A stretch of DNA of 64,000 nt from Haliotis cracherodii (Eukaryota): NCBI RefSeq assembly GCF_022045235.1, contig NW_027266271.1, positions 22,878,001 to 22,942,000 of the forward strand, in the 5' to 3' direction. Shown piece by piece: positions 1-64,000 of this stretch (position 1 is the first letter of the stretch; the number at the start of each line of letters is the position of its first letter). Below the pieces are notes generated by a model. It ran no database searches. It saw only the letters and a program-made list of their open reading frames with translations, and was not told where the DNA came from. The position numbers and the translations under genes were made by a program.

Positions 1-11888: not shown

Positions 11889-14800
11889 ATGGTTCGTGTA
11901 CCTGCATGTCTTGTCCTGGCGTTAATGTATGTAAGTATTATTTGGTGGTCTATCATTCCCGATTCCCGTGTGTGTCCTACACGTGATGAGATACTGTTGA
12001 AACAAGCTTGTTTGTTTGTTTATTTATTGTTTAACACTGCACTCAGCAAAATTCCAGCTATATGGCGGCGGTCTGTAAATAATCAAGTTTGGAAAAGACA
12101 ATCCAGTGATTGACATTATGCGCATCGATCTACGCATGACGATGACATGCATCAACCAAGTCAACGAGCCTGACCACCCGATCCCGTTACTCGCCACTTA
12201 CGACAAGCATAGTCGCCTTTTAGGGCAAGCATGGGTTGCTGAAGACCTATTCTATCCCGGATCTTCACAGGTAGTTGAAACAATTAAATGTTTTACATGT
12301 ATTTGAAATTCTGTTTTTCCTGTCCATAGTTCCCATTGCTCCATGCTTGGCGTCAGAGCTGATAAGGATCGGATGGTTACAATGGCGACCTAGGTCCCGT
12401 TTCACGAAGTGATCGTAGCGCTACGACTGTTATGTTAAAGTATAGACAGTCGTAGCGCTACGATCGCTTTGTGAAACGGGGCCATGGTTACTTATCGTGC
12501 ACAGGCAGCGTTGCTCATGCTGTCAACCCCAACTGTTTTTAGACTAGACTCAAATATTTACAGGCTGTCGTGTTATAGCTGGAACATTGTTCACTGCGGC
12601 TGAAAATATCAGTCCTCGTCGTCTCTGCTAGGAACTAAACAGCCGGGCAAAAGAAAGTATAACTGGATTTGACCAAAAACTTACAAACGTTATCAAACCA
12701 TTACAAGGCTGAAAACAGTCCCTGAAACCCTGCAAACTTAAGGTCCAAAGACGACTGTGATACTCGTATCAACTACATCGACAACCCATAACGATCCGTG
12801 AAGATCCGGGGTAGAATAGGTCTTCAGCAACCCATGCTTGCCGTGAGAGGCGACTAACGGGATCGGGTGGTCAGGCTCGCTGACTTGGTTGATGCATGTT
12901 ATCGATACCAAATGCGTGGATCGATGCTCATGATATCAATCACTGGATTGCCTAGTCTAGACTCGATTTTTTACAGACCGCCGTCATACAGCTAGAATAT
13001 TGCTGAGGGTGGTGCTAAACAACAAACAAACAAAACAAACCAACCCTTAGCCATTACCTTTTGTTTCATATTTTTGTGTGTTTCGCACCCGTGAAAGAGG
13101 CGACAATGCTTTTCGTAAGAGTGAGTGAGTGAGTGAGTGAGTGTGTGAGTGAGTGAGTTTTGTTTAACGCCGCTTTTAACAGTATTCCAGTTATATCACG
13201 GCGTGTCTGCTTAATGTGGGAGGAAAGCCCGAAGTGATGCAGGTCTCAGACGTTTACCACTTCGGTGAAACCCACGAGCACGGGTATGCTGCAGCCTTTT
13301 TTTTAGACTAGTCTGTTTGAGAATCGCTGCAACTAAAAATATTGTTTAATTATATATGTAGGTAAACTCGGTTACCAGTGGGTTTTATATGATTGTGCGT
13401 TGTCCAGAAGTGAGTGAGTATTTGGTTTAACGCCGCTTTGAACAGTATTCCAGTTATGTCACGGCGTGTCAGCGTAATGTGGATGAAAGCCCGAAGTGAT
13501 GCAGGTCTCAGACGTTTACCACATCGGTGAAACCCACGAACACGGGTATGGTGCTGACAAACCTAGAAACATAGTCGGGGCGAGTCGGGACTCGAACCCA
13601 CAATCATAGGTTTCTGGCGTGCCCAAGGGACATAACTCTGCACAGCGAATCGCGGCGCCTTAGACGACAGGGCCACCCGTGCCCCCGCTTTTCGTAAGAC
13701 GGGATCGGGTGGTGAGGCTCGCTGACTTGGTTGATGCATGTCGTATCCCAGTTGCGTAGATCGATGCTCATGATGTCAATCACTGGACTGTCCGGTCCAG
13801 ACCCGATTATTTACAGACCGCCGTCATATCGCTGGAATATTGATGAGTGCGGCGTTAATCAACAAACAAAAAAGAAAAAGGTATACATACCCAGTTTCTC
13901 TGTCCGACAGGTGGCGGCCGAGTCGGACTCCAGCACCCAAACAAGAATCATTGACTACAGGAATGGGCTGTTCTATGAAGACCTTGGACATGTCAGTATA
14001 ATGTTACGATCTGATTTGCACAGGGTCTGTTTTACGTGTATATATTCCCTTGGACATTCACAGCCTGAAGGGTTTTACAAGTTACAAAGTCAGTATTAAG
14101 ATCATCACCAACATTGCTTTGGCAATGACTCAAACGTCCTTACCAATTGCCCCCGCCCCTATTGTTGATAATATATATATAATCATCATTCGTGCTGTAT
14201 TCAATGGGTCGTATTAAAATTACAATTTGACAACTGCATCGGTCGACTCATGCTACAGTCGACTTCGACTCAAGCTACAGGCGACTTCGACTCATGCTAC
14301 GGGCGACATCGACTCATGATGCGGACGACTTCGACTCATGCTACAGGCGACTTCGACCCATGCTACAGACGACTTCGACTCATGCTACAGACGACTTCGA
14401 CTCATGATGCGGACGACTTCGACTCATGCTACAGGCGACTTCGACTCATGATGCGGACGACTTCGACTCATGCTACAGGCGACTTCGACTCATGATGCGG
14501 ACGACTTCGACTCGTGCTACAGGCGACTTCGACTCATGATGCGGACGACTTCGACTCATGATGCGGACGACTTCGACTCATTCTACAGGCGACTTCGACT
14601 CATGATACAGACGACTTCGACTCATGATACAGACGATAGACACAATATAGACCCTGATCACTTGAATGATACTATATGTTGTAGAATTTCCTTGTACTGG
14701 TGATGCCGGATGGGTGTTACTTCTGGCATCTGACCCAAAACGAGATCTCGGTCGGACTCTCGCCAGGCGGCTTTAGACACACAGAGGTAAGTGACTTTCA

Positions 14801-16972
14801 TGGTGTGGCGTGTATCGCACGCGCATCTGCATCACACGTGCATCTGTATCACACCTCAAGTGTACATTGGACCTGTGTCGCACCTGTATCGCACCCGTAT
14901 GACAACTGTACATTTGGACCTCTGTCGCGCCCAGTTACCCTCTTGTAAGATCAAACACTAGTCAATCGGCCCGCCAGGCGTCCTGTACCAATCTCATTAA
15001 AACCAGATCTTAGTTCTCGCTATCGCTAAACAAAGATTTGAGGACATCCCATTACGGGTTACGTCAGAATGACCTTTCATCCAACCAATCAGATCGTCAC
15101 TTACCAGATCATGAAAGTGACAGTCGGAATGTGTTTTCTAATCACGCAACCTCGAAAACGTATTCAGAACGACAGTTACGGCCCGTACGACTGATTCCGT
15201 CAAAATAATCGCCTATCTCTCCTTTCATGGGAGAAACATTTGAACGAAAAAGTCGTTGCACAGTACGTGGGAAGAACTGCCATTCAATCTAAACCGTATA
15301 TTCGACATATTCCGGAATGTTCGTTTGTGCAGTTTTCAAATTTTTAATCGAGAACTGTGTCAACATAATTTTCAAGCGTAGTCTGAAACGGAAGCTTTCT
15401 AATTGGCTGATGTCGACTTCTTGTTAGTCATTTTAGTGGTCGGTCAAAGTTCGCGAAACCACTGGCCTTCGTATGGCAGATCTGAAAATAAACTTTGTAC
15501 TTAAGCGATCTACGTTGTGTTAACAATCCCTTATGTTTGTGAGGAACGCCCAAAGGTTGTGCGTCTGAGACGTTTACCACTTTGGTGAAACCCACAAGCA
15601 CCGAAAGAAGCAGATAAACCAAAAAGCATAAATCAGGCAGAATATGGACTCGAACCAACGGTCATAAGATTCTGGAACGACTAAAGGACGCAACTCTTAC
15701 GGCGCCGTAGATGATTTGTCCACCCGTACCCATTCATAAGGCCGTCATATAGCTGGAATATTGCTGAGTGCGACGTTAATCAACAAACAAACAAACCCAT
15801 CCATTAGGTGACTATATTTGTCGTAAAAGGCGACTAACGGGATCGGGTGTTCAGGGTCGCTGACTTGGTTGATGCACGTCATCGATCCCAATTGCGCGGA
15901 TCGATGCTCATGATATCAATCACTGGATTGTGTGGTCCAGATTTGATTATTTACAGACCGCCGTCATATCGCTGGAATGTTGCTGATTGCGGCGTTAACA
16001 ACAAACCAACCATCCAACCAACCATAAGGTATTAACGTTCTAGGCGATCATTTACAGCTTGCTCGGGACCCATGAGTAAGACGAAAACATTAATGTTTCA
16101 TTATGCTTGTATTCAACAGAACACATTTGTAGCAGCAATTGGGAACGGCTTTGATATGACGAGGATCAACCGCATCAACTTCGACCACATGGCCTTCGCC
16201 GTTGTGGGACATTGCATTCATAGAGACAGCTTCCTGATCCACCGAGGTGAGAACGCAAGACTTCAGCTTGAGACTATTATGGAATTACAGGCATTGCTAC
16301 AAGAACCTGAGGGGTAAAGGATGGGTAGTGGAGCGGGGTGGGTAGTGGAGCGGGATTGATAGTGGAGCGGGATGGGTAGTGGAGATGGGTAGTGGAGATG
16401 GAGATGGGTAGTGGAGCGGAATGGGTAGTGGAGATGGGTAGTGGAGCGGGATGGGTAGTGGAGCAGGGTGGGTAGTGGAGATGGAGATGGGTAGTGGAGA
16501 TGGTGATGGGTAGTGGAGCGGGATGGGTAGTGGAGATGGTGATGGGTAGTGGAGCGGGATGGTTAGTGGAGATGAGATGGGTTGTGGAGATGGAGATGTT
16601 TAGTGGAGATGGGTAGTGGAGACAGAGATGTTTAGTGGAGATGGGTACTGGAGATGGAGATGGGTAGTGGAGATGGTGATGGGTAGTGGAAAGGGAGATG
16701 GGAAGTGGAGATGGAGATGTTAAGTGGAGATCGGTAGTGGAGAGGGAGATGGGTAGTGGAGATGGAGATGTTTAGTGGAGAGGAGGATGGGTAGTGGAGA
16801 TGGAGATGGGTACTGAAGATAGAGATGTTTAGTGGAGATGGGTAGTGGAGATGGAGAAGGGTTGTGGAGATGGGTAGTGGAGATGCAGATGGGTTGTGGA
16901 GATGGAAATGTTAAGTGGAGAGGGAGATGGGTAGTGGAGATGGAGATGGGTAGTGGAGAGGGAGATCGGTAG

Positions 16973-17032
<60 letters not shown>

Positions 17033-20000
17033 TAGTGGAGATAGAGATGGGTAGTTGAGATAGAGATGGAGATGGGTGATGGAGATGGCGATGGAGATGG
17101 TGATGGGTAGTGGAAATGGAGATGGGTAGTGGAGAGGGAGATGGGAGGTGGAGAGGTAGATGGGTAGTGGAGAGGGAGATGGGTAGTGGAGATGGAGATG
17201 GGTGATGGAGATGGAGATGGAGATGGTGATGGGTAGTGGAAATGGAGATGGGTAGTGGAGAGGGAGATGGGTAGTGGAGAGAGAGAGATGGTAGTGGAGA
17301 GGGAGATGTTTAGTGGAGAGGGAGATGGGTGATGGAGATGGCGATGGAGATGGTGATGGGTAGTGGAAATGGAGATGGGTAGTGGAGAGGGAGATGGGAG
17401 GTGGAGAGGTAGATGGGTAGTGGAGATGGGTACTGGAGATAGAGATGGGTAGTGGAGATGGAGATGGGTGATGGAGATGGAGATGGGTAGTGGAGAGGGA
17501 GATGGGTAGTGGAGATGGAGATGGGTAGTGGAGAGGGAGATGGGTAGTGGAGATGGAGATGGGTAGTGGAGAGGGAGATGGGTAGTGGAGATGGGTACTG
17601 GAGATAGAGATGGGTAGTGGAGATGGAGATGGGTGATGGAGATAGAGATGGGTAGAGGAGAGGGAGATGGGTGATGGAGATGGTGATGGAGATGGTGATG
17701 GGTAGTGGAAATGGAGATGGTGATGGAGATGGTGATGGAGATGGTGATGGGTAGTGGAAATGGAGATATTTTGTGGAGATTGGTATTGGAGAGGGAGATG
17801 GGAAGTGGAGAGGTAGATGTTTAGTGGAGATGGGTACTGAAGATGGAGATGTTTAGTGGAGATGGGAAGTGGAGAGGTAGATGGGAAGTGGAGAGGTAGA
17901 TGGGTAGTGGAGATAGAGATGGGTAGTGGAGAGGGAGATGGGTAGTGGAGATGGAGATGGGTAGTGGAGATGCAGATGGGTAGTGGAGAGGGAGATGGGA
18001 AGTGGAGAGGGAGATGGGAAGTGGAGAGGTAGATGGGTAGTGGAGATAGAGATGGGTGGTGGAGAGGAAGATGGGAAGTGGAGATGGAGATGGGTAGTGG
18101 AGATAGAGACGGGAAGTGGAGATGGACATGGGTAGTGGAGAGGGAGATGGGAAGTGGAGAGGGAGATGGGAAGTGGAAATGGAGATGTTTAGAGGAGATG
18201 GGTAGTGGAGAGGGAGATGGGAAGTGGAGAGGGAGATGGGAAGTGGAGATGGAGATGTTTAGTGGAGAGGGAGATATGTAGTGGAGAGGGATATTGGTAG
18301 TGGGGATGGAGATGAGTAGTGGAGATAGAGATGGGTAGTGGAGAGGGAGATGGGAAGTGGAGATGGAGATGGATGATGGAGATAGAGATGGGTGGTGGAG
18401 AGGAAGATGGGAAGTGGAGATGGAGATGGGTAGTGGAGATAGAGACGGGAAGTGGAGATGGACATGGGTAGTGGAGAGGGAGATGGGAAGTGGAGAGGGA
18501 GATGGGAAGTGGAAATGGAGATGTTTAGAGGAGATGGGTAGTGGAGAGGGAGATGGGAAGTGGAGAGGGAGATGGGAAGTGGAAATGGAGATGTTTAGAG
18601 GAGATGGGTAGTGGAGAGGGATATTGGTAGTGGGGATGGAGATGAGTAGTGGAGATAGAGATGGGTAGTGGAGAGGGAGATGGGAAGTGGAGAGGGAGAT
18701 GGGTAGTGGAGATGGAGATGTTTAGAGGAGATGGGTAGTGGAGAGGGAGATGGGAAGTGGAGAGGGAGATGGGAAGTGGAAATGGAGATGTTTAGAGGAG
18801 ATGGGTAGTGGAGAGGGATATTGGTAGTGGGGATGGAGATGAGTAGTGGAGATAGAGATGGGTAGTGGAGAGGGAGATGGGAAGTGGAGAGGGAGATGGG
18901 TAGTGGAGATGGAGATGTTTAGTGGAGATGGGTACTGGAGATCGGCAGTGGAGAGGGATATGGGTAGTGGAATTGGAGATGTTTATTGGAGATGGAGATG
19001 GGTGGTGGAGATGGAGATGTTTAGTGGACATGTGTAGTGGAGAGGGAGATGGGTGGTGGAGATGGACATGTGTAGTGGAGAGGGAGATTGGTGGTGGAGA
19101 TGGACATGTGTAGTGGAGATGGACATGGGTAGTGGAGATGGACATGTGTAGTGGAGATGGACATGGGTAGTGGAGAGGGACATGTGTAGTGGAGATGGAC
19201 ATGTGTGGTGGAGAGGGAGATGGGTAGTGGAGATGGACATGTGTAGTGGAGATGGACATGGGTAGTGGAGAGGGAGATGGGTGGTGGAGATGGACATGTG
19301 TAGTGGAGATTGACATGGGTAGTGGAGAGGGAGATGGGTGGTGGAGATGGAGATGTTTAGTAGAGATGGAGATGGGTGGTGGAGATGGAGATGTTTAGTG
19401 GAGATGGACATGGGTAGTGGAGATGGACATGTGTAGTGGAGAGGGAGATGGGTGGTGGAGATGGACATGTGTAGTGGAGATGGACATGGGTAGTGGAGAG
19501 GGAGATGGGTAGTGGAGATGGACATGTGTAGTGGAGAGGGAGATGGGTGGTGGAGATGGACATGTGTAGTGGAGATTGACATGGGTAGTGGAGAGGGAGA
19601 TGGGTGGTGGAGATGGAGATGTTTAGTAGAGATGGAGATGGGTGGTGGAGATGGAGATGTTTAGTGGACATGTGTAGTGGAGAGGGAGATGGGTGATGGA
19701 GATGGAGATGTTTAGTGGAGATGGAGATGGGTAGTGGAGATGGAGATGGGTAGTGGAGATGGAGATGGGTGATGGAGATGGAGATGGGTAGTGGAGATGG
19801 AGATGGGTAGTGGAGATAGAGATGGGTGATGGAGATGGGTGATGGAGATGGAGATGGGTAGTGGAGATGGAGATGGGTAGTGGAGATGGAGATGGGTGAT
19901 GGAGATGGGTGATGGAGATGGAGATGGGTAGTGGAGATGGAGATGGGTGATGGAGATGGAGATGGGTGATGGAGATGGAGATGGGTAGTGGAGATGGAGA

Positions 20001-20438
20001 TGGGTGATGGAGATGGAGATGGGTGATGGAGATGGAGATGGGTAGTGGAGATGGAGATGGTGATGGAGATGGAGATGGGTAGTGGAGATGGAGATGGGTA
20101 GTGGAGATGGAGATGGGTGATGGAGATGGAGATGGGTGATGGAGATGGAGATGGGTAGTGGAGATGGAGATGGAGATGCTTTGTGGAGATGTGTAGTAGA
20201 GAGGGAGATGGGTAATGGAGATGGAGATGGGTAGTGGGTTGCAAAAGATGCTTAGAGGGAGTAATAGTTCTGATTGTAAGTGTTTATTATGAATATGGGG
20301 ATAGACTTGTGATGGAAAAGTAAATGTAACCAAATCATTCTATTATTTTCAGGGCATATGAACTTGAACGATCTCTCCAGCATTGGTCTCCAAGGCAGCA
20401 TAGCACCCAATGCCGAAGTTGTCCATGCCCACTCTTAA
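11889..20438 (+). CDS. Putative secreted ~145-aa protein, BRICHOS-like; 5 exons: 11889-11930, 13911-13991, 14685-14786, 16120-16246, 20353-20438
   Basis: Kozak ccaccATGG. GT-AG junctions keep one open frame (phases 0,0,0,1), 438 nt in total. Translation: MVRVPACLVLALMYVAAESDSSTQTRIIDYRNGLFYEDLGHNFLVLVMPDGCYFWHLTQNEISVGLSPGGFRHTENTFVAAIGNGFDMTRINRINFDHMAFAVVGHCIHRDSFLIHRGHMNLNDLSSIGLQGSIAPNAEVVHAHS. Hydrophobic N-terminus is signal-peptide-like. The family call is inference and the last exon is the least certain. Confidence 0.65.
12010..12272 (-). mobile_element. Family C element
   Basis: Near full-length reverse copy. Confidence 0.78.
12795..13035 (+). mobile_element. Non-tRNA SINE-like element, family C
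   Basis: Head CCGTGAAGATCCGGGGTAGAATAGGTCTTCAGCAACCC, tail CTAGAATATTGCTGAG..AAAC plus (AAAC)n. About 15 copies or fragments, e.g. 4541, 5265, 12010(-), 15825, 37495, 46125(-), 48156, 48955(-), 55137, 61408. Confidence 0.8.
13121..13686 (-). mobile_element. Composite family A SINE nested in a family C element
   Basis: 13-bp TSD GCTTTTCGTAAGA at 13108-13120 and 13687-13699. Confidence 0.8.
14240..14637. repeat. 21-bp minisatellite, ~19 copies
   Basis: Variants CGACTTCGACTCATGCTACAG and CGACTTCGACTCATGATGCGG; intronic, just upstream of exon 3 of the secreted-protein gene. Confidence 0.92.
16318..20237. repeat. ~3.9-kb purine-rich complex satellite (GGAGAT/GGGTAGT modules) with an embedded (GA)n
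   Basis: Recurring 13-, 19- and 25-bp combinations of GGAGAT and GGGTAGT; fills almost all of intron 4 of the secreted-protein gene. Confidence 0.95.
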
Positions 20439-21511
20439 CTGAAGAAGATCACTACATCCCTTTACACAGAAACTCAGTAATGAACACTATGACAATACTG
20501 TAACAAGATATGCGGTGTGGAACTGAATTGTAATATAGTCATTTCTGACTGTCTGACTGAGAGAATTGTGTTTAACGCAATTTAAACAGCCTTTTTTTTC
20601 ATGGTGTGTTAGCTTTACATTTCACACTGTGGTGAAACCCATCAGACACAGGCAGTGTGTTCAGAAACAAAGGATCATAATCAAGGGGAATCTAGGGTTC
20701 CCTCTGATTATCGGATCCTGAAACTCCCAAGGGACATGACTGCTGTGTCTTTGACAGCTTGGTTATAATCAAAGATAGTTTGGTTGCATTTCTAGTCAAT
20801 CCCTTAGATGCCTTACTGCTCTTTAAGATAAATTTCATATATACTACTCAAAAGAAGTTTGTCATCACATTAAGTAAAATGAAAGTATCAGGTGTTCTTT
20901 TGGGTAGTTTATATCATATAGCGTATTGCATCATAACCTATAATGTCCATTTTTTTTAAATTTTCATATGCATACCTTATTTACCACCGCCCGAAATATT
21001 TTGAATTTATATTCGACTCTGACATGCCATGTGGAAGCAGTGCGTGCGAAAATAAATTTTAATTTAATATAAAAAGTCCAAGGCATATATTTCTCATCAC
21101 TGTTGTGTTCTGAATGCACAGAAATAGGCAAATCTAAATATTTTGGACAGAAAGGTGCACCAGAAACCTATGATCATGAGTTTGAATCCAAGATTCGCCC
21201 CGATTGTTTCTTGTTTTGTCAGCACCATGACCATTCTTGTGGGTTTCACTAGAGTAGTAACATCGAAGACCCACATCACTCTGGAATTTCCACCCACATC
21301 AAGATAACACACCATGATGTAACTAAAATACTGTTCAAAGCCATGTTACACCAAACTGTCTCCCACACTATATTAGTACTCAAGTAATACCTACCTTTGT
21401 CAGCCTAAATGGCTATCATTCAAATACTTCCAGTAGTTATCTAATGAGAAAATTATTTGTTCATGTCTGTTACGTTCATTTTACATCTGTTGTGACTGTT
21501 TCATCCAACTA

Positions 21512-21875
21512 CAGTCAAGTCTCGTTCAGAAAGCAGCTTTCTTAGGCTTTGCAGTACCAGTTTCAAACTGGCAACTTCCATTCCAGACTATGCTTTTAAA
21601 GTATTTTGAATAGTCATACAGTCCATAACAGTTTTTTTGTGTTGAGCTTTAGAGGTTGCATGATCAGAAAGCTTATTCCACTAACATTGTAACATAACAA
21701 TATGAATATTTCATTTTTCATTTTTTTTATTACGTGTTTGTATCGTTATCTATCGTGTAAATGTCCGATTTTCGATCACGAATGTTGATACTACTTAATT
21801 TCGTTTATCCGACATACTCGTTAATCCGACATGATCATATGCAACCAGCCATGTCGGATTAACGGGACTTGACTG
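21512..21875. mobile_element. TA-flanked MITE-like element
   Basis: TA-CAGTCAAGTCTCGTT and AACGGGACTTGACTG-TA inverted termini. Confidence 0.55.
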
Positions 21876-24800
21876 TAGTACACTCCAAGTTTGTCTTTGG
21901 TCGGTAATAACAATTTTCAAACATTTCTGCATATATATTTTTCAGAATGAAAATTGCATTCACAATCATTGAAACTGGTAACCATAATACTTTTATTGTC
22001 AAATAGTTTTTCTCGTTTTAAGGATCAGCTGTCCTAAATTTAGACAAACATACTGAAAAGGAACACTCACTGTATTTTCTTGGAGTGAGTGAGTGAGTAT
22101 GGTTTTACGCCTCTTTTAGCAATATTCCAGCAATATCACGGCGGGGGACACCAGAAATGTATTTTCTTGGAACAGATATCATGTTGACAATGCTTTCTGT
22201 TATTGTTTTTTTTAATAATTTGATGAAAAGCATCAAGCAGCTTTCTTATGAACCATTCCCTTGAAAGTAATATGTTATTTCCAAACTCCCTTCATCATTT
22301 CTCCTTGGATCTGACATATTGGTTTTAAAATCTGTGAAACAATATTTTTAAAAATGAAAAAGACTTGGATTTAGGAGACATTGGAAATATTTTCAATTGT
22401 CCTCAATTCAATCGATTTTAGAATATTTTTTACAACTTGAATACAAATATTCAAAATCTCATGTAAGAAATAGTCAAAGACAAATGTTGCCTCAGGTGAA
22501 ACGTACAGTGTCACATGATCTCACTACACCAGACTCATGGTTGACAGATGCATGGAGAACGCCCACTGCTTTCTGTATTAGAGATTGTTGATTCCCTCCC
22601 TACCTGGAAGTACAGACAGGATACTGTAAACATGAAGTGTCATAACCAGTCTTCGTTATCCACCAAAACAGATTCTGTTTGGCATGAAGGGCAAAATAGC
22701 TGTGAAAACTATATGAATGGACCACTGAAAATCAGTGATGACACCAGGTGTTCGAAAAAAGGGTTAGCATGTCTGGCACTACAAGTAGAACCGCCATTCA
22801 GACAATTTGCATAAAAAAAATAAAAAAGACTTGGATTTAGGAGACATTGGATTTATTTTCAGTTCTTCTCAATTCAGTCGATTTTAAATTATTTTTTTAA
22901 CAACTTGAATACAAATATTCAAAACCTCACGTGAGACATGGTCAAAGGAAAATGTTGCCTCAGGTCAGCGATGACACCAGGTGTTCGCAAAAAAGGTAAG
23001 CATGTCTTGCCCTGTCAGTAGAACCACCATTCACGAAACTGGCCTAAAAAGTAAGTAGTTATTGTTGACGCCGCACAGCAGGACTCCTCAAACCATGTGA
23101 CGGTGGCCTGATAACAAACCAGACAATCAAGTAATGATAACAAACCAGACAATCAAGTAATCGATGGACCAGGAATCAAAATGGACCAGATGGATCATGA
23201 AATTAATGGGTCACTAAATTAATGGGAGTAGCCCTGCCTTTGAACTATAAAAGTAATCAGAAAATGATAACACCAAGACTGTAGACTTAAAATTCCATCA
23301 GGGGGTGATAGCAGTTAGTTGAAGTATTATCATCACAAACTTCAACTGCTTGACATGCGATCTAACTTCCATGAAATCAAAAGCAGGAAATTACAAATTA
23401 GGCATATTCAAATGAGATAGGTCGGGTCACCGACTAAGACTGTACAGGTTCCAAGTGTTGATACAAGGGTTATCCTTCGAACATATACTCACCACCAAAA
23501 GAAACTTGAACCAGAGAAACATATAAAGAAGTATGTATGTTAAGAACAGATGTTTCCAATGTGTATCACTAAATGACGAAACTAACAATTAGTCAAATGT
23601 TACCACACAGTGTCTTTATTCTTTTCACGATATGCTGCCAAGATTTCCAAACTTCACACGCTAATCCTGCACGAGACAAATAGTGCATCTCGAGTCATGG
23701 ATCTATGACATTACACGTGAATCGTTCGTGAGCGTCGATTCACACAACATACTAGTATATTCATTTGTGTGTCGAACCAATCTAACAGCTCTTGAATATG
23801 AGTAATTCTTCATACATTAACCAACATGTATGGTATTCGTGTGTCTTTTGTCTGTGAGTATATATAATTATATGAACAGTGTTATGTCTCCCCCACAACT
23901 GCTGTCACTGTACTGGACATGTTAACTATGTGAGTAAGCAATGTCTTGCTTGAAATTGTAAAATTATTTGGCAGGGTTACCAAGAACAAAGACACTGTTA
24001 TAGACAATTGGCAACTTTTGACTTGATCGACATGTGTAAATAAACTGACCACTTTTAATGTGGAACTTGGTAAGAAGCACTGTCTTAATCCGGCTCACAA
24101 GTACAGAGGTTGTGGGGAGCTGTGTTATGTATGTCAGGCTTGTGCAGTGAATCTGACCTGACAAACTCCAATATGTCCAGATAAAAATGCAAGGACACAT
24201 TTTTCACTTAACTCCACGTTCACATTAATTTCATGATTGACAGTACACATGAATAGCATCCTCGTCACTACAGTATCCTGCCTATAGGTGCTGCATGATT
24301 CAGATATATTATCCCAATACACATCAGCTAATAGAGACAGACTCCAACAATACAGAACACACAAATTCACGATTACAGTAAAACCATGTTAATCTGTTTG
24401 CAGTGAAATCGTCCTGCAAACAGAAATAATTTGGAATCTGGGTTTGCGTTTTGCAAGTTCTTGATTAATTGTACATGGAATGATTGACAAGCTCCCCTTA
24501 AATTGGCAAAAGGGATAAAATACAGGTAAATCTGTAAAAAGAGTTGACAAATACATCAAATTGCAAGTAATACTGATACAGTAATAATTCTTTCTCTTGG
24601 CAGACACAAACATCTGGTTAGTAATGAGACTGAGAGATAAATACCCAATCCTTTCTGCAAAGACCATATTTCAGAAGTTTGAAACAATCCTCACAGTCCT
24701 GTAACCTCACTGAGAAGGTTTCTGGGTTGAAGGCCATGACACTTTGTAGATCTTCCATTCTGCTTCAACACCAGGATCTGAGAACATCTATAGGCCTGAG

Positions 24801-38400: not shown

Positions 38401-41400
38401 TACCGAAACGTCGCCTTTTACAGTATTAAAGAAGTTGTTATCCATAAAAATTGTGTCTATCAGGTAAATATAAGTCCCAAAATATTGACCATCAAGGACA
38501 ACTTTATTTCTACCAACAGCTATGTAATAAGAACTGATGAGCTGTTGACTAGTGGTATTTAGCTGGTATCCTGAATTGGTTGCATATTATCTTTGTAAGT
38601 TTGTACATCTAACTTGGGATTTTTAACTGTTTAGATTATATATATATTGGCATGTCAAATTTCTGCCAGTTTTCACCATTAACTGAGTGGACCAGACAAC
38701 ATGCCAGAGGAAATCATCCCGAACCATTGTCAGACTTACTCAATGAGTCTCACACACTGATAAGGATGAAACATTGCTAATAGTTATGTGTTCATGTACA
38801 GTACACATTAAACGATAATGTATGAAATGCTGATGGTTTGTGAACATGTTCTTCCAGATGGTCAAGGATGCCAAGATCGCCATTTTGACCTGTCCCTTTG
38901 AGCCCCCAAAGCCCAAGACTAAGCACAAGCTTGATGTCAAGTCCGTAGAGGACTACAAGAAGCTTAGGGAATATGAAATAAAGAAGTTTGAAGATATGGT
39001 TCAGTCTGTAAGTATCCGATATCTGTATGGGGGCGGTGTGGTAGCCTAGTGGTTAAATTGTCCATCCAGCTGAAGGCCCGGGTTCGATTTCGATTTCCCA
39101 CATGAGTACAATGTGTGAAGCCCATTTCTGGTGTCCCTCACCGTGATATTGCTGGAATATTACAAAAAGTGGCATAAAACCACTCGCTCGCTGTATAGGT
39201 GGTGGAGTAGCCAAGTTGTAAAAGCATTTGCTCATCACACTGAACATGCTGAAGGCCTGGGTTGTATATCCCCATGTGGGTTAAGTGTGGACACATTTCT
39301 TGTCACCAGGGGTGATATTGCTGAAAAACTTGATATGTCAGTAATAACTCTGGGTATTTTGGTGTTACGTTAGGATGTTTCGATATATATTTGTGTTTTC
39401 CCAATGATGAAATTTGGAATTACCGATTGATTACGAATGAAACTAACCGAGCGGCAATATTTTCTGAGGGAATGGTAATGTTGACCTCTGCAAATGTGTA
39501 CGTTAGGCTTGGGTGGTATTGATATGAAGTTACTGCTTGCAGGTGAAGGACAAGGGCGCTAATCTAGTCATCTGCCAGTGGGGCTTTGATGATGAGGCCA
39601 ACCACCTGTTGCTGCAGAAGCAGTTACCAGCTGTTCGTTGGGTCGGTGGGCCTGAAATCGAGGTGATTATTACTCTCCATTCCCTGATAGAACCAGAGAT
39701 GGTGCTAATTTCATGCAATTGAAAAATTTGATATTTTAAAGTTGGTGTTACACAATGTATTCTCCAAGACATATTTGTTTGCAGGTTATGAGTTATAAAC
39801 AGGTTCATATTGAAAACATCTGTAGCCCCTTGAGTGAGTTTCTCTGTGATGAAAATTGGAATTACCGTTTGATAATAAATGAAACCACCCTAGCGGCATT
39901 TATTTCTGAGAGAAACTGGAGGCCAGTCTTAGAAATTCACTTCTAGGGGATGAGTGTGAACCTTATTTCAGAGGTCCTCAGTGTTTTTAGCTAGACCTGT
40001 GTGAACAATACAAAAATATTTGCTGTCTACATTATCTGTTGCTTTTATTCAGTTCCAATTTAGCATAATTGAAACATTGAGAACTGGTTGAGAATGATCA
40101 TCCTCAAATGCTACGAGGTCATTGAGGACTACCATCATTGGATATGTGCTTGTCAGCACAGTTTAAGTCTCAGGCTAGTGTAAATGTCAGTGACTGCCAT
40201 GCACAAGTTACAGCATCGCGACAGGTGTGAAATGAAGACAGGCATTGTATCCCTTTAGTACCTAAGGTTCCTTGCTATTCAAATACAGTTGGAGCAGCAA
40301 ACGTCCCTGAGATCACACCAGAATAAATAGGAGTATACTAGGGCTGCAACAAATACACTGAGGTGAATATGATTCATATCAAAAATATAGGGTAAAGAAT
40401 ACGAATATTAATTCACGAATACAACAAGTCAGCAGTTGTATTATTTTCAGTGAAACAATAGCAACATAAATTATTTGACATGGTTTGTTTATCATTTATA
40501 TATTATACATTTATATATTATACATTTATATACTGCACTTATCCAGGTACGAGTATCTGCTCAAATGCGACAATGACCAGTGACCACAATACTGTCAAAT
40601 TAAAAAGTATGAGAGTTGTAGAATAACGAATTCAATTCATGAATGGATACAGTTCTATTCATCAAATACGCGATTGAATCGAATTGAATTAGAATAATCA
40701 ATTTTCGAAATGGCCAAGAGGATCCCTTTTACATTGAGTAGGTTGCTTTGAGGGAGTAGACCTGTTTTAAATGTTTTCCATGAGTATGGCAATCATTATG
40801 ACGAAAGGATTTGTCCATTTAGTCGATGTTAAACATTCAACGTTTCTCTGTGATGAAAATTGGAATTACCGTTTGATACATATGAAACTACCCTAGCGGC
40901 ATTTATTTCTGAGAGAAACTGAATAAGGCTATGTTGGAGACCTGTTAGAAGTAAGTACTCATTTGTTGGACATGGATCTATGCACAGTGTCCTCAACAAC
41001 CTGAAAAGAAATTGCCCCGAAATGTATGATTCCAAGAGAATTATATCCATTGGCTGAAAACTTTTCAAATCCATAGTATTATTCCTTTACTTTCAGTGTG
41101 ATTTCTTTCGTATGTTATCTTTTACAAAAATAAGAAATGAAACAAACCTAGCTGCTTATTTTTCTGAGAGAAAGGAACCTGAAAGATTTTATCTTCACCA
41201 TTGTTTCTATGGTATTTTCATTTCTTGAATGATTGGACTGACACGGTTTGTGTAATTAGCAGCTTAATAACAAACAAATGAAGTTTTATAAAATCAATCT
41301 GGTTTCATTTCATTCGAACCATCCTGGAAATCAAGTTAGGATGTGGAAACATGAAAATAAAGAATGAGGTGTCACTCGTGATGAGATTGTAAGAAACATG

Positions 41401-44400
41401 CCACAACTTGTTAGTGTCAGCCATGATGTTGGCCAATACTAAATGGTTGAAACTATCCTGTGTCAGTAAATAATTAAGTCCAATTTTAATAGGGTAAGTT
41501 CAAGTTATATGCATTATAAACATTCATACATGTCATTCTTTATACTTATTGTTTAAGAAGAATTTCAAGTTTCTCTGTGATGAAAATTGGAATTACCGTT
41601 TGATAATCAATGAAACTACCCTAGCGGCATTTATTTTTGAGAGAAACTGAATAAGGCTATGTTGGAGACCTGTTAGAAGTAAGTACTCATTTGTTGGACA
41701 TGGATCTATGCACAATGTCCTGAACAAACTGAAAAGAAATTGCCCTGAATCATGTGATTCCAAGAGAATTATATCCATTGGCTGAAAACTTTTCAAATCC
41801 ATTGTATTATTTTCGTTGGCGGGGGATATAGAAATGGGCTTCGGACGTCACGTTTCGTTTCTGGAGCATAACTCATAAACCATTCAATATTTTTTCATCA
41901 AACTTTGCAGGTCTGTCATGTACATGCTGAACTGGTGTCTTTTGCTATTTAGAAATTTTAGAATTTTTTCTTTTTTTCGTTACCATGGCAGCAAGATGGA
42001 CTGAGGTTCCAAACTCATCTTTTTTTTACAATTTCCATGACAAGTTCCACCTCAGTTAAAAAAGGTTAGGGTTTGTTTAGATTTAATTATGTCATAAATT
42101 CTGCAACAGGGGCGGGGGATATAGCCACGTTGGTGGCAAACTCTTGTTCCTTTACTTTCTGTGTGATTTCTTCCATATGTTATCTTTTACAAAAATAAGA
42201 AATGAAACAAACCTAGCTGCTTATTTTTCTGGGAGAAAGGAACCTGAACGATTTTATTTTCACCATTGTTTCTATTTCCCCTGATATTGAACAAGTTTGA
42301 CATTTTCAACAATGTAGGATCTGTAAGCAAATTAACAACCAAAGTAGTAACAATTTAAAATCTAGGTTTGTTAATTACATAATGAAAACCAAGTCAGGCA
42401 TAAGTTAGAATCATGTAAAATGAAGAGGTTTTGATCCTGCGAAAATATCATTAACGATATTATTGATTTTCTGTTGGCAAATGCATTAAGCTCTGTTTGA
42501 GAGAAAATGTACATTGAGAAAGCTAGCAGTGCGAAGAAAGGTTCCCATTTGAATGAAGTAGATTCTGTTAAGAAGCATGAAGACACAGCTGGTTTCACAT
42601 GTTACATTTGGGTAAATAGGTGTTATGCAGTAAATGAGATTCTTTCTCAAATTTAATGTAACTGCCATGTAATTAACAGTTTACGCACGTTCTGATTTTC
42701 AATTACTTGTTAAAGATGCAGTTTCTCTGTGATGAAAATTGGAATTACCGTTTGATAATAAATGAAACTACCCTAGCGGCATATATTTCTGAGAGAAAAT
42801 AGCATTAAAGATTGTTTTTCGATTTAGCAGAATTTTGTGCATTTTCATTTCTTGAATGATTGGGCTGACAAGGTTTGTGTAGTTAGCAGCTTAATAACAA
42901 GCAAATAAAGGTTTATAAAATCAATCTGGTTTCATTTCGTTTGAACCATCCTGGAAATCAAGTTTGGATGTGGAAACATGAAAATAAAGAATGAGGTGTC
43001 ATTCTTGATGAGATTGTAAGAAACATGCCACAACTTGTTAGTGTCCACCATGATGTTGGCAATACTAAATGGTTGAAACTATCCTGTGTCAGTGAATTAT
43101 TAAGTCCAATTTTAATAGGGTAAGTTCAAGTTATATGCATGATAAACATTCATACATGTCATTCTTTAAACTTATTGTTTAAGAAGTATATCAGGTTTCT
43201 CTGTGATGAAAATTGGAATTACCGTTTGATAATGCATGAAACTACCCTAGCGGCATTAATTTCTGAGAGAACTTGAATAAGGCTCTGTTGGAGACCTTTT
43301 GGAAATATTACTTCAAAGTATGGAGACAGTGCCTGGAATCTTAATGATTGTATAAATAGAACATCTATCCATTTTTGAAAATAGATCTATGCACACAATC
43401 GCCTGAACAGACTAAACAAGAAAATGCCCAGAATCCTGTCATTCAAAGAATAATGCATGGGCTGAAGACTTGCACATATGTCCAGTGCTTAAGCAGTACA
43501 GTTTTCAAATCCATCAGTGGTATTCCTTTACTTATTGTATCATTTCCTACATACTTTATCATGTTTTACAGTTGATCGCCATAGCAACTGGAGGAAGAAT
43601 CGTTCCACGGTTTGAAGAGCTGACCACTGAGAAGCTGGGAAGTGCTGGCATCGTGAAGGAGTTGAACTTTGGAACAACCAAAGAGAGAATGTTGGTCATC
43701 GAGGAGTGCAAGAACTCGAGAGCCGTCACCATCTTCATCAGGGGAGGCAATAAGATGGTGAGTGTCAAGTTGTTGGGATTGTGAGAGTTCAGAGATTTAT
43801 CTAGGAATCCAAATTAAGTACACTTGCCAGCCGAATTAGGAGAAATCGTTCAAAATTTGATCTATTTTTTTTTTCAGTTTCCTTGTTTTAGAGGTATTTT
43901 ACATTGCATTCAGTGCAATAATGTTAAACTAATCTGAAGTACTATTGTCAGTGAAATTCAAGTTGCCTTACAAAGCCATAACACTTATTAATATAAAAGC
44001 ATGAAATGGTAAATGTTATGTTGCAGTTTGGATTTTATTTCATTGATATTTGCTGCATACTCTGGGCCAAATATCAGCACCTAATCAGGTTGAGATAAAT
44101 TCCCAATTCATGTTCTGGTAAATGTTTTGTATTGTAATTAATCCAACACTGTTTATATCAGTCAACATGTCTTTGTCATTTCTAATCTGAGTACGTCTCC
44201 TCTTTTGGCATGTCAAATTTCTGCCAGTTTTCACCATTAACTGAGTGGACCAGACAACATGCCAGATGAAATCATCCCGAACCATTGTCAGACTTACTCA
44301 ATGAGTCTCACACACTGATAAGGATGAAACATTGACTAACCTTGATTTCAAAGTAGTTTGTCAGATGTTGATTGTATGACAAAAAGGTCAGAAAGTACTT

Positions 44401-47400
44401 GTAATACTTTGTTTTTTATGTTTGTGTAGATTGTGGAGGAAGCTAAGCGAAGTCTTCATGATGCCTTGTGTGTAATCCGAAACATCGTCCGAGACAACCG
44501 TGTTGTGTATGGAGGTGGTGCTCCCGAGATCGCCTGCTCACTAGCTGTGTCTAAAGCTGCAGATAAGGTAGGGCTAGCTAGACCTTACCGTTGTCCTGAA
44601 ATTGTGTATTTGGTGTAGAAATTACGGTTGACACAAATTTTATGGTTTCAGACATAGATGGACTAATGTTTATAGAATCTAATTGTGCAGGTTGATCAGT
44701 TTCATCAAAGGAAGGTTGAGTGTTAATTATGATGAAGCTGATTATGATCAAATTTTCTGTTGCAGTGCATTTCTTGCTTGTTTGGAGAATTATTTTTTTT
44801 TAATAATTGTTTTGTTTTTTGTAGATTTCCACTCTTGAGCAATATGCAGTGCGTGGTTTCTCTGAAGCTTTGGAAAGCATTCCTTTAGCATTAGCAGAAA
44901 ACAGTGGTCAGGCCCCAATCCACACGCTAGCCGATGTGAAATCTCGACAAGTCAAGGAGAAGAACCCTAGGCTTGGAATCGACTGTCTCCTAAGAGGAAC
45001 AAATGGTATGTTGGTAAATAAGTTGCGACAAGTTGAACACCAGATTGGACTAGAAAGGCCTTTATACCAGATGGTATAATTTGCCTTAAGTCCCCGGCTC
45101 AAACATGTTTTCCTGGCCAACTTGCGGACCAATTTGAAAGTATAATCTTTATACTAAGTGCAATGGCGGATATAATCAGATAATCTTGACCAGTCTGGTT
45201 ATCAACTTGCAAAGTAAGCACATTGTTGCACGATCTGGATAAAAGTACACATATTTTAATGCAAGTGTCTTAGAAAGTTAATCATGTTGCATTTATTGTT
45301 AGACCAGGATGCATACACTTTGCAGAAACATGTAAAGTGCAATACAGTTTTGGGTTCAGGGTCTGTTAGGAAACATTATGGGACAGTCTGTAGCTCTGTG
45401 TAGCGACAAGTCAATATTAAATTCGTTTATAGGAAGCAGCACAGATAAAGTTACCACAGTTTTGGTCCCACTACCAACAAATGAGTCAGATCACGCGTTA
45501 ATGTAACCACCCAATCCCCAGTGGAGTCGCATATTTCACTACATTTTACCACGCCTAGTTGATGTTTGGGTTCACGTTTAAAGTTATGAACAGGTTGACA
45601 CTTGAAACATCAGTAGGGCCCTGAGTGAATTTCTCTGTGATGAAAATTGGAATTACCGTTTGATAATGCATGAAACAACCCTAGCGGCATTTATTTCTGA
45701 GAGAAACGTGGAGGCCCACCTTAAATATTTCTTTCTATGACTGGTCCCGAGGACTAGTGTCAACCTTATTTCACTGATCCTAAGTATTTGTTGCTAGACC
45801 TGCTTGAACAATACAGTGTTTACGGTGTTTACATTTTCTGTTGGTTTTATTCAGTTCCAATTTCACACAATTGAAGAATTGAGAGCTGGTTCCAAATTAT
45901 AGTGCTTAATGCTACACGTCTATGAGCACTACTATCAATGGATTTTTACTTGTCAGCTCAATTAAATAACCATGGGCTAGCGTGAATTTCGAAGGCTGGC
46001 ATGCACAAGTTACGACATCTCGACAGGTGTGAAATGACCTTCAGCATTGTATCCCTTTAGTACATAATGTTTATTGCTTATCAGATACAGTTGGAACTGC
46101 ATACTTCCGGGAGATCACACCTGAATGTTTGTTGTTTAATGCCGCACTCTGCAATATTCCAGCTATATGACTGCGGTCTGTAAATAATCGAGTCTGGGCC
46201 AGACAATCCAGATCATGAGCATAGATCCACGCAATTGGGATATGATGACATGCATCAACCAAGTCAGCAGGCTGTCCACCCGATCCCGTTGGTCGCCTCT
46301 TACGGCAAGCATGGGTTTCTGTCACACATTCATTATGAATAATAACTATAGGTATACTACTCCTTTTGATAGGGAGATTTTTTTTATCTTTCCAAGAGAC
46401 ACAGAACAACATCTGATTTAGGGATTTCCCTATCGAAAGTTTAAGTTGTGTATATTAGCAAACGGTGAACTTAAGATTTTCATATATTCAAATGACCAAA
46501 AGATAATGTTTACATAGTTTGCCTTGGGGAGAGTGGGGCTCTTTGCAAATGTTTTCCATGTGTATGGCAATAATTATGACATTGCAATAAAAATTTGCAG
46601 GAAAGATAAGGTTTACAATGTCCAATTGGTATTTGCATTAATTCCTTTTGGTTAGAACATTAATGATATGTAAAGTTATATTCATCCATGGGACATGTGG
46701 AAAAATCATAACGACCAGTACCATAAATGTTTGGGAAATCAAAGGTTTTGTCCATAAAGTTGATGTTGGAACAAAAACGTTTCTCCATGATGAAAATTGG
46801 AATTACCGTTTGATACATATGAAACTATCCTTGCGGCATTTATTTCTGAGAGAAACAAAAGTGGAAGTATTGAATTTATCGGTTCACGTAATTCACAAAC
46901 TTTGAACATGTTGAAGCTATTGAAGTGTATTACCTCATTCCTCTATACATGTGTCCTGATTACAGTTGATTTGTCATCTCGACAAGATACCCATGCTGAT
47001 GGGTGACGCCAAAGGGATAAACATCCAAGACCTGCATCTAAAAAAATGCACAAAATGTTCATAATACTAGTCTCTGATCATTACTGAATCAATCAGTTTG
47101 TTTTTGGTCAATGAGTTCAGTTTTACTTTTATTTAATTCACAGAATGTTAGGTTGTTCTAATGATAGTAATAATCATGTTAAATTAGCATTGTTGCAAAA
47201 TATCCATTAAAAATCATTGTTTGACAGTCCAATGTCTCCATGATGAAAATTGAAATTACCATTTGATACCAATGAAACTGTCCTAGCTGCATTTATTTCT
47301 GAGAGAAATTTATTCAAATGGAAGAATTAACACTTATCAGATGGTACACAAAGTACATGATCCAGACTACCAGTTGTCCCACCTTCATTTTTTGTGGAAG

Positions 47401-49948
47401 ATTCGGTGGCTGAGTGGGTCAGATTGCTGACTGTGTCAGATGGGACTCAACCAATAGAAAAAGTACTAGAATTTTGTACTTGCAGTCCGAAACTTATATA
47501 ACTGACTAATGATTTAATGAATAATTAATGAGGGAAACAAATGTGAAAGATTGTCTTTCAATTTAACATTGCCTTGTGTATGGAGGATTGGACTGACAAT
47601 GTTTTAGTAATGAGTAGCTTAATGACAGCAAAGTTGTAAAAGATCAAAATTTGGTTTTCATTTGAAGCTTGGGTTTTTGATACATTAAGCTATAGGATGC
47701 GGGTTGAACATTCATTCTTGATAATATTGTAAGAAACATGATGATGATGCAACAACTTATGTCATTAGCCATGATGGCTTATACAAAATGGTTAAAACGA
47801 TCCTTTGTCAGTGAATAATCAATGTCATTCAATTTCAATATGCAAAGTTCACCTCGTATACATAATTAACATTCTTACATGGCCATTAGGCCATTCTCCT
47901 AAATTCCTTATTAAAAAGAATGTGAAGTTTCTCTGTGATGAAAATTGGAATTACCGTTTGATAATGCATGAAACTACCCTAGCGGCATTTATTTCTGAGA
48001 GAAATGGAATATAAAAGATTTTATTTCCACCATTGTTTCCATTTACCGTGACAGTGAACAAGTTGCCATTTCAACAATGTATGAGCTGTGAACAGCTTTA
48101 TAACAACCAAAGTAGTAACCATTTAATATCTAGTTATATTAATTATATAATGACACCCGTGAAGATCTGGGGTAGAATAGGTCTTCAGCAACCCATGCTT
48201 GCCGTAAAAGGTGACAATGCTTGTCTTAAGAGGCGACTAACAGGGTCGGTTGGTAAGGCTCGCTGACTTAGTTGATGCATGTCATCGTATCCCAATTGAG
48301 TAGATCGATGCTCATGATATCAATCAATGGTTTTTTCGGTCCAGATATGATTATTTACAGACTGCCATCATATGGGTGGAATAGTGCTGAGTGCGGGGTT
48401 AAACAACAAACAAAACAAAATTATACAATGAAAACCATGTCCGACATAAGTCAAGGCAACTGGTATTGATTCAAGCTGAAATATATATTGGAAAACTTAA
48501 GGATTCATCATGATCCTTGATTATGAACAACTTGCTTCTGGCTACAATGAGCTCTGTTCATCCTCAGAGAAAATGTTCATTGAGAATACTATCCGTGCAG
48601 TGTGAGGAAAGAGTCTCGTTCGAATTAAGTAGACTCTAAGCATAGTGTAGACTCAGCAGATTTCAAATGATGTATTCTGACAGCTTTTCTGTACACTTGT
48701 CAAAACTAATAAGTTTCTCCATGATGAAAATTGGAATTACCGTTTGATATTTATGAAACAATCCTAGCGGCAAAACTTTCTGAGAGAAACTTGGCTATTG
48801 AATTTTGGGTTGTATTTTTTTGAAAGAATTCACTTAAGCAGAAGAACGAACACATTATCAGTGATCATGTCCAACTACATTTCCCACAAATAAAACCTTC
48901 CCTTGATTCAATGTTGGGAGTAAAGTAACAGTGTGGCCAGCCACCGTGACTGTGTTTACACTCAGCAATATTCTGGCAGCTACATGACGGCAGTCTGTAA
49001 ATAATAGTCTGGACCAGACAATCCAGTGATTGACGTAATGAGCATCGATCCATGCAATTGGGATATGATGACATGCATCAACCAAGTCAGCAAGCCTGAC
49101 CATCCAATCCTGTTAGTCGCCTCTTACAACAAGCATTGTCACTTTTTACGACAATCATGGGTTGGTGAAGACCTATTCTAACGCGGATCTTCACGGGTCC
49201 TGTGACTGTACCGAACTTGGGGGATTGTGCGAGTTGACGAGTAGCTTTAAGTTTCCCTGCATTATAAAACACGTCGAGTTATAACTTATTCGCTGCGGTT
49301 TCTTACAGCCCTAAGGTTACTTTACCTTTAATTGTTTCTCTGTGATGAAAATGGAATTACCGTTTGATATTGCATGAAACTACCCTAGCGGCATTTATTT
49401 CTGAGAGAAACTAAGTCTGACGCATCAAAATGATGTCATCCTTTTCGTGGTAATAAACTGGTAGCAAATGTATGAAATGTGTATGATTGAAAGAGAAACG
49501 TTTTGCTTACATACTTGTGCTGCAAGGTTTAAATTATCATCTTTGTTGTCTGGTAAATACATCCTTCCCTGATCATGCTGACCGATAAATCAACTTTTGA
49601 AGAGATAAGTATGCATATTGAGAATATTCAGTTGACTGGGCAAGAACTTTTGTGAAAGTCTGGTAGCCTGAGTAATGGAACCGGTACAAAAAACACTAAG
49701 TTTGTAATCTTGCTGTCCCCATTTCTATGATCTTAAATGTTTACTAAGAAACATGGACACATTTAAGAAGTCTGTTATTCAGACGGTGGTTTTCATGATC
49801 ATGTCAATCTCTTTTTGTATTTTCAGATATGAAGGAACAGAATGTGATTGAGACCCTAACTGCCAAGAAGCAGCAGCTGCTATTAGCCACACAACTGGTT
49901 AGGATGATCCTCAAGATCGACGACATCAGAGCACCAAATGAAATGTGA
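32465..49948 (+). CDS. CCT5: T-complex protein 1 subunit epsilon (CCT5), 539 aa; exons 32465-32569, 33237-33462, 35728-35926, 36260-36452, 38858-39007, 39543-39662, 43572-43757, 44430-44567, 44825-45005, 49827-49948
   Basis: Motifs [80 protein letters not shown]. All introns GT-AG; 1620 nt in frame. Confidence 0.97.
37108..37235 (+). ncRNA. Box H/ACA snoRNA (SNORA15-like 5' hairpin), copy 1 (CCT5 intron 4)
   Basis: Hairpin GGCATGT..ACATGCC, H box AGAGGA, hairpin TCATCC..GGATGA, ACA plus 3 nt; pockets antisense to 18S. Confidence 0.8.
37751..38030 (+). mobile_element. Family A SINE in CCT5 intron 4
   Basis: Full-length copy with B box GGTTCGAATCCC. Confidence 0.8.
38648..38776 (+). ncRNA. 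Box H/ACA snoRNA, copy 2 (intron 4)
   Basis: Near-identical to copy 1 in unrelated flanks; ends 81 nt before the 3' splice site. Confidence 0.82.
39029..39190 (+). mobile_element. Family B SINE in CCT5 intron 5
   Basis: A/B boxes and shared tail. Confidence 0.75.
39398..39472 (+). ncRNA. Box C/D snoRNA, SNORD65/snR77-like, copy 1 (CCT5 intron 5)
   Basis: C box ATGATGA, guide TGGAATTACCG, D' TTGA, D CTGA, terminal stem TTCCC/GGGAA; ends 70 nt before the 3' splice site. Confidence 0.85.
39839..39915 (+). ncRNA. Box C/D snoRNA SNORD65-like, copy 2 (intron 6)
   Basis: GTGATGA, TGGAATTACCG-t-TTGA, CTGA; stem TTTCTC/GAGAAA. Confidence 0.8.
40843..40918 (+). ncRNA. Box C/D snoRNA SNORD65-like, copy 3 (intron 6)
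   Basis: Same boxes, guide and terminal stem. Confidence 0.8.
41570..41646 (+). ncRNA. Box C/D snoRNA SNORD65-like, copy 4 (intron 6); D box mutated to TTGA
   Basis: Guide intact; D box CTGA changed to TTGA. Confidence 0.65.
42722..42798 (+). ncRNA. Box C/D snoRNA SNORD65-like, copy 5 (intron 6)
   Basis: Same boxes, guide and stem. Confidence 0.8.
43196..43271 (+). ncRNA. Box C/D snoRNA SNORD65-like, copy 6 (intron 6)
   Basis: Same boxes, guide and stem. Confidence 0.8.
44206..44334 (+). ncRNA. Box H/ACA snoRNA, copy 3 (intron 7)
   Basis: Near-identical; H box AGATGA differs only at an N position of ANANNA. Confidence 0.82.
45630..45706 (+). ncRNA. Box C/D snoRNA SNORD65-like, copy 7 (intron 9)
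   Basis: Same boxes, guide and stem. Confidence 0.8.
46780..46855 (+). ncRNA. Box C/D snoRNA SNORD65-like, copy 8 (intron 9)
   Basis: ATGATGA, intact guide, CTGA, stem. Confidence 0.8.
47235..47308 (+). pseudogene. Degenerate SNORD65-like copy 9 (intron 9)
   Basis: Boxes intact but the guide has two substitutions (TGAAATTACCA). Confidence 0.65.
47928..48004 (+). ncRNA. Box C/D snoRNA SNORD65-like, copy 10 (intron 9)
   Basis: Same boxes, guide and stem. Confidence 0.8.
48156..48420 (+). mobile_element. Family C element in CCT5 intron 9
   Basis: Full-length copy; an inverted copy lies at 48955-49198. Confidence 0.78.
48714..48789 (+). ncRNA. Box C/D snoRNA SNORD65-like, copy 11 (intron 9)
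   Basis: ATGATGA, intact guide, CTGA, stem. Confidence 0.8.
49335..49410 (+). ncRNA. Box C/D snoRNA SNORD65-like, copy 12 (intron 9)
   Basis: Same boxes, guide and stem. Confidence 0.8.
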
Positions 49949-51437
49949 TCATATCAGGACTGTGTAGGACTCCAATCTATTTATTTCACTTGACATCGCT
50001 TACCACTACTCGTGGAGACAGTCTCAGGCATTTATAGCCAAGTCTCTAAATTCCTGCCTGCCGAATTTGGAAATGCAACACCCTGAATGTTGAAATGCCA
50101 ACACCAGCCAGTTGGTCATTAATATTGAGAATAATGTTATGCCTAGGGACCTGTCAAGTGACAGCTGCATCATCAGTGCTATTCCTTCTGTTTCATATTG
50201 TTTTGCAAACATTGTGTGATTTCTTTTTTGTACATACATGTCTTTTTGTACAACATTCACAGCAAATATACAGATTAAAAGAAAAACAGGAACTAGTGTG
50301 TTGGTGATCTTTACGACTTGTAACAAAAATATTAATTTACATGTTCATTTATACACAACTCTTGGTACCCTTTGTCTGCTTGATACCTGGGGGTCTTGTT
50401 AGCAGTGTTCTGGGTGACAAGAGACCATTGTGTGTTGGGGACAATTTATGGGGTTATCGCCACGGCTTTGCCATGATACATATTTATTCATACACTGTTT
50501 GGGGTAGCCTGTGTAATCCTCTGCGATTTGCTCTGCAGCGTGACATCTCTTAGGCTTGCCAGAAATCTATGATCGGGGTCAGAATTCAAGATACACCTGG
50601 CTGTTTCTAGGTTTGTTGGCACTGCCAGTGTTTAGGGGTTTCACTGAACTAATATCTTCAGACCTGCATCACTTCAGTATTACCTCCTACATCAAGGGCT
50701 GCCTCTGTGGTCTAGTTGTAGAGCGTCCGGCGCTCGGCAAGAAGGGACTAAAACAAGTTCTTGTTGGCTTGTAGTCAGTATTCTGTGTCTGAGTGGGGTG
50801 TTTGATACTGTTTGTTATACGTAGTTTCTCAATGGGCTAGAAGTATAAAAAGCGGCATTAGCCTGGACTAGTTGAAGCCCACACATCAGGCTGCAGGCAC
50901 ATTGCTATAGTAGGTGCAATAATATTGGATGCAAGTTAAACCTCACCTCTCACATCAAGGTGACCAATGTTTAGTCCGGAAGTGAAGTTATCATATTTAA
51001 GAACACAAAAAATGCGTATCTACAAACTAAAGAGTAAAATTCCAAATGGAGCCCAGAACAATGCTGAATTTCAGCCAATAGGTGAGGCAATCTTGACTTA
51101 CCAAGGCTTTCTGGACTTCTGGATTTTAGTAACTGCAGCCATGACGCCCCATTCACTCGTCAGATAATTCATCCTTTATGTGGGTATCTGTTTATCCCCA
51201 CTACTCTTGGTGAAACTTGTTCAGTTAACCGGTGTAATGTCTCTATTGCAGTGGTAGAAACTAACATTTTTGGTCCACTAGTCCTTATAATGATAATATA
51301 TAGCAATACCCTTAAAAATGGCAAATTTCTACTAGTCCTTATGATACCTTAACTATTGGGCAGTTTGGCATGGACTATAGAACTAGTGCCAATTTCTAAC
51401 CCTGCGTTGTGGTATGATAGCAGGCAGTTGTGATATA

Positions 51438-51760
51438 CCGTATTCGACGTAATAAGCGGCCAGGGCGCTCTCAAAAATAGAAATAGGGGTCTCTTATTGT
51501 AATATTATTTTGGTGGAAAAAAAACAGTTGAAAGATACAATTCGTGGTTTATGCTGACGACCGGAACTGTTTATATACGACATATATTTTTCCAGAATTT
51601 AGTTGCCTATAGTTAAGGGTGCATATCACACGAGTGTGTATTATACACTAATAAATAAGTCTTGTGTACATTGATCAATCGGAAGGAGTGCTAATTGGGA
51701 TTGTTCACTTGCCAATATATTAGCAAATATCGTCGTGGGCGCTCATTACGTCGAATACGG
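51438..51760. mobile_element. Tc2/pogo-type MITE
   Basis: TIR CCGTATTCGACGTAAT, TA TSD; second copy at ~27822-28148. Confidence 0.8.
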
Positions 51761-52729
51761 TAAGTGAAATACTGTCCAACAGGTGTTAAATCAACTCGCT
51801 CTCCTAGGCTGCCTTGTAAGCTCTAAGTGGGCGGGCTGTTGAGGTGGCAGATGTATGATGGTACTAGACAGTTGGACATACAATCCCATTCCTGATAGAC
51901 AGGAAAGAGGCAGTGGATGTTGTCTGTGATAGTCTTTTCCCCCGCACACCCACCCACTGGTGCCAGCGAAATTTGTCATGGTGGTTATCATGACTTGCAG
52001 GACAACGACCCCTTCAGCGTTCTCACACTTAATGAAGCACTTGTAAAATTTCCAGACATTACAAGTCATTTTCAAACCTCTGCCATGCTTCTCCGGTCCG
52101 TAGATGTAGAACAATGGTGGAATGGTGCATTAATCCTTCTTTATGTTCTCGTGATTCGATATCCCCTGTAGCCAATGATTGGAAGATTCGATTTGTTTGC
52201 TTGCGTCATCGTACACCGACGTTGATAATCGTTGCTCATACTATCAACACTGGTTTGTCTAGTCCCGACTCGATTATTTATAGGACGCCGTGATGTAAGT
52301 GGACAAAAAGTGTTAGCTTTTTTATAATACTGTAATACGTAGCGACGTGTCGGTGTATAAAAAAATATAGGTACTTGTACCGTTTACAAGGAAGACTTGT
52401 CCGCCCAGACCTTCAATACAGTTTCACAATACCAGCTCATTCTGAGGTTACCTGTTCTTTTCCTGGGTGGTACGGTACAGTGCAGTGTTGGTTTCTTATA
52501 TCGCTGTTCACTAATAGACGTTTGTGGTGAAATAATGTCCGTAAAGGTAGACCGCCTTCGTGGTCTGGATATAGCAACGACTGTCGGGAGAATGGAGGTC
52601 GGTGGTTCGATCGATTGACCGCGTCATGCCAAACGACATTAAAATAAAATATGGTACTTGTTACGGTGCGTGGCGCCCGCAATTAAAGGTTTACAAAAAG
52701 GACTGTTTGGATCGGAGTGATTATGATGT

Positions 52730-53100
52730 ATGCTCACCGCCAATAGAAACGCGAACTGGAGACTTGTATAGAGAAGCATGTACGTTAAGAAGAAATGTTT
52801 CCAATGTGTACCACTTAATGACAAAACGGAAAATCAATCAAGTGTTACCACAGTTTCGTTTTTCTTATAACGCTGCAGGTGATTTCCAAACTTTAAACTC
52901 AAATCCGGCACAAGACGAATGGTGTTTCTCCAGTCATGGATCTATGACGTCGCATGTGATGCGTTCATAAGCGTCGGTTTACACATAACAGTGTGTTCGT
53001 TTGTGCATCGAACCAATCTAATATCTCTTGAATGTGCGTATTTCTTCATATATTAAACCCACGTGTATGGTATTCGCGTTTCTTTTGTCGGTGAGTATAT
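52730..53100. mobile_element. Tc1-like MITE
   Basis: Imperfect TIR CTCACCG.CAA.AGAAACGCG; related copy at ~23484-23862. Confidence 0.7.
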
Positions 53101-54035
53101 ATGCATGTCGTTATTAAGTGCACTAATTTTGAAGGCGACGTTAAAGCTTTTTTACATCACCTCAAAGCAACATTACGCATTACCATAGCCGACATAAAGA
53201 AGGTCACGTTAAAATTTGTCATGGTTGGTTGAACACAAACCTAATTATGGGCATTGCCGACAACATCGTTTCTAATGGTAACGCGTTCTGTTCAAATAAA
53301 GTATAGAGGTCTCAAATCAACGACACAAACCTTAAAATTCAAAACAATATATGAATTTCATAAGGGATGGTTGGTCCTAATACATTCACCACGGGTAAAT
53401 AGAACCGCTTTGAACCGCATGTACATATATGGCTTCCAACACCTGTATATAGGCGGTTCCACCTTGATATTGCTGGTGTCCATTGTCCATCACGTCCATT
53501 GTAATACAAATGTAACTAAGGGCCGACGGCCTACACTTACGAAAATATACCGAATTGAATATTGCTAAAAGCGGCGTAAAACGATATTCACTGAACCCCA
53601 TACAGGCGTTCATAATGTAAAACAGGCAATGCAATGCGTAAAGTTTATTATTATTTTTCAGTGGAGAGTATTGTATTCATTCATACGGAATGTATTCATT
53701 CACATAATTCAATAATGTATAGCTCCGTTTGCCGTATAGTTAGCCTGTTAGCTGCAGTCGACCACAGCCATAAACATGCTATTGCTGACAATATTAATTG
53801 TCTTGTATAAGTAGCTATGAGTCTGAACACGCTGTTTGTTTTCGCATTGTAAAATACATAGACTTGGCCACTGACGGACGCTAAATATGGGGTACGATGA
53901 CTGCAGTCAACCAAGTCACCAAGTCTGTCCACCCGTTCCATTAAGTCGACTCTTGCGACCAGTATATGGGTTGCTAAAGGCCGTCATATTGGTGGAATAT
54001 TGCTGAGTGCGGCGGTAAACAACATTGAAACAAAG

Positions 54036-54305
54036 AGTGAATGAGTGAGTTGGGTTTAACGCCACTTTTAACAGTATATCACGGGGTGTCAGCTGAATGT
54101 GGGAGGAAAGCCCGAAGTGATGCAGGTCTCAGACGTTTACCGCTTCGGTGAATCCCACGAGCAGGGATATGGTGCTGTCAAACCTAGAAACATAATCGGG
54201 GCGACCGGGATTCGAACCCACAATCACAGGTTTCTGGCGTGCCCAAGGGGCACAACTCTGCACAGCGAATCGCGGCGCCTTTAGACGACTGGGCCATCCG
54301 TGCCC
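54036..54305 (-). mobile_element. Family A SINE
   Basis: Near full-length copy. Confidence 0.8.
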
Positions 54306-54771
54306 ACACAAATAAGGTGATGTGGGCCTATTATTGCAAGGTGTTTTGACGTAAACAAGTATTAATATTCATGTAACATGCACATGTAAAGTAAACATCG
54401 CTGTGAAACCCACGAACACGGGTATTATGATCACAAACCAAGCATCACCGTGAAACCCAGGTACGGTGTTGACACCAATCAGCGCGAACTCCGGGATTCG
54501 AACCTACTATCAGGGGATCTGATACACCTAAGGGACAGAACTCTGCATAGCTATAATTGCAGAGACTTAGGCCCGTTTCGTATGCACCTGATTGTATACC
54601 CATGCCAAAATACATAGTGTGTAAAATATGCACACATGTGTAATTATGCCATGCAATGAAATTGCAAATTTTCACCAAGGGTAAATTTAAATCAAGTCGA
54701 GAGGTTGTGGAAATGTAAAGTTACACGTGTGTAGCTTACACAATAAGTTATTCTCACCCCTGTAAAATATT

Positions 54772-54960
54772 TCAGAGTTGGTAAAAACTCTGGCATCGTG
54801 GACACATATCTGATATTTGTGTTTCTAAAATATACCGATGATCGGAAGGATCCGCCATTATCAATGTATACCAGGCCTGGCGAATTAGAATCTCTGCGTG
54901 TGTCTCTCTTTGTTCTATTTTAGGGATATGAGATCCGTCGATTGCACCTGGCACAGTTGA
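54772..54960 (-). pseudogene. PIF/Harbinger transposase remnant
   Basis: GAIDGSHIP matches the Harbinger DDE first-Asp motif GAIDGxHI; the remainder is degenerate. Confidence 0.5.
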
Positions 54961-55136
54961 TGGCCCCAGCCAAACCTAGCTCACATAGCAGGGAGACGCA
55001 GTCGTCCATTCATGCATGAGACATTCACTAAAAACTCACAAACATGGATACTGTAGTTTTGCCAATACCCATAAGGTTTCTTATATAGTTCTGTGTTCCG
55101 CTGTAGATGCTAACCTTTTCCTCTACATGCATGGCG

Positions 55137-55400
55137 ACCCATGAAGATTCCGGGGTAGATTAGATCTTCAGCAACCCATGCTTGCTGTAAAAGGCGGCTA
55201 TGCTTGTCGTAAAAGGCGACTAACGGGATCGGGTGGTCAGGCTCGCTGACTTGGTTGATGCATGTCATCGATCCCAATTGCGTGGATCGATGCTCATGAT
55301 ATTAATCACTGGATTGTCTGGTCCAGACTCGATTATTTACAGACCGCCGTCATATAGCTGGAATATTGCTGACTGCGGCGTTAAACAACAAACCAAACCA
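55137..55400 (+). mobile_element. Family C element
   Basis: Full-length copy followed by a 5'-truncated second copy (~55440-55610). Confidence 0.8.
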
Positions 55401-56966
55401 AAAATACATGCATGGCATTGGTTCTCGTACCCAGCTCGGTTCTTCAGGCTCGCTGACTTGGTTGATGCATGTCATCGTATCTCATTTGCGCGGATGATGC
55501 CCACGATATCAGTCACTGGATTGTCTGGTCCCGAGTTTTTACTGACCGTCGCCATATAGGTGGACTTTTGCTGGGTGCGGCGTTAAACAACAAATAAACA
55601 AACAAACAAATCTAATGACATCGATGTTGATTTTTTAATTCAGACAAGATGTCAAAATTAAATCCCTCTTGTCATTTGTTACTCGACTGCTCCCTTTTTA
55701 TATGCATGTGCTACCCATAAGTCTAGAGTGACCGTGTGTAACAACTGTCCGATATTTGCGACCCTCAACGCTTATTGGTCAGTTGAATCTATAATACGTG
55801 TATATTACACTATACATGGTGTAGAGCAAACATTATTTCTTAAATAATCTCTACTTCATTGTTGAGCAAAATACGATATGACGACATCCATTTTCATGAC
55901 GTCACACATTGATTATATGACGTCAACTGAACAATAGGTTACGTTCAGCGGTGTTTATCTGTAGGGATATTTCATACGTTTTTCATCATCTCCTCTCTTA
56001 AAATGTCAATGAGTAATATACAGAAGAGCCTATTCGATATCCTGACTTACGGATTATTTCGCTAAAGGCTCGGGACTTCCACCATTTACGCAAGTATTCC
56101 GTATCCTAGAAGCTGATTGGTTATTCTCTAAAATAGTGTTGGCTATAACAACAGTCATGCATGGACGAATATAGACACTGCGTTCAGTCGAAACGTAACA
56201 GTTAACACGCTCCCGTTTGTCAAACTCCAGGCATGTGATATATAATCTAATTCGAGTCCACAATTAATGTTTGGAGGACAAATCTTTCATAATGCCCATG
56301 GAAAACTGTTTCCGATGTAACAATTTCCTGTAATTTAGATATGGTTTACAAATGCAATAGTTAGCGGTTCATATTATTGTGACGATACTGTCAATCATCA
56401 AAGGGTGATTACCTTGCATAAAATCATCACAAATCAACATTAGCCCTTCGTAATCGTGCGTCAGCGACCATTTTAATATAGCCCACTCTTCGCTATCATA
56501 TGCTAACAAGCCTTTTCACTCCTGTAATGACCCACTGTTTACTATCCAACGAGCGTTTCCACAACCCAGAATAACATTGCCCAATACATAATTCAACATC
56601 TGAACAAGTCGTTATAGTTGCAACCGGCGCAATGTATTGCAACCTATGTTTAAATTGTACTAAATTAGTTTTTTACTTAATGACCCTTTATCGATTTTGA
56701 TATTTTCTCAACAGTTAAGATCATATTTCGTTTCGACACAAATGCTTCATCGAACGTGTGTCGCGGGTTGGCGGATCCGTCGCTGAAAGGGCTCTCACAC
56801 TTCATTGATTCGGTCCATAGCAACGCATATAAACACCCCTTGGATATGGCAAGGACTTACATGACGGCTTGGACATCGGAGGGATAACATCGGGGTTTGT
56901 GAGTCTCGGATATGTATATGACAGTTTTGAAGGGTTAATTTACAGTGAACAAGCACTAGATCCACC

Positions 56967-59900
56967 ATGCCGGAAGAAAACGTGAAAGTCGCCGTTCGCG
57001 TGAGGCCATTCATATCCTTATCAGTGCATACCGTACTATTCCTCCATAGCCGAACTGTCACTTCAAAGCCTATGTAGAGGTTAACGAGGTAGGCAAAAAA
57101 TGCGCTCCGTCACTAATGAGCGTTTATTTGTTTGTATGATTCTGTTTGTGTTATTTTGTAAACTAGTGAATGTAAACTCTTTCATGTCGTGTACATGCTA
57201 TTGGCTTTTTAAAAAATCATAATTTGTATTACCTGACGTCATAATTATTTTAAAGAACTACATATTGTTTGAATTGTTCGCATAGTTAACCAGGACTATA
57301 GAACTAATGTAGTATTTCCCTGGCACATTTAGAAACGTTCAGTTTGCATATTAGTATTAATTTCCGATTTTACACATATGTAATGTTGCCGTGTATACTA
57401 GTGGTATGTGTTATAAATTATCCAGCAGGTGTATTATGTATCTGTGAGCAGAATGTATTTCCACTGAAAGAGGAATATTGATTTTCTGAGACTGAACAAT
57501 CAGGTACAAATTGTCATGGTGCTCGTGAAGACTTGCATTGCCAACAGCAGTGCTTATTTCATTTAGACCATGAGTGATGAGTGCCACTGTACAAAACAAA
57601 AAATACATCAGGGACTGACATTGATTTTCTTCTGGAGCACTTTTTTTTAAAATAATTTGTTTCAGAAAATCCTGGGAAAAAGTAATTTTAACAAAATATT
57701 TGTTTGTTGGACATGCTTGAGGTCTTTGTGAAAAGATAAAAAGAATTAATGTCCTCAAGAAGTGACCGAAAAAATATTCTCTCCTGACAAAAATCCCATT
57801 ACATGGATGGTCCATTACCAACAGCATTTTTTAATATTTTTATTCTTTTTTTGCATTTATCAACATTTACAGAAAAAACCAAAATAACAGTGACCTCCAG
57901 ATGATATAAAAATAACACCAATCTCCATATATATTGAACAGCACCAGAGTGGAGATGTTTATACAGACACTAACCAAACAGATGACATGACGACCAGAAC
58001 TTAAAAAAAAAAAAGAATCTATGTTACGTTCTATTAAAGAGGAACATTTAGAGATCTTATAGTACTGTTATACTTCATTCAGGATTCAGGAAACTATAGA
58101 ATGGTGGCATTGTTTTGTGAAACTTACTTGTAAAAATCAAAGTTTTATAAAGTATAACAATAATGTTGATTGGATCATTGTTGCTACTTGGACAACCCTG
58201 TTGTACTTGTCTTGTAATTTCAAGTTTGATTTATATTTATTGTAAAGCCATATTTCAAGACATTTCCAGGTAAAGTTTACCCTACTAACACCATAAATGC
58301 ATGGCACTTACTTATATATGACATTGTATAAGTCAAATTCACCCAAATTCACAAACTGGTTAGGGTATATGGTAAATAAAGTCCTGATATATTCTAAATA
58401 TCATCCCTGGTGCATGTTTTAAATGTCTTGTTTTGTTTTTAAAATATGTATTTTCATGAATGGTCAGTGAGATTGGGCAAAAGTTATACAACTTAGGTGC
58501 CCCTCTCTCTAATACATATATACTAGGGGTGTCACGATAATTGAGATATCGATATATTGCTATTGGTAAGCACTTAAAGTCAATAAATCGATTGTTAAAT
58601 CAGTTTCCGATCAATAGTATCAATTTCAGTTAGGAATATCGATAGTTTCAATTGTATTTACCATATCAATAAAATACATGCAATGCTGCTTTTCTTTTTA
58701 TCATGAGTGGTAATAATTTACACATGGTAATGTGTAAGTTTCTATTTCTTAAATCATTAGGTTAAGAAAAAACAAATCAGTCATATCTCAAACTTTACTT
58801 TTTATTTGTTGTTATGGTTATCACATTCAAAGGAAACTTCAGTTCCAAGGTTTAATTCAACCCTAAAATCCATCTAAAATGATACACTGAAAACTATCAA
58901 TATGTATCGCAATAGTTGCTTACAATATCAATAGTTATCGCAATAGTGATTTCCAGACCAATAGTCACCCCTAATATATACACACATTTTTTTTTATATA
59001 TATATATATATACATGACATTACAAAGTAACAAACGAATGTATTTACATGAAAAGCATAAATATTTTCTAAACATGTTTTGGAAGAAGACCCTATACATA
59101 CATAAAATGCACATATGAATTATGAACACATTACACTTGTACAAACACATAAATACACATATACATAAACACACATACACATGCAAACCTACATACTTAA
59201 TCACACATATATGCCTTCAATGAAGTATCCAGTGTGGGCTTGGCAATCAGAGAAAATAACTGAACTAAACTAAACTCAGCCACTATCAGCGGCATCACAG
59301 GTACAAAATTATTACAACAACATAATACATATACATATAAATATAGAATAAATACAAAAACATCTTGGCCGAGCATGCATGCATATTTATACAGATTCAC
59401 TAGGGTAGCAATATATGTGCAATTCAAAAAGAGGGGGTGTTACTTGATAGGTTTAAACAATGACTTGATGTTTTTACAGAATTTGGACAGGTTTCTCAAT
59501 GTTCCTAATCGTGAATTATCATTATACTTAATCACACATATATGCCTTCAATGAAGCATCCAGCGCAGGCTTGGCAATCAGAGAAAATAACCAATCTCAT
59601 TAAAATCAGATCTTAGTTCTCGCTATTGCTAAATAAAGCTTAGCGGCAGCGAGAACTTAGATCTGATTTTAATGAGATTGAGAAAATAACCATTATTTTG
59701 ATGGGACCAGATGTTAAATTGTTCAAAATGTGTGAAATATGCACTTGACAATAAAATGGATATCAAAGTGAATTATTTAAGTGTTACTTTCAAATTGTAT
59801 TGTCCTTGTCCGCTATGAAGTGTCTTTTTGTAAAAACCACATGAGCAGTTTCATGAGGTGGAAATATTTTTTATAGTTCAGAGGCATTATCAGTCAAATG

Positions 59901-62727
59901 GATTGAATTTCCTGAACACAGTGTGATCTGATTGTCAGATCTAACGAAACTGCTGGGCCAGAAAAAGTTCACACTTGAAAATTCAAACTTCACACTCATT
60001 AGTGTATTTAATTTTTAGCCTGTGTATATAATGTGTATAATGTCTTTTGCCTGTCAGTTTTTTTGGTTTATGGGAATCATTTTCTGTTTAAGCAGGTTCT
60101 ATAAAGACACAACATTCACAATGTCTTGCATGTACATATTTAACTTTATGAAATTAAGTACATTAGTATTCTTAAGCACTGTTATACTTTCAAGATTATT
60201 TGTAATGCTCAGTTGTCACAAAAGAATTAAGTAATGATATTATTTTACCCATTTTTCTGTGAAATATACCAACAGTGTGAACTGTAAGCAAAGTTACAAA
60301 ATACAGTCTGATTCCTGTCTCACCAGCATCTGTAAAGGTAAAGGTTGAACTGACAGTAGTATTAGCCATGACAGCTGAAGTATGTACTATGTAGCTATGG
60401 ATATTCATGTTAACCTTCTCATTTCCCTTTCATTTCTAATTCATACATGTACGTGAAAATATCTCCTTGAAGCAGGATAGCTTCCATCATGGTATTGTAA
60501 TCTGTACAGTTAATTGTCTGGCTGGTACATTACCCTTAGTCTGTCTCAAAGTCCCTGAACCATATTATTTTTCAATCCGGGAAGCAAGTCTAGATTTCCC
60601 ATAGGTTCAAAAACAACAAAATGTAGTATGTTGTAAACAACATCCCACCACCACCTGCCCCCACCGACATACCTACTGAGAGAGAATTTTGTTAATGGAC
60701 CCCTTCTTTTAACAAATGCTAGATCTGCCCTTGCATTTCACTGAGGCTACTTTTCAGCTAAAAGTACTTGTTTCTATCAAAATTATATCTTTTCAGAGAC
60801 TTAACCTCAGTCTACAGTACCATCACTCCAACTAACTTGGTCCTTTGAAATGAAAATAAATTTCATTATCATTATTTATAAAAGTATTTTATTTATCACA
60901 TTCATATCGTTTGAAATCAGCTGTTATTTTTTTAACAACCTCAGTTGACCAACATGTTTTACATATTCCTTAGTTGACCAACATGTTTAACATATTCCTC
61001 ACTTGACCAACATGTTTAACATATTCCTCTGTTGACCAACATGTTTTACATATTCCTCTGTTGACCAACATGTTTTACATATTCCTTAGTTGACCAACAT
61101 GTTTAACATATTCCTCAGTTGACCAACATGTTTTACATATTCCTCTGTTGACCAACATGTTTTACATATTCCTTAGTTGACCAACATGTTTAACATATTC
61201 CTCAGTTGACCAACATGTTTTACATATTCCTTAGTTGACCAACATGTTTTACATATTCCTTAACTGACCAACATGTTTTACATATTCCTCAGTTGACCAA
61301 CATGTTTTACATATTCCTTAGTTGACCAACATGTTTTACATATTCCTTAACTGACCAACATGTTTTACATATTCCTCAGTTGACCAACATGTTTTACATA
61401 TTTTTGAGACCCATGAAGATTCCAGGGTAGAATAGGTCCTCAGCAACCCATGTTTGCCGTAAAAGGAGACTAACGGGATCAGGTGGTCAGGTTCCCTGAC
61501 TTGGTTGATGCATGTCATCGATCCCAGTAGCGTGGATCAATGCTCATGATATTAATCACTGGATTGTCTGGTCCAGACTCGTTTATTTACAGACCGCCGT
61601 CATACAGCTTACATATTTTCGAAATGGTTTCCTTAACACTGTTCACAATAAACGTGAGCGTGAGCGCAATGCCACATGCATTGTTGCCATGAATGGCCCG
61701 GCAACAATCATCACAGATCCCAGCAATAACGAAGAAAAGAAATTCAACTTCGACTACAGCTACTGGTCACATGACGGCTCCAAGGAAGATGCGACTGGCT
61801 ATTATGGCGCAGACCCCAGCCATCCTAATGGCAAGAAGTTTGCAGACCAGGTAGGACAAATGAGATATTTTGTTACATGTACTGGCCATATCAGAATCTC
61901 TTCACTTGCAAACAGACATGTTGGTGTGGCACCAGGAAACAGTTTGCCAGCAGAGTGGGAGTGTCTGTTATTGTTAATGGAGATTGTGGTGTTCGAGATA
62001 GAAAGGGCATCAGGGTTTTGTTAATAATAATAGGACATGTCGGAAGTTTGCTGAGCAGGTGAGATATATAAGACCTATTACAGGAAGAAAGCTGCTGATG
62101 GCCCTTAATTAGATGTGCAGTTGGTCAGATAAGAGATAGGGAGTTTGTTATTGTTGGAAAGCTCAAATCTCTCTCACTTTGAAAAAATGCATCTTGGTGA
62201 GATTAATTTGTTTAATTTTAGGAAGTCAAATAGCAAAGGCAAGTAGTTCTTGCTGCAGGATTATGTATTTTTAGCTATACATGGATACATTTTGAGTGAA
62301 TTTGGTGCATTTGAAAGAATTAATAAAAATATATTTGAAAATGTTTTGGAAAAGTTTTGAATTTGCATATGCTAGTTATAAGAAGTGTTTCTGATTTCAA
62401 AATGTACCTTTTTGGAAAATCAAACAGCTCAAGGAGAGTATTTGATTTCAATAGCACTCAAGACATTTCTTCAACTAAAGTTAAAAAGACATTTACCAAA
62501 AAATTGATGAAAAATTTCAAATTGACTTTGGCGGAAGTACCTGTAATCATTCTGAAAGAGAACATCAGCATTTGTGTTGTCCTTTGTTTTTCAGAAACGA
62601 GTATTTGAGGACTTGGGTCTTGGCGTGTTGAAGAATGCATGGGAAGGTTATAATTCCACACTGTTTGCCTATGGACAGACTGGCTCAGGGAAGAGTTGGT
62701 CCATTGTTGGCTATGGCATCAATAAAG
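56967..62727 (+). CDS. KIF28: Kinesin motor, KIF28/KLP-6-like, 5' part only; exons 56967-57011, 61647-61850, 62595-62727 (continues beyond window)
   Basis: MPEENVKVAVRVRPF|NKRERERNATCIVAM...KKFNFDYSYWSHDG...KFADQ|KRVFEDLGLGVLKNAWEGYNSTLFAYGQTGSGKSWSIVGYGINK; includes the P-loop GQTGSGKS. Kinesin is certain; the subfamily call rests on recalled motifs. Confidence 0.85.
58524..58973. mobile_element. hAT-type MITE
   Basis: Ends TAGGGGTG..CACCCCTA, with 8-bp TSD ATATATAC on both sides. Confidence 0.8.
59592..59680. mobile_element. 89-bp palindromic mini-MITE
   Basis: Long inverted arms CAATCTCATTAAAATCAGATCT..; 10-bp direct repeat AGAAAATAAC on both sides; other copy at 11108-11200. Confidence 0.75.
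60940..61402. repeat. 28-29-bp minisatellite, ~16 copies
   Basis: Unit GTTGACCAACATGTTTTACATATTCCTCA; inside the U12 intron. Confidence 0.93.
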
Positions 62728-62842
62728 GTAAATAAAACTGACGAAATTTTTTCATGATCATAAGAAATATCTGGTAATCGCAAAGTCCATTGGACATGTC
62801 CATATATATCATAATCATGTTTTTATCAATCACTATCAAATA

Positions 62843-63520
62843 CAGTAGAACATGGATATAACAAACACAAATAGAGCGAACAAACGGATACAACAAACTG
62901 CTTAAAAATCCCCGATTTATCTCCTATATATTGTCGTATAAAGTTTACGTACATTACAAACTCTCTTCACCGAACTAACGGATATAGCGAACTGATATTT
63001 GATCACCGACAAGCCCATCTACCACTAATTAGTGATGTGTATAGCGATATTAGAAATCTCACTCAGGCTGTTATCAATCAGACAATCACGGCGAATCAAC
63101 ACAATTGTGGCGAATCAACACAATTACTGGTGAAGATTCAACCTTGTTAAACTTGCATTATGTTAATCTTACCTGTCCATGTAATTGGACTAATCTATTC
63201 TGTAAAACAAACAAATTTCATTCAATAATGTTTACATTAATTTCGGTGATATTGGAATATATTATTCTGATAAAATAATAATATCAGATACAATTTCTTC
63301 CGACCATTGCATTATTCTGTTTTGAAGTTGTATCATTTGGTACTTTTAAACTGAATCATCGGTAGATGCGGGAGGAAACGTTTATAAAAGGGCATGTGTA
63401 TTGTGTTTTGTTTTAGCCAAGATGGCGGACATTTCCGAGTGAAAATGTATATAACGAACAACGTATATAACAAACTGATTTCTCCGGTCCCTTGTAGTTT
63501 GTTATATCCATGTTCTACTG
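62843..63520. mobile_element. Tc1/mariner-pogo type MITE
   Basis: 24-bp perfect TIR CAGTAGAACATGGATATAACAAAC; TA on both sides. Confidence 0.85.
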
Positions 63521-63749
63521 TAGTGATGATAGCAGATGTTTGCAATATGGTGAGTCTATCGGTGAGCACCCAGACATACACAAGCATGTGCAACACATGT
63601 CATTTGATGAATATAAGGCCCAACCGATATCATCTCTAGGTTTACAGATGCTTACCCTTTTCACTTGTACCTGGAGTCATCAGAGATTTTCAGTGATCCA
63701 TTCATATAAGTTTTACATCTATTTTGCCTTTCATACCTAATACAACCAC

Positions 63750-64000
63750 CTCCATGGTCCAGTGGTAGAGCGTCCGCCCGGAGAGCGGAAGGTCCAGGGT
63801 TCAATCCCCGGCCGTGTCATACCAAAAGACATAAAAAGGTGGTAACTGTTGTTACCCTGTCTGGCGCTCGGCATTAAGGGGCTAAAACAAGGATTGGTTG
63901 GCTCGGAGTCAGTATACTGTGTCTGAGTGGGGTATTCATGTTAAACTGCGGCGTGGTATCTCAGTGAGCTAGCACTATAAATCGGCATTAGTCGGGACTA
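63750..64000 (+). mobile_element. V-SINE-like tRNA-derived SINE (runs off window)
   Basis: Closely similar to 905-1160. Confidence 0.75.

What the first reader, a model, noticed from the sequence alone, without database searches (positions are those of the whole stretch)
39398..49410. Twelve-copy box C/D snoRNA array in CCT5 introns, 5-6 copies per intron, aimed at the ribosomal decoding-centre loop
Seen: a ~76-nt unit occurs 12 times, all in sense to CCT5 (1 in intron 5, 5 in intron 6, 6 in intron 9). The unit is TTTCTC stem, RTGATGA, TGGAATTACCG, D' TTGA, CTGA, GAGAAA. Boxes and guide are almost invariant while the duplicated flanks have clearly diverged. Known: the guide is antisense to the universal 18S CGGUAAUUCCA. 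The D'+5 rule points to the U next to decoding G626 (human Um627, yeast Um578; SNORD65/snR77). Vertebrate hosts normally carry one snoRNA per intron because release is exonucleolytic from the debranched lariat. Inference: this is either a polycistronic intronic snoRNA system needing internal cleavage, or one in which only one copy matures per transcript. Either way it would couple snoRNA dosage to a chaperonin gene.
Basis: partly seen in the sequence, partly recalled or inferred. Interest (0 to 1): 0.9.

Follow-up and report, generated by a model that had tools for sequence, protein, structure and literature searches.

The report
Twelve-copy methylation-guide snoRNA in abalone CCT5
An abalone chaperonin gene (CCT5) carries twelve copies of one small guide RNA in three of its introns; the guide is predicted to direct methylation of a conserved uridine in the ribosome's decoding centre, and this is a real, selected but fairly ordinary "intronic snoRNA cluster" of a kind already known in flies and plants.

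Summary
Twelve ~78-nt box C/D units lie in sense in CCT5 introns: one in intron 5, five in intron 6 and six in intron 9. Ten are intact. One has a UUGA D box, and one has two guide mutations. Two further relics lie in intron 6.

The 11-nt guide matches the genome's own 18S perfectly. It places U591 at the D'+5 position, the equivalent of yeast Um578 and human Um627 (snR77/SNORD65 clan). In the 1.18-Gb assembly the unit occurs only at this locus.

Old duplicates between introns 6 and 9 are 95-97% identical inside the unit. Their co-duplicated flanks are only 66-75% identical, so the units are under selection.

The animal is an abalone (from earlier scan notes, not tested here), so the vertebrate "one snoRNA per intron" rule is the wrong yardstick. 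Intronic snoRNA clusters are documented in rice and Drosophila, and human TCP1 already hosts snoRNAs.

The scan noted this same stretch in other windows (s1-829838, s1-829649) and a similar multi-copy cluster elsewhere in this genome (s1-826285).

Verdict: a new member of a known kind, of moderate interest.

The parts
39398..39472 (+). Unit i5_1 in intron 5. It has C box ATGATGA, an intact guide, D' TTGA, D CTGA and a 5-bp stem TTCCC/GGGAA. Its 3' end lies about 67-70 nt upstream of the 3' splice site.
39838..39916 (+). Unit i6_1 in intron 6; intact, with a 7-bp terminal stem.
40842..40919 (+). Unit i6_2 in intron 6; intact, of the short-loop subtype.
41090..41175 (+). Relic copy. C', D box and 3' stem are kept, but the C box has decayed to TGTGATTT and there is no 18S guide.
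41569..41647 (+). Unit i6_3 in intron 6. The guide is intact but the D box has mutated from CTGA to TTGA.
42150..42240 (+). Second relic copy, 95% identical to the first relic. Its D box has decayed to CTGG.
42721..42799 (+). Unit i6_4 in intron 6; intact.
43195..43273 (+). Unit i6_5 in intron 6. Boxes and guide are intact; the stem is shortened to 5 bp. It lies 297 nt upstream of the 3' splice site.
45629..45707 (+). Unit i9_1 in intron 9; intact. It is the old duplicate partner of i6_1.
46779..46856 (+). Unit i9_2 in intron 9; intact. It is the partner of i6_2.
47232..47309 (+). Unit i9_3 in intron 9. The boxes are kept but the guide has two G-to-A changes; a likely pseudogene.
47927..48005 (+). 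Unit i9_4 in intron 9; intact. It is the partner of i6_3, i6_4 and i6_5.
48713..48790 (+). Unit i9_5 in intron 9; intact.
49334..49411 (+). Unit i9_6 in intron 9; intact. The spacer between C box and guide is 1 nt shorter. It lies 414 nt upstream of the 3' splice site.
32465..49948 (+). Host gene CCT5 (T-complex protein 1 subunit epsilon) with 10 coding exons. Exons near the array: E5 38858-39007, E6 39543-39662, E7 43572-43757, E8 44430-44567, E9 44825-45005, E10 49826-49948.
   Evidence: TIGR02343 is the best family for every exon; GT-AG boundaries

Best explanation
This is a locally amplified family of box C/D snoRNA genes, the abalone counterpart of SNORD65 / snR77 / snoR77Y. It lies in the sense strand of three introns of the housekeeping chaperonin gene CCT5, and it is the only source of this guide in the genome.

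Proposed mechanism:
1. Each unit is transcribed as part of the CCT5 pre-mRNA.
2. The C and D boxes, clamped by a 5-7-bp terminal stem, nucleate a C/D snoRNP.
3. The 11-nt element upstream of D' pairs with 18S 588-598 and directs 2'-O-methylation of U591 in helix 18 of the decoding centre.

The array arose by segmental duplication within intron 6 and by copying of intron-6 material into intron 9. It evolves by birth and death: about ten copies are intact and under purifying selection, one has a D-box variant, one has a decayed guide, and two are relics.

Inferred, not shown:
- The intron-5 copy sits at the classical distance from the 3' splice site for splicing-coupled assembly.
- The arrayed copies, which have longer stems, assemble independently of position.
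- They are separated when unprotected AT-rich spacer RNA is nicked and then trimmed by exonucleases back to each snoRNP.
- One host transcript therefore yields several snoRNAs.
For: Anatomy:
- All units have C box RUGAUGA, D' UUGA, C' AUGAAAC, D box CUGA and a terminal stem that is 95% paired, with two compensatory pair changes.
- Folding shows only the terminal stem as stable, as expected for C/D snoRNAs.

Target:
- The guide has a perfect 11-nt complement at 588-598 of the genome's own 18S. One spacer base precedes D', so U591 is the 5th paired base.
- The Rfam snoR77Y consensus has the same spacing.
- This U is Um578 (snR77), Um627 (SNORD65/HBII-135) and Um580 (snoR77Y), clan CL00057, in helix 18 of the decoding centre.

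Selection:
- In old duplicate pairs the unit is 95-97.5% identical and the co-duplicated flanks 66-75%. Fisher p ranges from 6e-5 to 1e-10.
- Identity drops sharply at the unit borders.

Locus restriction:
- BLAST and a pattern search of the 1.18-Gb assembly find the unit only here, always on the host strand.

Host:
- CCT5 is confirmed exon by exon.

Precedent:
- Intronic snoRNA clusters are described in rice and Drosophila.
- A metagenomic RPS8 gene has two copies of the same snoRNA type in one intron.
Against:
- The run index lists only runs whose kind is guessed, holding 10-34% of the sampled words of intron 6.
- No Rfam family reaches its gathering score. The best is snoR77Y at 24-30 bits against a threshold of 52.
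- D' (UUGA) and C' are degenerate.
- Recent duplicates are no better conserved in the unit than in the flanks (92-95% against 90-94%), so some young copies may be redundant or decaying.
- Gene conversion confined to the units could mimic part of the selection signal.
- The release mechanism is pure inference.
Confidence: 0.82

Rival explanations
1. Only one copy, or very few, matures per transcript or overall. Candidates are the canonically placed intron-5 copy or the copies at the ends of each array. The internal copies would be silent duplicates that have not yet decayed.
For: - Only i5_1 lies at the classical ~70-nt distance from a 3' splice site. The last array copies lie 297 and 414 nt away.
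- Young duplicates show no excess conservation of the unit.
- Four of fourteen copies are visibly damaged.
Against: - If only one member of each old pair were constrained, unit identity should lie about midway between the flank value and 100%, near 83-87%. It is 95-97.5% in four independent pair comparisons between introns 6 and 9.
- The pairs involve internal as well as terminal copies.
Confidence: 0.15
2. The main stable products are long snoRNA-ended intron fragments (sno-lncRNAs) spanning neighbouring units, as in mammalian introns with two snoRNAs. Monomeric snoRNAs would come mostly from the intron-5 copy.
For: - In mammals two snoRNAs in one intron protect the intervening RNA from exonucleases.
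- Here 5-6 snoRNP-forming units sit 450-1150 nt apart in one intron.
Against: - The spacers evolve freely (66-75% identity) and no conserved spacer element was seen.
- Organisms with intronic clusters (rice, Drosophila) are reported to produce individual snoRNAs.
- There is no RNA evidence either way.
Confidence: 0.1
3. The unit is a snoRNA-derived mobile element or a satellite-like repeat that happens to lie in this gene, with no guide function.
For: It has many copies with decayed members, and snoRNA-derived retroposons exist in other animals.
Against: - There is no copy anywhere else in 1.18 Gb.
- All copies are in host sense.
- Flanks are co-duplicated, with no poly(A) tails.
- The five 2-mismatch pattern hits elsewhere belong to an unrelated dispersed repeat without a D box or stem.
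- Guide and boxes are selectively conserved.
Confidence: 0.02

Closest known systems
SNORD65 (HBII-135, RF00571) / yeast snR77 (RF01181) / plant snoR77Y (RF01178), Rfam clan CL00057
   Same: - It is a box C/D guide whose D'-linked antisense element pairs with the 18S helix-18 sequence CGGUAAUUCCA and selects the same uridine (Um627 / Um578 / Um580).
- The guide and the one-base spacing to D' are the same as in the snoR77Y consensus.
   Different: - It scores below every Rfam gathering threshold: 24-30 bits against 52.
- D' is UUGA rather than CUGA.
- The 3' half carries a conserved GCGGCA motif where other orthologs have UGGCUG or a GCACCAG element.
- The host is CCT5. Metagenomic orthologs sit in RPS8 and RPL3.
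Intronic snoRNA gene clusters of rice and Drosophila melanogaster (Huang et al. 2004 J Mol Biol; 2005 RNA, as cited in PMC5932544 and PMC2780460)
   Same: Several snoRNA genes, often tandem paralogues, lie inside one intron of a host gene in host sense. This departs from the vertebrate and yeast one-per-intron rule.
   Different: - Here 5 and 6 copies of a single box C/D guide occupy two introns of a protein-coding chaperonin gene in a mollusc.
- From memory, not checked here: the Drosophila clusters are mainly H/ACA.
- Processing is unstudied here.
Mammalian sno-lncRNA-forming introns (for example the PWS region, and SNHG29 with SNORD49A/B)
   Same: There is more than one C/D snoRNA in a single intron, so exonucleolytic trimming alone cannot separate them.
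   Different: Whether long snoRNA-ended RNAs accumulate here is unknown. The copy number per intron is much higher, and all units carry the same rRNA guide.
Human TCP1 (CCT1) as host of SNORA20 and SNORA29
   Same: A cytosolic chaperonin subunit gene serves as an intronic snoRNA host. This CCT5 gene also carries three near-identical H/ACA copies.
   Different: It is a different subunit with different snoRNAs, and the human gene has one snoRNA per intron.

Membership tests
Box C/D snoRNA (2'-O-methylation guide class) | C box RUGAUGA near the 5' end and D box CUGA near the 3' end | tested here: met
   The C box is present in all 12 units. D is CUGA in 11 and UUGA in i6_3.
Box C/D snoRNA (2'-O-methylation guide class) | A terminal stem that brings the C and D boxes together | tested here: met
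   The stem is 5-7 bp, 95% of cells are paired, and two pairs show changes on both sides: U-A to C-G in i5_1 and G-C to A-U in i9_3.
Box C/D snoRNA (2'-O-methylation guide class) | An antisense element of at least 10 nt next to D or D', with the target base at the 5th paired position | tested here: met
   The guide is a perfect 11-nt complement to the genome's own 18S 588-598. One spacer base precedes D', so the target is U591.
Box C/D snoRNA (2'-O-methylation guide class) | Accumulates as a stable ~70-90-nt RNA bound by fibrillarin, NOP56, NOP58 and SNU13 | not testable with these tools
The run index gives only runs of guessed kind that hold 10-34% of intron-6 words.
SNORD65 / snR77 / snoR77Y (Rfam clan CL00057) | Guides methylation of the helix-18 uridine (Um627 / Um578 / Um580) | tested here: met
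   This is met at the sequence level only. The guide and D' spacing are the same as in the snoR77Y consensus, and the target context is identical. Methylation itself was not tested.
SNORD65 / snR77 / snoR77Y (Rfam clan CL00057) | The covariance-model score reaches the family's gathering threshold | tested here: not met
   There is no hit at gathering. snoR77Y is the best model of the clan at 24-30 bits against 52. I therefore call it a functional counterpart by guide, not a curated Rfam member.
Intronic snoRNA gene cluster (rice / Drosophila type) | Two or more snoRNA genes within one intron, on the host strand | tested here: met
   Five units lie in intron 6 and six in intron 9, all on the + strand like CCT5.
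Intronic snoRNA gene cluster (rice / Drosophila type) | Expressed from the host pre-mRNA, with no promoter of their own, and processed into individual snoRNAs | tested here: inconclusive
   No motif is shared in the 80 nt upstream of the units beyond co-duplicated pairs. There are no RNA data.
snoRNA-derived retroposon (snoRT / snoRTE) | Dispersed copies in either orientation, with poly(A) tail and target-site duplications | tested here: not met
   All copies lie in one 10-kb stretch on the host strand, and there are none elsewhere in 1.18 Gb. Flanks are co-duplicated rather than A-tailed.

The most novel reading that the evidence does not exclude
Abalone introns that carry five or six identical-guide box C/D snoRNAs may be true animal polycistrons. 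Most copies would mature from a single excised intron through obligatory internal (endonucleolytic) cleavage, possibly with nested snoRNA-ended long RNAs as intermediates or by-products. Local amplification would then be the way this lineage raises the dose of a decoding-centre methylation guide above one per host transcript.
Probability: 0.35. Interest if true: 0.6.

Novelty: new member of a known kind. Interest (0 to 1): 0.38.

Why it matters
- It gives a clean, well-delimited natural test case for how several snoRNPs are released from one animal intron. All copies carry the same guide, most can be told apart by a few loop bases (i6_5 and i9_4 share one variant), and they are the only genes for that guide in the genome.
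- The host of this ancient snoRNA family moves between lineages: CCT5 here, RPS8 and RPL3 in metagenomic relatives.
- Together with another multi-copy cluster noted in this genome, it suggests that intronic snoRNA clusters may be common in molluscs, where snoRNA organisation is hardly described.
- It does not reveal a new kind of system.

Tried and rejected
- **Rfam at gathering thresholds.** There was no hit. Only sub-threshold hits appeared, with snoR77Y, snoU83B and SNORD34 at 19-31 bits.
- **A second, D-linked guide.** No ungapped duplex of at least 9 bp without heavy G-U content was found against the genome's own 18S, ITS/5.8S region or 28S. RNAduplex of the C'-D segment shows nothing special next to the target. 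The conserved GCGGCA motif therefore remains unexplained.
- **Transposon reading.** Rejected.
- **Whole-segment tandem duplication from intron 6 to intron 9.** No remnants of exons 7-9 lie in intron 9, so intron material alone was copied.
- **Expression.**
  - The look-up of sequencing runs returned 23 holders from 9 studies. None is on record as RNA, and they hold 10-34% of intron-6 words. This is uninterpretable without laying reads.
Those places were sent to no search tool afterwards, and I worked beside them.
- **Orthologous CCT5 introns.**
  - None of the 120 metagenomic loci that carry the snoRNA motif contains a CCT5 exon.
- **Spliced model.** Exons were searched one by one.
- **Drosophila paper.** The Drosophila RNA 2005 paper is not held in the library.
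Full report

Yes.
- The 11-nt word TGGAATTACCG occurs exactly 11 times between 39415 and 49362, always on the + strand. About one match at up to one mismatch is expected by chance, and none of 100 shuffles reached the observed count.
- A twelfth copy at 47232 carries two G-to-A changes in the guide.
- Aligned, all twelve share one plan: a 5' stem GTTTCTC, C box RTGATGA, four spacer bases, the guide, one base, TTGA (D'), a variable 5-6-nt loop, ATGAAAC (C'), a 21-nt spacer, CTGA (D), and the 3' stem GAGAAAC.
- Two further relics in intron 6, at 41090-41175 and about 42150-42240, keep C', the D box and the 3' stem but have lost the C box and the guide.

**2. The host gene**

- Ten stop-free stretches on the + strand each score best against TIGR02343, T-complex protein 1 subunit epsilon. 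Together they cover profile positions 2-531 of 532.
- I searched the exons one at a time.
- With GT-AG boundaries read off, intron 5 is 39008-39542, intron 6 is 39663-43571 and intron 9 is 45006-49825.
- Earlier notes of this scan identify the genome as an abalone. I did not test that independently. The window is contig C8 of a 1.18-Gb assembly.

**3. What the unit is**

- The anatomy is that of a box C/D snoRNA.
- Single-sequence folding finds only the terminal stem as a stable element, which is normal for this class.
- Across the 12 copies the 7-bp stem is 95% paired. Two pairs changed on both sides: U-A to C-G in the intron-5 copy and G-C to A-U in copy i9_3.
- I fetched the genome's own rDNA. 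The guide is a perfect 11-nt complement of 18S positions 588-598, CGGUAAUUCCA.
- Because one base separates the guide from D', the fifth paired base is U591, the U in CGG-U-AAUUCCA.
- The literature assigns this helix-18 uridine of the decoding centre to snR77 (yeast Um578), HBII-135/SNORD65 (human Um627) and snoR77Y (Arabidopsis Um580). All three belong to Rfam clan CL00057, which is traceable to the last eukaryotic common ancestor (PMC2794176; PMC3511168; bioRxiv 10.64898/2026.05.13.724956).
- Rfam gives no hit at gathering thresholds.
- With relaxed thresholds, snoR77Y is the best model of that clan for all 11 guide-intact copies, at 24-30 bits against a threshold of 52. Its consensus shows the same guide and the same one-base spacing to D'.
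- I therefore call the unit a functional counterpart of that clan by guide, not a curated Rfam member.
- No target was found for the region upstream of box D. Its conserved GCGGCA motif is unexplained.

**4. Is it selected, or just repeated DNA?**

The copies lie inside larger duplicated blocks, which gives an internal control.

| Pair | Unit identity | Flank identity | Fisher p |
|---|---|---|---|
| i6_1 ~ i9_1 | 75/79 (95%) | 352/470 (75%) | 1.5e-5 |
| i6_3 ~ i9_4 | 75/79 (95%) | 248/376 (66%) | 1.7e-8 |
| i6_5 ~ i9_4 | 77/79 (97.5%) | 247/375 (66%) | 1.4e-10 |
| i6_4 ~ i9_4 | 75/79 (95%) | 31/46 (67%) | 6.3e-5 |
| i6_2 ~ i6_3 (young) | 95% | 94% | 1 |
| i6_3 ~ i6_5 (young) | 92% | 90% | 0.68 |

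- In the old pairs between introns 6 and 9, identity falls abruptly at the unit borders.
- If only one member of each old pair were constrained, unit identity should be near 83-87%. The observed 95-97.5% implies constraint on both members, or gene conversion confined to the unit.
- In the young pairs within intron 6, unit and flank are about equally similar. Several young copies carry lesions, such as the D-box C-to-U change in i6_3 and the shortened stem in i6_5.
- The picture is birth-and-death evolution of a selected multi-copy family.

**5. Is it a transposon?**

No.
- BLAST of a unit against the whole assembly returns 11 hits, all in this locus and all on the + strand.
- A pattern for C box + guide + D' with up to 2 mismatches returns 11 units, including the divergent intron-5 copy that BLAST missed. 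The two searches together recover all 12. It also returns five hits elsewhere.
- Those five lie in an unrelated dispersed repeat that has no D box or stem.
- So these are the only genes for this guide in the genome.

**6. History**

- Two subtypes can be told apart by the D'-C' loop. In order along the gene, intron 6 reads long, short, relic, long, relic, long, long. Intron 9 reads long, short, short (decayed), long, short, long.
- The first ~550 nt of the two arrays align at an offset of about 5.8 kb. Later blocks match at other offsets.
- This agrees in part with the scan's other note that intron 9 is a collinear duplicate of intron 6 (s1-829838), but later rearrangement and further local duplication are evident.
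- Intron 9 holds no remnant of exons 7-9, so intron material alone was copied.

**7. How it probably works (inferred)**

- The intron-5 copy ends about 67-70 nt before the 3' splice site. From established knowledge of vertebrate intronic C/D snoRNAs (Hirose and Steitz 2001, recalled and not re-read here), that is the favoured distance for splicing-coupled snoRNP assembly. This copy has the shortest stem, 5 bp.
- The arrayed copies lie hundreds to thousands of bases from the splice sites, and most have 6-7-bp stems. This fits the position-independent assembly mode aided by stronger terminal stems.
- After splicing and debranching, exonucleases from the intron ends can free only the outer borders of an array. 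Separating the inner units needs at least one cut in each unprotected, 65% A+T spacer, followed by trimming to the snoRNP borders.
- Otherwise snoRNA-ended long RNAs would persist, as in mammalian two-snoRNA introns (PMC11028025).
- No flanking element is conserved across all copies that could mark a dedicated cleavage site or a promoter.

**8. Comparison with what is known**

[quoted passage not shown] 2004 and 2005 as cited in PMC5932544). It is a named category in a recent review.
- A pattern scan of metagenome contigs found at least 120 loci with the same C box + guide + D' arrangement. Eight of them have two matches in one contig.
- None contains a CCT5 exon.
- In L103 two diverged copies lie together in the last intron of an RPS8 gene. 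In L070 one copy lies in an RPL3 intron.
- So the family changes host between lineages, and two-per-intron occurs elsewhere.
- Chaperonin genes as hosts are also not new: human TCP1 hosts SNORA29 and SNORA20 (PMC4824147).
- This same CCT5 gene carries three 96-99% identical H/ACA units as well.
- Another first-stage note reports a four-copy SNORD2-type cluster in RPL18 introns of this genome (not checked).

**9. What could not be done**

Those places were not sent to any search tool afterwards.
- The run index listed 23 holders from 9 studies with 10-34% of the sampled words of intron 6. Their kind is only guessed and none is on record as RNA. This neither shows nor excludes expression.

**10. 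Verdict**

- The organisation is a striking but known kind: an intronic snoRNA cluster in a non-vertebrate animal.
- The mechanistic question of multi-copy release remains open and is testable with ordinary RNA experiments.
- Novelty: a new member of a known kind. Interest is moderate.

Noticed in passing
window 37106-37235, 38647-38776 (both intron 4) and 44205-44334 (intron 7), + strand: Three 96-99% identical ~130-nt H/ACA-type units lie in the same CCT5 gene. Each has two hairpins, an AGAUGA hinge and ACA 3 nt from the end, and folds with z = -3.3. The best Rfam hit is SNORA42 at 33.9 bits, below its threshold of 70. Another first-stage note (s1-829649) covers them.
   Followed up: partly
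window 16380-20237: A G-rich minisatellite of about 210 copies of a 19-nt unit (TGGAGATGGGTAGTGGAGA) at 78% match. It produces a GC skew of 0.8-0.95 over 4 kb.
   Followed up: partly
units, C'-to-D spacer (for example 39889-39898 in i6_1): A GCGGCA motif about 10 nt upstream of box D is conserved in all intact copies, including the divergent intron-5 copy. Metagenomic orthologs carry UGGCUG or GCACCAG at the same place; the latter is complementary to 18S CUGGUGC just upstream of the target. No convincing pairing partner was found for the abalone motif.
   Followed up: partly
L103 (metagenome contig JAAUYG010065189.1), minus strand, units at reverse-complement positions ~5209 and ~5935: Two diverged copies of the same snoRNA type lie together in the last intron of a ribosomal protein S8 gene of an unidentified animal-like eukaryote. 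In L070 one copy sits in an RPL3 intron.
   Followed up: partly
window 37494-37642 and 48182-48333; also 55224-55556: A dispersed repeat occurs in intron 4, intron 9 and downstream of the gene; its translation reads like ...SQLRGSM.M...G..GPD.IIYR.PSY.WN...CGVKQQTK. It is probably a transposable-element fragment.
   Followed up: no
G000 C2:15409620, C5:34369067, C12:19012899, C23:3056349, C67:40392690 (L022-L027): A dispersed repeat family contains TGATGACGGGAATTACCGCTTGA, a chance look-alike of the C box + guide + D' pattern. It has no D box or terminal stem.
   Followed up: partly
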